A stretch of DNA of 60,854 nucleotides from Deltaproteobacteria bacterium. Lineage in GTDB: Bacteria; Desulfobacterota; B13-G15; RBG-16-54-18. The DNA lies in NCBI GenBank assembly GCA_019308925.1, contig JAFDHG010000014.1, positions 1-60,854 on the forward strand, read 5' to 3'. A program made the position numbers and the translations under genes. The notes under the pieces are model-generated. The model had not been told where the DNA came from. It saw only the letters and a program-made list of their open reading frames with translations, and did no database searches. Below, piece by piece: positions 1 to 60,854 of the stretch; position 1 is the stretch's first letter; each line of letters begins with the position of its first letter.

Positions 1-1707
1 AATAAATGTCTTAATTTTTTTATTCCTAAAATACTTAAGCGTGGGAATGACTTCGGGGAAGATAGGATGAACAAAAATACCTTCTAGTTTCTTCGACTCA
101 AAGGTGGTTGCCACATTCTGGTTATTTGGATGATTTGGAAAAATTAACTCCAGCTGACTTGCAAAATCTAGTCCTGTAGTCTCTAAATATCTCTTTTTAG
201 CCTCGCTTTTAGAGATATTATATTCCTCTGTCATAAGTTTTACACCCAATCCCGTCAAGAAATGCATGGTATTTGCGATGGTCCCATCAAAATCAAAAAT
301 TACAGCTTTAACTTTGCTTCTTATGAGAGAATCCCTCTTTAGAAAATAATCCCATGACAAAAATGTTCTCAATATTACAATTCTATTAGCCTGAATGGCT
401 ATAATAATCACGGCAAATAATACAAAAATCGGATGAAAATACGTCATCATTCCACCTATGAAAAGTAAAAACAGTCTAAAGTCTCTGCCTCTTCCAGCAG
501 CAATCAATTTCCCTTTATATTTGTAGCCAAAATTAGCTACTGACTTTGCGGAAGTATAACTAATCATCAAATGTCCTAAAATAGCGAATCCAAAGATAAT
601 AAAGATAATTAAAGGACTCCAATAAAATCCAAAAGTCTCTTTATTTCCTATTCCTATTAATGAATAATAAAAAATCCCTAAAAAGATGAGACCATCAACA
701 TAGCGGTCAAGAACCGCATCAATGAAATCACCTAATGAAGATTGCATATGCTTAAGCCGTGCTATCTCTCCGTCACAACCATCTAATATGCTTGATATTT
801 GTATCAATAAAGCCCCTATAATGGCATGGCCGAGAAAAAAATATAAACTACTTATAAGACCTACAATAAAGCTCAGTATTGAGACCTGATTAGGAGTGAT
901 TCCTCTGTGGGTTTTAAGAAGTAATGGTGTGAATATCCTGGTAGAAAATTTTCGATTTATATATCGAGAAATTAAACCATCAGCAGGTTTTATTAAATTA
1001 CCCTGTAATAGTTTTTCCGCTTTCTTAAATGCCTCATCATCATCCACATCAATCCAAAAATCACCTTTAATATCAAAGGCTTTAGCCTTTCCCTTGCTGG
1101 CCAGCACCCTTATCCCTCCTGAAAGAGAGCTGTCGTCATTATGTAAACTTTCTTCAATGGCGGTGAATATTGCCGGAGAACAAAGAAAAATTCCTGTATC
1201 ATAAGCGTTATATTTCTTGATATTCTTTCCTATATCTAAAATCCTGTTTTCTTCGACAAGAACTTTGGTAACATCATTAACATCAACAAGCTTATTGGTT
1301 TTAATGTTATAATCTACAGCCAGCATAACTTCGCCATCGGCTATTTTCTCATCCTTTAGCCTTACCAGTATCGATTCGTCAAAGATATGATCCCCCATCA
1401 ACAGGACAAAATTCTCATTTAATAGTTTTTTTGCCTTGAGCACAGATATGCCGTTTCCCCTTTCCCATTCTTCATTTGTGATATGGGTTATATTTATATT
1501 TCTGCTCTGGCTAAATCTGTTAAGATATTTCCTTACCTTTTCACCATTGTATCCTGTTACCACATAGAAATCCGTTAGACCGCCCTTCTTTGCGGTTAAT
1601 ATCACCCGTTCAATAAGGGATAATCCCAGAAGTGGAATAAGGGGCTTTGAATCGACCTTAGTTGACAGTCTGCTTCCCCGTCCTGCAGCGATGATTAAGC
1701 ATTTCAT
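1..1707 (-). CDS. NTP-transferase + CDP-alcohol phosphotransferase (IPCT/DIPPS-like) fused to a C-terminal HAD-family hydrolase; partial, runs off the left edge
   Basis: Manually translated stop-free frame from ATG at 1707 to base 1 (569 codons). N-term MKCLIIAAGRGSRL...KPL (NTP-transferase); DGCDGEIARLKHMQSSLGDFIDAVLDR (CDP-alcohol phosphotransferase motif, ~700-783) with hydrophobic segments; KVKAVIFDFDGT (HAD motif I, DFDGT at 280-294). Confidence 0.88.
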   Translation of the reverse strand, partial: MKCLIIAAGRGSRLSTKVDSKPLIPLLGLSLIERVILTAKKGGLTDFYVVTGYNGEKVRKYLNRFSQSRNINITHITNEEWERGNGISVLKAKKLLNENFVLLMGDHIFDESILVRLKDEKIADGEVMLAVDYNIKTNKLVDVNDVTKVLVEENRILDIGKNIKKYNAYDTGIFLCSPAIFTAIEESLHNDDSSLSGGIRVLASKGKAKAFDIKGDFWIDVDDDEAFKKAEKLLQGNLIKPADGLISRYINRKFSTRIFTPLLLKTHRGITPNQVSILSFIVGLISSLYFFLGHAIIGALLIQISSILDGCDGEIARLKHMQSSLGDFIDAVLDRYVDGLIFLGIFYYSLIGIGNKETFGFYWSPLIIFIIFGFAILGHLMISYTSAKSVANFGYKYKGKLIAAGRGRDFRLFLLFIGGMMTYFHPIFVLFAVIIIAIQANRIVILRTFLSWDYFLKRDSLIRSKVKAVIFDFDGTIANTMHFLTGLGVKLMTEEYNISKSEAKKRYLETTGLDFASQLELIFPNHPNNQNVATTFESKKLEGIFVHPIFPEVIPTLKYFRNKKIKTFI

Positions 1708-1864
1708 ATTTAATCTTCTCTTTTCCCTTTGATGAAATCCTCTGTTAATTGATATGCCTCGCAACCATCTCCTGTTTATTATGGCTTGTAGATGCTAAAA
1801 TTTCATATAATGGTTATCTTTATCCATTTTAGCATAAGATCTTGGGAACAAATAGCAAACCCGA

Positions 1865-1949
1865 CTCCTTGACAGGTAAGTGGATTCTCTGAAGAAGAGA
1901 TTGGTTGTATATCTGTTAAATAGAACTCTTTTACCTGTCTGTCAAGGAG
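1865..1949. repeat. Imperfect inverted repeat, 15-bp arms
   Basis: CTCCTTGACAGGTAA (1865-1879) vs TTACCTGTC[TGTC]AAGGAG (1931-1949): reverse complement apart from a 4-bp duplication. Confidence 0.6.
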
Positions 1950-2135
1950 GGGGACGAAGGCAGGCCATTTTGCTCATCATATTGCGGATAAAAGAAGTTG
2001 TCGAAGGCAATTTAGGGAAATCTTTGATTTCCCTCTTATATGCTATTATATGAAGCGACTGACATATTTCTATAATAGATTTAGCACCAAATGGACGAAG
2101 GGTCTGCCTCCATAAAACTATAAGCTAGATGCAGA

Positions 2136-3026
2136 TCATGCCCTGGGGTGGAATTGGCGGTGAAGCCGTTTGAGATATTCCTGGTTTACATGGGTGTAGA
2201 TCTGGGTGGTGCTGATATCCACATGGCCCAGCATCGCCTGGACGAACCTGAGATCCGCCCCCCGCTCCAGGAGATGGGTGGCAAAGGAGTGACGCAGGGT
2301 ATGGGGGGTGATCCTCTTGGTGATCCCGGCTCGGAGGGCATAATTCTTCAAGATCTTCCAAAACCCCTGCCTGCTGAGCTTCCCCCCCCTGTTGTTCAAG
2401 AAGAGATAGGGGCTTTCCCTCCCCTTGAGGATGACCGGCCTCACCCTCTCCAGGTATATCCCTACCTTTTCCATGGCCACCTCCCCGATGGGGACGATCC
2501 TCTCTCTACTCCCCTTTCCCCTGACCGTCACGAACCCCACATCCCTGTTCAGCCCACCTATGGGGAGATCGACAAGCTCCGAGACCCTCATCCCCGTGGC
2601 ATAGAGGAGTTCCAGCATCGCCCCATCCCTGATCCCCCGAGGGGTCCCAGCATCGGGTTGTGCCAATAGCCTTTCCACCTCCTGAACGGAGAGGACATGG
2701 GGTAGGGTTGGACTCACCCTTGGAAGCTCCATATCCTCTAAGGGGTTAACCTCCAGATATCCCTCTTGAGAGAGGTATCTGTACAGGCCGCGCAGGGCTA
2801 CTAAGGCCCTAGTGATGCTCCTGAGCGAAAGCCCCCTCTTTCTCAATGACAGGACAAAGGCCATGACGGTGAGCTTAGTGGTCTCAGAGAGGGAAGAAAT
2901 TCCCTCCTGTTCCAAAAAGTCCAGGTAGGCGATAAGGTCTCGGCTATAGGCCTCGAGGGTGTTGCGGGCAAGACCCTTTTCCACCGCCAGGTAGTGGAGG
3001 AAGGGGTCCAGAATCTCTTCCTTCAT
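2136..3026 (-). CDS. xerD: Site-specific tyrosine recombinase XerD
   Basis: ELLYATGMRVSEL, HTLRHSFATHLL, LGH, TQIYTH catalytic motifs. Likely start MKEEILD at 3026, overlapping the upstream stop (ATGA). Confidence 0.93.
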   Translation of the reverse strand: MKEEILDPFLHYLAVEKGLARNTLEAYSRDLIAYLDFLEQEGISSLSETTKLTVMAFVLSLRKRGLSLRSITRALVALRGLYRYLSQEGYLEVNPLEDMELPRVSPTLPHVLSVQEVERLLAQPDAGTPRGIRDGAMLELLYATGMRVSELVDLPIGGLNRDVGFVTVRGKGSRERIVPIGEVAMEKVGIYLERVRPVILKGRESPYLFLNNRGGKLSRQGFWKILKNYALRAGITKRITPHTLRHSFATHLLERGADLRFVQAMLGHVDISTTQIYTHVNQEYLKRLHRQFHPRA

Positions 3027-3505
3027 AGGTCTACAATCTTGGCTTCGATTGCCTCTAAACGGGCGATGGCCACGGTACAACGCCCATAGAGCCATCCGCC
3101 GCACTCCCCTGGATTCACCACCAGGGTCTCACCCTCCCTCTTTACCTCGGGGATATGGGTGTGGGCATAGACGATGAGGCGATATATTCCGCTGGCCTGC
3201 ACGGCCTCCAAAATAGGCATCTCATGGGCCACTAGAACCTTCCAACCCCCTAGTTCGAATTCCGCCGGCGGGGGGTGGAGCCTGCCTTCAGATGCCTTCT
3301 GCAGTCCCAGCCGCTCTCCATCGTTGTTGCCGAAGACACCTAAATAGTCGCACTTGAGGAGATGATTGAGGGGATGAAGGGAAAAGGGGGCGATATAGTC
3401 CCCCGCATGGATCACCATCTCCACCCCTTCGGTGTTGAATAGCTCGCAGGCCCGCTCTATCATCTGCACATGGTCGTGGGAATCGGCCATGATACCTATC
3501 TTCAT
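3023..3505 (-). CDS. YfcE/MJ0936-family metallophosphoesterase
   Basis: DSH, HAGD, GNND, H, HTH and NPG calcineurin-like motifs. Confidence 0.9.
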   Translation of the reverse strand: MKIGIMADSHDHVQMIERACELFNTEGVEMVIHAGDYIAPFSLHPLNHLLKCDYLGVFGNNDGERLGLQKASEGRLHPPPAEFELGGWKVLVAHEMPILEAVQASGIYRLIVYAHTHIPEVKREGETLVVNPGECGGWLYGRCTVAIARLEAIEAKIVDL

Positions 3506-3517
3506 CCCGCTCCTCCC

Positions 3518-3961
3518 TCAAAGGCCCGTGTGCCCAAATCCCCCCTCACCCCTGGTGCTGACGGGCAGTTCATCCACCTCCTGTAGCTCTGCACGGCAGA
3601 CCTGATGGATGACCAACTGGGCAACCCTGTCACCATCCCTGATGACGAAGGGCCTATCCCCTAGGTTGATAAGGATCGCCCCTATCTCGCCCCGGTAGTC
3701 GGCATCGACGGTCCCAGGGGAGTTGAGCAGGGTCACACCATGCCTCAGGGCCAGCCCGCTACGGGGTCTCACTTGGGCCTCGTACCCCTTTGGTAGGGTA
3801 ATAGCAACCCCAGTGGGGATGAGGCGCCATCGGCCTGGGGCCAAGGTAACCTCCCCTTCCTCCAGGCAGGCGAAAAGATCCATCCCTGAGGAATACGGCG
3901 TCATATACTGGGGGAGCCTTGCCCCATCCCCCCTTAACCTCCTCACCTGCACCCTCACCAT
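3518..3961 (-). CDS. dut: dUTP diphosphatase
   Basis: [36 protein letters not shown] motifs. Confidence 0.96.
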
Positions 3962-3962
3962 C

Positions 3963-5228
3963 TCACAGATCCAATCCCTTCCAAGGGAGCTCCCCTTCCT
4001 CTATGGTCCCCAAAAGGGTGAGACAGAGGGTACGGGAATCGAGCATCTCATGGGCTACATAGGCAATACCCTCTTCCGAAACCCCACCCAGTTCCTGCAG
4101 GGCCTCTTCCAGGGGTATGTGGCGGCTGAAATAGATCTCATTCTTGGCCAGCCTGCTCATTCTCCCCTCGGAACCTTCCAGGCTAAGTATCATACCCCCC
4201 CTTAGATATTCCTTGGCTGCCAACAGGTCCTCCGTCCTTATCCTCCCCGCCCTTATGGCCTTTAATTCTTGAAGAATTAAGGCAACTACCTCCTGTACCT
4301 CATCCTTGGTGGTGCCGGCATAGACCCCGAAAAGGCCGGTATCGGTATAGGTGTTGAGGAAGGAGTATATGCTATAGGCCAAACCCCTCTTCTCCCTGAT
4401 CTCCTGAAAGAGCCGTGAGCTCATGTTTCCCCCCAGCATGGTGTTCAGGGCATGGCCAGCAAACCTGAGACTGTGACCATAATGGATACCCTTGGTCCCT
4501 AGGCAGAAGTGAATCTGCTCTAGATCCCGGTATTTGACCTTTATCCGTACCTTTCCTCCCTGAGTCCCCTCACGCTTTGCCATAGAACGGCCAGGCTTGA
4601 GATGGCCGAGCTGGGCCTCTACCATCCTCACCATCTGTTGGTGATCCAGCCTCCCTGCTGCAGCCACGATCAGCTTGTCCGGGGTGTAGTTTTCCTGAAA
4701 GAAGGTGACGATCTGGTCGCGTTGGAAGGAGAGGACATTCTCCTGCGCCCCAGCTACCGGGTATCCCAGGGGGTGATCCCCCCAAAAGGAACGGTGGAAG
4801 AGGTCGTGGATGTAGTCATCGGGGGTATCCTCGACCATCTTTATTTCCTGCAGGACCACCATCCTCTCCCTCTCTATCTCCTGGGGGTCAAAGACGGAGT
4901 TGGCAAGGATATCGGCTAATATATCTATGGCCAAGACAACGTCTTTATGGAGGACCTTTGCATGGAGGCAGGTGTACTCCTTTCCGGTAAAGGCGTTGAT
5001 GCTTCCCCCCACCGACTCTATCTCCCTACTTATATCAAATGCGCTGCGTCTCTTCGTCCCCTTAAAGAGTAGGTGTTCAATGAAGTGAGAAAGGCCGTTC
5101 TCCCTGGCCTCCTCATCCCTGGACCCTGTGGTAATCCATATCCCAAGGGAGATTGACTCCAGGTTCGGGATCACCTCCGTCACCACCCTGATTCCATTAT
5201 CTAATACGCTCTTCTGATAGAGTCCCAT
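3963..5228 (-). CDS. M16 family (pitrilysin-like) zinc peptidase
   Basis: [11 protein letters not shown] (HxxEH), [20 protein letters not shown]; usual position downstream of pnp. Confidence 0.92.
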
Positions 5229-5234
5229 TCCCTT

Positions 5235-5443
5235 GAAAATACACAGTATGAAAAAACGCTTGATAATGTCTCAGCCTTCAACTCCCTTCTCGGCCATACT
5301 TCAAGGAGCTTCGCCCCCTGAAACCCTTCAAAAAGAAAGGGTTGGTTTCAAGGATTCAAGTGGTTTTTCTTTTGCTAAAATCTTAGGTCCCTTGAATCCT
5401 GTATTTTCATTGCGGGGATATGGAGAAACCCTCATGAGGGTTT
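5235..5443 (-). repeat. Composite intergenic repeat element, copy A
   Basis: Reverse complement aligns by eye with 17894-18060: AAACCCTCATGAGGGTTT palindrome, AAAATACAGGATTCAAGG, GATTTTAGCAAA, CTTGAATCCTTGAA, TTTTGAAGGGTTTCAGGGGG. GAAAATAC (5235-5242) and GTATTTTC (5401-5408) are inverted. Confidence 0.8.
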
Positions 5444-5445
5444 AC

Positions 5446-5472
5446 AAAAAAAGACCGATCTCTTCGGCCTTG
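5446..5472 (-). terminator. Intrinsic terminator after pnp
   Basis: Minus strand AAGGCCGA-AGAGA-TCGGTCTT followed by a T run. Confidence 0.7.
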
Positions 5473-5502
5473 TTGCTCTTTGAATCGGGTGATGGAAGGT
5501 GA

Positions 5503-7626
5503 TCAAAACCTCTTCTCCTCACCTTCACGTCTCCCTCTTTGCCGCTCCTCTAATAGGACTGCCCGACGGCTCAACTTGATCTTGCCGTTGCTGTCTATCT
5601 CGATGACCTTTACCTTTATCTCATCCCCCATCCTTAGGACATCAGAGACTTTTCCCACCCTTCCCTCTGCCAATTGGGAGATGTGTACCAGACCTTCCAC
5701 CCCGGGTAGGATCTCAAGGAAGGCGCCGAAGTCAACGATCTTCTTGACCTTTCCCGTGTATACCCCCCCCACCTCTGCCTCCTGGGACGACTTCCTTACC
5801 AGGGCTATAGCCTCCTCGATGGCCTCGGCAGAAGGGGAGGCGATCTTTACAATCCCGCTATCCTCGACGTCCACCTTCACCCCTGTCTTTTCAACGATGG
5901 ACTTGATATTCTTACCCAAGGGTCCGATGACATCCTTTATTCGATCCGGGTTGATCTGGATGGTCACGATGCGGGGGGCGTGTTTGGAGAGGTCCTTTCT
6001 CGGCTTATCCAAGGTATTACTCATGGCATCGAGGACATAAAGTCGGGCCTCTCTGGCCTGGTGGAGGACCTTTTCCATGATGTCCCGACTAAGACCAGGA
6101 ATCTTCACATCCATCTGAAGGGCGGTGATCCCCTCTGTGGTCCCGGCCAATTTAAAGTCCATATCGCCGTGATGATCTTCGTCCCCGACGATGTCGGTGA
6201 GAATGGCCACCTGATCATCCTCCTTCATCAGGCCCATGGCGATACCTGCCACTGAGGCCTTTATGGGAACCCCTGCGTCCATCAAGGAGAGGCAACCGCC
6301 GCAAACAGTGGCCATGGAGGAGGAGCCATTGGACTCCAATACCTCAGAGACCACGCGGATGGTATAGGGAAACTCCTCGGCAGAAGGCAAAACAGGCAGC
6401 AGGGCCCTCTCGGCCAGGGCGCCATGTCCGATCTCCCGCCGGCTGGGTGAGCGCAAAAAGGATACCTCCCCTACACAGAAAGGGGGGAAGTTGTAATGGA
6501 GCATGAAGGTCTTATATATCTCCCCCTCCAAGAGGGACTCCACCTTCTGCTCGTCCTCAGATGTGCCGAAGGTGGTGACGGCCAAGACCTGCGTCTCTCC
6601 CCTGGTGAAGAGGGCTGAACCATGAGTACGAGGTAGTAGGCCCACCTCACAGCTAACCGGCCTGATGTCAACAAGACCCCTTCCATCGATTCTCTTTTTG
6701 TCCTTAAAGATGGAGGAGCGTACCACCTCTCGCTCAGCATCCTCAAAGGCCCTCTTCACCTCGGAGCTAAACTCTCTCTCTGCCCCGCCGAATCTCTCCA
6801 TGGCCTCCTGAAATATCTCGTTTATCCTGTCTCTGCGCTCAATCTTGCAAGAGATATGGAAGGCATCTTGAAGGAGGGGTTTTACAAATCCCTTCTCCTC
6901 CTCCCAGAGGGGACCACCCTCTCCCAGGGGGACGTACGGCCTTTTGTCCTTTCCGCAGATCTCCCTAAGCTCATCCTGTATGTCAAGGATCGGTTTGAGG
7001 GCCTCATAGCCATAGAAGATTGCCTCAAGAAGCACCTGCTCATCTACAATCCTGCCCCCTCCCTCTACCATCACCATCCCCTCTCTGTTCCCCGCTACGA
7101 TAAGGTCCAAGTCACTCCTTTCCAAATCGTCCGTAGTGGGATTGATAATAAAATCCCCGTCTGTTCTACCCACCTTGACCCCTGCAACAGGCCCCATAAA
7201 GGGGATGTTCGATGCCTGCAGGGCAGCCGAGGCCCCGATCATCCCCAAGATGGAGGGATCGTTCTGTTGATCGGCGGAAAGCACCGTGGCGATCACCTGG
7301 GTCTCGTTGAGGAATCCCTTGGGAAAAAGGGGTCTGATGCTCCTGTCTATCAGACGGGAGGAAAGGATCTCTCGGGCGGTAGGACGCCCCTCCCGCTTAA
7401 AGAAGCCCCCGGGGATCCGGCCTGCCGCATAGGTCATCTCAATATAGTTCACCGTTAGTGGGAAGAAGTCCACCCCCTCCCTCGGCTCCCTATTGGACAC
7501 CGCCGTGACCAAGACCACGGTCTCTCCATATTGGACAAGGATGGCGCCATCGGCCTGCCTGGCAACCCCCTCGGTCTCAATTGAAAGGTGCCGTCCAGCC
7601 CATTCTCTATCCACTTTCTTCTTCAT
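5503..7626 (-). CDS. pnp: Polyribonucleotide nucleotidyltransferase
   Basis: Two RNase PH domains (RIPGGFFKREGRP, ESNGSSSMA, GDMDFK), KH and S1. Start at 7626 chosen for RBS (AGGAG) spacing; the ORF track starts at 7635. Confidence 0.97.
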   Translation of the reverse strand: MKKKVDREWAGRHLSIETEGVARQADGAILVQYGETVVLVTAVSNREPREGVDFFPLTVNYIEMTYAAGRIPGGFFKREGRPTAREILSSRLIDRSIRPLFPKGFLNETQVIATVLSADQQNDPSILGMIGASAALQASNIPFMGPVAGVKVGRTDGDFIINPTTDDLERSDLDLIVAGNREGMVMVEGGGRIVDEQVLLEAIFYGYEALKPILDIQDELREICGKDKRPYVPLGEGGPLWEEEKGFVKPLLQDAFHISCKIERRDRINEIFQEAMERFGGAEREFSSEVKRAFEDAEREVVRSSIFKDKKRIDGRGLVDIRPVSCEVGLLPRTHGSALFTRGETQVLAVTTFGTSEDEQKVESLLEGEIYKTFMLHYNFPPFCVGEVSFLRSPSRREIGHGALAERALLPVLPSAEEFPYTIRVVSEVLESNGSSSMATVCGGCLSLMDAGVPIKASVAGIAMGLMKEDDQVAILTDIVGDEDHHGDMDFKLAGTTEGITALQMDVKIPGLSRDIMEKVLHQAREARLYVLDAMSNTLDKPRKDLSKHAPRIVTIQINPDRIKDVIGPLGKNIKSIVEKTGVKVDVEDSGIVKIASPSAEAIEEAIALVRKSSQEAEVGGVYTGKVKKIVDFGAFLEILPGVEGLVHISQLAEGRVGKVSDVLRMGDEIKVKVIEIDSNGKIKLSRRAVLLEERQRGRREGEEKRF

Positions 7627-7655
7627 ATAACTCATCTCCTTCCTAGAACAAAGCG

Positions 7656-7925
7656 CTATTTCCTGATCCCCAGCCGTTCGATCAGGCTTCGGTAACTCGC
7701 CACATCTTGACGTTTTAGATAATCGAGGAGGGATCTCCTCAGACTGACCAGTTTGAGGAGACCTCGGCGGGAGTGATGATCCTTCTTGTGCATCTTGAAG
7801 TGTCTCGTCAGATAGTTTATCCTCTCGGTGAGCAGCGCTATCTGCACCTCGGAAGACCCGGTATCTTTATCGTGCAACCTGAATTGTTCTATGACCTCCT
7901 TCTTCCTCTCGGCATCCAAAACCAT
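7656..7925 (-). CDS. rpsO: 30S ribosomal protein S15
   Basis: [26 protein letters not shown]. Confidence 0.98.
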
Positions 7926-8931
7926 TTACTTTCCTCCCTGATCCATCCGTATTCTTTAGTTTATCTCTATCACTAAGAGAGGGTTTTGTAAATATTACAT
8001 CATGAAATACCCTCAGGGGCCTGAGTAAAAGGCCCTTCTCCCCCCTTTTAAGACTCCCTACGGCAACAAGCCCTCCCCCTTCTGCCAAAAGCACCCGAAC
8101 CAGTCCCTCATTCTCCTTGCACCCAAGAGGAAGCCCATCCAAGATTATGGCCTGGCCCTGACGGACCCGAAAGGCCCAATCCTGTCCCACCTCGACCGCA
8201 GGCAAAAAACCCAAGGCCTGAGATAGGGGAAGAATCCGCTCCTCCAATTCCACTTTTCTCATCAGCTCTTTAATTTCTTCCAGGGAAAGGGCATCCTTCA
8301 GGGAGAAAGGGCCACTTTTTGTCCTGCACAGCTTTGCCAGATGGGCGCCACAGCCCAATTCTCCCCCGATATCATGGGCCAAGGTACGAATGTATGTCCC
8401 CTTGGAGCATTCGATATGAAGGTGGAGATAAGGTGGATTGATGTCCTTTACCCGTAGCTCATAGATCTCCACCTCCCTGGGTTCCCTCTCAACCTCTTTC
8501 CCTTTTCTGGCGAGCTTATAGAGGGGCTTTCCTCTATGTTTTAAGGCGGAGTACATGGGGGGCAACTGCCTTATCTTCCCCCTAAATTGCTGGAGTACCG
8601 CCTCCACCCTCTGGGAGGAGAGATCACAGCCGTCCAAATCTTCCTCCCTGAGCCTCTCCCCTTCCCTGTCCTGGGTATCGGTGGTTACCCCCAGGTGTAG
8701 GGTGGCCTCATAGACCTTAGTCCCTCCTTCTAAAAAGGGGGCCAGTTTCGTTCCCTCTCCCAACAAGAGGGGGAGGACCCCTGTGGCCAAAGGGTCGAGT
8801 GTCCCCAGATAACCGATCCTTACCCTCTTTATTCCCCTTTTTAGCTCGCGCACCACATCGTAAGAGGCAATCCCCTCTGGTTTATCCACTACTAAAAGGC
8901 CGTTCACCCCATGGGAAAACCCCGCCATCAA
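7867..8931 (-). CDS. truB: tRNA pseudouridine(55) synthase TruB
   Basis: [30 protein letters not shown]. The ORF has an extra C-terminal tail overlapping rpsO. Confidence 0.94.
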
Positions 8932-9284
8932 CCCTCCTCCTTATCCTTCAGGCCCCGCAATAGCTCCTCTATATGACTCCCATATTCCAATGATTCATCA
9001 AAAATAAAGGTGATCTCAGGCATATACTTCAGCCTAACCCTTCGGCCCAGCTCCCTCTTTATGTAACCCTTGGCGCTCTCCAACCCCCTATAGGATTCCT
9101 CTTTCTCCTTCTCTTTACCAAAAACGCTATAGTAGATCTTGGCCATTCTCAGATCATCTGAGACAGCGACTTTGGTAATGGTGACAAACCCTATCCGCGG
9201 GTCTTTAAGCCCTTTGATAAGGATCTGAGAAACCTCTTCCCTGATCATATCCCCCACCTTCTCTGACCTCTTAAACCTCATCAT
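8928..9284 (-). CDS. rbfA: Ribosome-binding factor A
   Basis: KDPRIGFVTIT, DLRMAKIY, PEITF.D.S. Confidence 0.96.
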   Translation of the reverse strand: MMRFKRSEKVGDMIREEVSQILIKGLKDPRIGFVTITKVAVSDDLRMAKIYYSVFGKEKEKEESYRGLESAKGYIKRELGRRVRLKYMPEITFIFDESLEYGSHIEELLRGLKDKEEG

Positions 9285-9573
9285 AGTTAAAATCCAAAAA
9301 CTCCATCTCTGATCTGACCACCTCGACCACTTCCATCCTTTCTATGTAATCGATCACTTTGTCCAGGGAAGAATTGATAAACCTCTTGTCGTTTCCCACC
9401 AGGCATATCCCCACTTGGGTCCTCTGCCATAAATCTTGCCCACCCACTTCGGAGATAGAGACATTGAATTTATCTTTCACCCTCGCCATGAGACTTCTGG
9501 TGATCTGCCTCTTGCGCTTCAGACAGGACCCTTCGGGGAGGATGAGATCAAGATGGCATACCCCCACCACCAT
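9271..9573 (-). CDS. DUF503 (YlxP) family protein
   Basis: SLK.KR-like motif, KFNVSISEV, DLWQR; conserved infB-rbfA position. Confidence 0.85.
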   Translation of the reverse strand: MVVGVCHLDLILPEGSCLKRKRQITRSLMARVKDKFNVSISEVGGQDLWQRTQVGICLVGNDKRFINSSLDKVIDYIERMEVVEVVRSEMEFLDFNYDEV

Positions 9574-9589
9574 CTCCTTTCTCCTTTTT

Positions 9590-11950
9590 CTAACGTTCTA
9601 CCTCTTCATAGGTATATGCCTCGATGACATCCCCTTCTTGCCAGTCATTATATCCCTCCACACCTATGCCACACTCATAGCCGTCCTGTACCTCTTTTAC
9701 ATCATCCTTAAAACGCTTCAGTGAGGTGACATGCCCTTCATGAACCACCTCTCCACCCCTGAGGAGCCTTACCGTTGCACCCCTGACCAATTTCCCCTCG
9801 GTCACATAACTGCCGGCCACCACCCCAACCTTGGAAACGCGAAAGAGCTCCCTCACCTCCGCCCTGCCAAGGATGACCTCCTTCCTTACCGGCCCGAGCA
9901 ACCCTTTAATGGCTCTCTCGACATCCTTGGTGACCTCATAGATGATATTATATATCTTTATATCTACCTTTTCCCTCTCTGCTAGGCTCCTCACCTTGCC
10001 AAGGGGCAGCACGTTAAATCCGATGACAACGGCATCAGAGGCAGCGGCCAGGTTTACATCCGTCTCCGAGACCCCCCCTACTCCTTGATGGATGACATCA
10101 ACCTTTACCTCCTCGGTGCTCAACTTCTCCAGGGCCTCACGGATGGCCTGAATGGAACCATGGGTGTCTCCCTTGAGGACCACCCTTAACTCCTTCATCT
10201 CCCCTTGCTGAACCTTCTCATAGAGATCCTCCAGGGACAACTTCTCCGGTCTCACCTCCCCCTGGTCCCTTAACCTCTTTTGGCGAAGAAGACTGACCTC
10301 TTTGGCCACCTTTTCGCTCTCCACACAGATAAGGTCATCCCCTGCATCGGGTATCCCGGTGAAGCCGACCACCTCTACTGGTGTGGCCGGTCCTGCTTCT
10401 CGCAATTTCCTCCCCCTCTCATCCAACATGACCCTCATCCTGCCATAGGTAGCCCCTGAAACAAATACATCGCCAACCTTAAGGGTTCCCTCTTGGACTA
10501 TCACGGTCCCCACCGGACCTCGCCCCCTATCCAGTCTGGTCTCGATAACCACACCCCTGGCGGGTTTGTCGGGGTTGGCCTTGAGGTCCAACATCTCCGC
10601 CTGCAAGAGGATCAACTCCAACAAATCATCTATCCTAATCTTCTTCTTGGCGGATACCTCAGCGAAAAGAGTTCGCCCTCCCCATTCCTCGGGGACAAGG
10701 CCCAATTCGGGCAGATCTCGCTTAACCTTGTCTGGGTCTGCCTCAGGTTTGTCTATTTTATTTATGGCCACGATAATCGGTACCTGAGCGGCCTTGGCGT
10801 GATCAATGGCCTCAATGGTTTGGGGCATCACCCCATCGTCGGCCGCCACAACAAGCACTACGATATCCGTTACCTGGGCCCCCCTGGCCCTCATAGCGGT
10901 AAAGGCTTCATGTCCTGGGGTATCGATAAAGACTATAGTCCCCTTATCAAGCTCCACCTTATAGGCCCCTATATGTTGGGTGATGCCTCCAGCCTCCTCA
11001 TCTACCAGACGGGACTCCCTGATGACATCGAGCAAAAGGGTCTTCCCATGGTCCACATGCCCCATAATGGTAACCACAGGGGGACGGGGAAGGAGTTTCT
11101 CGGGAGGATCTTCAATCCTCTGCAGGATCTCATCCACATCAATGGCGGCGCTCTCCACATCATAGCCATATTCACTGGCCACCAAGGAGGCGGTATCCAC
11201 ATCGATGGTCTGATTGGCGTTGGCCATTATCCCCAGGTCCACCAATTTCTTGATCACCTCTCCCACCCTAGCCCCCATTCTTTGGGCCAATTCTCCCACA
11301 GAGATCACCTCAGAGATCTTGATCACTTTCTTAATAGGTTTGGGGGTGGTGATTTGGGGCTTTAGGTAAGGACGGGTGGCCACCTTCTTCTTGGCAGGTC
11401 TGGGCACGGTAAAGACCCTCTCCCCCCTTCGCGTCCTGGAGACCTCCTCGGTCTCTTCTTCTTCGATGGTGATAACCTCTCTCCTCTTTCTGGGCCTCTT
11501 TTTGGGTCTCTCCTCAAGCTCCTTTTTCTCCCTTCTGCCTACCTTCTTCTCTTTCTCGCCCTTTACCTCCTCGATCAATACCTCTGTGGTCACCTCTTCT
11601 ATGATTTTAGGGGCCCTCTCATCGCGGGCAGCCTCCGCCGTTTCGGGGGGTATCAGATCCACCTTCCCTATCACCCTAGCAGCCCTCACCTTTCCTTTGG
11701 GTATCCTGGCGACCCTGGGCTCTTTCTTTTCAGCCGCCTTCTTGGGTTTAGAGACTTCCTCCTTTTCTTTGATTTGGGGGGCAGAGGGCTCTGGAGCCGC
11801 TTCAGGGACGGCTGCCGCTACTTCCTTTTTTGCCTCCTCGACCTCCTTCTCCTCCAGGGCCGGCTCCGCCTCCAATACCCTTTTGCGCCTGCGGATGACG
11901 GTAGACTTGATCCTTTGTTCTATGATCTCTACCTTCCTTTCTTCCTCCAT
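9590..11950 (-). CDS. infB: Translation initiation factor IF-2
   Basis: [43 protein letters not shown]. Confidence 0.98.
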
Positions 11951-11954
11951 AAAC

Positions 11955-12236
11955 TTATTCCTCCCCCTCTCTTTCTCTCAAAAGCCCCCTTAAAAAGCCC
12001 TCTTCTGCTCCATAGGGCAAGGAGACCCGTAGGGTATAGGACAATCTCCCCTTCTTCCTGAGGAGAGAGCTAATACATCCTTCCTGTGGGCAAAGATACG
12101 CCGCCCTACCGGGGAGTTTTCCGCTTTCATCCACCACCAGGCCCCCGTCCTTGATCACAATCCTCACCACTTCCCCCTTTTCCCTTTTCTGACCACACCC
12201 CAGACAGGTCCTGATGGGAACATGTTTGGTCCTCAT
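11955..12236 (-). CDS. YlxR/RnpM (DUF448) family RNA-binding protein
   Basis: [15 protein letters not shown]; lies between nusA and infB. Confidence 0.88.
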
Positions 12237-13702
12237 TCTCCTCGATCTATATAGTCTTTGGCTGCTTGAATCAAGTTCTCCGCCTTCTTACGACTAAAAC
12301 CGGGGATCTTAGAAAGATCTCCAGCATCAGCCTGAAAAATATCCCTCACACATGCATGCCCTTCCTCCTGCAGGAGGGAACTGGTCTTATCCCCCACCCC
12401 AGGCAATCTCTCCACAGGATCGTCTCCCCGCCTGACCCGCTCCAATCTCTCCTCTTCTGAAACGGAGGTGGTACCAACCAAGGCCCTGGCAGCCTCCACA
12501 ATCTTTCCTCCCTTCTTATCGCCGATGCCGCAGATCCTCCCCAATTCCTCACCATCCACCTCGGCCACATCCTCGATGGTGTAAAATCCCTCATCGTAGA
12601 GGACCCTGGCGATGATCTCCCCTACCCCCTGTATGGCCCTGAGACGTTCAACCACCTCTTCGGAGAGTTTCTCCATCTTCGATTCACTCTTTATGTCGAT
12701 CTTCCACCCCGTAAGCTTAGACGCCAGGCGGACATTTTGCCCCCGCTTGCCGATGGCCAAGGATAGTTGATCGTCCGCCACTACGATCTCCATATATCTT
12801 TCATCATCATTGATGTAGACCTTGGATACCTTGGCAGGAGATAGGGCGTTACATACAAACTTTGCTGGATCATTGCTCCAGGGGATGATGTCTATCTTCT
12901 CTCCCCTCAATTCCTGCACCACACTCTGCACCCTGGAACCCTTCATACCCACACATGCCCCGACGGGATCCACATCGGGGTCATTGCTGTAAACGGCTAT
13001 CTTGGACCTCTCTCCAGGTTCCCTCGCCACACTCACAATCTGCGCTATCCCCTCGGAGATCTCAGGGACCTCTAATTCAAAGAACTTGGTCAAAAGGCCA
13101 GGGTGGGTTCTGGATAGATAAATTTGACAACCAATAGGAGTTTTTTGAACATCAAAGATATAGGCCCGGATACGGTCTCCCCTCTTATATACCTCGCGTG
13201 GGACTTGTTCCCTCTGAGGCAAAATGGCCTCTGTTCTACCTATGTTCGCAAAGATGTTGCCTCGTTCAATCCTTTGGACGAAACCCGTGACCACCTCACC
13301 CTTGCGGTCCTTATACTCATTATAGATGGTCTCTCCCTCCGCATCCCTGACCCTTTGAATGACGACCTGTTTGGCAGTCTGAGCTGCTATCCTACCCAAG
13401 TCATCGATGCTCAGTTTGATCCCCAAGCTGTCCCTGATCTCCACCTCAGGGTCCATCTCTCTGGCCTCCTCCATGGAGATCTCCAGATCAGGGTCTTGTA
13501 CTTCTTCCACCACAGTCTTAAACTGAAATACCTCGATCTCTCCCAATTCCTCGTTATAATGGACCTCGATATCCTTATGGGGACCGTATCTCTTGTTCGA
13601 GGCCTTCAGCAGGGCATCTTCCAGGGCCTCAATAATCACCTTCTTATCTATCCCTTTATCCCTTTCAACCTGTTCGATGAAATAATTTAAGTTTTGAGCC
13701 AT
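12233..13702 (-). CDS. nusA: Transcription factor NusA with C-terminal HhH repeats
   Basis: GRIAAQTAKQV, AREPGERSKIAV, GACVGMKGSRV, AIGKRGQNVRLA. Start MAQNL at 13702 preferred to 13717. Confidence 0.97.
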   Translation of the reverse strand: MAQNLNYFIEQVERDKGIDKKVIIEALEDALLKASNKRYGPHKDIEVHYNEELGEIEVFQFKTVVEEVQDPDLEISMEEAREMDPEVEIRDSLGIKLSIDDLGRIAAQTAKQVVIQRVRDAEGETIYNEYKDRKGEVVTGFVQRIERGNIFANIGRTEAILPQREQVPREVYKRGDRIRAYIFDVQKTPIGCQIYLSRTHPGLLTKFFELEVPEISEGIAQIVSVAREPGERSKIAVYSNDPDVDPVGACVGMKGSRVQSVVQELRGEKIDIIPWSNDPAKFVCNALSPAKVSKVYINDDERYMEIVVADDQLSLAIGKRGQNVRLASKLTGWKIDIKSESKMEKLSEEVVERLRAIQGVGEIIARVLYDEGFYTIEDVAEVDGEELGRICGIGDKKGGKIVEAARALVGTTSVSEEERLERVRRGDDPVERLPGVGDKTSSLLQEEGHACVRDIFQADAGDLSKIPGFSRKKAENLIQAAKDYIDRGE

Positions 13703-13713
13703 CTCAACGCCCC

Positions 13714-14193
13714 TCACAATCGACTCATCTCTATCTCAAGGTTAGCCTTAATGATGGAAGAGAGAGGTATCATAAAGACCTCCCTCCCTTCCACCTTCAC
13801 CATGACCTTTCCCTCGGCGCAGCCGAGTAAATCCCCTTTGAAGTTCCTCCTGCCTGAGACATAGTCTCTGGTCTTTATCCGCACCTTTTTCCCGGAGTAT
13901 TTGATAAAGTCCTCTTCTTTCTTCAGGGGCCTGTCGAGCCCAGGGGATGAGACCTCCAGGGAATAAGAGGTGGGTATTATATCCTCCACATCTAAAAGCT
14001 GCCCCAACTCCTTGTTCACCTGGACACAGTCATCCACCGTCACCCCCCCCTCCTTATCTATGTAGACCCTGAGGACCCAGCCTCCCCGTTCCCATTTGTA
14101 TTCGATGTCCACCAAAGAGAGCCCTTCAGACTCAAGGAGGGGCTGAAGCATACCCTCGACCCTTTTCAACATCGCCTTTTCGTCCACAACCAA
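13714..14193 (-). CDS. rimP: Ribosome maturation factor RimP
   Basis: LRVYIDKEGGVTVDDC, YSLEVSSPGLDRPL. Confidence 0.96.
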   Translation of the reverse strand: MVVDEKAMLKRVEGMLQPLLESEGLSLVDIEYKWERGGWVLRVYIDKEGGVTVDDCVQVNKELGQLLDVEDIIPTSYSLEVSSPGLDRPLKKEEDFIKYSGKKVRIKTRDYVSGRRNFKGDLLGCAEGKVMVKVEGREVFMIPLSSIIKANLEIEMSRL

Positions 14194-14209
14194 TTATTGA
14201 GACCTTAAC

Positions 14210-14238
14210 AAAAAAGCGGGTTAGAATACCCGCTTTTT
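14210..14238 (-). promoter_or_regulatory. rimP-leader terminator-like hairpin
   Basis: Minus strand AAAAAGCGGG-TATTCTAA-CCCGCTTTTTT just upstream of rimP, where such leader hairpins are commonly found. Confidence 0.65.
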
Positions 14239-14306
14239 AAAGCAGGATTAATTTAGATACTATTTAACACATTTAATCTTAAAAAGCAAGGATTTTTTTG
14301 CCCTGC

Positions 14307-14510
14307 TTAGGGAAGGATGAGGTGAAACTCCGTCTCCCCCCTTTCGGTCTTGTCCCCTACCGAGCAACCGCAACGGGCACATAGATATTCGTATTTTTCC
14401 CCGTCGGGCAGGACAAGGAGGAGCCTTTTACGCACAGGGGTCGCCATCTTGCAACGGGGGCAAAAGAGAGATGTCGCCTCAAAGTTCTTGTACTCCGCCT
14501 CACGTGCCAT
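14307..14510 (-). CDS. Small zinc-ribbon protein (two CxxC pairs)
   Basis: CPRC...CARC; 67 aa; sigma70-like TTGACT upstream on the minus strand. Confidence 0.72.
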   Translation of the reverse strand: MAREAEYKNFEATSLFCPRCKMATPVRKRLLLVLPDGEKYEYLCARCGCSVGDKTERGETEFHLILP

Positions 14511-14574
14511 TTGTTATAAAATAAACCCCAAAATACCTTTAGTCAAGACTGGGAGAGCTTTGAATCATTTGTTG

Positions 14575-14671
14575 GTTTCAATCCCTTAATAGGTAGGCTA
14601 TGAAAAAAGTGTCACTTTTGCTGACAAATTTTGTCATTGGTGTTTCAATCCCTCATAGGTAGGCTATGAAC
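14575..14671 (-). CRISPR. Orphan CRISPR mini-array: 2 repeats, 1 spacer
   Basis: Repeat 14642-14671 reads GTTCATAGCCTACCTATGAGGGATTGAAAC on the minus strand (30 bp, ATTGAAAC 3' end typical of type I-B/III repeats). Degenerate copy at 14575-14605; 36-bp spacer 14606-14641. No cas genes in the window. Confidence 0.75.
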
Positions 14672-14711
14672 CAATTTTAGCATTTGAAAAATAACAAAGC
14701 GGAACCCGTTG

Positions 14712-15410
14712 TCAGGATATTTTTGTGATATGGTCCAAGATATTGGTAGCATTGGCTCGGCAAATCTCTTCAAGTCGCATGAACTCGGAGTTGGGTTCTC
14801 TCGCCAAGTATTCCTTAAGTTGTTCAATTAGTTTTTGAGTAAATCTTGCCTCATATTCTCTGTTAGGTAACTTTTCACCGGCCAGGCGACTGGAGCCCTG
14901 CACATCGTAGGCCCCGCCCTTGATGTTGCAACAACCGGCAGCAACCAGGAGTCTGCCCAGGGTGGTGGCCGCAGGGGGAATATTCAACGAACTCACCCCG
15001 AGACAACGGCGGGTTATCTCGTGCAGGGGGCTTTCAAACCCCCAGGCAATATCGGTAATGTAGGAAACGATGATCAAGCCCCCTGGCGTGATGACACTGC
15101 CTAGCACTTGAAACAGATCTTCAGCCAGATCGTCTTGCTCGCTGAGGACCACGGATGCGCCGTCCTCAAAGGTCAGTCGGTCGAGGTAGTGGATATCGAG
15201 CCATCCGTGGATATTGTGCGCCGGGTTCCCCTTGCTGTAGATCCCGGTGATAATGGGATCGCGGCTGCCCTTGCCCTTTTTGTTTGTAAAGAAGAGATCA
15301 AGGTCAAAGTGGCCGACCTTGCGTTTGGGCCTGCACTGAACCTGGAGGGTGAAAGGGCCCAGATGGTGATCCTGCAGGCCTTCGAGTTTCGGTACCTTTA
15401 CCATTGTCAT
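14712..15410 (-). CDS. DUF1122-like protein
   Basis: Recalled similarity: PGG.IIVSY, PPAATTLGRLLVAAG, RLAGEK resemble DUF1122 (aq_328-like) proteins; not verified by HMM. Confidence 0.6.
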   Translation of the reverse strand: MTMVKVPKLEGLQDHHLGPFTLQVQCRPKRKVGHFDLDLFFTNKKGKGSRDPIITGIYSKGNPAHNIHGWLDIHYLDRLTFEDGASVVLSEQDDLAEDLFQVLGSVITPGGLIIVSYITDIAWGFESPLHEITRRCLGVSSLNIPPAATTLGRLLVAAGCCNIKGGAYDVQGSSRLAGEKLPNREYEARFTQKLIEQLKEYLAREPNSEFMRLEEICRANATNILDHITKIS

Positions 15411-15441
15411 TTTTCCCTCTCCCCCAGGGGAGAGGGAAAAA
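15410..15441. repeat. Perfect 15-bp-arm hairpin (CCCTCTCCCC..GGGGAGAGGG, REP-like)
   Basis: TTTTTCCCTCTCCCC-CA-GGGGAGAGGGAAAAA, abutting the start codon of the 14712-15410 gene. Confidence 0.8.
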
Positions 15442-15508
15442 ACTGGAGTCCCTGTAGCAAGTAAAAGAATGATTCGGAAAGCGCCTCCGTGAGGGCTTGG
15501 ATGATCAC

Positions 15509-16618
15509 TTACTCTGGATCGCCTTCACCCCCATCCAGCCTTTCCCAATAGCTCTTTAACCCTCGACCATGACTCATGAGCCTTCCCTCCCTCTTCAGGT
15601 CGTTCAGGACTTTTCTAATGGTGGCCTGGGGGACATCCGGACACGACTCCCTTAGCAGGGAGATGGTGAACTGTGGGGGCATCTCCTCCATTACCTTTTT
15701 CTTTACCCCGTAGTAACTACCTCCCTGAAAAGAAGGTTGAGTGCTATATGCCGCCACTGCCTCCCTGACCACAGCAGGAGGCACATCCTTCTCGTGTGAC
15801 TGAATGGCCGAGAAGAACCTCAAAGTCCATTCCCTGGCAAGCTTGCGGCTGCCAGCAAAGACGATATTGAGCTTGGGATGGAGGGCAAATAGCTCGGCAA
15901 TGGCCTTGGCCACAAATGTAGAGCGGTAGAACTTCACCCTCGCCGAGCTGAGGAAATCAGAGTAGTTTGCCTCAATTACCAAGGCCGCATACCTATAGAC
16001 CTCAAGCTCGCCAAGCTGTTGGTGCAACACGGACATTGTCCCGAACTCCGCCAACAAATTCTCCAATGTTTTCCTTTCAACAATGGCCAAAGGCCCTTCT
16101 GCCCCCATCACGCCATAGTCTCCCACCGGCAATTTCTCCCTGGTGACCTTACACCCACTGAATTTCCAGGGGTATTTCTCATTGACATCGATGGCCACAT
16201 GGAGGAAGGAGGTGCCTTGGGCCGTCAGTTTTACCCTGGGCCTGCGCTCCTTGAGGGCCTGTTGGGTTCGCCAGAATATCTGCTCGTACTCTCCCTCTTT
16301 GGTCTTATATCTCTTTTTAAGAAAAAGGAATTCGCACCTCTTGTTCCTCCCTCTATCGAGGACGACCGCCAATCTCTTGCCATAACGCTTGAGTGCGACC
16401 ACCGGGACCCGTTCTACTTCGGCCACAGGGGGTGACCATACTCTGCCTTCCTCCCTCTTGCAGAATATATTCCCCTTGCCTCCAGGCCAGCGGTCTTGAA
16501 CCCTGAGACAGAGGAGCACTTCCTCTCCCCTTTTTATGCTGAGACGGTAAGGGAACCTTTCGCCCCCCGTGGATTCAAGAATCCATATTATCTCGCCCAT
16601 CTCCCCCATTTTCACCAA
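15509..16618 (-). CDS. ERCC4/XPF-family nuclease domain protein with C-terminal HTH-like segment
   Basis: LPVGDY..., IVERKT, LVIEA (ERCC4 motifs); N-term VLDRGRNKRCEF/IFW region like bacterial ERCC4-domain proteins; C-term TIRKVLNDLKREG. Start could be ATG 16609 or 16600. Confidence 0.82.
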   Translation of the reverse strand: MVKMGEMGEIIWILESTGGERFPYRLSIKRGEEVLLCLRVQDRWPGGKGNIFCKREEGRVWSPPVAEVERVPVVALKRYGKRLAVVLDRGRNKRCEFLFLKKRYKTKEGEYEQIFWRTQQALKERRPRVKLTAQGTSFLHVAIDVNEKYPWKFSGCKVTREKLPVGDYGVMGAEGPLAIVERKTLENLLAEFGTMSVLHQQLGELEVYRYAALVIEANYSDFLSSARVKFYRSTFVAKAIAELFALHPKLNIVFAGSRKLAREWTLRFFSAIQSHEKDVPPAVVREAVAAYSTQPSFQGGSYYGVKKKVMEEMPPQFTISLLRESCPDVPQATIRKVLNDLKREGRLMSHGRGLKSYWERLDGGEGDPE

Positions 16619-16685
16619 TTATGTCCTATTGTCAACCTTTTTAAGGACTGGACAGCCAGGGAAAGGTAGTGTATTTTGAAGACAT

Positions 16686-16762
16686 CGGGATGTGGCTCAG
16701 CCTGGTAGAGCACCGCGTTCGGGACGCGGGGGTCGCTGGTTCGAATCCAGTCATCCCGACCA
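16686..16762 (+). tRNA. tRNA-Pro (anticodon CGG)
   Basis: CGGGATG acceptor stem, anticodon arm CCGCG-TTCGGGA-CGCGG, GGTTCGAATCC T-loop, encoded CCA; 77 nt. Confidence 0.97.
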
Positions 16763-16789
16763 TCTTTTTGACCTCATAGAGGGGGTACA

Positions 16790-17383
16790 ATGGTCATCAA
16801 TATCCTCCTCGTCCTCTTTGCCTACCTCCTGGGTTCCATCCCCACGGGGCTCCTCCTCTCCAGGGTCTTTGCCGGGGTAGACCCAAGGCAGAGGGGGAGT
16901 CGCAACATCGGTGCCACCAACGTCCTGCGCACGGCCGGCAGGGTCCTCGGGGTGCTTACATTGCTCGGTGATTGCCTCAAGGGCTTGATCCCGGTCGTTG
17001 TGGCCCTGTGGCTCGGCAGGGAAAATCCATGGGTCGCTGCCGTGGCCTTGGGGGCCCTCTTGGGACATCTGTTTCCCATCTATCTAAGATTCAGGGGGGG
17101 AAAGGGGGTGGCCACGGCGTTGGGTCTCTACCTACCCTTGGTACCCCTAGCAATCTTTCTTAACCTCTTTGTCTTTGCTGGGGGGGTAATAATAAGTAAG
17201 AGGGTCTCTGTGGGGTCGCTCTCGGCTGCTGCGGCCATGCCCCTGCTGATCTGGCTGCTGGGATATCCCGGGTCTTATCTGATCTTGAGCCTTATCGTGG
17301 GGGGGTTGATCTTCTATCGACACAAAGAAAACATAAAAAGGCTGCTGCGGGGGCAGGAGAACAGGATATGGGGGAGATCATAG
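16790..17383 (+). CDS. plsY: Glycerol-3-phosphate acyltransferase PlsY
   Basis: YLLGSIP, GSRNIGATNVLR, GHLFPIYLRFRGGKGVAT, HKENIKRL. Confidence 0.96.
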   Translation: MVINILLVLFAYLLGSIPTGLLLSRVFAGVDPRQRGSRNIGATNVLRTAGRVLGVLTLLGDCLKGLIPVVVALWLGRENPWVAAVALGALLGHLFPIYLRFRGGKGVATALGLYLPLVPLAIFLNLFVFAGGVIISKRVSVGSLSAAAAMPLLIWLLGYPGSYLILSLIVGGLIFYRHKENIKRLLRGQENRIWGRS

Positions 17384-17890
17384 CTTCTCCCATATCGATT
17401 TCTTCTTCCTTTCCTTTTTGGACAACCGCCTGGCAGGGCCCTTCTTGACATATCCAGTTGATTCCTCCTCATCGGGCTCTAACCCCTTCAAACCAAAGTA
17501 GAGGGCCTCCTCCATCTTTTTCTCGAAGTCGCTTGAGGAAATAGAGGGCACCCCTAACCTCTCGGCATAACTCCTTATTTCCCTGTCAGAGGTCACCACA
17601 GCTGCCTGCCTCAACTCCCCCAACTTTCTCTTTATCCACTCGTCAGCGGTCTCCCCCCTTTTGGTGAAGATCACCTTCATACCCCTCTGGCTGATGTCTT
17701 TGCTGGCCAGATGGGGGCTGCCCCACCCGTCAAAGACCACCGTTATCCTGTGGCCCCTAACCTTCTTATATGCCGCCAGCCTATCCAGCAGGGCCTCTCT
17801 CCCCCTCTCCAGGGCCACAGCCTCGAACTGGCTCAGATAGGGGGATTGTCTGATCAGGTTATAGCCATCTATCAACAGCTCCAGGGACAT
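17378..17890 (-). CDS. NYN-domain protein (YacP/Rae1-like)
   Basis: LLIDGYNL, VVFDG, TADEWI, VVTSDREI. Confidence 0.9.
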   Translation of the reverse strand: MSLELLIDGYNLIRQSPYLSQFEAVALERGREALLDRLAAYKKVRGHRITVVFDGWGSPHLASKDISQRGMKVIFTKRGETADEWIKRKLGELRQAAVVTSDREIRSYAERLGVPSISSSDFEKKMEEALYFGLKGLEPDEEESTGYVKKGPARRLSKKERKKKSIWEKL

Positions 17891-17893
17891 CTT

Positions 17894-18112
17894 AAACCCT
17901 TATTAGGGTTTGCCCTCACCCCGCCAATGTAAAATACAGGATTCAAGGATTCTAGGATCCGAGGGGTCTAGGATTTTAGCAAAGGGAAAACAGCTTGAAT
18001 CCTTGAACCCTAGAACCCTTTCCTTTTGAAGGGTTTCAGGGGGTGAAACCCCCTGAAGTGGGGTTCAAAAACTCCTAAGGGCCAAAAAACTTCCGGGCTC
18101 ATTTTACCGTGA
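17894..18112 (+). repeat. Composite intergenic repeat element, copy B
   Basis: AAACCCT-TATT-AGGGTTT; AAAATAC; 8-bp units GGATTCAA GGATTCTA GGATCCGA GGGGTCTA then inverted TTGAATCC TTGAACCC TAGAACCC; hairpin TTCAGGGGG-TGAAA-CCCCCTGAA (18035-18057); TTTACCGTGAA. Confidence 0.82.
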
Positions 18113-18134
18113 ATGAGTTTCATGGTAAATGGGA

Positions 18135-19052
18135 TCAAAGATAGAAGATCCAACCCCTATATCTCTCCAGTTCACCCCGTGCGGCCCCGAAAAAGGCGGA
18201 CTGGATCTCCTTAGTGAAAGGTCCTGGTCTTCCCAGACCGACGACTCGGTCGTCTATCTCACGGACAGGGGTGACCTCGGCCGCTGTGCCAGTAAAAAAG
18301 ACCTCATCGGCTGTATAGAGCTCATCCCTAGTAAACTTCTGCTCTATCAACTCAAAATCCTTATCCTTGATGATGGTGATGACCGAATCTCTGGTGATCC
18401 CGGATAGGATGGAGGTGAGGGGCGGGGTCTTGATCCGCCCGTCCTTCACCATGAATATGTTCTCTCCGGTGGCCTCGGACACATATCCTTCAGTATCCAG
18501 CATCAAGGCCTCGTCATAGCCCATTCGCACCGCCTCCCGCTTGGCAAACACAGAGTTTACATAGTTGCCACAGATCTTGGCCTTGGTCATCATTACATTC
18601 ACATGGTGGCGGGTATAGGAAGAGGTCTTGACCCTCGTCCCCCTCTTTAGAGCCTCCTCCCCTAGATAGGCCCCCCACTTCCAGGTCACAATCGCTACCC
18701 TAATAGGATTATCCTGGGGGTGGACCCCCATAGCCCCATCTCCGATGAAGACGATGGGTCTTATGTACCCTTCCTTGAGGCCGTTGACACGCAGGGTCTC
18801 CTTACAGGCCTCCATGATCTCCTCGCGGGCAAAGGGGATCTCTACCTCTGCGATCAGGGCCGAGTCAAAGAGCCGATCGATATGCTCCTTTAAGCGGAAG
18901 ACACCGGAGTGGCCGTCGTGACACAGGTAACAGCGAATCCCCTCAAAGACCCCCAAACCGTAATGGAGGGTGTGGGTGAGGACATGTATCTTTGCTTCTT
19001 CCCAGCGGATAAACTCTCCATCAATCCATATCTTATCCACCTTCTCCATCAT
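18135..19052 (-). CDS. ilvE: Branched-chain amino acid aminotransferase
   Basis: [40 protein letters not shown]. Confidence 0.96.
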
Positions 19053-19488
19053 GCTCCCTTCCTCTCCTTATAAACAGGTTACCCCTCCTTTCGGTCTTGT
19101 TGATCCTGTCCAAGATGCCGTTTATAAACGCCCCCGATTCCTCCGAGCCAAACTTCTTGCCCAGATCAATGGCCTCGTTCAAGGCCACCTTGGTGGGGAT
19201 GTCGCCACAGTACATGAGTTCAAAGATCCCCATCCGCAAGATGTTCTTGTCCACCTGGCCAATCCTCTCCAATCTCCAATGCGCTGAGTACCTTTCGATC
19301 AATCTGTCAATCTCCTCTCTGTGTCGGTGGACCCCCTCAACGATCCTGGACGCAAACCCTTTCACCTCCTCCGATGTGGGAAAGTCCCTCCAAAATAACT
19401 CCAGGACCTCGGGGGTATCAAGGGGGTTGACCTCCATCTGATAAAGTATCTGTAAAGCGATCTCCCTGGATCTGCGCCTCTTCCCCAA
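19033..19488 (-). CDS. nusB: Transcription antitermination factor NusB
   Basis: [39 protein letters not shown] start at 19488 after GAGGTGGG. Confidence 0.95.
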
Positions 19489-19517
19489 CTTAAAGCCCAC
19501 CTCAGGCTGGGCAGGCC

Positions 19518-19997
19518 TCAACCCCTCTTCACCCCCAACTCCCGATAGAGATTTGCCATCTCAATGGCTGACAGGGCTGCGTCCCACCCCTTGTTGCCCG
19601 CCTTAGTGCCCGCGCGTTCTATGGCCTGTTCTATCGTATCGGCTGTGATCACCCCAAAGGAGATGGGGATAGGGCCCTGAAGTGAAAGTTGAGCTATACC
19701 CTTGGTCACCTCGGCACTGATATAGTTGAAATGGGGGGTAGCCCCCCTGATCACCGCCCCCAGGCAAATGATGGCGTCATATCTATCTTTTTCCACCAGA
19801 TGCCTGACCACCGAAGGTATCTCAAAAGACCCAGGGGTCCGGAATATCTCTATATCGTCCTCTTGAGCCCCGTTTCTCCTGAGGGCATCCAATGCCCCCT
19901 CTAATAGCCTATCAGTGATAAAGCTATTAAAACGCCCCACCACAATCCCAAAGCGGAAACCCTCTGCCGTCAACCTACCTTCTACTATCTTCGCCAT
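19518..19997 (-). CDS. ribH: 6,7-dimethyl-8-ribityllumazine synthase
   Basis: [34 protein letters not shown]. Confidence 0.97.
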
Positions 19998-19998
19998 A

Positions 19999-21207
19999 TC
20001 ACGCTCCCTCTATCTTCAAGACATGACCCATCTTCTTCTGCTTTGTCTTTAAGTAGCTGATGTTTTCACGGCGGGGGCTGACCTCAATGGGCACACTCTC
20101 CACTACCTCTATCCCATAACCCTCCAGCCCTATGACCTTTTTCGGATTGTTGGTCATGAGGCGAACCCTATGCAGCCCCAAATCGACTAAGATCTGGGCC
20201 CCGATCCCGTAATCCCTCAAGTCCGCCTTGAATCCCAACTCCTCATTGGCCTCCACGGTGTCCCTACCCAGTTCTTGGAGGCAGTAGGCCTTGAGCTTGT
20301 TGACCAAGCCGACCCCACGCCCCTCTTGGCGCATGTAGACAAGAACCCCTTTGCCCTCCTGGGCGATCATCCTCATGGCGGCGTGCAATTGCTCCCCACA
20401 GTCACAGCGCAATGAGCCAAAGACATCCCCGGTCAGACATTCGGAATGGACCCGCACCAAGACCTCATCCTCAGGGCCGATCTCCCCCTTCACCAGGGCT
20501 AGGTGATGGTGGGGGTCCACATCGTTCTCATAGAGGATCCCTATGAACTCTCCTCCATACTTGGTAGGGAGGGTGACGGTGGTCACCCTTCTCACCAAGG
20601 ACTCCTTTTGCAACCGATACTTGATGAGATCGGCGATGGTCACGATCTTCAGCCCATGCCTCTTGGCAAATACCTCCAGATCGGGCATCCTGGCCATGGT
20701 GCCATCTTCTTTCATGATCTCGCAGATCACCCCGGCAGGTTTGAGACCGGCTAGGCGGGCCAAATCCACCGAGCCCTCGGTTTGACCTGTCCTCACCAAC
20801 ACCCCCCCCTTCCTTGCCCTCAGGGGGAAGACATGACCTGGCCGAACCAAGTCCTCCGGTTTGGCGTCGTCGGCAATGACCGTCAGGATCGTGGACGCTC
20901 GATCGGCAGCCGAGATCCCCGTGGTCACCCCTCTTCTGGCATCGACTGAAACGGTGAAGGCCGTACCAAAGGTGGAGGTATTCTCATTTACCATCATGGC
21001 GAGTTTTAACTTCTGCACCTGTTCCTCGGTCAGAGAGAGGCATATCAGCCCCCGCCCATATTTTGCCATGAAGTTGATGGCCTCGGGGGTGATCTTCTCG
21101 GCCGCAATGGTCAAATCCCCCTCATTCTCTCTGTCCTCGTCGTCCACAAGGATGACCATCCTTCCCGCCTTGATGTCCTCTATGGCCTGCTCAATGGTGC
21201 TAACCAT
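19999..21207 (-). CDS. ribBA: Bifunctional DHBP synthase / GTP cyclohydrolase II
   Basis: [41 protein letters not shown]. Confidence 0.97.
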
Positions 21208-21213
21208 CTTTCT

Positions 21214-21858
21214 CTATCCCTCCTGTGGCAAAAACCCGTGTTCGGCAAGGAATCCCATATCTATCCCTTCTCCCTTTTCTAAAAACCTCTTCACGTATTT
21301 TCCGACGATATCGACCTCTACGTTCACCCAATCTCCCACCCTCTTCTCCCCAAGAGTGGTGTTCAGAGCAGTATAGGGTATAATGGTCACATGAAATTCG
21401 TCCCCTCGAGTGCCCATTATGGTGAGGCTAACCCCCTCCACCGCCACTGAACCCTTCTCCACGAGATAACAGGATGCCTCTGGGGAAACCCTGATGGTCA
21501 TCACCATGGAACCCGACCTCCTGATGACCTCACCTACATATCCCTTTCCGTCTACATGGCCTGTTACCAGATGTCCTCCCAGACGGTCGCTGAGGCGTAG
21601 GGCCCGTTCCAAGTTGACCTTGCCGTTGGGCCTGAGAGATCCTAAATTTGTCCTCTGCAGGGTCTCCGGAGAAACCTCCACCTGAAAATCCCCATCCCCC
21701 CCCTCGATCACCGTCAAACAGGCCCCATTGACGCAAATACTATCACCTATTGCCATATCTGTCAACGCAACCGTGGGGGCGATGGTCAAACGTATCAGTT
21801 CCTCACTCCGCTGTATCTTCGTCACCCTCCCCATACCCTCAACTATCCCGGTGAACAC
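21214..21858 (-). CDS. ribE: Riboflavin synthase (alpha chain)
   Basis: [37 protein letters not shown]. Confidence 0.96.
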
Positions 21859-22321
21859 CCCTGCGCTCCCTCCTCTCGAGAAGCCCCTTTAGCTCCTTCA
21901 TAAATTGATTGATATCCTTAAACTGGCGATATACCGAGGCAAATCTGACATAAGCAACCTCATCAAGCTCTTGCAATTCCTCCATGACCCTTTCCCCGAT
22001 CTCGCTGGAGGCGATCTCTCTCCCCCCCCTTTCCTGAACCCACCTCTCTATCCGCTCCACCACCTTCTCCAAGATGTCCATGCTCACAGGCCTCTTCTCA
22101 CAGGCCTTCCTCAGACCGATCATGATCTTCTCTCTGTTAAAGGGCTCCCGACGCCCATCTCTCTTCACCGCCAAGGGAAGGACTTCAGCCACTCGTTCAT
22201 AGGTAGTGAACCTTCTGTTGCAGTCAGTGCAGAGACGACGCCGACGTATCTCATCCCTTTCCTTGCTCAAGCGGCTATCGATCACCCGATTACGCAGACT
22301 GGAACAATAAGGACACCTCAT
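21839..22321 (-). CDS. nrdR: Transcriptional repressor NrdR
   Basis: MRCPYC, VIDSR, RRRRLC, RFTTYE, ATP-cone, VAYVRFASVY. Confidence 0.97.
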   Translation of the reverse strand: MRCPYCSSLRNRVIDSRLSKERDEIRRRRLCTDCNRRFTTYERVAEVLPLAVKRDGRREPFNREKIMIGLRKACEKRPVSMDILEKVVERIERWVQERGGREIASSEIGERVMEELQELDEVAYVRFASVYRQFKDINQFMKELKGLLERRERRGVHRDS

Positions 22322-22771
22322 CTATCCCCCTTTAAACTTCTCTATGACCACCTTTGATTCCTCCCACAACTGACGGGCCAGGGGATCGGCATATCCCTGT
22401 TCATAGACGACCCTTGTGATCCCGGCGTTGATGATCATCTTGGTGCAGATAATGCAAGGAAGATTGGTACAATAAAGGGTGGCCCCCTTGATGGATACCC
22501 CATGATATGCGGCCTGGATGATGGCATTTTGCTCGGCATGCAACCCTCGACAAAGCTCGTGTCTCTGCCCCGAGGGTATTCCCAATTTATCCCGCAGGCA
22601 TCCCACATCCAGACAGTGGGCCAAACCAGAGGGGGCACCGTTGTAACCAGTGGTCAAGATCTTTTTGTCCTTTACTATGACCGCCCCCACTTGCCGCCTG
22701 AGACAGGTTGACCTGCTGGCCACCAGCCGGGTGATCTCCATAAAGTACTCATCCCAGCTTGGACGTGCCAT
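22322..22771 (-). CDS. Deoxycytidylate deaminase-family protein
   Basis: [37 protein letters not shown]. Confidence 0.92.
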
Positions 22772-24037
22772 CTAATCCTTAGGGAGTCTATCCCGGTAAA
22801 AGGGAAACCTCCGGCAGAGCTCTTCTGCCTGCTGGGCCACGCGGGTCTGCACTTGGGGGTCTGGATAGCTGTCAAGGACCTCGGCGACAAGGGAGGCGAT
22901 CTGGATCATCTCATCTTCCTTCATCCCCCGAGTGGTCACAATAGGGGTGCCGATCCGGATCCCACTGGTGACCATGGGGCCCCTTTGGTCATAGGGGATT
23001 ACATTTTTGTTCACAGTGATTCCCGCTCTCTCCAGGGCCTCTTCCGCCTCCTTCCCAGTAATCCCCTTGTTGGTCAAATCGAGAAGAAAGAGATGGTTAT
23101 CCGTACCCCCAGAGACAATCCTAAAACCATATCCTTTCATCTCCTCAGCCAAGACCTGGACGTTTCGTATTACCTGCCTCTGATAGGCCTTAAACTCCTC
23201 GGTCATGGCCTCTCTAAAACAGACCCCTTTGGCGGCGATCACATGCATAAGGGGACCCCCCTGCAGCCCAGGAAAGACACTTTTATCGATGAGGTCACCA
23301 AACTCTTCCTGGCAAAGGATAAAGCCGCCTCGAGGACCTCGCAGGGTCTTATGGGTGGTAGAGGTCATAAAGTGGGCATGGGGGACCGGAGTGGGGTGAA
23401 CCCCAGCTGCGATCAACCCTGCAATGTGGGCCATGTCCGCCGTCAAGTATGCCCCTACCTCATCGGCGATCTCCCGAAAGCGCCGGAAGTCGATGGTTCG
23501 GGAGTATGAACTGGCCCCGCTGATGATCATTTTCGGCCTGACCTCTTTGGCCAAGGAGAGGATCTCGTCGTAGTCTATACACTCCGTCTCCCGCGATACA
23601 CCGTACAAGACCGCCTTATACATCTTGCCCGAAAAGTTGACGGAGAACCCATGGCTCAGATGCCCCCCGTGAGAGAGGTCCATCCCCAGGATGGTATCAC
23701 CGGGGCGCAGGACGGCGAAATATACCCCCATATTGGCCGCTGTACCAGAGAGGGGTTGGACATTGGCATGGTCAGCACCAAAGAGTTCCTTAGCCCGTTG
23801 GATGGTTAGCTTCTCCACCACGTCTACATATTCACAACCCCCATAATATCTCCTATCGGGATAGCCCTCGGCATACTTGTTGGTGAGAATACCCCCCTGT
23901 GCCTCCAGGACCGCCTCGCTGGTGTAATTCTCCGAGGCGATCAGGACGATCTTGTTCTCCTCACGCAGGGTCTCTTTCTCGATGGCGTCCGCCATCTTCG
24001 GGTCAACTTCTCTCAGGCTGGATTTAAGATACGTCAA
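22772..24037 (-). CDS. glyA: Serine hydroxymethyltransferase
   Basis: [41 protein letters not shown]. Confidence 0.98.
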
Positions 24038-24486
24038 CTCTTGAAGTTTCTCCTCTCTATCTCCTCAATCTTCCTCAACCTGGGCAGGTGTCTCCCCTCC
24101 TGAAACTCGGTCTCCAACCATGTCTTGACCATCTCTCGGGCCAGACCGGAACCCACAATCCTCCCCCCCATTACCAAGATATTGGCGTCGTTGTGCTCCT
24201 TCGCCATGCGGGCGGCATAGATGTGGTGGACGAGGGCTGCCCTCACCCCTGGAAATTTGTTGGCGACGATGCTCATGCCGATACCTGTGCCGCAGACGAG
24301 GACTCCCCCCTCTACCTCACCGGCCGAGACCCTCTGGGCCACCTCTTGCCCCTGGTCTGGATAGTCCACCGACCCTTCTCCAAAACTCCCCAGATCCTCT
24401 ACCTCGTGCCCCAGTTCCCTTAAGAAGATCACCAGATCTTCTTTGAGGTGAAACCCTCCATGATCGCATGCCACCGCTATTCGCAT
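24034..24486 (-). CDS. rpiB: Ribose 5-phosphate isomerase B
   Basis: [36 protein letters not shown] at 24486 preferred. Confidence 0.95.
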
Positions 24487-24494
24487 CTCAACCC

Positions 24495-25730
24495 TCAAAC
24501 CCCCTGGAAGACCAAAACGGCGTTGGTCCCCCCAAAACCGAAGGAGTTGGAGACAACCACCTTTGCATCCTTCTCCCTTGCCACATTGGGGACATAGTCC
24601 AGATCGCAGCGGGGGTCGGGGTTCTCATAGTTGATGGTGGGGGGAATAACCCCATCCCTAATGGTGAGGACGGAGAAGATGGCCTCGGCACTTCCCGCAG
24701 CCCCTAGGAGATGACCGGTCATCGATTTAGTAGAGCTGACCGGGAGCTTATAGGCATAATCCCCAAAGACCATCTTGATTGCCATCGTCTCGGATAGGTC
24801 GTTGAGCTCTGTGGAGGTCCCATGGGCATTGATGTAGTCGACCTCTTCCGGGGAGATCCTCGCATCCTCCAAGGCTATCTGCATACACCTAGCTGCCCCA
24901 TCTCCATCAGGATCAGGGGCCGCCAAGTGATAGGCATCACCGTTACACCCGTAGCCAATGATCTCGGCACAGATCCTTGCTCCCCTCCTTCGGGCATGCT
25001 CCCACTCCTCCAAGACCGTGATGGCGGCACCCTCCCCCATCACAAAGCCATCCCTGTCCCTATCAAAGGGGCGGCTGGCCCGCTCCGGCTCGTCGTTCCT
25101 GGTAGAAATGGCCTTCATGGCGTTAAACCCCGCCACGGCCAAGGGGGTTATGGTGGCCTCCACCCCCCCAGCGATGATTGCATCGGCATCGCCATATTGG
25201 ATGCGTCGGAAGGCATCACCGATGGAATGGGCCCCGGTGGCGCAGGCCGTTACCACACATAAATTGGGGCCCTTGGCACCATGACGGATGGCGATCTGAG
25301 CTGAGGCCTCATTGGCGATAAGCATGGGTATAAAAAAGGGGGTAATCCTCTGCGGCCCCCTCTCCAAAAGGACCTTATGGTACTTCTCGATGGTGGTCAG
25401 CCCCCCTAGACCAGCGCCCACAATGACCCCAATCCTCTCAGGGTTCTCCTCAGTGATCTCCAGGCCTGAATCATCCAGGGCAATGCGCGTCGCTGCCAGG
25501 GCATAATGGATAAATATGTCCATCTTCTTGATCTCCTTCGGCTCGATAAAGTCCTCGGGCCTGAAGCCCTTGACCTCAGCGGCGATCTTGGTCTCGAAGC
25601 CTGTAGTATCAAACTTCGTTATGGGGCCGACCCCGGAGACCCCTTGACATATCTTGTTCCAGACAGGATCGATCCCGATCCCCTGGGGGAGAACAAGGCC
25701 AACCCCCGTAACTGCCACCCTCCTTTTCAA
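24495..25730 (-). CDS. fabF: Beta-ketoacyl-ACP synthase II
   Basis: [37 protein letters not shown]. Confidence 0.97.
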
Positions 25731-25820
25731 GCTACCACCTCAATCTTTTCATGCCTCCCCTCATAAGAGCTCGGCTACAGGGAAAAACCTTCTCCGAAGG
25801 CTTTAAAGGGGATAGACGTT

Positions 25821-25851
25821 AAAAGGAGAGGGAAACATCTCCCCCTCCTTT
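25821..25851 (-). terminator. Intrinsic terminator-like hairpin after acpP
   Basis: Minus strand GGAGGGGGA-GATG-TTTCCCTCTCC-TTTT immediately after the acpP stop. Confidence 0.65.
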
Positions 25852-26082
25852 TTAAATGCGCTCCTGAATGTACTTCATGGCATCGCCGACAGTCATTATC
25901 TTCTCGGCATCCTCATCGGATATCTCTATCCCATACTCGTCCTCCAGGGCCATCACCAGCTCTACCAAGTCCAAGGAATCTGCACCTAGGTCGTCTACGA
26001 ACTTCGCCTCGGGAACTACCTCGCTCCCGCTGACCCCCAACTGTTGAACGATCAGCTCTTTTACCCTTTCCTCCAAAGACAT
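25852..26082 (-). CDS. acpP: Acyl carrier protein
   Basis: [18 protein letters not shown] (phosphopantetheine Ser). Confidence 0.98.
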
Positions 26083-26105
26083 CTAAGTCTCACCTCCTTA
26101 TCTGA

Positions 26106-27080
26106 TTAGTTTTTCCTTCTCTCCTGCCTCTCAGCTAAAGGCCGTTTTGAAAGGTCCTTCAATTCCTCCAGGCTCACCAAGTCCCCCAGACGGAGGATCT
26201 CTTTTCTCCCATCTATGCGGCGCATCAAACCCGAAAGCACCCTGCCCGGCCCTATCTCTACAAATCTCTCTACCCCCCACCCTATCATCTTGCATATCGA
26301 CTCCTCCCACCTCACCGGATTGCTCACCTGCCTAACCAGAAGATCCCGCACCCTATCCTTAGAAAGGTTCGCCTCGGCCTCCACATTGGTCACCACCGGG
26401 ACCTTCAACTCCTTGACCTCTATCTTGGCCAACTGCGCCCCCAGCTTTTGACCAGCGCACTCCATCAAGGGGGAATGAAAGGGGGCGCTCACCTGAAGGA
26501 GGACGGCCTTCTTTGCCCCCATCTCCTTCGCCAAGACGATCCCTCTCTCGATGGCCTTTATATGTCCGGAGACCACTATTTGGCCGGGTGAGTTAAAATT
26601 GGCGGGGGTGAGGACTTCCCCCTGCGCTGCCCTCTGACAGATCTCCTCCACCTGTTCCCTGTCCAGACCTAAGACCGCCGCCATCCCCCCTGCCCCCACC
26701 GGGACCGCCTCTTGCATAAGCCTCCCCCTCAGTCTAACCATCCTGACGGCATCACGAAAACTCATCGCCTCGGCCGCCACCAAGGCGGTGAACTCCCCGA
26801 GGCTATGTCCAGCAAGATAATCGGCCTCCCACCCCAACTCCTCCCTCAGAACCCTTAAGGCGGCGATACTCACAGTCAGGATGGAAGGCTGGGTGTTGGC
26901 CGTCAACCTCAGCTCTTCCTCTGGACCTTGAAAACAGAGACTCTGGAGGCCAAATCCCAGGGCCTCGTTGGCCTCGGTAAAGGTTTCTCTGGCAACAGCA
27001 AAATTCTCATATAGTTCCTTTCCCATCCCCACATATTGAGAACCTTGCCCCGGGAAGATAAAGGCCGTCTTACCCATCAC
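26106..27080 (-). CDS. fabD: Malonyl-CoA:ACP transacylase
   Basis: FPGQGSQ, AGHSLGE, SAPFHS, NPVRW. Confidence 0.96.
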   Translation of the reverse strand: MMGKTAFIFPGQGSQYVGMGKELYENFAVARETFTEANEALGFGLQSLCFQGPEEELRLTANTQPSILTVSIAALRVLREELGWEADYLAGHSLGEFTALVAAEAMSFRDAVRMVRLRGRLMQEAVPVGAGGMAAVLGLDREQVEEICQRAAQGEVLTPANFNSPGQIVVSGHIKAIERGIVLAKEMGAKKAVLLQVSAPFHSPLMECAGQKLGAQLAKIEVKELKVPVVTNVEAEANLSKDRVRDLLVRQVSNPVRWEESICKMIGWGVERFVEIGPGRVLSGLMRRIDGRKEILRLGDLVSLEELKDLSKRPLAERQERRKN

Positions 27081-28249
27081 CTCCTCCTGCTGGCGAACTC
27101 CTTGATGAGCTCCAAGGCGATGTTGTTGCGCTGTATCTGGTTGGTCCCCTCATAGATCTGGAGGATCTTGGCATCCCTCATCATCTTCTCAACAGGAAAA
27201 TCCCTCACGTACCCATATCCCCCCAAGACCTGAACGGCGTCTATGGCCACCTTCATGGCCATATCGCTGGGGAAGAGCTTGGCCATGGCCGCCTCCTTAC
27301 TGTATCTTTTTGGATGGCTATCCATGTACCTGGCCACGGTATAGACCAAGGCGCGGGCCGCCTCTATTTGGGTGGCCATATCTGCCAATATATGTTGCAC
27401 AGCCTGAAAAGAGATGATCTTCTGTCCAAACTGGACCCTCTCTCGGGCATATCTGGTCGCCGTCTCAAAGGCCCCTTGGGCAAGCCCCACTGCCTGCGCA
27501 CCGATCCCTGGGCGGGTCAGATCAAAGGTCCTCAGGATAATGATAAGTCCGATCCCCTCTCTTGCACCGATGAGGTTCTCTTTGGGGACCCAACAGTCCT
27601 CAAAGACCAACTCCCTGGTGGCCGAGGCCCGAATCCCGAGCTTGCGCTCCTTCTTGCCGAAGGAAAACCCAGGGGTTCCCTTTTCAACGATAAAACTGCT
27701 GATCCCTCTCGGCCCCCTCTTCTTATCGGTGACAGCAAAGACCGGGTAGATCTCTGCCTCACCCCCGTTGGTTATCCATTGTTTGGTCCCATTCAGGACA
27801 TACCCATCCCCATCTCTTGCCGCCACGGTTTGCAACGCGGCCACGTCGCTCCCGGCATTGGCCTCGGTGGCGGCAAAGGCGGCCAGCTTCCTCCCGCTGG
27901 CAATCTCGGGAAGATACTTGTGCTTCTGCTCCTCAGTACCGTAGAGCAAAATGGGATAGGCCCCCAATCCACTCCCTGCAAAGCTGACCGATACCCCTAT
28001 GCAGGCCCTGCTCAACTCCTCCACCACCAAGCAATTATCGAACACTCCCCCTCCAAAACCACCATATTCCTCAGGGATAAAGACCCCGAAGAGCCCTGCC
28101 TCCGCACAGGCGCGCATGACCTCCCAAGGAAACTCCTCTTTCTCATCCAACTCCGCCCGCACCGGCATCACCTTCTCCTCGGCTATCCTCCGGGCTAGAT
28201 CCCTGAGCATCTTCTGGTCTTCGGTCAAAAAATAGTCCACCTCTCGCAC
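27077..28249 (-). CDS. Acyl-CoA dehydrogenase
   Basis: TEANAGSD, LNGTKQWITNG, KLGIRAS, RVQFGQ, RDAKILQIYEGTNQIQR. Confidence 0.94.
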   Translation of the reverse strand: MREVDYFLTEDQKMLRDLARRIAEEKVMPVRAELDEKEEFPWEVMRACAEAGLFGVFIPEEYGGFGGGVFDNCLVVEELSRACIGVSVSFAGSGLGAYPILLYGTEEQKHKYLPEIASGRKLAAFAATEANAGSDVAALQTVAARDGDGYVLNGTKQWITNGGEAEIYPVFAVTDKKRGPRGISSFIVEKGTPGFSFGKKERKLGIRASATRELVFEDCWVPKENLIGAREGIGLIIILRTFDLTRPGIGAQAVGLAQGAFETATRYARERVQFGQKIISFQAVQHILADMATQIEAARALVYTVARYMDSHPKRYSKEAAMAKLFPSDMAMKVAIDAVQVLGGYGYVRDFPVEKMMRDAKILQIYEGTNQIQRNNIALELIKEFASRRR

Positions 28250-28270
28250 CCCCTAAAGACGGGCATAGCC

Positions 28271-28318
28271 CGTCACTCTGGGGACAAAGCCCCCAGACCC
28301 CAATAAGGAAAATACCTT
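28271..28318 (-). repeat. Short copy of the GGGGG/CCCCC hairpin + GAAAATAC repeat family
   Basis: Minus strand GTATTTTC...TCTGGGGG-CTTTG-TCCCCAGAGTGAC; compare TCAGGGGG-CTTG-CCCCCTGAAGTG near 33637. Confidence 0.6.
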
Positions 28319-28332
28319 TAGGTCGTCATATT

Positions 28333-29406
28333 TCAGTGTATCATCTTCTCCTTTATCCGCTCCCATATCTTAGAGGCAGCCCTTTCTCCAAACCTTTTCA
28401 GGTCTTGACTGTCGCGCAGGGCCTCGATCAAAAGCTGGTTGATATCCCTGCGCACATACTCGGAGGCGGCCCGAATGGCGTTCTTGATGGCCTTGGGGGA
28501 AGAGTGCCCATGACAGATAAAACAGGTCCCATTGATGCCCAACAACGGAACGCCCCCATATTCGGAGTAATCGACTCGGCGCTTGAAGTTTTGCAAGGCC
28601 CCCCTCATAAAAAGATAACCTATCCTGGCCCAAGGGCTTTTGCGGATCTCTGTCCTCAACATCGCACCGAAGGACTCTGCAATCCCCTCACTGCTCTTCA
28701 AGGCCACATTGCCAGCAAAGCCATCACATACGATCACATCGGCCGTGCCGCTGTAGATATCCCTCCCCTCTACATATCCAATATAGTTCAATCCGCTATT
28801 CTTCAGGATGGCGTGGACCCTCTTGGTGAGCTCATTCCCCTTGCTGTCCTCTGTGCCGTTGCTCAAGAGGCCCACCCGAGGGTGGGCCTTGGCCGAGATG
28901 AAACGGGCGTACATCTCGCCCATGATGGCAAACTGTACCAGGTGGATGGGCTTACAGTCCACATTCCCCCCTGCATCTATCAGGACTGAAACACCAATGA
29001 GGGTCGGGTGAATGCTGGCCAGCGCTGGTCGTTCCACCCCCTCCAACTTCTTTAGTTTCAACATGCTGGTGGCCATGGCCGCCCCGGAGTTGCCTGCTGT
29101 TACCACCGCATCGCTCTTTCCAGCCTTCATCAGGTCCACCGCTACACTGATAGATGAATCCCTCTTGGCTCGTAAGGCCCTTACTGGCGACTCATGCATC
29201 TCCACTGCTTGAGACGTATGCACGATAGTCACCTTTGCCCCATCCCAGCGGTACTTGGCCAGCTCCGACTCCACCCGTTCCTGGTCCCCAACGAGGATCA
29301 CTTCCCCCAGGTTCAGCTCCTTCGCCGCCAACACTGCCCCTTGTACAATGACCTCCGGGGCATTGTCGCCTCCCATGGCATCCACCGCAATCTTCATCGG
29401 CTTCAT
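28333..29406 (-). CDS. plsX: Phosphate acyltransferase PlsX
   Basis: IAVDAMGGDNAP, AGNSGA, ERPAL, DVIVCDGF.GNV.LK, GHS. Confidence 0.96.
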   Translation of the reverse strand: MKPMKIAVDAMGGDNAPEVIVQGAVLAAKELNLGEVILVGDQERVESELAKYRWDGAKVTIVHTSQAVEMHESPVRALRAKRDSSISVAVDLMKAGKSDAVVTAGNSGAAMATSMLKLKKLEGVERPALASIHPTLIGVSVLIDAGGNVDCKPIHLVQFAIMGEMYARFISAKAHPRVGLLSNGTEDSKGNELTKRVHAILKNSGLNYIGYVEGRDIYSGTADVIVCDGFAGNVALKSSEGIAESFGAMLRTEIRKSPWARIGYLFMRGALQNFKRRVDYSEYGGVPLLGINGTCFICHGHSSPKAIKNAIRAASEYVRRDINQLLIEALRDSQDLKRFGERAASKIWERIKEKMIH

Positions 29407-29430
29407 CCCTCATTAACTCAAGAGGTGGGA

Positions 29431-29613
29431 TTAAACCTCCTCCACCTCCACGATCTCCTTCCCTTTGTAAGTACCGCAATGGGGACAAACGCGATGGGGC
29501 AGCTTTGGCTCATGACATTGAGGACAGAGCGAGAGGTTGAAGGGGGTTAATTTCTTATGAGACCTCCTCCTATCTCGCCTCGCTTTGGAACTCCTTCTCT
29601 TAGGAAGGGCCAT
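29431..29613 (-). CDS. rpmF: 50S ribosomal protein L32
   Basis: MALPKRRSSKARRDRRR, CPQC, HRVCPHCG.Y. Confidence 0.96.
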   Translation of the reverse strand: MALPKRRSSKARRDRRRSHKKLTPFNLSLCPQCHEPKLPHRVCPHCGTYKGKEIVEVEEV

Positions 29614-30164
29614 TATTTGCTCCCTTGGGGAAGATTTGGTATGAGGCCTTTTAAAACAGCGAACCTGGGATCTATATAACCCCGATCACACCCGCATTCT
29701 CCGAGATTAAGATCTGCCCCACATATGCTACACAACCCCTTACACCCGTCATGACAGAGGGGCTTCATAGGGATGTTAAGCCATATCTGTTCCTCTATGA
29801 TATCCCTTACCTCCAGCTCCCCCTCGGGCAGAAAACTTACGCCCATTTCTTCAGGAGCAAGCTCCTTCTCTTCCTCCCTGGGGGCATATTTGATGAGGAG
29901 AAAGAATGCCTCAAACTCCGAGACGATGGGGAGGACAAATTCCTTCAGACACCGAGCACAGTGTACACATACCGCTGTCTCTATACGCCCCTTGGCCTCG
30001 ATGCCCTTGGGGGTACGACGGAGAAAAAGGTTCCCCTTCACTGCCGAGGCCAACCTTGTCTTCTTCTCCTCTTCTCCATGAGGACCTTGCAGGCAAAAAG
30101 GGAGGAGTTCATCTAGAGATACCTCCCTTCCTTCTGGGGGGATGTCTTCCCATCTAAGTTTCAT
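29613..30164 (-). CDS. YceD/DUF177 family protein
   Basis: CARCL, PMKPLC..CKGLC..CG.DLN, DPRF..L; upstream of rpmF. Confidence 0.92.
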   Translation of the reverse strand: MKLRWEDIPPEGREVSLDELLPFCLQGPHGEEEKKTRLASAVKGNLFLRRTPKGIEAKGRIETAVCVHCARCLKEFVLPIVSEFEAFFLLIKYAPREEEKELAPEEMGVSFLPEGELEVRDIIEEQIWLNIPMKPLCHDGCKGLCSICGADLNLGECGCDRGYIDPRFAVLKGLIPNLPQGSK

Positions 30165-30238
30165 CTGATTATCTTGAGCTCCCGTTATTTAAATCTTTCG
30201 TCAGCAAGATTTGCATAATCCTTGAATTTAAAATCATT

Positions 30239-30266
30239 AGTATATATTTCTTCTCTCTTTTGTCAA
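30239..30266 (-). promoter_or_regulatory. Sigma70-type promoter for yceD-rpmF-plsX
   Basis: TTGACA-16 bp-TATACT on the minus strand. Confidence 0.65.
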
Positions 30267-30346
30267 GGCCAAAAATTTGACATTTCCGGAGGGTGATTGT
30301 TCCAAGTCCTCAGCTGCGGTAACGAGTTTATGTCCCCCTCTTCAAC

Positions 30347-31138
30347 TCACCCTTTCCCCAGAGCCATATCCATGGCATAGAGGGCAGCGCCCAGGGCCCC
30401 CACTATCTGGGGTTCCGCGGGGATATTTATCCGCTTCCGAAAAAGGGCCTTGAGGACCTCTGCTATTCCCTGGTTCTTGGCCACACCGCCGCTGAGCGTG
30501 ATCTCCTCCTGCACCCTCAATTTCTTGGTCATCATAAAGATCCGTTGGGAGATGGCCTCATGGAGCCCCCTGATGATCTCTTCCTCTTTGTATCCATCCG
30601 CAATCAAGGAGACCACCTCTGATTCAGCGAAGACAGTACACATACTGCTGATGCGGATACCCTTTTTGGCCTGCAGAGACCTTCTGCCCATATCCATAAG
30701 CCCTGTCTCCAAGGCGGTAGCCATCACCTCCAAGAACCTCCCCGTCCCCGCGGCACACTTATCGTTCATCACAAAGTCGGTAACCCCTCCTCGTTCATTC
30801 AGGGTGATGACCTTGCTGTCCTGACCACCGATGTCGATAACGGTCCTGGTCCTTGGAAAGAGGAAGTGAGCCCCCCGGGCGTGGCAGGTGATCTCGGTCA
30901 TCTCCCTGGTCGCGAAGGGGACCCTAATTCGCCCGTATCCAGTAGCCACCACCAGGGAGATGGCCCTCTTATCCAACCCTGCCTTGGCCAAGGCCTCCTC
31001 CAAACACTTGCGGGCTGCCCTCTGGGGGTTGGCCCCGGTGTTGGTGATGGAGTAGGCCAGCAAACCCTCCTCCCCCAAGAGGACGGCCTCCGAGGAGAGA
31101 GATCCGATATCAATGCCAACATAGATCCCTTCACCCAT
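30347..31138 (-). CDS. 2-hydroxyacyl-CoA dehydratase activase (HgdC/HadI family)
   Basis: GIDIGS, TGYGR, EITCHA.GA, IDIGGQDSK, NDKCAAGTGRFLE, SSMCTVFAESE, GALGAA. Confidence 0.93.
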   Translation of the reverse strand: MGEGIYVGIDIGSLSSEAVLLGEEGLLAYSITNTGANPQRAARKCLEEALAKAGLDKRAISLVVATGYGRIRVPFATREMTEITCHARGAHFLFPRTRTVIDIGGQDSKVITLNERGGVTDFVMNDKCAAGTGRFLEVMATALETGLMDMGRRSLQAKKGIRISSMCTVFAESEVVSLIADGYKEEEIIRGLHEAISQRIFMMTKKLRVQEEITLSGGVAKNQGIAEVLKALFRKRINIPAEPQIVGALGAALYAMDMALGKG

Positions 31139-31141
31139 GAC

Positions 31142-32389
31142 CTACCCCAACATCTCCACCAGGGCCTCCAATCTGGTCCTGGTCTGCCCAGGTGAGTAAT
31201 TATCAGGATCAGCTCCATCCCCGGGAAGAATGATATAGGGAATCTCCCTTTCTTTGAGGAAGTCGCCAATGACCCCTGCCCCTCCACAGCTCTGCCGACA
31301 CCCCCAATGGGAGAAGTGGATAACGCCATCGATGCGATAGTCCTGGACCATTCTCCATATCGCCTCCATTCTCCTCTCGAGGGGACCCGCCCAGATATTG
31401 GTAAGGATTTTGTCCGCCAAACTCCCCCATGGCCGAGAAGGATCCGGGAATGGCCAGTAGAGATAATTGGGTTCTTCAAAGGAGACGGCAACCCCCCGCT
31501 CCCCCAGGATCTGGAAGATCTCGTTCTTATAATAGGGGCGGATGTGGTGCAACCAGAGGAGGCGATGTCTCTCCCTTGGAAGATATCCTCTCCCCTGGTC
31601 CACCCTCCTCTCGATAAAGTGATAGAGGGTTCGGTAAAAATCAACGCCCTTCCTTGAACCCAAGGAATAGAAGTTCATCCCGGCGAGATAGCTGAGCCCC
31701 TCGCTTCCAGGAAGGGGGGAAGGGGTGGCCCGGCGCAACTGGTTTATCCCTTCCATATACCATCGGGCCTGGTGGGAGAGGTCCAGGGCTTGGGCCAGCC
31801 GGCCTTCATCTAAGGGGACACGAAGTACCTTTGAGGCTTCCTCCAGGATATCCTTGAGCTGGGAGATCATATACCGTCGCCCAAGAACATCGCCTTTGTA
31901 AGGGGGATCTAGGAACAAGTGGGGACAACCATAGATCTGGCTGAGGTAGTGGAAGAACTTATTGGCCCCGTCACAGAGGTGGGAGGAGGAGATGATAAGA
32001 TCTGGCTGGGGGAAGTAGTCTTCCAAGACCAAGCCGAATGCACAACGGTAGAAGGAGCAAAGATCGGTGGACATATGGGTATTGGCTAGGGCAATGGGAC
32101 GGCGGCTCCACCCCAGATAGGCAACCAGGGAGGCGATGATCTCCGGCATGAAGGGCACCCCCCCCAGACCATAGGCGATCTCACTGGGGGTGAATGCGTT
32201 CATCCAGATCACCGGCCCACGGCGGGCATGGGCCTTTCGTGTTACCTCCAACAGGAAACGCACCCATATTTTGTAAGCCCCGTTCTCCTCTTTCCTGTTC
32301 AATAGCTCAAGTAGTACCCCCAAGCAGCGATAGGTCCAGGGGCGACGTACCAAACACCTCAACCCCTTTATAAAGACCTCCCTATCCAA
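31142..32389 (-). CDS. 2-hydroxyacyl-CoA dehydratase subunit (HgdA/HadB-like)
   Basis: LCSFYRC, HLCDG..K, DGVIHFSHWGCRQ, DGAD....S.GQTRTRLEA. Confidence 0.88.
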   Translation of the reverse strand: MDREVFIKGLRCLVRRPWTYRCLGVLLELLNRKEENGAYKIWVRFLLEVTRKAHARRGPVIWMNAFTPSEIAYGLGGVPFMPEIIASLVAYLGWSRRPIALANTHMSTDLCSFYRCAFGLVLEDYFPQPDLIISSSHLCDGANKFFHYLSQIYGCPHLFLDPPYKGDVLGRRYMISQLKDILEEASKVLRVPLDEGRLAQALDLSHQARWYMEGINQLRRATPSPLPGSEGLSYLAGMNFYSLGSRKGVDFYRTLYHFIERRVDQGRGYLPRERHRLLWLHHIRPYYKNEIFQILGERGVAVSFEEPNYLYWPFPDPSRPWGSLADKILTNIWAGPLERRMEAIWRMVQDYRIDGVIHFSHWGCRQSCGGAGVIGDFLKEREIPYIILPGDGADPDNYSPGQTRTRLEALVEMLG

Positions 32390-33479
32390 GATCCCTCTCC
32401 AACATCTCCAAGAAGGCCTGAACCCTTGTGCGGACCCCCCCGCTCACCCTGCCTGTATACTCCCCTTCTATAAAGAGGACGGGAATCCCTACCTCCTGCA
32501 AGGCCACCTTTAAAGCAGGGACTTCATAGAGATATGGATCGCAAAACTTAAGGGCAAAATATATCAGTGCTTGTGCCCCGGTTCTGCTTATCTCAGCCTT
32601 TATGTTTGCTATTCTGCGCTCCGTATCCCACATTCGGGCGCAGAGCGGTTTATTTAGATATGCCTTGCTTAAGGCCTCAAGGGGATCCGAAAAAGGAGGC
32701 ACCTCTTCCAAAAACCTTCCTCCAGTGCATAGATCGGAGACCACTACCTCTCCACCTAACTCCTCTACTAAGCGGATCAATGAGCTTCCTTCTAGGAGGG
32801 AGCCGGTGACCAGGAGCTTGGGGCCATTAAGGGAAGCAGGGGGGTGTGGTTCTAGCTCCTTCACTAGTCCCTGCAGGGCCTCGTTAAAGATCTTCCTGGG
32901 ATTCCTCCCCCCTTCGGTTAGGATGTCCAGGATATCACCCTCTTGTAAAGGGGGATTCCCCCTTCCTTTTAGAAAGAGAAGCCGCTGAAGCAGAGAACGG
33001 GTGAGGTTCGCCTCCTCTATGGCTTCGAACAGCCTATCTTCGGTGATTTTCACCTCGAAGTGGCATTCTATCTCCTCCTTTAACTCCTGCAATCTCATCC
33101 TGAAATAGGCCAGAGAGGAGGTCATAACCCGGGGTAAATCTAAGAGAAACAAAAAAGAGGGGGGGGAGTAGAAACGCCAGGCATCATATAGGCGGCGCAT
33201 CCCATCGCAGGTGTTAAGCAAGATGATGCCGGAAAGGAAGGGATATTCCCCCCCGATGGCCTTCCCTAAAGAGGCCCTGATAAAGGGGCAAAAATTGGGA
33301 TCTAAGTAGGAATCGGCCCTCTCTGAGCTGGGCTCCGGAATGATCCGGTAAGGCTGCAATCTCCCCGCCTCCAAGATCTCTAGGGGAAGATAGGTGCAGG
33401 TCCAACCTATAATGGGACCCTCCTGCCCCAAAGGATATCTTTCGCTCAGATCGCTCAATATCTCCTTGAAGGACACCAT
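32382..33479 (-). CDS. 2-hydroxyacyl-CoA dehydratase subunit (HgdB/HadC-like)
   Basis: CTYLPLEI, FCPF, NTCDGMRR, SDLCTG.R, KFCDP, TRVQAFLEML. Confidence 0.88.
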   Translation of the reverse strand: MVSFKEILSDLSERYPLGQEGPIIGWTCTYLPLEILEAGRLQPYRIIPEPSSERADSYLDPNFCPFIRASLGKAIGGEYPFLSGIILLNTCDGMRRLYDAWRFYSPPSFLFLLDLPRVMTSSLAYFRMRLQELKEEIECHFEVKITEDRLFEAIEEANLTRSLLQRLLFLKGRGNPPLQEGDILDILTEGGRNPRKIFNEALQGLVKELEPHPPASLNGPKLLVTGSLLEGSSLIRLVEELGGEVVVSDLCTGGRFLEEVPPFSDPLEALSKAYLNKPLCARMWDTERRIANIKAEISRTGAQALIYFALKFCDPYLYEVPALKVALQEVGIPVLFIEGEYTGRVSGGVRTRVQAFLEMLERDLG

Positions 33480-33484
33480 TTATC

Positions 33485-33720
33485 AAACCCTCATGAGAGT
33501 TTACCATCACTCCTGGCCATGAAAATACCTCGCACCGTGCTTCAGCCTCTACTTTGAGGGGACTATACCCCCTCAAGCTTCCCCGACGGGTCTATAACAT
33601 GTCTGCCATAACAAGCAGGAAGGTCATCGAGGATTCCAGGGGGCTTGCCCCCTGAAGTGAAGCTCAAAGAGACCTCCAGAGTTCACCACCACCTTAAAGT
33701 TCAATTTACCGTGAAAATAC
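33485..33720 (+). repeat. Composite intergenic repeat element, copy C
   Basis: AAACCCTCATGAGAGTTT (33485-33502), CCATGAAAATAC, TTGAGGGG-ACTATA-CCCCCTCAA, CAGGGGG-CTTG-CCCCCTGAAGTG, TTTACCGTGAA in the same order as copy B. Confidence 0.7.
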
Positions 33721-33854
33721 TTTTCAAGGCAAATAATATAGCACCTTTGTCCGCTGGTAAAAAGGGGAATTCCTGGTAAATGACAAGGGGTGAATAATAT
33801 TCTTGCGAAAACCTTCGCTTTTCGCTTAAAATGTAGAATAAAAAGGAGGCCTTT

Positions 33855-35381
33855 ATGGGAGAAAAGATCGTTATCTTTGACACCACCTTGAGGGATGGTG
33901 AACAGTCACCCGGGGCATCGATGAATCTGGAAGAGAAGCTCAGAGTGGCCAAGCAGCTGGAGAAATTAAACGTCGATGTGATCGAGGCGGGCTTTCCCAT
34001 GTCCTCTGACGGCGATTTTGAGGCCGTTGAGGCCATCGCCAAGACTATAGAAGGTTGTCAAATCGCTGCACTGGCCAGGGCGGATATCACCGATATCGAT
34101 CGGGCCTGGGAGGCAGTAAGATATGCCAAGCGCCCGAGGATCCATACCTTTATCGCCACCTCGGACATCCACTTGAAATACAAGCTCAAAAAGACCAGGG
34201 AGCAGGTGCTCCAAGACGTGGTGCGGGCCGTCTCCCACGCCAAGGGATACACGGACAATGTGGAATTTTCTGCTGAGGACGCCACCCGGAGCGATCTGGA
34301 TTACCTCTACCAAGTGATTGAGGCGGCCATCGAGGCTGGAGCTACCACGGTCAACATCCCCGACACTGTGGGTTATACCATACCCTCGGAGTTCAGCCAT
34401 ATCGTACGCACCATTAAAGAACGGGTCCCCAATATCGATAAGGCGACCATCAGCGTCCACTGTCATAACGACCTGGGGCTGGCGGTGGCCAACTCCCTGG
34501 CCGCTATAGAGAGCGGTGCCCGGCAGGCGGAGTGTACCATCAACGGGATAGGGGAAAGGGCAGGAAACGCCTCTATGGAAGAGGTTGTTATGGCCATCAA
34601 GGTTAGAAAGGACCTCTTCGACTTCTACACCGATGTAAATGCTGAACAGATATATCCCGCCAGTCGTCTCGTAGCCACCATCACAGGGATGGTGGTGCAA
34701 CCCAATAAGGCCGTTGTGGGGGCCAATGCCTTTGCCCATGAGGCTGGGATACACCAAGATGGAATCCTCAAGGAAAAGACTACCTACGAGATCATGACAC
34801 CTGAGTCGGTCGGTATCACCAAGAGTTCCTTGGTCCTCGGCAAACACTCGGGCAGACATGCCTTTCGGGAAAGGCTAAAGGAGTTCGGTTATGAGCTGAG
34901 CAGTGCGGAATTGGATATCGTCTTCCAGCGTTTCAAAAAGGTGGCCGATCAAAAAAAGGTGGTCTATGACGAAGACATCATGGCCATTGTAGAGGACGAG
35001 GTCTTCAGGGTCCCGGACAAGTACAAGTTGATCCACATCAATGTCCAGAGTGGAACGGTCACCATTCCCACGGCCAGCGTCCAGATGGAGGTGGATGGAA
35101 GGTTCATCCAGGATGCTGGGTTTGGAGATGGGCCGGTGGATGCGGCCTTGAAGACCATCCAGAAGATCACCAAATCCAAGAGCAGATTGGTGGGGTTTGC
35201 AGTGGCGGCCATCACTGGCGGGACCGATGCCCAGGGGGAGGTGACGGTCAGAATAGAGGAGGAGGGTCAAACAGCCATCGGCCAGGGGGCCAGTACTGAC
35301 ATCATCATCGCCAGTGCCAAGGCCTATATCAACGCCCTGAACAAGCTGGAATATCGGAAAAAGGGGCTGCGAGGACTTTAA
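33855..35381 (+). CDS. leuA: 2-isopropylmalate synthase
   Basis: FDTTLRDGEQSPG, HCHNDLG, GIGERAGN, LGKHSGRH, regulatory domain GDGPVDA. Confidence 0.96.
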   Translation: MGEKIVIFDTTLRDGEQSPGASMNLEEKLRVAKQLEKLNVDVIEAGFPMSSDGDFEAVEAIAKTIEGCQIAALARADITDIDRAWEAVRYAKRPRIHTFIATSDIHLKYKLKKTREQVLQDVVRAVSHAKGYTDNVEFSAEDATRSDLDYLYQVIEAAIEAGATTVNIPDTVGYTIPSEFSHIVRTIKERVPNIDKATISVHCHNDLGLAVANSLAAIESGARQAECTINGIGERAGNASMEEVVMAIKVRKDLFDFYTDVNAEQIYPASRLVATITGMVVQPNKAVVGANAFAHEAGIHQDGILKEKTTYEIMTPESVGITKSSLVLGKHSGRHAFRERLKEFGYELSSAELDIVFQRFKKVADQKKVVYDEDIMAIVEDEVFRVPDKYKLIHINVQSGTVTIPTASVQMEVDGRFIQDAGFGDGPVDAALKTIQKITKSKSRLVGFAVAAITGGTDAQGEVTVRIEEEGQTAIGQGASTDIIIASAKAYINALNKLEYRKKGLRGL

Positions 35382-35390
35382 AATTGGGGG

Positions 35391-35552
35391 ATCTTACACA
35401 AATTAGCCGATGGAATTGAAAGGATTCGAGGAGTCAACCTTCAAAGCAGGGTTCAAGGATTCAAGGATTCGAGTGGTTTCACTAGAACCCTAGAACCCTA
35501 GGCCCCTAGAATCCTTTATAAGGTTCCTGGAACCCTATAAGATGAATCCTTG
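35391..35552 (+). repeat. 8-bp-unit tandem/inverted repeat array after leuA
   Basis: GGGTTCAA GGATTCAA GGATTCGA ... TAGAACCC TAGAACCC TAGGCCCC TAGAATCC; the first ~75 bp repeat after leuC. Confidence 0.8.
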
Positions 35553-35589
35553 GCCTTTTTTGGCAACCTTTGCAGAGAAGAACTAAAAA

Positions 35590-36858
35590 ATGGGGATGAC
35601 TATCACCGAGAAGATCCTGGCGGAACATGCCGGCCTAGAAGAGGTAGCTCCAGGGGAGATCATCAACGCCAAGGTGGACGTGGCCTTGGGAAATGATATC
35701 ACCGCCCCCTTGGCCATCAAGGCCTTCAGGGAGGTGGGGGCAAAGAGGGTCTTTGACAGAGAAAAGGTGATCCTGGTGCCCGATCACTTCACCCCTAACA
35801 AGGACATCCAATCGGCGGAGCAATGCCAGCTACTACGGGAGTTCGCCCAAGAGCAGGGCCTAACCCACTATTTTGAAGTGGGGCGGATGGGGATCGAACA
35901 CGCCTTGTTACCCGAAAAGGGGTTGGTGGGGGCCGGTGATCTGGTCATAGGGGCTGACAGCCATACCTGTACCTGCGGCGCCCTCGGGGCCTTCGCTACG
36001 GGGGTGGGGAGTACCGACCTGGCCGCAGCCATGGCCACGGGGGAGATCTGGCTACGGGTCCCCGAGACTGTAAGGCTCACCTACTATGGGCGTCGGCAGT
36101 CATGGGTGGGAGGAAAGGACCTCATACTCTACACCATCGGGGATATAGGGGTGGATGGAGCTCTCTATAAGGCCATGGAGTTCACCGGGGAGGCCATCGG
36201 TGCACTGGAGATGGCCGGGAGGTTCACCATGGCCAACATGGCCATCGAGGCCGGCGCAAAAAATGGCATCTTTCCCCCCGATGAGATCACCCTGGAATAC
36301 CTCCAAGGGAGGGTCGAAAAGGGGTATAAACTTTACCACAGTGACGAAAATGCCCGATATGAAGAGGTGAGGGAATACGATGTCTCACAGATTGGACCCC
36401 AAGTGGCCTGTCCCCCATCCCCCGCCAATGTGAAGGGGGCAAGGGAATTGGTCGGGGTAGAGATAGATCAGGTGGTCATCGGCTCATGCACCAACGGGAG
36501 ACTGGAGGATCTAAGGATCGCCGCACACATCATGCGGGGGGAGAAGCTAGCCCCTTACGTCCGTCTCATCGTGATCCCCGCTACGCAAGGGATCTATCTT
36601 CAGGCCCTTCGTGAGGGGCTTTTGGAGATCTTTGTGGAGGCGGGGGGGGTGGTGAGCACCCCCACCTGCGGCCCCTGTCTCGGCGGCCACATGGGGGTTT
36701 TAGGAGCGGGGGAGGTGGCCATCGCCACCACCAACCGTAATTTCGTGGGGAGGATGGGGCACCCCACCAGCCAGGTCTATCTCTCCAACCCTGCTGTGGC
36801 TGCAGCGAGTGCGATAAAGGGGAAAATAGCCCACCCTGAAGAAGTGGTAAAGGAATGA
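35590..36858 (+). CDS. leuC: 3-isopropylmalate dehydratase large subunit (short LeuC/HacA type)
   Basis: [34 protein letters not shown]; follows leuA. Confidence 0.9.
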
Positions 36859-37012
36859 GGATCTTCCCCAATTTAGTTGGTGGAATTGAAAAGATTCAAG
36901 GGGGCAACATTCAAGCAGGGTTCAAGGATTCAAAATGAAGGGTTCTAGGATTCCAGGATTCTAGGGCCCCTAGGACCCTGTATCTATTGGCTCCTAGACC
37001 CATGGAACCCTA
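36858..37012 (+). repeat. 8-bp-unit repeat array after leuC
   Basis: GGGTTCAA GGATTCAA ... GGGTTCTA GGATTCCA GGATTCTA ... TAGGACCC ... TGGAACCC. Confidence 0.8.
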
Positions 37013-37015
37013 TGA

Positions 37016-37237
37016 ATGGATACCATTGCTATCTTTATTCAGATACCACCCCGGGAGATAGCCTTCCTTACCTTCGTCCTGGAGTCTTATGAAGGGGTGG
37101 CAACGATGAGGACCGTTGACCCAGAAAAGGGAATCGTAGAACTAATGGTCCCCCCCCACCAAAAGGAGGAAATAACAGAGATCCTGCGAAGCCTCGCTGG
37201 TGAGTTCCCCATCCACTATGTGGCCCCTCCCAGCTAA
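37016..37237 (+). CDS. DUF4911-like small protein
   Basis: IAFLTFVLESYEGVATMRTVD resembles DUF4911 (recalled, not searched). Confidence 0.7.
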   Translation: MDTIAIFIQIPPREIAFLTFVLESYEGVATMRTVDPEKGIVELMVPPHQKEEITEILRSLAGEFPIHYVAPPS

Positions 37238-37398
37238 AGGCTGATCAGCTGAAACCTCTTTGCCATTTCCACCTTTACTTTGCCCTTTAATTCCGCCTCC
37301 TCTTCTTCATTCGCTGGACATATTATTACATGTAGAGTAAAAGTAAGATATAGTACATATACTCCGTCCAAAAACGCAAAGGAGCGGTTGATCTTCAC

Positions 37399-38208
37399 AT
37401 GCGGATTATTCTATCCACTGGTACCCTGCACACCTATCCCCTCGAAGAGATCTTCTTCGTCGCGAAAGAAGCTGGCTTTGATGGGCTGGAATTGGTGTTA
37501 AATAAACAAATTTGTGAAAAAAGTATCTCCTCCTCCCTCCCCAGACTCTTCCTGATGCTGCCTGTCTACTCCCTCCATGCCCCCTTTATGCGCTATAAGG
37601 GATGGGGGGGAGGGGGGAGGTCTCTCCTCAGGACCGTGGAGTTGGCCATGGAGTTTTCCATCCCCCTGGTGAACTTCCACCCCCCTTGTTGGGTCAACCT
37701 GGAGATCGGGTTCTGGCACTGGCTCAAGGGTATCAAGGACTTTCAGGAGGAGGTAGGAAGAGATAACGTCATCGTCACCATCGAAAACATGCCGCTGCTG
37801 GGGGGGGAGCTTAGGTTCAATGGCTACATCTGGGGCAGGACAAGAAACCTCCTCCAATTCATTACCGAAAGGAACCTCTATCTGACCTTCGACTGCACCC
37901 ATATGGGGACCCATAAGGCCGACTTCATCGACGACTTCTCAGCCTTTTATGCCACGGGGAGGATAAAGAACATCCACCTCAGCGACTATGGTCACGGGGG
38001 AGAACACCTCCTGCCCGGCCGGGGGGAACTCCCTCTGACCCGCTTCCTCCTTCAATTGGGTCGGTTCAATTATAAGGGGCTTCTGACCCTGGAGTCGATG
38101 CCCTCTGAGCTTCCCAAAGTGCAGGAGGATATTATCAGGACCCTGAGAGACATAGTGGAGTACTTGCGGGCGGCAATAGAGATAAAACAAGGTGTCGAAG
38201 TAACGTAG
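37399..38208 (+). CDS. Sugar phosphate isomerase/epimerase (AP endonuclease 2-type TIM barrel)
   Basis: GFDGLEL, LHAPF, TIENMP, FDCTH, IHLSD, H.LPG.G, LE metal-binding motifs. Confidence 0.85.
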   Translation: MRIILSTGTLHTYPLEEIFFVAKEAGFDGLELVLNKQICEKSISSSLPRLFLMLPVYSLHAPFMRYKGWGGGGRSLLRTVELAMEFSIPLVNFHPPCWVNLEIGFWHWLKGIKDFQEEVGRDNVIVTIENMPLLGGELRFNGYIWGRTRNLLQFITERNLYLTFDCTHMGTHKADFIDDFSAFYATGRIKNIHLSDYGHGGEHLLPGRGELPLTRFLLQLGRFNYKGLLTLESMPSELPKVQEDIIRTLRDIVEYLRAAIEIKQGVEVT

Positions 38209-38214
38209 ACCAAC

Positions 38215-38229
38215 TGACAAAAATTGTCA
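38215..38229. promoter_or_regulatory. Palindrome TGACA-N5-TGTCA, candidate sigma54 activator binding site
   Basis: TGACAAAAATTGTCA about 75-90 bp upstream of a sigma54 -24/-12 element. Confidence 0.55.
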
Positions 38230-38301
38230 CATATACCAAAGGATAAACCCCTTAAAAGGCTACGAGCAAGAAATTACAGGGATTTCTAAAAACCCTTATC
38301 A

Positions 38302-38317
38302 TGGCACAAATTTTGCT
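38302..38317 (+). promoter_or_regulatory. Sigma54 (-24/-12) promoter upstream of the pil cluster
   Basis: TGGCAC-AAATT-TTGCT with exact consensus spacing (GG 38303-04, GC 38315-16). Confidence 0.75.
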
Positions 38318-38420
38318 GAATATAAATCGACATCCCACAGTCTACATCACAGCAAGAAGAAGGAACTGTAAGGAGCCAAAACGGAAATAGAATAGAACAA
38401 ACTCAAATTGCAAAGAAATA

Positions 38421-38449
38421 TTGACATAAAAGGCAAAGAATGATAAAAA
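38421..38449 (+). promoter_or_regulatory. Possible sigma70 promoter upstream of pilB
   Basis: TTGACA-17 bp-TAAAAA with TG upstream of the -10. Confidence 0.4.
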
Positions 38450-38492
38450 GAAATTCTCCCAAGCAACCCTCTATAGAGAAAGGGGTAAAACT

Positions 38493-40113
38493 ATGTCCGA
38501 TAGATTGGGGCAACTCCTCTTAAAGGCACGGATAATCACCGAAGACCAACTCAAGCAGGCCATAAGTGAGCAGAAGATCAGGGGGACAAGTCTGAGCTCC
38601 GCTTTGATAGACCTGGGGTTCCTCATGGAAGACGATCTTCTAAACTTCCTCCACAAAAGGTATGGTGTCCCCTCCATAAGCATCGCCGACCTGGAGTTAG
38701 ACCCCAAGCTCGTGGATTTGATCGAGCAAGACTTCATGCAGAAGAATCAGGTAATCCCGGTACGTAGGAGCGGTTCCACCCTCTATTTGGCCATGGTCGA
38801 TCCCTTTAATGTCTCGGTGATAGACGATATCAAGTTTCGCACAGGTTATCATGTGGAGGCCTTGGTGGCCTCGGAAACAGAAATTAGGAAGGCGATAGAT
38901 AAATTCGTCGATCCCGGCTCTTCCATTGACGGGGTCCTCTCCGACTTCGAGGATGAAGGGATGGAGGTGGTGAGGCGCGAGGATAGCTTCGACCTCACCG
39001 AATTGGAGAAGACTGCGGAAGAGGCCCCGGTGGTAAAACTGGTCAACCTCATCCTCGCCGACGCCGTCACCAAGGGGGCCAGCGATATCCACCTGGAGCC
39101 GTATGAAAAGTATTTTCGGGTGAGGTACAGAATCGACGGGGTCCTCTATGAGGTGATGAGGCCACCTATCCGGATGAAAAACGCCATTACCTCACGGATC
39201 AAGATTATGTCCCAATTGGATATCGCCGAACGCCGCCTCCCCCAAGTTTGGGGAAAAGGTGGTCTTGCGACTCCTGGACAAATCGAAGCTCCAACTGGAT
39301 ATGACCAAACTGGGCTTCGAACCTGAGACCCTTGAGATATTCCACAAGGCCATCCATAAGCCTTATGGGATGATTCTGGTTACAGGACCTACCGGGAGTG
39401 GAAAGACCACCACCCTCTACTCCGTCCTCTCCGAGTTAAACAAGGTTACGGACAACATCTGTACTGCCGAAGACCCAATAGAGTTCAACCTCCCTGGGGT
39501 AAACCAGGTCCAGATGCATGATGGCATCGGATTGAACTTCGCCACGTCCCTGAGGGAATTTTTACGCCAGGACCCGGACATCATCATGGTAGGAGAGATC
39601 AGGGACCTGGAGACGGCCGAGATGGGGATAAAGGCCGCCTTGACAGGGCATCTGGTCCTCAGCACCCTCCATACCAACGATGCCCCCACCACGATAAACC
39701 GTCTGCTGGACATGGGGGTGGAACCGTTTCTCGCCTCCTCCTCGGTGATCATAGTGGTGGCACAGAGATTGGTCCGCGTCATCTGCCCTGACTGCAAGGA
39801 ACCCGTCGACGTACCCCCCGATGCCCTGCTCGACCTGGGGGTCCCGGAAGAGGAGATCTACGATTTCACCTGCTATCGGGGACGGGGTTGCAGCAACTGC
39901 AGCAATATCGGCTACCGCGGCAGGTTAGCCCTGTTCGAGGTGATGGTTATGGATGAGGAGATTAAGGAGTTGACCCTCCGAAGGGCCCCCGCCAACGAAA
40001 TCAAAAAGGCGGCAATACAGGCGGGGATGAAGACCTTGAGGCAAAGCGGGATCACCAAGATCAAACAAGGGGTAACCACCATCGAAGAGGCGCTCAGGGT
40101 AACCGTAGATTAA
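38493..40113 (+). pseudogene. pilB: Type IV pilus assembly ATPase PilB, split by an internal deletion and frameshift at ~39246
   Basis: 5' part reads ...ASDIHLEP...LDIAERRLPQ; 3' part resumes in another frame as FGEKVVLRLLD...GPTGSGKTTTLY...LRQDPDIIMVGEIRD. The usual DGRI...RVS..PT segment is absent. Confidence 0.88.
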
Positions 40114-40132
40114 CCTTAATGGGGGCTTAGCC

Positions 40133-41209
40133 ATGCCTGATCTACAAGACCTTCTCAAGACAATGATAGAACATGAGGCCACGGACATCCACATCACCAC
40201 TGCCACCCCTCCCCAGATCCGGGTGGATGGCCGACTTGTCCCCTTAGATCTCCCCCCCCTGACCCCTGCCGACACCAAGAAACTTTCCTACAGCATCCTC
40301 ACCGATGCCCAGAAACACCGTTTTGAGGAAGAGCACGAACTCGACTTCTCCTTCGGGATAAAGGGGCTTTCCCGATTCAGGGGGAACATCTTCTTACAGA
40401 GGGGGGCGGTGGCAGCAGCCATCAGGGCCATCCCCTATAAGATTAAGGGCTTTCAAGAACTAGGTCTCCCCCCCATCGTAGAGGATCTGATTAGAAGACC
40501 CAAAGGGCTCATCCTGGTCACGGGCCCCACCGGCTGCGGTAAATCCACTACCTTGGCCGCCATGATCGACAGGATCAATGAGGAGAGGAACTCCCACATT
40601 GTCACCATCGAAGACCCCATAGAATACCTCCACCCCCATAAGGGATGCGTGGTGAACCAGAGGGAGGTGAACTCAGATACCTTCAGTTTCCAGGCGGCGC
40701 TAAAACATATCCTCCGCCAGGACCCTGACGTGGTTCTCATCGGAGAGATGAGGGACTTGGAGACCATAGAGGCGGCACTTACCATCGCTGAGACCGGACA
40801 CCTCACCCTCGCCACCCTGCACACCAACTCTTGCACTGAGAGCATAAACAGGGTCATAGATGTCTTCCCCCCCCACCAGCAGCCCCAGGTCAGGACATTG
40901 GTCTCTTTTGTCGTGGAGGGGGTCCTCACCCAACAGCTCTTGCCCAGGGCCACCGGGAGGGGGTTGGTCCTGGCCCTGGAGATCATGATCCCCAATCCGG
41001 CCATCCGCAATCTCATCCGTGAGGACAAGGTCCATCAGATCTACGGGCAGATGCAGGTAGGACAAATGAAGTTCGGGATGCAGACCATGAACCAGTCCCT
41101 GCTCAACCTTTATGAGAGGGGACTAATCACCCTCAACGACGCCATGGCCCGATCCGCCAACTTGGAGGAGTTTCGGCAGATGTTGGGGGAGAGCACGGCA
41201 AAGAGATGA
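40133..41209 (+). CDS. pilT: Type IV pilus retraction ATPase PilT
   Basis: GPTGCGKSTTLA, TIEDPIEY, AETGH, AIRNLIRE, GMQT. Confidence 0.96.
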   Translation: MPDLQDLLKTMIEHEATDIHITTATPPQIRVDGRLVPLDLPPLTPADTKKLSYSILTDAQKHRFEEEHELDFSFGIKGLSRFRGNIFLQRGAVAAAIRAIPYKIKGFQELGLPPIVEDLIRRPKGLILVTGPTGCGKSTTLAAMIDRINEERNSHIVTIEDPIEYLHPHKGCVVNQREVNSDTFSFQAALKHILRQDPDVVLIGEMRDLETIEAALTIAETGHLTLATLHTNSCTESINRVIDVFPPHQQPQVRTLVSFVVEGVLTQQLLPRATGRGLVLALEIMIPNPAIRNLIREDKVHQIYGQMQVGQMKFGMQTMNQSLLNLYERGLITLNDAMARSANLEEFRQMLGESTAKR

Positions 41210-41228
41210 ATTAAAAAAAAGGGGCACA

Positions 41229-42434
41229 ATGCCAAAGTACATGTGGGAAGGTAGGACCCCCCGAGGAGATTTTCGCAAGGGAGAACTCGAAGGACCCAAC
41301 GATACGGTCATCAGGGCCTACCTTAGACAACAGCAGATCATCCCCACCAAGATCGTCGCCAAGGGGAAGGAGATCAAGATCACCCTCCCCTTCATGAAGG
41401 GGAGGGTGAGAAAGAAGTCCCTGGCGATCTTCACCCGTCAATTGGCCACCATGATCGATGCGGGTCTCCCCTTGGTCCAGTCCTTGGAGATCCTGGCCCA
41501 ACAGGAGGAAAATGAGACCTTTAAGGAGATTATCAAAGGGGTAAAAGAGGACGTCGAGGCTGGGGCCACCTTTGCAGCGGCCCTGAAGAAGTATCCCCGC
41601 GTCTTTGACAACCTCTACGTCAATCTGGTGGTGGCGGGAGAAGAGGCCGGCACCCTGGACGTCGTCCTTAACCGCTTGGCAACCCATATCGAAAAGATGG
41701 AGGTGTTGAAAAGGAAGATCAGATCGGCCCTGGTGTACCCTGCCATGATTGTGAGTGTGGCCATCGTCGTCACCATCGTCCTGTTGGTCTTCGTCATCCC
41801 GGTCTTCGAGAGACTATTCGCTGGCACAGGGATGAGCCTGCCCCTTCCCACCCAGATCGTCATCGGTGTGAGCAGGTTTGCCAAGAAATTTATGCCCTTC
41901 ATTATCCTGTTTTTCGTGATCTTGGCCTTTGTATTGAGGAACTATTACAGGACGGAAACTGGAAAGACCAAAATCGACGCATTCCTCCTGAAACTTCCAA
42001 TCTTTGGGGAACTCATCAGGAAGGTGGCCATCGCCAGGTTTGCCCGCACCTTGGCCACCCTGGTGACCAGTGGGGTACCCATTCTTGAGTCCCTGAATAT
42101 TGTGGCCGGGACGTCGGGGAACAAGGTGGTCGAAAATGCCATTCTGAAGGGACGGGCCAGTATCAGTGAGGGGCAGACCATCTCTGAACCATTGGCCCAG
42201 AGCGGCGTCTTTCCCATCATGGTAACCCAGATGATCTCAGTGGGGGAGACCACCGGTTCTCTAGAACTCATGCTCACCAAGATTGCCGATTTCTACGAAG
42301 AAGAAGTGGATGTGGCCGTGGCCACTCTGAGCTCCATGCTCGAGCCGCTTCTGATGATCTTTTTGGGCGTGACCATAGGGGGTTTGGTCATATCCATGTA
42401 CCTGCCCATCTTTAAGATGGCCGCAGCCTTTTAG
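41229..42434 (+). CDS. pilC: Type IV pilus platform protein PilC
   Basis: FTRQLATMIDAGLPL, GEEAGTL, ALVYP, GETTGSL, YLPIF. Confidence 0.95.
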   Translation: MPKYMWEGRTPRGDFRKGELEGPNDTVIRAYLRQQQIIPTKIVAKGKEIKITLPFMKGRVRKKSLAIFTRQLATMIDAGLPLVQSLEILAQQEENETFKEIIKGVKEDVEAGATFAAALKKYPRVFDNLYVNLVVAGEEAGTLDVVLNRLATHIEKMEVLKRKIRSALVYPAMIVSVAIVVTIVLLVFVIPVFERLFAGTGMSLPLPTQIVIGVSRFAKKFMPFIILFFVILAFVLRNYYRTETGKTKIDAFLLKLPIFGELIRKVAIARFARTLATLVTSGVPILESLNIVAGTSGNKVVENAILKGRASISEGQTISEPLAQSGVFPIMVTQMISVGETTGSLELMLTKIADFYEEEVDVAVATLSSMLEPLLMIFLGVTIGGLVISMYLPIFKMAAAF

Positions 42435-42447
42435 CCGAAGAACTGAG

Positions 42448-44040
42448 ATGCAAGCGCGGCTGAAAAAGTTAATCTTCTATCGACTCATCCTCACCACCAT
42501 ATTCCTGTTCATGGGGTTGTTCTTCCAGCTCAAGGGGATCTTCATCTTTTGGGGGCCTTATACATTTTACCACTTCTTCATCTGCCTCCTTTATGCCACC
42601 ACCATCATCTTTGCCCTCGTGCATAGGAAGATCAAAAACCTCGTCCTCTTGACCTATCTAGTGATCATTGCTGATGCCGTGATCATCACGGGGATCGTCT
42701 ATGTGACCGGTGGCGGCTTGAGCCTCTTCTTCCCCCTCTATATATTGGTGGTCCTAGAGGCTGGGGTCATCTTGGAAAGGCAAGGGGGGCTCATGGGGGC
42801 CTCCATCTGCAGTATTTTCTACGGGCTCCTCCTAAACCTGGAATACTACTGGGTAATTCCTTCCCTCGCCCCTCGTTACCCTTATCATAGCATCTATCTG
42901 TTATACAAACTATTCCTCGCCATCTTGAGCTTCTATTTGGCGGGATACCTCACCGGCTATCTTGCTGAAGAAGTCCGCAAGAGGGGAAAGGAGCTGAGCA
43001 AGACCCGAGAGGACTACAGCCGGCTCGAGGCCTTTAACCGCTATGTAATTCATAGCATCCAGAGTGGGCTCCTAACCACCGACCTGAAGGGGAGGATAAT
43101 CTTTCTGAACCAAGCTGGGGGAAAGATTCTGGGTATCGGGATCTCTCAGTTCAGGTACCATCCCCTAATCGACCTATTCCCCAACATAGAGGAGGATTTC
43201 CCCGGGGGGCTCCGCTCCCGCATGGAGACCACCTTCCAGAGACCAGACGGAGAGGAGATACAGTTGGGGCTTTCTGTCTCCCCCCTAAAGGATCACAAAG
43301 GCAAAGAGGTGGGCAAGATCATCATCTTCCAGGACCTCACACATGTAAAGAAGATGGAGGAATCCATGAGGAGGTCGGAGAAGTTGGCCACCATCGGCCA
43401 ACTGGCTGCCGGCATCGCCCATGAGATCCGCAACCCCCTGGCCTCCATAAGCGGGGCCATCCAGTTGTTGAAAGAGGAAAAGGAGGCGGGTGAGAGCACC
43501 CAAAGATTGATGGAGATCATCTTGGCAGAGTCTGGCCGCCTGAATAGCCTCATCACCGATTTCCTCCTCTATGCCCAGCCCCCGAAGCTCAACAAAAAGG
43601 TGGTGGACATTGGCGCCTTAGCAGACGATACCTTGGAGGTCTTTTACCGCTCTCCCCAATGGACACAAGGGATAAAATTGGTTAAGATTATAGAACCAAA
43701 TGTCACCATTGCTGCCGATCCCCAACAGCTACAGCAGGTCTTTTGGAACCTCTTAATCAACGCCGTCGACGCCATGGAGGGAAAGGGCCTGTTGGAGGTA
43801 AAGATCCAAAAGGATGGAAGGAGACAAAAGGTAATGCTCCTGGTCTCGGATACGGGCAAGGGGATCCCGCCAGCGGAGATAAACAGGGTCTTCGACCCCT
43901 TTTTCACCACCAAAGAGGGGGGGACAGGACTGGGACTTTCCATCGTGCATAAGATAGTAGAAAGCCACGAAGGGGATATATCTGTGGAGAGCCAATCTGA
44001 TCAGGGTACCACCTTTATCCTCACCTTCCCCACCTCATGA
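42448..44040 (+). CDS. pilS: Sensor histidine kinase, PilS-like
   Basis: Multiple N-terminal TM segments, PAS, AHEIRNPL, N box, DTGKGI, FFTTK, GTGLGL; between pilC and a sigma54 regulator. Confidence 0.85.
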   Translation: MQARLKKLIFYRLILTTIFLFMGLFFQLKGIFIFWGPYTFYHFFICLLYATTIIFALVHRKIKNLVLLTYLVIIADAVIITGIVYVTGGGLSLFFPLYILVVLEAGVILERQGGLMGASICSIFYGLLLNLEYYWVIPSLAPRYPYHSIYLLYKLFLAILSFYLAGYLTGYLAEEVRKRGKELSKTREDYSRLEAFNRYVIHSIQSGLLTTDLKGRIIFLNQAGGKILGIGISQFRYHPLIDLFPNIEEDFPGGLRSRMETTFQRPDGEEIQLGLSVSPLKDHKGKEVGKIIIFQDLTHVKKMEESMRRSEKLATIGQLAAGIAHEIRNPLASISGAIQLLKEEKEAGESTQRLMEIILAESGRLNSLITDFLLYAQPPKLNKKVVDIGALADDTLEVFYRSPQWTQGIKLVKIIEPNVTIAADPQQLQQVFWNLLINAVDAMEGKGLLEVKIQKDGRRQKVMLLVSDTGKGIPPAEINRVFDPFFTTKEGGTGLGLSIVHKIVESHEGDISVESQSDQGTTFILTFPTS

Positions 44041-44073
44041 AAGTTTGGGGAACCCCCTGCTGGAGGAACGACG

Positions 44074-45447
44074 ATGACAAAGCAAAAGATACTGGTGGTT
44101 GACGATGAAAAGAGCATGTGCGACTTTTTGGAGATCATGTTAAAAAAAGAGGGATATGATGTAACGTGCACTACCAGGGGGGAAACTGCCTTGGAACTAT
44201 TGGAAAATAACCTCTACAACATGGTCCTCACTGACGTCAGGATGCCCGGCGTGGACGGCTTTGAAGTATTACGCAAGACCAAAGAGCTAAGTTATGAAAC
44301 GGTGGTAATCATGATCACCGCCTATGGTTCTCCAGAGGGGGCGGTCACTGCCATGAAAGAAGGGGCCTATGACTACATCACCAAGCCCTTTCGGATAGAT
44401 GAGGTGAAGCTCACCATCCATAAGGCCCTGGAGAGGAGTAATCTTCTCAGGGAAAACATCCTCCTGCGCCAAGAGGTGGAGGAGAGGTATAAATTTTGGA
44501 ACCTCATCGGCAAGAGCCCTAAGATGCAACGGGTATATGAGCTAGTGGAGAAGGTCTCCCAAACCAAGGCCAATGTGTTGATCACAGGGGAGAGCGGGAC
44601 AGGAAAGGAGCTGGTGGCCAAGGCCGTCCACTATAACAGCCCCAGGAAAAACAGGCATTTTGTCACCCTGAACTGCGGCGCCATCCCGGAAAACCTCTTG
44701 GAGAGCGAACTCTTTGGTCACATGAAGGGGGCCTTCACAGGGGCCATCGCCAATAAGAGGGGCCTGCTGGAGATGGCCGAAGGGGGAACCCTCTTCATGG
44801 ATGAGGTGGGGGAAGTCCCTCTCCCCCTTCAGGTGAAGTTGTTGCGGGTAATCCAAGAGCGTGAGTTTAAGCGGGTGGGGGGGACAGAGGATATCAAGGT
44901 GGATGTAAGGATAATCTCGGCCAGCAATCAAGACCTAGAACAAGAGGTAGTAAAAGGCGGTTTTCGCGAAGACCTCTTCTACCGCCTCAACGTGATCCAA
45001 ATCAAGATCCCCCCCCTGCGGGAGCGCAAAGAGGACATCCCGCTTTTGGTGAATCACTTCATCCGAAAGTACAGCCTTGACACGGAAAAGAAGATAGAGG
45101 AGGTATCACCCGAGGCCTTGGGGCTGCTGCTGAGCTATAATTTCCCCGGCAATGTCAGGGAACTGGAGAACATCATCGAGAGGAGTATAACCCTGGAGAC
45201 CTCGCCGATGATCACGGAGAGGCACATCCGCTCCTATATCAATGAGAGGATGATCTCCAAGAACATCCCCCCTTCTCTGGAGATCCCAGAGGAGGGGATC
45301 GACCTCAACAAGGTGGTGGAAGATCTGGAAAAGGCCTTCATACTCAAGGCCTTGGAAAAAACAGATGGGGTCAAAAAGAAGGCTGCAGAGCTTTTGGGGA
45401 TGAACTTCCGGGCCATGAGATATAAATCAGCCAAATATGACCTTTAA
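44074..45447 (+). CDS. pilR: Sigma54-dependent response regulator, PilR-like
   Basis: Receiver domain, GESGTGKE, ESELFGH.KGAFTGA, FREDLFYRLNV, C-terminal HTH. Confidence 0.87.
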   Translation: MTKQKILVVDDEKSMCDFLEIMLKKEGYDVTCTTRGETALELLENNLYNMVLTDVRMPGVDGFEVLRKTKELSYETVVIMITAYGSPEGAVTAMKEGAYDYITKPFRIDEVKLTIHKALERSNLLRENILLRQEVEERYKFWNLIGKSPKMQRVYELVEKVSQTKANVLITGESGTGKELVAKAVHYNSPRKNRHFVTLNCGAIPENLLESELFGHMKGAFTGAIANKRGLLEMAEGGTLFMDEVGEVPLPLQVKLLRVIQEREFKRVGGTEDIKVDVRIISASNQDLEQEVVKGGFREDLFYRLNVIQIKIPPLRERKEDIPLLVNHFIRKYSLDTEKKIEEVSPEALGLLLSYNFPGNVRELENIIERSITLETSPMITERHIRSYINERMISKNIPPSLEIPEEGIDLNKVVEDLEKAFILKALEKTDGVKKKAAELLGMNFRAMRYKSAKYDL

Positions 45448-47105
45448 CCCCTCAAAAACCACCCTTCTAACTCCCTCCAACCCCATCTGACAAAGATGGG
45501 TCGTCCGTGGGGGCAGGTGGCAGGTTGTGCGGTCCCCTCCCACTCCCTCAAGAGGGATCTTACCTCCTCCTCGTGCAACCTCCTGTTCGCCTTGATAGCC
45601 CCCCGGCAGGCCAGAAGCACACAGATCCTATCCAAGACGCGCTCTAAGGTTTCCTCCTCCCCCCTCTCCGCCAGCTCTTCGCTCAAGGCCTCCAGGAGGC
45701 ACTTCAGATCTTCCCCCTGGAGGAAAGAGGGGATCGACTTGACAGCCAAGGTCCTATTTCCGAACTCCTCCAACTCCAACCCCAATTTGGCCAGCTCTGC
45801 TCGATACCCCAAGACCAACTGCATCTCCTCGCCTTTCACCTCGATGAGCTGGGGGAGGAGGAAACGCTGTTGGGGCAGTGTCTTTCCCTTTATAGACGTC
45901 CTCAACCTCTCGTAGAGGACCCTCTCATGGGCTGCATGCTGGTCGACGATCATCACCCCCTCTTCCCCCTCCACCACGATGTAGGTCCCCTTGATCTGTC
46001 CCACCATCCGCCAAGAGGGAGGAACAGTCCCCTCACTACTAGTTGTAAAAGAAGGCGCTGAATAGGGGGAGAATTCCTCTTTCAGCTCCAAGACCTTCTG
46101 AGGTCTGCCCTCAAAAGGATGGCTCAAGGCGCGCCTTAGGGAACCAGAGACCAACCGATGTACCTCCTCTGCCCTCCGGAAACGGACCTCCATCTTTGTC
46201 GGGTGGACGTTGACATCCACTTCGGGAAAGGGGACCGAGAGGGAGAGAATGACCGCCGGGTACATCTTGGCTGGAATAAACCTCCGGTATGCCTCCAAGA
46301 TGGCATGGGAGATCAATCTGTCCCTGATGTAGCGCCCGTTCACATAGATATAGATCCCCTTAGAGGATCCGCGGACATAGGTGGGGACGGTGACCCACCC
46401 CCTTATCCTCCCTTCCCCTTCACTCCCCTCAACCCTAACCAATTGAGAGGCCACCTCTTTGCCCAGGATGGCCCTGACTCGCGACCTTTCCTCCTGAGTG
46501 GGGGGGAGGTTGAATGAAACCCGTTTATTGTGCATGAGGATAAAACCCACAGGAAAATGGATCAAGGCCATTCTGGTGATCACCTCGATGATATGGGCTA
46601 GTTCGCTCTGAACCCCCCTCAAAAACTTCCTCCTGGCCGGCAGGTTGTAGAAGAGGTCTTGTACTTCCACCCTCGTCCCTGGAGGGCTTCCTATATCCGC
46701 CATCTCCTTTACCTGACCACCCTCCGCCAGGATCTGCGTCCCAGAGAGTTCGTCCCTGGTCCTGGTGATCAGGCGCAACCGCGACACCGCAGCGATGGAG
46801 GGGAGGGCCTCCCCCCTGAAGCCAAGGGTTCGAATAGAATCGAGGTCCCCCTCTTCACAAATCTTGCTGGTGGCGTGTCTCTCTAGGGCGAGGAGGGCAT
46901 CCTCTCTGGTCATCCCTTCTCCATCGTCCATCACCACAACCCTCCTCCTCCCCCCTTCCTCTATCTCCACCCTTATGGTGCTACTTCCGGCATCCAAGGA
47001 GTTTTCCAACAACTCCTTCACCACTGAGGCGGGTCTCTCGATTACCTCCCCCGCTGCTATCTTCCCCACCACATCAGCGGGAAGTACCCTTATCTTGGCT
47101 GCCAC
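45444..47105 (-). CDS. mutL: DNA mismatch repair protein MutL
   Basis: IAAGEVIERPASVVKEL, GFRGEAL, DVNVHPTK, DQHAAHER, CPHGRP. Confidence 0.96.
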   Translation of the reverse strand: MAAKIRVLPADVVGKIAAGEVIERPASVVKELLENSLDAGSSTIRVEIEEGGRRRVVVMDDGEGMTREDALLALERHATSKICEEGDLDSIRTLGFRGEALPSIAAVSRLRLITRTRDELSGTQILAEGGQVKEMADIGSPPGTRVEVQDLFYNLPARRKFLRGVQSELAHIIEVITRMALIHFPVGFILMHNKRVSFNLPPTQEERSRVRAILGKEVASQLVRVEGSEGEGRIRGWVTVPTYVRGSSKGIYIYVNGRYIRDRLISHAILEAYRRFIPAKMYPAVILSLSVPFPEVDVNVHPTKMEVRFRRAEEVHRLVSGSLRRALSHPFEGRPQKVLELKEEFSPYSAPSFTTSSEGTVPPSWRMVGQIKGTYIVVEGEEGVMIVDQHAAHERVLYERLRTSIKGKTLPQQRFLLPQLIEVKGEEMQLVLGYRAELAKLGLELEEFGNRTLAVKSIPSFLQGEDLKCLLEALSEELAERGEEETLERVLDRICVLLACRGAIKANRRLHEEEVRSLLREWEGTAQPATCPHGRPIFVRWGWRELEGWFLRG

Positions 47106-47108
47106 CCT

Positions 47109-48533
47109 TCACCTCGGGACTCTATGCACCTTTCTTCCCTTGATCCATACTCGTATCTCCTCACCCTCCTCTTCAAAACCCCTCCTGCCCATCATCCCAT
47201 AGGTAAGCCTCTTACCCCCCTCCACCGCCGGTTGATCAAAGGGATTTATCCCGTAAAGACCTCCGGCGAAGGAGGCCTGAACCTCCAAGAGGTAAAAGAG
47301 CCCTCCCAAGGTCCTGGCATTCAATTCCTTAAGGTAGATGGTACAGTTGCTCCTGCTGTTCTTCGTCAGCACGAACTCTGTCGCCCTCCTCTCGGCCTCT
47401 ATTAGTTTGTTTAGACTTTTCCCCTCCAAATAGGCGGTCTCCTCCCCCCAGGATCCCCCGGGGGGTATCTCCAAGATATGGGAGAAGGAACCTAAGGCCA
47501 AAAAGGTTATTACCTTATCGGAGGGGCCCTCCAGGTAGAGTTGAAGCTGGGAGTGCTGATCGGTGGCCCCAAGGGCCTTGACAGGGGTGGGGCCTACGTA
47601 CACCAACCTACCCTGCAAGTCCTTCTTCTTACCCAAACTCTCAGCCCATAGCTGTCTGTACCAATCGGCCACCCCCCTCAACCCGTCCGCATAGGGCATT
47701 ATCACCGATATCCCCTTTCCCCTTTTCACGTGGGCCAGATATTGCAGGACTGCGTTTAGAAGCGCTGGATTCGCCTCCAACTCCTCTTCACGGCACCAGT
47801 TATCCATCGAGGCCGCACCGGCGAGGAGCCCCTCTATATCTATACCTATAAAGGCAGCGGGCAGGAGTCCCACAGGGGTCAGGACGGAAAACCTCCCCCC
47901 CACCCCGTGGGGGATGGAGAAGCTAACCAGCCCCTCTTCCTCGGCCAGCCTCCTCAGGGGGCCCTTTGAGGGATCGGTGGTAACCACCACCCTCTTTCTC
48001 CAGTCTGACCCTGGTCTCCCCTTTAGCACCCCTAAAAGGAGAAGAAATTGACTCAAGGTCTCAATGGTGTAACCGGACTTGCTGATGACGTTGACGACCG
48101 TCTGGGAGAGGTCCAATATATCTAGGAGCCCGACAATGGTGTCGGGATCGATGTTATCCAAAAAAAATACCCGTGGTCCCTTACGTGCCTCAGCAGGGAA
48201 GAGGTTGTAGAAGGGGTGCCCAAGGGCCGCGATCAGCGCCCTGCCCCCCAGCGTTGAACCCCCAATACCGAGTATCACCAGGTCATGGGCGTTGCTGCGC
48301 AGATCCTCAGCCACGCATCTGATTTTTCCTATCCCCTCTTGATAGGGGAGGTCGAGAAAGGGAAGTTTGCCCTCCCTCCTCTCATCCCGAATCCGACGAT
48401 GGACCTCTCCAGCCTTATCCCTGATCCCCTCTATCTCTGCAAGGGTGATCCCATGCTCGGCGCCGATGACCTCGGCCATCATATTGGAATAGTCCAAATA
48501 GATGTCCCCCCCCTGCCAGATCACCTCTCTCAC
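47109..48533 (-). CDS. pgi: Glucose-6-phosphate isomerase
   Basis: GIGGS, ISKSG, VGGRFSVL, QLWAESLGK, DQHSQ, NPFDQPAVE.GK. Confidence 0.93.
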   Translation of the reverse strand: MREVIWQGGDIYLDYSNMMAEVIGAEHGITLAEIEGIRDKAGEVHRRIRDERREGKLPFLDLPYQEGIGKIRCVAEDLRSNAHDLVILGIGGSTLGGRALIAALGHPFYNLFPAEARKGPRVFFLDNIDPDTIVGLLDILDLSQTVVNVISKSGYTIETLSQFLLLLGVLKGRPGSDWRKRVVVTTDPSKGPLRRLAEEEGLVSFSIPHGVGGRFSVLTPVGLLPAAFIGIDIEGLLAGAASMDNWCREEELEANPALLNAVLQYLAHVKRGKGISVIMPYADGLRGVADWYRQLWAESLGKKKDLQGRLVYVGPTPVKALGATDQHSQLQLYLEGPSDKVITFLALGSFSHILEIPPGGSWGEETAYLEGKSLNKLIEAERRATEFVLTKNSRSNCTIYLKELNARTLGGLFYLLEVQASFAGGLYGINPFDQPAVEGGKRLTYGMMGRRGFEEEGEEIRVWIKGRKVHRVPR

Positions 48534-49489
48534 TCCTCTATAAAGGCCCCCATCCGGCGGAACCTATGATACCTCTCCAATAGGAGCCTCTCCTCGGGGA
48601 CACCCCTCAACTCCTCCAAGTGGCGTACCACAGCCTCCTTAAAGTTGGCCGCCGCCCCTTGATAATCTCGATGGGCACCGCCCAAAGGCTCGCGGATTAT
48701 CTCATCAATCACCCCCAGTTTTAGGAGGTCTGGAGCCGTCAATCTAAGGGCCTCGGCTGCCAAAGGACCTTTAGTACCATCTCTCCACAAGATGGCAGCA
48801 CATCCTTCGGGGGAGATGACCGAATAGATGGCGTTTTCCATCATCAAGATCCTGTCCCCTACCCCAATGGCCAAGGCTCCACCACTGCCCCCCTCGCCAA
48901 TGACCACCACGACAATGGGCATAGCAATGGTGGCCATCTCCCTGAGGTTGTGGGCGATGGCCTCGGCCTGTCCCCTCTCCTCCGCCCCCACCCCAGGATA
49001 GGCCCCAGGGGTATCAACCATGGTGATGATGGGTTTCCTGAACCTCGCCCCCAACTCCATTATCCTGAGGGCCTTCCTGTAGCCCTCTGGATGGGGCATC
49101 CCAAAGTTCCGATAGCCCATCTCCCTCACATCTCTGCCCTTCTGGTGCCCTACCACCACCACCGTCTCCCCCTCCAGACGGGCAAGACCACCCACCATGG
49201 CCGGGTCATCCATAAACCCCCTGTCACCATGAAACTCCATGAAGTCTTCAAAAATCATCTGGATGTAATCCAGGGTATGGGGTCGATCGATGTGGCGGGA
49301 TAGCTGCGTCCTTTGCCAAGGCGTAAGCTGGGAATATATCTCCTCCTTTAACTTGGTTATTCGCCCCTGGAGCTTCTTTATCCTGGCAAGGACTTTGGGG
49401 TCATCGCTGGGGGCAAAACGCTGAAGCTCCTCATATTTTCGCTCCATCTCCCTCAGCGGCCCCTCAAAATCTAGATAGTGTCGCACCAT
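48530..49489 (-). CDS. accA: Acetyl-CoA carboxylase carboxyltransferase alpha subunit
   Basis: NFGMPHPEGYRKA, DTPGAYPG, GEGGSGGALA, VISPEGCAAIL. Confidence 0.97.
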   Translation of the reverse strand: MVRHYLDFEGPLREMERKYEELQRFAPSDDPKVLARIKKLQGRITKLKEEIYSQLTPWQRTQLSRHIDRPHTLDYIQMIFEDFMEFHGDRGFMDDPAMVGGLARLEGETVVVVGHQKGRDVREMGYRNFGMPHPEGYRKALRIMELGARFRKPIITMVDTPGAYPGVGAEERGQAEAIAHNLREMATIAMPIVVVVIGEGGSGGALAIGVGDRILMMENAIYSVISPEGCAAILWRDGTKGPLAAEALRLTAPDLLKLGVIDEIIREPLGGAHRDYQGAAANFKEAVVRHLEELRGVPEERLLLERYHRFRRMGAFIEE

Positions 49490-49520
49490 CTCTGCATCCC
49501 CTTGAGACGACCTTCAGGTC

Positions 49521-49545
49521 GTCACTTCAGGGGGGCTTAGCCCCC
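49521..49545 (-). repeat. Short copy of the GGGGG/CCCCC hairpin repeat family
   Basis: Minus strand GGGGG-CTAAG-CCCCCCTGAAGTGAC. Confidence 0.65.
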
Positions 49546-49567
49546 AAAGAGACAGGTTGAAAACCTG

Positions 49568-52500
49568 TCACTCCATCTCCACCGTCTTCGCTCCAAACAA
49601 CCCCTCCACCGACCTCCTCATCTCCTCGGAAGGGTCCACCATCAGCTCAGGGGAGAGGGCTATGATCACCTCTGACCGGTGGGGGATGATAAGGTGAACC
49701 AAGGCCTCACAACCCCCTTTGTTTTCCTCCAAGATCTCCTTCAGTTCCAGCAAGTGTTCTGTGGAAAGCCCTGGGGTACGCAGTCTAAAATGGATTTTAG
49801 ATACCTTCTCCTTTTTGGCCTCATCTAGGGGCAAAAGGGTGGAGGCCTTCACCTTGAGCCTCTCCTCCCCTTTATCCAAGACCCCTCGAACCAAGACGGG
49901 TAAATCCACCTTTATGTAACGACGGACGTTGCGAAAGAGGTCGGGAAAGACGATCACCTCCACCCTCCCCTTCATGTCCTCCAGGGAGAGGAAGGCCATC
50001 TTCTCCCCCTTCTTGGTACTTATCTCCTTCACCTCTGCCACCAGCCCCCCTACGCTGACCTGGGCCCCGTTTACCCCCTCGGCCAAGGTCTCCGTATCTC
50101 CGGTGGTGAGCTCACGGATGTCCCTTTCATATCTTATGAGGGGATGGCTGGTCAGATAAAAGCCAAGGACCTCTTTCTCAAAGCTCAAGAGTTGACTTTC
50201 AGGCCACTCCTCTAAATCAGGCAGCTGGATTTGGCCATGACGGAGCTCCAACCCGTCGAAGAGGGCCGGCTGTCCCCGCCGCCGCTCTTTTTGTCTCGCC
50301 TGTCCCCTCTCCAGGGCCTCCTCCAAGACCAGCATGAGTTGTGACCTGCGGGCTCCGATGGAATCAAAGGCCCCCGCCTTAATGAGGCTCTCCACCACCC
50401 TGCGGTTTACCTTGCGCAGGTCCACCGATTCACAAAAATCGAATAAGGAGGAGACCTTCCCCTTCTCCTCTCGGAGGCGCAGTATCTCCTCTACAGCCCC
50501 AAGACCCACGTTTTTGACCGCCCCCAGGCCATATCTGATTCTTCCCCCAAAGACCGCAAAGCCCCAATCGCTCTCATTTACGTCAGGGGGGAGGACCTCT
50601 ATCCCCTTCTCCCGACACTCCGCCACATATCTCATCACCTTATCGGTGTTGTCCATATCACAGGTGAACAGTGCCGCCATGAACTCGATGGGGTAATGCG
50701 CCTTTAAATAGGCCGTTTGATAGGCGATCAGGGCGTAGGCAGCACTGTGAGATTTATTAAAGCCGTATTCAGCGAACTTGGCCATCCTCTCGAAGATCCG
50801 CTCAGCCTTCTCCTCCTCTATCCCATTGCGGTTGGCCCCTTGCATAAACTTCTCCTTCAGTCTTTCCATCTCCCCGGGGTCTTTTTTGCTCATGGCCCTG
50901 CGCAGAATATCAGCATCGCCCAGAGAAAAATTGGCCATGGTGCTCGCTATCCGCATTACCTGCTCTTGATAGACGATCACCCCGTAGGTGTCCTCCAGGA
51001 TCTCCCTCAACTTGGGGACCTCATACCTTACCGCCGCCTTTTTATGCCTCCTCTTGATGAACTCATCTACCATACCGCTGCCGAGAGGCCCTGGCCGGTA
51101 AAGGGCCACGAGGGCAATGAGGTCCTTAAAGGTCTCTGGACGTAACTTCACCAGCAGATCCCTCATCCCAGAGCTCTCCAGTTGGAATATACCTGCTGTA
51201 TCACCGGAACCGAGGAGCCTATAGGTCTCTTGGTCGTCCAGGGGAATACTGGCGAGTTCTACCTCCTCCCCACTGGCCCTCTCGATCAGCTCTGCCGCTT
51301 TTTTTAGGACCGTTAAGATCTTGAGACCCAAAAAGTCGAACTTCACCAAGCCGATCCGCTCCACATCCTTCATTGCATACTGAGTGACCACCTCCCCATT
51401 TCCGCCCCTATACAGGGGAATGTATTCCATCAAAGGGCGTTGGGAGATGACTACACCCGCAGCGTGGGTGGAGGCATGACGGACCATTCCCTCTAAGGAG
51501 CGGGCCAGGGAGAGGAGTCTGGTCACCGTCTCATCACGGGCGGCCAACTCCTTCAGCCTGGGCTCCTGCTCCAGGGCCTGGTCCAAGGTGATGTTGAGGG
51601 TGTTGGGGATAAGTTTGGCGATGACGTCCACCTCCTTATAGGGCAGGTCCAGCACCCGCCCTACATCCCTCACCACCGCCTTGGCCTGCATCTTACCGAA
51701 GGTGATGATCTGGGCTACGTTTTCCTTCCCGTACTTCTCCGTCACATATCTGATCACCTCATCTCTGCCTTCGATGCAGAAGTCCACATCGATGTCGGGG
51801 AGGCTGATACGCTCGGGATTGAGAAACCTCTCGAAGATTAGATCGTATTCCAAGGGGTCAATATCCGTTATCCCCAAGGCATAGGCCACCAAGCTCCCCG
51901 CCGCAGATCCACGCCCAGGTCCTACAGGGATCCCCTTCCCCTTGGCATAGTTGACGAAGTCTGCCACGATGAGGAAGTAGCCGGCAAACCCCATGGGCTT
52001 GATGATGGACAGCTCTTCGTGCAGCCTCTGAAGGTACCTCTCCCTTTCTTTCTGTTCCCTGGAGGTATGGGCAAAACGCCTCTCCAACCCCTCCTGGGCC
52101 GTTTTCTCCAGATAGAGGTCTAATGACTCCCCCGCGGGGGGCTTAAAGCGGGGGAGATGATACTCCTCAAACCTCAACTCCAGGTTACAACGTTCGGCTA
52201 TCTCCACCGTATTCTTCAATGCCTCTGGCCAGTGGCCGAACAATCTCTCCATCTCCTGTGCAGTGCGTAAGTAGAACTGATCGGTGGAAAACTTCATCCT
52301 CTTGGGATCCTTGATGGTCTTGCCGGTCTGGATGCAGAGCAGCACATCGTGTGATACGGCATCCTCCCGCCTCAGGTAGTGACAATCATTGGTGGCTACC
52401 AGAGGTATGCCCAGTTCTCGGCCCAATTCCCAGAGTCCTTGGTTGACCGCCTTCTGCTCCTCAAGGCCGGTATCCTGGACCTCTAAGTAAAACCTTCCTC

Positions 52501-53005
52501 CATCAAAGACCTCCTTGTACCATCCTGCGGTCCTCTTGGCCTCTTGTCTCTTTCCTGCGCTCAACAGATAAGGGATCTCCCCCTTCAGGCAACTGCTGAG
52601 GGCGATCAACCCCTTATTAAACCCCTCTAGGAGCTCCTTGTCCACCCGAGGTTTATAATAAAATCCTTCAAGATGGGCGAGGCTTACCAAGCGGATGAGG
52701 TTGGCGTAACCCTCTTGGTTTTTGACCAAAAGTACCAGATGATAAGAAGCATCCTTGATATTACCGGACTCCTTCTTAAAGCGCGACCCCGGGGCCACAT
52801 AGATCTCACACCCGATGATCGGCTTTATCCCATGCTGGATGGCCCCTTGATAGAACTCGATGGCCCCGAACATATTCCCGTGATCAGTCAAGGCCAAGGC
52901 CTTCATCCCATATCTGCGAGCGAGGGGGAAGAGCTCTTCAAAACGGATGGCCCCGTCCAACAGGCTGTATTGGCTATGGAGATGAAGGTGAACAAAATCT
53001 CTCAT
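49568..53005 (-). CDS. dnaE: DNA polymerase III alpha subunit
   Basis: HLHLHSQYSLLDGA (PHP), GPGRGSAAGSL, PDIDVDF, KFDFLGL, YGFNKSHS, OB domain; normal length, no intein. Confidence 0.98.
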   Translation of the reverse strand: MRDFVHLHLHSQYSLLDGAIRFEELFPLARRYGMKALALTDHGNMFGAIEFYQGAIQHGIKPIIGCEIYVAPGSRFKKESGNIKDASYHLVLLVKNQEGYANLIRLVSLAHLEGFYYKPRVDKELLEGFNKGLIALSSCLKGEIPYLLSAGKRQEAKRTAGWYKEVFDGGRFYLEVQDTGLEEQKAVNQGLWELGRELGIPLVATNDCHYLRREDAVSHDVLLCIQTGKTIKDPKRMKFSTDQFYLRTAQEMERLFGHWPEALKNTVEIAERCNLELRFEEYHLPRFKPPAGESLDLYLEKTAQEGLERRFAHTSREQKERERYLQRLHEELSIIKPMGFAGYFLIVADFVNYAKGKGIPVGPGRGSAAGSLVAYALGITDIDPLEYDLIFERFLNPERISLPDIDVDFCIEGRDEVIRYVTEKYGKENVAQIITFGKMQAKAVVRDVGRVLDLPYKEVDVIAKLIPNTLNITLDQALEQEPRLKELAARDETVTRLLSLARSLEGMVRHASTHAAGVVISQRPLMEYIPLYRGGNGEVVTQYAMKDVERIGLVKFDFLGLKILTVLKKAAELIERASGEEVELASIPLDDQETYRLLGSGDTAGIFQLESSGMRDLLVKLRPETFKDLIALVALYRPGPLGSGMVDEFIKRRHKKAAVRYEVPKLREILEDTYGVIVYQEQVMRIASTMANFSLGDADILRRAMSKKDPGEMERLKEKFMQGANRNGIEEEKAERIFERMAKFAEYGFNKSHSAAYALIAYQTAYLKAHYPIEFMAALFTCDMDNTDKVMRYVAECREKGIEVLPPDVNESDWGFAVFGGRIRYGLGAVKNVGLGAVEEILRLREEKGKVSSLFDFCESVDLRKVNRRVVESLIKAGAFDSIGARRSQLMLVLEEALERGQARQKERRRGQPALFDGLELRHGQIQLPDLEEWPESQLLSFEKEVLGFYLTSHPLIRYERDIRELTTGDTETLAEGVNGAQVSVGGLVAEVKEISTKKGEKMAFLSLEDMKGRVEVIVFPDLFRNVRRYIKVDLPVLVRGVLDKGEERLKVKASTLLPLDEAKKEKVSKIHFRLRTPGLSTEHLLELKEILEENKGGCEALVHLIIPHRSEVIIALSPELMVDPSEEMRRSVEGLFGAKTVEME

Positions 53006-53107
53006 TCTATATACCTACCACCAAAGGGTTTAAGAAGCTCTACTGACCTATGGATATGGCCAGCAAAGGACATGGCGGTGTGGTTTGGGGGTCAACTTCC
53101 AAGGTCT

Positions 53108-53356
53108 TTATTCCCATTCAATGGTGCTGGGGGGTTTGGAGCTGATGTCATAGACCACTCGGTTGACCCCTTCGCCATAGATGCTGGCAGGACCCCCGGA
53201 GAGGACGATCCCTTTTGGCGAATCTTCCCTTATCGTCTCTGAAGAAAGGGGGTAGGGGTGAATCCCACAATAGACCTTACATTCCCTGATCCGTCGAGCG
53301 ATGAGTTGGGTGTATTGAGCACCGAAATCAAGGATTAGTACCTTCTCACCGGACAT
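53108..53356 (-). pseudogene. guaA: GMP synthase remnant: N-terminus joined in frame to the C-terminal 20 aa
   Basis: [18 protein letters not shown]...[13 protein letters not shown] joined directly to [20 protein letters not shown]; 82 aa versus about 510-520 aa for GuaA. Confidence 0.92.
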
Positions 53357-54386
53357 CCTTCCCCTTCAAATCATCCTCAGCCAATATCCCAGCCGCCACC
53401 AGTTCCCCTGGATCCCCAGGATATCTACCTCGTTCAAGGAAAAAGATCTTTCTGGCCCACTCCACCCTCTCCTGTCTAACCTTCTCGACATATCCTTTGG
53501 GGAGGTATTCCACTGCCTGCAGATCCCTCCATAAAAAGCCGAGGTTGAACTGGGAAAAGGATATAATAAGGAGGACAAGGGCAATAATCACCCCCAGCCC
53601 ATAGGCCAAATAGGCCGGCCTCTGCTTCAGCGCCTCTAGGCCCGGCCTCAACTTGGCAGGGACATGAGGCATCTTTATATCCACCGTCTTTATATATCCA
53701 CCCTCTAATAGATCCGCTAAGGCCTCCAAGGTGGCGAACTTCCCCAAAAGACTTAGTTCCACGATATCTTGAACACTCCTATTGCCATCTACTAATCGGT
53801 AGACCACGTCGTGATCTTCGGGCAGGCCTATCTCCTGCTCCTCCAGGATCCCTGTCTGTTGGAGAACCATATAGGGAGAAGGGACCCGCCTCTCTATCTC
53901 TGGCCACTCATCCACCATCTTGAGGATGTTCAGCATCACCTCCTCAGCACCCAACTTCACAGAGACCTTGGGGAATTGCGGTACAGAGAGGATCTCAAAC
54001 TTAAATTTCCCCTCCCCCCAGCGAAACACCTCGTAGATGATATCGTGGATCTGGGTATAGAGGGCATTGAGGATGGCCTGCTCGTCGGCCATCCCCTCCT
54101 CCAGAAGGATCTCCCCCAGGTAGCGGGCTGACTCCTTCTGTTTTCGGAGGGCGGCCTCAAAATCCTCCCGGGAGATGATCCCCGTCTTGACCAATCTCTC
54201 CCCCATAAAGTCCCCTTCTTCCCTCTGGCTGGAGGTAGCGTGGGTTATCACCCCTGCGGAAAAGAATATCCCGGCCTCCTCCGCCTTCTTCCCCCATACC
54301 CTCAGGACCCCGGTCTTGCCCTGTTGGCCCAAAAGCTGGATCACCTCCAGGATGTTAAAATCCCTCAGATTCCCCTCTAGAGCCAT
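53346..54386 (-). CDS. DUF4388-domain protein with C-terminal TM segment
   Basis: [10 protein letters not shown]...EVIQLL...[24 protein letters not shown]; family recalled, not searched. Confidence 0.78.
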
Positions 54387-54393
54387 TTCTCTA

Positions 54394-56363
54394 TCACCTC
54401 CTTATTCCCTCCAGTGGGAAGGGGGGTTCAAATACCTCCAGCCCTGCCTTCTTATATGCCCCTTTGAGCACCAAGAGATAAAATATGGCAAAGACCACGG
54501 TGATCAAAAGTCCTCCCCCGTAAATGCCATAGATAGCGGAGGGGATGGGAGGTGGTACTATCCCCTTCCAATAGTAGAACTTTCCCAAAAAGACAAAGAA
54601 TATCCAAAAGAAGAAGAGACCACGCAAATTATAACCCTTCCAGATATGGCCACCTCCAGGGAGAATAATGGGGACCAAGCGCTCATAAAGCCCACTTCGC
54701 CTCTGGAACACCTTTATTTCCTTCAACTTGGTCTCCTTCAACCCCTTATCCATCTCTTTCCCCTTCAAGAGCCGAAAACACCTGATACATATCGTCTTTC
54801 TCCCTTCCTTCCTGGCATAGGTCTGGGTGCTGGTCAACCCGCAAAGGGAGCACCTCCACCAGCCCATCCTCCCCTTGCTCACATATGACAAAATGATAAA
54901 AAGAACGAAGAAAACCAGGGGGGAGATAAAGGGGAAACGGGGAGAAAGATTGCGGAGCCAGACATCCAATATGAGAAAAGAAGGGCCGGTCCTTCGCCAA
55001 AGCTCGGCAAAGAACCTCCTTCTCAGACGTTCCAGAGGGATGATCTCATCTATCACACTCCGATTGGGGTGAGGGGAATCGATCTCCAAATGGGCCCCGA
55101 TTATCTTTGGGCTTAGCTCCTTGGCCCTTTGAAAGTTTTTATCGGCATCCTGCAAGAGGAGCATCGACTTTTGTGAGAGGGCCTTGCTCAAATTGAAGTA
55201 ATAGACACCGTTGTAGGGATTTACCTCGATGGCCTGTTCATATAACTTAATCGCCTTTTCTGGCTCGCCAAGGGCCAAATAGAGGTTTCCAAGGTTGGAG
55301 ATGGCATCAGGGTCTGTGGGGTTTAGGCCCATGACCTTCTGGTAATATCTGCTCGCCGCTGTATAGTCCCCCTCTCTCTTGAAGGCCAAGGCCACGGTAA
55401 ACAGGGCATCTCGATCTCTCGGATGTCCCTGGCTCCAGAGCTGAAGCCTCTCCAAGGCCTTCGGCTCCCTCTCCCCATAGGTGGTTTCGTAGATGTCAAA
55501 GACCGTCTGGATCTCAGGACCTTCTACAGAAGTAAAGAGGGCCTTCCCGACAGGGGATATATAGGTAACGAGAAAGAGGGAAAGGACTAAGACCCCCCTC
55601 TCCCCCCGGGTGAGATACCCCCAGAGGATAAGACACCAGAAGAGGCCACACCAAATGATATTGAGCCTCAAGAGGAAGGGGAGAAAGAGGAGAAAGATCC
55701 TTCCCACCCCTCTTATCATCTCATATCTTTCCCCTGTTAACTCCTCTTTTAACGCGTGGATATATACCGGTAGCCGTTTAAACAAAACCAGCACACAAAA
55801 GGCCAGGACGGCCAAAAGGGCACCGAGGCCCAAAAGATAGAGGAGGTTCAGGCCTTGACCAGTGGCCAGGGGTAAATTGCGGGTATAGGCTCTTATACCC
55901 TCAAAATATTTCTCCAGGGTTGGATATACCCTCCACCTCTCCTTTTCCCAGATGATCTGACCCGTATAGAAATACACATAGGGTAGATCTGGGGCCATCC
56001 TCTGCGAGAATTCCCCCAACTTCATCGCCTTATTCTTGTCCTCCAGCTTAATACCCTCTCTTATCAACAAAAGGGCATATCCCCACAAGTTTACGATCCC
56101 CTTATCGAACTTTAGGTTAACAATCTCCTCCAGTTGCTGCTCACCGGCCATGGCCCCTTCCGTGGAGATCGCCTCTTGCCTCTGGACCCACAACCCCTGG
56201 AAGCCTATCTCTTCCTGGGCAGGGGAAACCAATTCAACCTCTTCTTCCCCTGGCTGTTCTGCTCCAAAGACCCTCACTACTCCGAGAAAAATAAAGAGAA
56301 GGAGGAAGGAGAATATACACCAACTCTTAAATCTTTTGCCCAAGATATCCTTCCCATCCACCA

Positions 56364-56364
<1 letters not shown>
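54394..56364 (-). CDS. Membrane-anchored tetratricopeptide repeat protein
   Basis: Signal/TM segments, TPR-like helices (AISNLGNLYLALG..EKAIKLYEQA, YFNLSKA), CxxC...CxxC motif, C-terminal TMs. Confidence 0.78.
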
Positions 56365-58169
<1,805 letters not shown>

Positions 58170-58173
58170 CGGC

Positions 58174-58347
58174 ATGAGAACAAAAGGAATAAGGGCAGAT
58201 TGGAACAAATTCGAAGAGTGGGAAAGAAAATATACTATAAAAAATCTCAAGAAACTTACTCCAACAGAAAAGATTAAGATCTTAGAGGATCTTTATAAAA
58301 CAGCCCTGAAAGTGCGTGAAAGTTTAAGGAAAATGGATCCCAAATGA
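58174..58347 (+). CDS. 57-aa basic helical protein, antitoxin-like partner of the downstream nucleotidyltransferase
   Basis: Not in the ORF track. MRTKGIRADWNKFEEWERKYTIKNLKKLTPTEKIKILEDLYKTALKVRESLRKMDPK; stop overlaps the next ATG (ATGA). Confidence 0.55.
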   Translation: MRTKGIRADWNKFEEWERKYTIKNLKKLTPTEKIKILEDLYKTALKVRESLRKMDPK

Positions 58348-58735
58348 TTATTAAAACCCTGAAAGACATTGCTACAAGCCTTAACAGGGAAGGAATCCCA
58401 TTTATGGTAATAGGCGGCCAGGCAGTGGCCATTTATGGCAGACCAAGGTTTACACAGGGTATTGATATCACAGTTGCCTTGACCCCGGATGAGGCAGAAA
58501 AAATTCTCAGGGCTGTAGATGAATCATTTAATATCTTACCAGAAGATGTTCAAAGGTTTGTCAGAGAAACCTGGGTCTTGCCATTAGAACATAGGGAAAC
58601 AAAGGTATGGAGGTCCAAGGGGAAAAAATAGATATTGGAGAGATGGAAAGGCTAATAAAGACCTTTGGCACAGGTAAAGAAGGAAAAGAATGGCGGAAAA
58701 GATGGAAGAAGCTGAAAAAGGAGCTCAAAAAATAA
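58344..58735 (+). pseudogene. Nucleotidyltransferase (DUF6036/AbiEii-like) with internal deletion and frameshift
   Basis: FMVIGGQAVAIYGRPRFTQGIDI (GG...R.T.D.D-like; G at the first Asp position); frame breaks near 58605 and a plausible C-terminus EVQGEKIDIGEMERLIKTF... continues in another frame to TAA at 58733-58735. Confidence 0.62.
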
Positions 58736-58777
58736 CTGAAAAACATCCGCATACTGAGCAAAAGGTTGGGGGGGAAG

Positions 58778-58972
58778 ATGGATAAATCATCATCTCAAAA
58801 GTGGAAACATCCTGGGGGCAACCTCAGAGAACTTGGGCCAGAAAACCTTTCGGATGCCGATCTTCTTGCCATCCTGATCTCTTCGGGTATCAAGGGCAAA
58901 CCTGCGGAAAAGATTGCTGAAGAAATTCTCGCAAAATTCGGTTCATTTAAGGGAATGACAAACCGGCCTTAA
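58778..58972 (+). pseudogene. RadC N-terminal-like (HhH) small protein, copy 1, prematurely terminated
   Basis: HPGGNLRELGPENLSDADLLAILISSG....AE.IL..FGS; stops at NRP*; a KGLGD-like remnant follows out of frame. Confidence 0.7.
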
Positions 58973-59001
58973 AAAACTTTAGATAAGGGCTAGGTGATGA
59001 G

Positions 59002-59188
59002 ATGCCCTATCCGAATGATTTTGAAATCGGATGCAAAGTCAGAGTTGGAGAAAAGATAGGTGAAGTCATAAAAGTCGATGTTCGGGGGAACGGCTACTAT
59101 TATCAAAGTTGCCTTAGAAGAAGGACCGGCAAGGGGCATTGTCTTTCCACCTTCTAAAATAGAAAAATCCTTTCGCCAAATAACTTGA
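59002..59188 (+). pseudogene. Frameshifted N-terminal fragment of an unidentified large protein (possibly helicase-like)
   Basis: MPYPNDFEIGCKVRVGEKIGEVIKVDVRG then, after a frameshift, TATIIKVALEEGPARGIVFPPSKIEK; ends just before the inverted repeat. Confidence 0.3.
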
Positions 59189-59204
59189 CTTCTTTCATGT
59201 CAAT

Positions 59205-59238
59205 AGTATACTTAAGAGTATAATACTTCAAAGTATAC
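59205..59238. repeat. Left 34-bp inverted repeat
   Basis: AGTATACTTAAGAGTATAATACTTCAAAGTATAC; reverse complement matches 60640-60673 at 31/34. Confidence 0.9.
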
Positions 59239-59253
59239 AAATTTGAGGTTACT

Positions 59254-60636
59254 ATGTTTGTTAATAGGACTGGAGAGCTTAACTATCTGGAAAACTTATA
59301 TAAGAACAGAGGTGCCCGTCTTCTAATTATCTACGGGCGACGGAGGATTGGAAAAACTGAACTTCTTAAACAGTTTTCTAAGGACAAAAAGCACCTCTTT
59401 TTCTCCTCTGATCTTTCTTCCCAACAGGAGCAGTTAAGACAATTTACTGAAAGGATATATCAAATAACTGGGGAATCATTTCTAGAAACCCAACCTTTTA
59501 CTTCATGGGAGGCTTTATTCAGATATATTTTTGATCGTCTAACAGATAGGATTCCTCTTATTATAATTGATGAATTCCCTTACCTTTGTGTCAGCAATGA
59601 TGCTCTTCCCTCAGTATTGCAAAAAATATGGGATGAAAACGTCAAAAAAAGTAACATTTTCCTTGTGTTGTGTGGTTCTTATATGAGTTTTATGGAAAAA
59701 GAGGTTCTGGGACACAAAAGTCCTTTATTTGGGAGGCGAATTGGACAGATTGTTTTGCAATCCCTGCATCTTGAAGATCTTCGTGGTTTTTTCCCTAATT
59801 ATTCAAAGGAGGAAAGGGTTTACACTTATGCCATACTTGGTGGCACCCCCGCTTATCTCCAACGATTTGATGAAAAAAAGACCATAGAACAAAATGTAAA
59901 GGAGGAGATCCTGAGTAAGAATGCCTTTCTTTATAGTGAACCTCGCTTCTTGCTTGTAGAGGAGTTGCGAGAACCTTCCATATACTTTTCAATACTAAAA
60001 GCAATCGCCTTCGGAAAAACAAGATTAAATGAAATAGTTCAGGAAACAGGGATTGATGACAGGCACAAGGTTAATAAATACATCACAGTGCTTCGTGAAT
60101 TGCATATTGTAAGAAGGGAAGTACCCGTGACTGAAGAGAAACCACATAAATCCAGAAAAGGCATTTACATACTTGATGATCCCTTTTTTAGATTCTGGTT
60201 TAGATATCTTTTCCCAAATATGAGCTATCTTGAAGAAGGTGATATTGATTATGTGTGGGAAGAAAAAATAAAGTTCGGTTTTGATAGTTTTGTTGGGTTT
60301 ATATTTGAAGACATATGTATTCAGAAACTTAAGCGGTTAAACAGAGATAATAAACTTCCATTCAAGGCAAAAAATATTGGACGATGGTGGAATGGGAAAG
60401 ATGAAGTCGACATTGTTGCTTTAGATGGTGAGGGTTCTTTTATGTTTTGTGAATGCAAGTGGACGGCGAAAAAGATAGGTGTGAGTGTATTAGACGAACT
60501 AAAAAGAAAAGCAGATAAGTTTTCTGGAGTAACACGAAGATATCTTGGTTTCTTTTCCAAGTCGGGATTTAGCAATGAACTGGAGGACCTATCACGGAAA
60601 AGGGATGATATATTCCTCTTCCCCTTTGATGATTAA
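59254..60636 (+). CDS. Archaeal-type ATPase (STAND-like) with winged-HTH and C-terminal DUF234 PD-(D/E)XK nuclease-like domain
   Basis: Walker A YGRRRIGKT, Walker B IIIDEFPYL, VLCGS, GGTPAYL, HTH-like KTRLNEIVQETG...KYITVLREL, DPFFRFWFRY, GRWW...EVDIV...FCECKW. Confidence 0.9.
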   Translation: MFVNRTGELNYLENLYKNRGARLLIIYGRRRIGKTELLKQFSKDKKHLFFSSDLSSQQEQLRQFTERIYQITGESFLETQPFTSWEALFRYIFDRLTDRIPLIIIDEFPYLCVSNDALPSVLQKIWDENVKKSNIFLVLCGSYMSFMEKEVLGHKSPLFGRRIGQIVLQSLHLEDLRGFFPNYSKEERVYTYAILGGTPAYLQRFDEKKTIEQNVKEEILSKNAFLYSEPRFLLVEELREPSIYFSILKAIAFGKTRLNEIVQETGIDDRHKVNKYITVLRELHIVRREVPVTEEKPHKSRKGIYILDDPFFRFWFRYLFPNMSYLEEGDIDYVWEEKIKFGFDSFVGFIFEDICIQKLKRLNRDNKLPFKAKNIGRWWNGKDEVDIVALDGEGSFMFCECKWTAKKIGVSVLDELKRKADKFSGVTRRYLGFFSKSGFSNELEDLSRKRDDIFLFPFDD

Positions 60637-60639
60637 AGC

Positions 60640-60673
60640 GTATACTTTGAAATATTATACTTTAAAGTATACT
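60640..60673. repeat. Right 34-bp inverted repeat
   Basis: GTATACTTTGAAATATTATACTTTAAAGTATACT starting 3 bp after the stop; contains the perfect palindrome TATACTTTAAAGTATA. Confidence 0.9.
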
Positions 60674-60766
60674 GTATATGTCTTTTAGAATTTGGACTGC
60701 GACAAGACGATAAGAAGATACAAATGGGTAGGAGAACAGGGGAAAATTAAACTATGAGGTTAAAAA

Positions 60767-60854
60767 ATGGATTCATCATCTCAAAAGTGGCGACATCCTG
60801 GGGGAAAACTCAGAGAACTTGGGCCAGAGAGTCTTTCGGATACTGAACTTCTTT
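60767..60854 (+). CDS. RadC N-terminal-like small protein, copy 2 (partial, runs off the right edge)
   Basis: MDSSSQKWRHPGGKLRELGPESLSDTELL; 10 mismatches plus a 3-nt gap versus the copy at 58778 over about 90 bp. Confidence 0.75.
   Translation, partial: MDSSSQKWRHPGGKLRELGPESLSDTELL

What the first reader, a model, noticed from the sequence alone, without database searches (positions are those of the whole stretch)
59205..60673. ATPase-wHTH-nuclease gene tightly bracketed by 34-bp inverted repeats: candidate self-contained mobile or selfish element
Seen: one intact 460-aa gene has a 34-bp sequence ending 15 bp before its ATG (59205-59238), and the reverse complement starts 3 bp after its stop (60640-60673). 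The match is 31/34 as an inverted repeat versus 27/33 as a direct repeat. Much of the neighbouring DNA is broken gene fragments. Established: the Walker motifs, HTH segment and EVD...ECKW motif define the archaeal-ATPase/DUF234 (STAND-like NTPase + wHTH + restriction-endonuclease fold) family, which is lineage-expanded and has been proposed to be selfish, but has no defined end sequences that I know of. Inference: the repeats are the element ends, bound by the encoded wHTH and cut by its nuclease, making this a transposon-like unit with no DDE, HUH or tyrosine recombinase. Caveat: no target-site duplication is visible.
Basis: partly seen in the sequence, partly recalled or inferred. Interest (0 to 1): 0.82.

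Follow-up and report, generated by a model that had tools for sequence, protein, structure and literature searches.

The report
Self-regulated defence-like gene, not a transposon
The two 34-bp repeats around this ATPase-nuclease gene are most likely binding sites through which the protein controls its own promoter, not transposon ends. The gene still looks like horizontally moved cargo, dropped into a defence-gene hot spot with a long duplication of the target.

Summary
Arms 59205-59238 and 60640-60673 pair 31/34 and bracket a 460-aa ATPase_2+DUF234 gene (PADLOC candidate PDC-S27). Each arm is itself a palindrome of two tandem dyads, ATACTTnnnAAGTAT.

The transposon-end reading is not supported.
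- The left arm holds the -10 of the gene's promoter (TTGACT-16-TATACT), and the conserved -35 lies outside the arm.
- All 70 complete homologous loci have the left site. Only 21, almost all with proteins at least 74% identical, have the right site.
- Homologues at 29-43% identity carry different, internally symmetric dyads at the same promoter position and none downstream. The site therefore co-varies with the protein, as an autoregulatory operator would.

Mobility is supported, but the limits lie elsewhere. A direct repeat of at least 90 bp (the radC 5' end, 58775-58867 / 60764-60853) flanks a roughly 1.8-kb insert. A relative shows a 214-bp, 96% identical duplication of the yacL/ispD junction. 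Such repeats flank 7 of 43 units against 0 of 187 controls, as in the "insertion with long target duplication" described for restriction-modification genes.

Relatives of the host carry other defence genes, or none, at this guaB-adjacent spot. The function of the right site is inferred only.

The parts
57950..58773 (+). Decayed remnants of an older defence island next to guaB: an HsdR N-terminal-like fragment, a 57-aa ORF, and a DUF2204/AbiEii-like nucleotidyltransferase with an internal deletion.
   Evidence: tblastx shows it collinear with L116 5680-4577 and L114 5885-5675. Homology to L116 stops at about 58773. Weak DUF2204 hit.
58775..58867 (+). Upstream copy of the long direct repeat. It is the 5' end of a truncated radC-like gene (ORF 58778-58972, 65 aa). 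The repeat probably extends to about 58960, but its partner runs off the contig.
   Evidence: about 85-88% identical to 60764-60853. Pfam UPF0758_N 1.6e-11.
58973..59184 (+). Filler DNA between the duplication and the promoter. It holds a frameshifted small ORF of about 61 codons (59002-59197) and has no counterpart in other loci.
   Evidence: no tblastn hit in any locus. Homology to relatives starts only at about 59178-59185.
59185..59212 (+). Sigma-70-type promoter TTGACT (59185-59190), 16-nt spacer, TATACT (59207-59212). The -35 lies outside the left arm and the -10 inside it.
   Evidence: 10/12 match. The -35 is conserved in homologous loci.
59205..59238 (.). Left palindrome (L): two tandem dyads, ATACTTaagAGTAT and ATACTTcaaAGTAT, 15 bp centre to centre. 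Proposed autoregulatory operator.
   Evidence: Present in all 70 complete homologous loci. The half-sites change with the protein in distant homologues.
59254..60636 (+). 460-aa AAA+ ATPase (ATPase_2) + winged helix + PD-(D/E)xK nuclease-like DUF234 domain. PADLOC phage-defence candidate PDC-S27.
60640..60673 (.). Right palindrome (R): a second copy of the double dyad, 3 nt after the stop codon, with no -35 box at promoter spacing. Proposed auxiliary operator (function inferred).
   Evidence: Present in 21 of 70 complete loci. The boxes are conserved and the inter-box bases are free. The hairpin is not conserved.
60764..60853 (+). Downstream copy of the long direct repeat. It is the start of the radC-like gene (ATG 60768), which runs off the contig end.

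Best explanation
The locus is a single-gene, horizontally acquired module of the ATPase_2+DUF234 family (PADLOC candidate PDC-S27). The protein combines an ORC/Cdc6-like AAA+ ATPase, a winged helix and a C-terminal PD-(D/E)xK nuclease-like domain.

**Left repeat.** It is not an element end. It is a double-dyad operator laid over the gene's own sigma-70 promoter: -35 outside the repeat, -10 and the likely transcription start inside it. The protein most likely binds there through its winged helix and represses its own, potentially toxic, expression. This step is inferred from position, conservation and co-variation. No binding was shown.

**Right repeat.** It is a second copy of the same operator placed just after the stop codon, found almost only in the window's branch of the family. 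It is kept under selection. It most likely serves as an auxiliary site, either for DNA looping with the left site or as a protein roadblock that insulates the module from neighbouring transcription. This step is the weakest inference.

**Mobility.** The module moved as passive cargo. About 1.8 kb (filler, promoter, gene, right site, 90 bp) sits between two copies of the 5' end of a radC-like gene. This is the 'insertion with long target duplication' pattern known for restriction-modification genes. The site is a guaB-adjacent hot spot where relatives carry other defence genes.
For: **Promoter and operator**
- TTGACT-16-TATACT overlaps the left arm.
- All 70 loci with a complete homologous gene have the left site, with 0-7 mismatches to the consensus. 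The -35 and the three GTATA boxes are the best-conserved non-coding positions, and the inter-box triplets are free.

**Co-variation with the protein (homologues at 29-43% identity)**
- The Rhodothermus plasmid has TATACTCnnnGAGTATA twice, the same change in all four half-sites.
- L090 has TTAACTnnnnAGTTAA twice.
- L088 has TTTACTTgaaAGTAAA.
- Fusobacteria, Vescimonas and Cetobacterium have AAATTATnATAATTT repeats.
- Bacteroides, Vibrio and Halobacterium have other dyads.
- All of these sit just upstream of the start codon, and none has a copy downstream.

**Protein**
- AlphaFold2 gives mean pLDDT 88.3.
- The best PDB matches are the archaeal AAA+ ATPases 2qen and 2fna, followed by ORC/Cdc6 (AAA+ plus a DNA-binding winged helix). 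Card1/Can2/Cdn1 also appear among the weaker matches.
- PDC-S27 matches at 2e-55.

**Right site under selection**
- Its boxes are kept in proteins down to about 74% identity, while the DNA just beyond it differs between contexts.

**Mobility**
- G+C is 0.36 against 0.53.
- Homologues occur in KSB1, Aminicenantes, Aerophobetes, Atribacterota, Caldisericota, Fidelibacterota, WOR-3 and Bacillota.
- Direct repeats flank 7 of 43 units, against 0 of 180 pseudo-units in the window and 0 of 7 pseudo-units in the loci.
- In L100 a 214-bp, 96% identical duplication preserves the intact yacL-stop/ispD-start junction in both copies, inside the radA-yacL-ispD-ispF cluster.
- Host relatives with guaB 88-89% identical carry type I RM + OLD, MmeI-like RM + DUF2204, or only trmI at this spot.
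- The pattern is described for RM genes in PMC2853133.
Against: - No binding, repression or cleavage was measured. The operator role rests on position and co-variation alone.
- The function of the right site is unknown. Looping and roadblock are guesses, and it could be a decaying relic.
- A few rearrangement breakpoints fall at the palindrome edges. L030 and L053 lose homology 0-3 nt before the left site. L031/L032 have a deletion ending inside the right site. L001 keeps a head-to-tail remnant of gene 3' end, right site, 53 nt, then left site. This hints that the sites may be break-prone or recombinogenic.
- No empty radC allele of the window's own organism could be retrieved. The contig ends inside the downstream repeat.
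- Some flanking repeats in other loci (L060, L063, L078) lie in non-coding repetitive DNA and may not be target duplications.
- The one PDC-S27 representative tested in E. coli was not among the systems that protected against T4, T5 or T7 (PMC12881386). 'Defence' is therefore a label by association.
Confidence: 0.68

Rival explanations
1. The two 34-bp arms are the termini of a transposon-like unit. The encoded winged helix binds them and the PD-(D/E)xK domain cuts them, moving the gene without a DDE, HUH, tyrosine or serine recombinase.
For: - The arms bracket the gene tightly.
- Homology between the window and its closest relatives ends at the outer edge of the right arm, at 60671-60675.
- Two loci (L030, L053) break homology 0-3 nt from the outer edge of the left arm.
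- L001 carries a head-to-tail R-53 nt-L junction.
- The gene is clearly horizontally mobile.
- Furuta et al. report some RM genes flanked by inverted repeats in a transposon-like form.
Against: - The conserved -35 of the gene's own promoter lies outside the left arm. An element ending at the arm would lose its promoter.
- The right arm is absent in 49 of 70 complete loci, including clades that are equally spread across phyla, and in all distant homologues examined.
- The flanking duplications lie 47-342 bp away from the arms.
- No short duplication abuts the arms.
- The motif occurs nowhere else in the 61-kb window or in viral contigs.
Confidence: 0.07
2. The palindromes are break-prone or recombinogenic sites, through cruciform processing or an unlinked recombinase. 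They promote cassette-like exchange and tandem duplication of the gene, in addition to or instead of regulation.
For: - Breakpoints lie at or inside the sites in L030, L053 and L031/L032.
- L001 carries the remnant of gene 3' end + right site directly upstream of its promoter.
- L012 has a second left site and gene start downstream.
- Right-hand breakpoints among 92-95% identical units begin about 8-12 nt beyond the right site.
Against: - Most left breakpoints fall at or beyond the -35 box, and at many different distances from -21 to -256.
- Right breakpoints are also scattered (+46, +90, +113, +170).
- Only a handful of events touch the sites.
- No recombinase is linked.
Confidence: 0.1
3. 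The right arm acts at the RNA level as a terminator or stabilising 3' hairpin, and its likeness to the left arm is incidental.
For: - It sits 3 nt after the stop codon.
- In the window it folds to -13.4 kcal/mol, z = -2.2.
- No other terminator-like site follows the gene.
- Distant homologues without a right site do have G+C-rich hairpins downstream.
Against: - In relatives the hairpin is weak or no better than shuffles: L003 folds to -6.9 kcal/mol, z = -0.05.
- Conservation follows the three boxes shared with the left site, not pairing partners.
- The stem is A+U-rich and no U-run follows it.
Confidence: 0.07
4. The right arm is a functionless relic: the operator of a lost tandem copy, or a product of gene conversion from the left site.
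For: - Tandem remnants exist in L001 and L012.
- The right site is usually more degenerate than the left, at 6-10 against 0-4 mismatches.
- It has been lost by deletion in L031/L032.
Against: - It keeps a fixed position 3-6 nt after the stop codon.
- Its boxes are conserved across proteins from 74% to 89% identical, a divergence at which neighbouring neutral DNA is unalignable.
- It lacks the -35 and spacer that a relic promoter would bring.
Confidence: 0.1

Closest known systems
PADLOC phage-defence candidate PDC-S27 (Pfam ATPase_2 PF01637 + DUF234 PF03008; COG1672 'archaeal ATPase')
   Same: The full-length HMM matches at 2e-55, and both Pfam domains are above cut-off. The Walker A/B and PD-(D/E)xK residues are intact. 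It is a single-gene system found in defence-island contexts. The family is described as abundant in archaea and bacteria (PMC12988326).
   Different: In the papers searched here I found no description of cis elements for this family. The promoter-overlapping double dyad, its co-variation with the protein, and the clade-specific second copy after the stop codon appear to be new descriptions. Anti-phage activity remains unshown: the representative tested was not among the protective systems in PMC12881386.
Insertion with long target duplication of restriction-modification genes (Nobusato et al. 2000; Furuta, Abe & Kobayashi 2010, PMC2853133)
   Same: A nuclease-bearing defence-type gene sits without any transposase or integrase. 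It is flanked by direct repeats longer than 30 bp that are copies of the target (radC 5' end here; the yacL/ispD junction in L100). Insert G+C is below the host's, and repeat lengths vary from case to case.
   Different: The cargo is a single ATPase-nuclease gene, not an R+M pair. No uninterrupted allele was retrieved for direct comparison. The repeat copies here are 79-96% identical, so the events are older or the copies came from different sources.
Controller (C) protein / C-box autoregulation of restriction-modification systems (from my own knowledge; only reference titles were seen, in PMC3874152)
   Same: Two adjacent palindromic sites lie over the promoter of a gene whose product is dangerous when over-expressed. 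The site sequence is specific to the cognate protein.
   Different: Here the presumed DNA-binding part is a winged helix inside the effector protein itself, not a separate small Xre-type regulator. There is an extra site after the stop codon. Binding is untested.
ORC/Cdc6-type AAA+ winged-helix proteins and the archaeal AAA+ ATPases PABY2304 (2qen) and SSO1545 (2fna)
   Same: These are the best structural matches: TM-score 0.63-0.64 on the target, Foldseek E-value 1e-10 to 1e-9. ORC/Cdc6 follow at E-value about 1e-7 to 1e-5. The AAA+ plus winged-helix architecture binds specific DNA repeats.
   Different: Sequence identity is only 11-18%. There is an added C-terminal PD-(D/E)xK domain. Nothing suggests a replication role.
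IR-bounded insertion sequences and MITE-like elements
   Same: An imperfect inverted repeat lies on both sides of one gene.
   Different: There is no transposase and no short target duplication next to the arms. The arms are internally palindromic, the promoter -35 lies outside the left arm, and one arm is missing in most homologues.

Membership tests
PDC-S27 / ATPase_2+DUF234 family | Match to the family's profile models over the full length | tested here: met
   PADLOC PDLC04984 2e-55, residues 2-427. Pfam PF01637 93.1 bits (cut-off 33.2) and PF03008 99.1 bits (cut-off 22.5).
PDC-S27 / ATPase_2+DUF234 family | Intact Walker A/B and PD-(D/E)xK catalytic residues | tested here: met
   G28-T35 (GRRRIGKT), D106/E107, E352, D386 and E400-C401-K402 are invariant in a 20-sequence alignment reaching down to 41% identity.
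PDC-S27 / ATPase_2+DUF234 family | Protection against phage | not testable with these tools
   The one representative tested in E. coli B against T4, T5 and T7 was not among the four protective systems (PMC12881386).
IR-bounded DNA transposon | Inverted repeats form the outer limits of the mobile DNA | tested here: not met
   The conserved -35 lies 15 nt outside the left arm. The flanking duplications are 47-342 bp away from the arms.
IR-bounded DNA transposon | Short target-site duplication directly next to the arms | tested here: not met
   None is seen in the sequence next to the arms.
IR-bounded DNA transposon | Encoded transposase or recombinase (DDE, HUH, tyrosine, serine) | tested here: not met
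   Only ATPase_2, AAA-type domains, DUF234 and a sub-threshold DUF4143 hit were found. The neighbouring small ORFs have no such hits.
IR-bounded DNA transposon | Both arms present wherever the element occurs | tested here: not met
   The right arm is present in 21 of 70 complete loci and in none of 16 distant homologues examined.
IR-bounded DNA transposon | Several copies in one genome | not testable with these tools
There is one copy in the 61-kb window.
Insertion with long target duplication (Furuta 2010 criteria) | Direct repeats longer than 30 bp flank an insert shorter than 20 kb that holds no other mobility gene | tested here: met
   Window: at least 90 bp around about 1.8 kb. L100: 214-234 bp at 96% around 1.87 kb. 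Enrichment is 7 of 43 against 0 of 187.
Insertion with long target duplication (Furuta 2010 criteria) | The repeat aligns to a single copy in a related genome that lacks the insert | tested here: inconclusive
   No uninterrupted allele was retrieved. Exact-protein look-ups for L100 ispD and yacL returned only the same contigs. Indirect support: both L100 copies keep the yacL-stop/ispD-start junction. Host relatives lack the gene at the guaB locus but also lack radC there.
Autoregulatory operator (C-box-like) | Dyad sites overlap the promoter of the regulated gene | tested here: met
   The -10 TATACT (59207-59212) lies inside the left dyad, and the second dyad covers the expected start site.
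Autoregulatory operator (C-box-like) | Site sequence changes together with the cognate protein | tested here: met
   Different symmetric half-sites occur at the same position in homologues 29-43% identical. The site is near-invariant within the 60-89% clade.
Autoregulatory operator (C-box-like) | The gene product binds the site and changes transcription | not testable with these tools
   Needs EMSA or footprinting and reporter assays.
Intrinsic terminator (for the right arm) | G+C-rich stem followed by a U-run, with the stem kept by compensatory change | tested here: not met
   No terminator-like site was found after the gene. The hairpin in L003 is no better than shuffles. Conservation follows the boxes, not the pairs.

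The most novel reading that the evidence does not exclude
The palindromes do double duty. Besides regulating the promoter, they are sites where the encoded AAA+/winged-helix/nuclease protein nicks or breaks DNA in cis. This would seed tandem or circular head-to-tail forms (as in the L001 remnant) and insertion with long target duplication. If so, PDC-S27 genes would be self-mobilising 'nuclease cassettes' without a classical recombinase.
Probability: 0.08. Interest if true: 0.85.

Novelty: new member of a known kind. Interest (0 to 1): 0.4.

Why it matters
PDC-S27 (ATPase_2+DUF234) genes are reported among the most prevalent candidate defence systems in archaea and are common in bacteria (PMC12988326). 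Nothing is known about how they are controlled or how they spread. This locus and about 100 relatives give three concrete handles:
- a cognate double-dyad operator that co-varies with the protein, which gives a ready binding assay and a way to switch the gene on for functional tests;
- a clade-specific second site after the stop codon;
- evidence that a non-RM nuclease gene spreads by the same 'long target duplication' insertions that Kobayashi's group described for restriction-modification systems.

It also removes a tempting but wrong reading, namely a new recombinase-free transposon.

Tried and rejected
Paralogues and solo palindromes in the window's own genome could not be counted.

**Searches that gave nothing useful**
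- An exact-protein look-up of the window's ATPase found nothing.
- Two look-ups were wasted on minus-strand coordinates that were off by one codon. The corrected ones returned only the same contigs, so no empty-site allele was found for L100.
- Sequencing runs: none hold the 2.1-kb stretch. With the gene alone, five runs hold at most 6% of the words.
- Laying those runs' contigs on the window showed only the KSB1-type relative. Its 'goes back 1470' joint is the fixed head-to-tail remnant of L001, not an excision product of this organism.
- The palindrome has no exact match in viral contigs. Phage records hold only distant homologues at 38% identity or less.
- PDB sequence search gave no hit, and NCBIfam gave none.
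- The 212-bp filler upstream of the promoter and the other small ORFs have no counterpart in any fetched locus.

**Ideas considered and dropped**
- The right arm as a copy of the whole promoter: there is no -35 at usable spacing.
- The right arm as an intrinsic terminator.
- The flanking repeats as chance: 0 of 187 controls show them.
Full report
**1. The observation**

The sequence is as described. The repeat finder reports arms 59205-59238 and 60640-60673, 34 nt, 91% complementary. Read as a direct repeat, the same pair is 82% identical over 33 nt. The left arm ends 15 nt before the ATG (59254), and the right arm begins 3 nt after the TAA (60634-60636).

The pair scores both ways because each arm is itself a palindrome. 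Each is two 14-bp dyads, ATACTTnAAAGTAT, set 15 bp apart. With up to 2 mismatches this dyad occurs 8 times in the 60,854-bp window, counting both strands, and all 8 lie inside the two arms. Shuffles give 0.81 expected, and none of 100 reaches 8.

The gene is intact at 460 aa. Pfam gives ATPase_2 at 2.9e-26 and DUF234 at 2.2e-28.

**2. The left arm is the gene's promoter and operator**

- A sigma-70-type promoter, TTGACT (59185-59190), 16 nt, TATACT (59207-59212), scores 10/12. The -10 lies inside the left arm and the -35 lies 15 nt outside it.
- I fetched 25 loci from genomes and 71 from metagenomes that encode relatives. In all 70 loci with a complete gene 60-89% identical to the window's, the same 33-bp site sits before the start codon, with 0-7 mismatches to the consensus.
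- Across 60 distinct upstream sequences, the best-conserved non-coding positions are the -35 and the boxes GTATACTT / AGTATAATACTT / AGTATAC. The three bases between boxes vary freely. That pattern fits a protein-binding dyad.
- An earlier first-stage note on the same genome (e1-5216077) reads the promoter the same way.

**3. The site changes with the protein**

Homologues only 29-43% identical carry different, internally symmetric sites at the same place:

| Locus | Site upstream of the start codon |
|---|---|
| Rhodothermus marinus plasmid (L104) | ATTATACTCcagGAGTATAATACTCtcgGAGTATAAT, with T to C in all four half-sites |
| L090 | TTAACTttatAGTTA-T-TAACTctaaAGTTAA |
| L088 | TTTACTTgaaAGTAAA |
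| Fusobacteria, Vescimonas and Cetobacterium plasmids | two to four AAATTATnATAATTT units at a 16-nt period |
| Bacteroides | GATTATCTTTgtgAAAGATAATC |
| Vibrio | GTTACTGTAA-N6-TTACAGTAAC |
| Halobacterium | two TTAGT-N4-ACTAA-type units |

None of these has a copy after the stop codon. Several have ordinary G+C-rich hairpins there instead.

Co-variation of a promoter-proximal dyad with the encoded protein is what an autoregulatory operator predicts.

The protein has the parts for it. The AlphaFold2 model (mean pLDDT 88.3) matches the archaeal AAA+ ATPases 2qen and 2fna best. ORC/Cdc6 follow, which are AAA+ proteins with a DNA-binding winged helix. Card1/Can2/Cdn1 also appear among the weaker matches. 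The Walker and E..D..ExK residues are invariant. Binding itself is inferred, not shown.

**4. The right arm is a clade-specific second copy**

- Of the 70 complete loci with at least 50 nt of 3' flank, 21 have an R-like site 3-6 nt after the stop codon. All but one of these proteins are at least 74% identical to the window's.
- The large Atribacterota clade (about 72-73% identical), the 77% group (L004, L005, L040) and everything at or below 70% lack it.
- Where present, it keeps the three boxes (consensus GTATACTcTggAaTATAATACTTatgAGTATA), although neighbouring DNA is unalignable between contexts. It therefore appears to be selected.
- It has no -35 at promoter spacing.
- As RNA it folds well only in the window (-13.4 kcal/mol, z = -2.2). 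In L003 it is no better than shuffles, and no U-run follows. A terminator role is therefore unlikely.
- My best guess is an auxiliary operator, for looping with L 1.4 kb away or as a roadblock that insulates the module. This is the least secure step of the explanation.

**5. The gene is mobile, but the arms are not its limits**

*Foreign origin.* The unit has G+C 0.36, against 0.53 for the rest of the contig. Proteins 60-89% identical occur in MAGs labelled KSB1, Aminicenantes, Aerophobetes, Clostridia/Bacillota, Fidelibacterota, Atribacterota, Caldisericota and WOR-3, some on contigs of 40-260 kb.

58775-58867 matches 60764-60853 at about 85-88% with one 3-nt indel, and the match runs into the contig end. 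The upstream copy is the first 65 codons of a radC-like gene (UPF0758_N, 1.6e-11). The downstream copy is the start of a radC-like gene that leaves the contig. About 1.8 kb lies between them: 212 bp of filler with a frameshifted small ORF, then promoter, gene, right arm and 90 bp more.

*A cleaner case in a relative.* On a 67-kb metagenome contig (L100) the gene sits inside the conserved radA-yacL-ispD-ispF cluster. A 214-bp repeat at 96% identity (234 bp with a weaker edge) flanks it. Both copies keep the yacL-stop/ispD-start junction. The upstream copy carries a 39-codon yacL tail and the downstream copy an ispD head.

*Enrichment.* Direct repeats at blastn E < 1e-3 flank 7 of 43 units that have 800-nt flanks. 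They flank 0 of 180 pseudo-units in the window and 0 of 7 shifted pseudo-units in the loci. Some of them (L060, L063, L078) lie in repetitive non-coding DNA and may be a different thing.

*Distance from the arms.* In every case the repeats are 47-325 bp from the left site and 49-342 bp from the gene end, with unrelated DNA between.

*Precedent.* This is the 'insertion with long target duplication' pattern described for type I-IV restriction-modification genes: repeats over 30 bp, no other mobility gene, and repeat lengths of 46 to about 420 bp (PMC2853133).

**6. The site is a defence hot spot**

The host is a Thermodesulfobacteriota / 'Deltaproteobacteria'-type MAG lineage, judged from guaB. 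Relatives with guaB 88-89% identical keep guaB-TPR-PatA_N-dnaE on one side. On the other side they carry one of three things:
- type I RM plus an OLD nuclease (L114);
- a DUF2204/AbiEii-like gene plus an MmeI-type RM (L116);
- only trmI (L117, L118).

The window's 57950-58773 is collinear with the L116 island, with an internal deletion in the DUF2204 gene. That homology stops at about 58773, two bases before the radC repeat begins. The locus is therefore not vertically conserved.

The protein matches PADLOC's candidate PDC-S27 at 2e-55. This family is abundant, especially in archaea (PMC12988326). Its one tested representative was not among the systems that protected E. coli B against T4, T5 or T7 (PMC12881386).

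**7.

Points in its favour:
- Homology between the window and its closest relatives runs from about 59178 (the -35) to 60671-60675, the outer edge of R.
- Among units 88-95% identical in different contexts, most left breakpoints fall at the -35 or at scattered distances further out (-21 to -256). Two loci (L030, L053) break 0-3 nt from the outer edge of L and have lost the -35.
- L031 and L032 have a deletion between two ATACTT repeats, one of them inside R.
- L001 keeps a remnant made of gene 3' end + R, then 53 nt, then L, which is a head-to-tail junction. It shows up as a 'goes back' joint in contigs of three public runs of that relative.

These few events hint that the palindromes may be fragile or recombinogenic. 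I give that a separate 10%.

Points against arm-to-arm transposition:
- The -35 lies outside the left arm.
- R is absent in most of the family.
- The duplications do not abut the arms.
- No copy number could be shown.

**8. Limits**

- No run from the source sample is served.
- No empty radC allele was found.
- All functional statements on binding, repression, looping and cleavage are inferences.

**Verdict**

It is wrong on the key claim that the repeats are transposon ends.

The best reading is an autoregulated PDC-S27 gene with a promoter-overlapping double-dyad operator and a clade-specific second copy after the stop codon. It was inserted as cargo with a long target duplication into a guaB-adjacent defence hot spot.

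Noticed in passing
window 56364-58773; loci L114, L116, L117, L118: The DNA next to guaB is a variable defence hot spot in this lineage. Relatives with guaB 88-89% identical carry type I RM + OLD nuclease, or DUF2204 + MmeI-type RM, or only trmI. The guaB-TPR-PatA_N-dnaE side is conserved throughout.
   Followed up: partly
L001 3832-3896 (= L097 4084-4148) and L097 4010-4067 / 5745-5802: In the KSB1 relative, a diverged (81%) copy of the gene's last 30-odd nt plus the right palindrome sits 53 nt upstream of the left palindrome, as a head-to-tail remnant. A 58-nt copy of the 5' part of the downstream 35-codon ORF lies further upstream. Together these suggest past tandem or circular forms.
   Followed up: partly
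L030 about 1586-1589; L053 about 2400; L031/L032 gene 3' end: Two loci have lost the -35 box, with homology starting 0-3 nt from the outer edge of the left palindrome. Two others carry a deletion between ATACTT repeats that removes the gene's last codons and most of the right palindrome.
   Followed up: partly
L060 2501-2802 / 4500-4800; L063 2490-2801 / 4486-4800; L078 971-1109 / 2832-2969 and further copies: In Atribacterota-type loci the gene is flanked by 300-bp direct repeats in DNA with only short stop-to-stop frames. These also have inverted partial copies nearby. L078 has a multi-copy repeat array downstream. They may be a separate repeat family rather than target duplications.
   Followed up: no
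L012 4694-4768: A second left-type palindrome plus gene start (77% identical to window 59203-59272) lies about 110 nt downstream of the first gene, that is, tandem paralogues.
   Followed up: no
window 59002-59197: A small ORF is broken by a frameshift. Joined, it reads MPYPNDFEIGCKVRVGEKIGEVIKVDVRGNGYYY / KVALEEGPARGIVFPPSKIEKSFRQIT. It has no Pfam hit. A 43-nt piece (59093-59135) recurs in contigs of other metagenomes with different flanks.
   Followed up: partly
window 56364-57980 (- strand): The longest guaB ORF is 538 aa, but all homologues are 486-508 aa and cover 89-91% of it. The true start is therefore probably about 50 codons downstream of the first ATG.
   Followed up: no
L097 8455-12096 and L116 345-4406: MmeI-type (type IIG) RM genes lie near the DUF234 gene in the KSB1 relative and occupy the equivalent island position in a relative of the window's host.
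   Followed up: no
L036 2453-3874: A 474-codon ORF (MKVPTNIMAVGIDPAKQ...) lies about 480 bp downstream of the DUF234 gene and looks like an IS110-type transposase. A 63-nt sequence repeated on both sides of that unit also occurs downstream of L002. The ORF was not scanned against Pfam.
   Followed up: no
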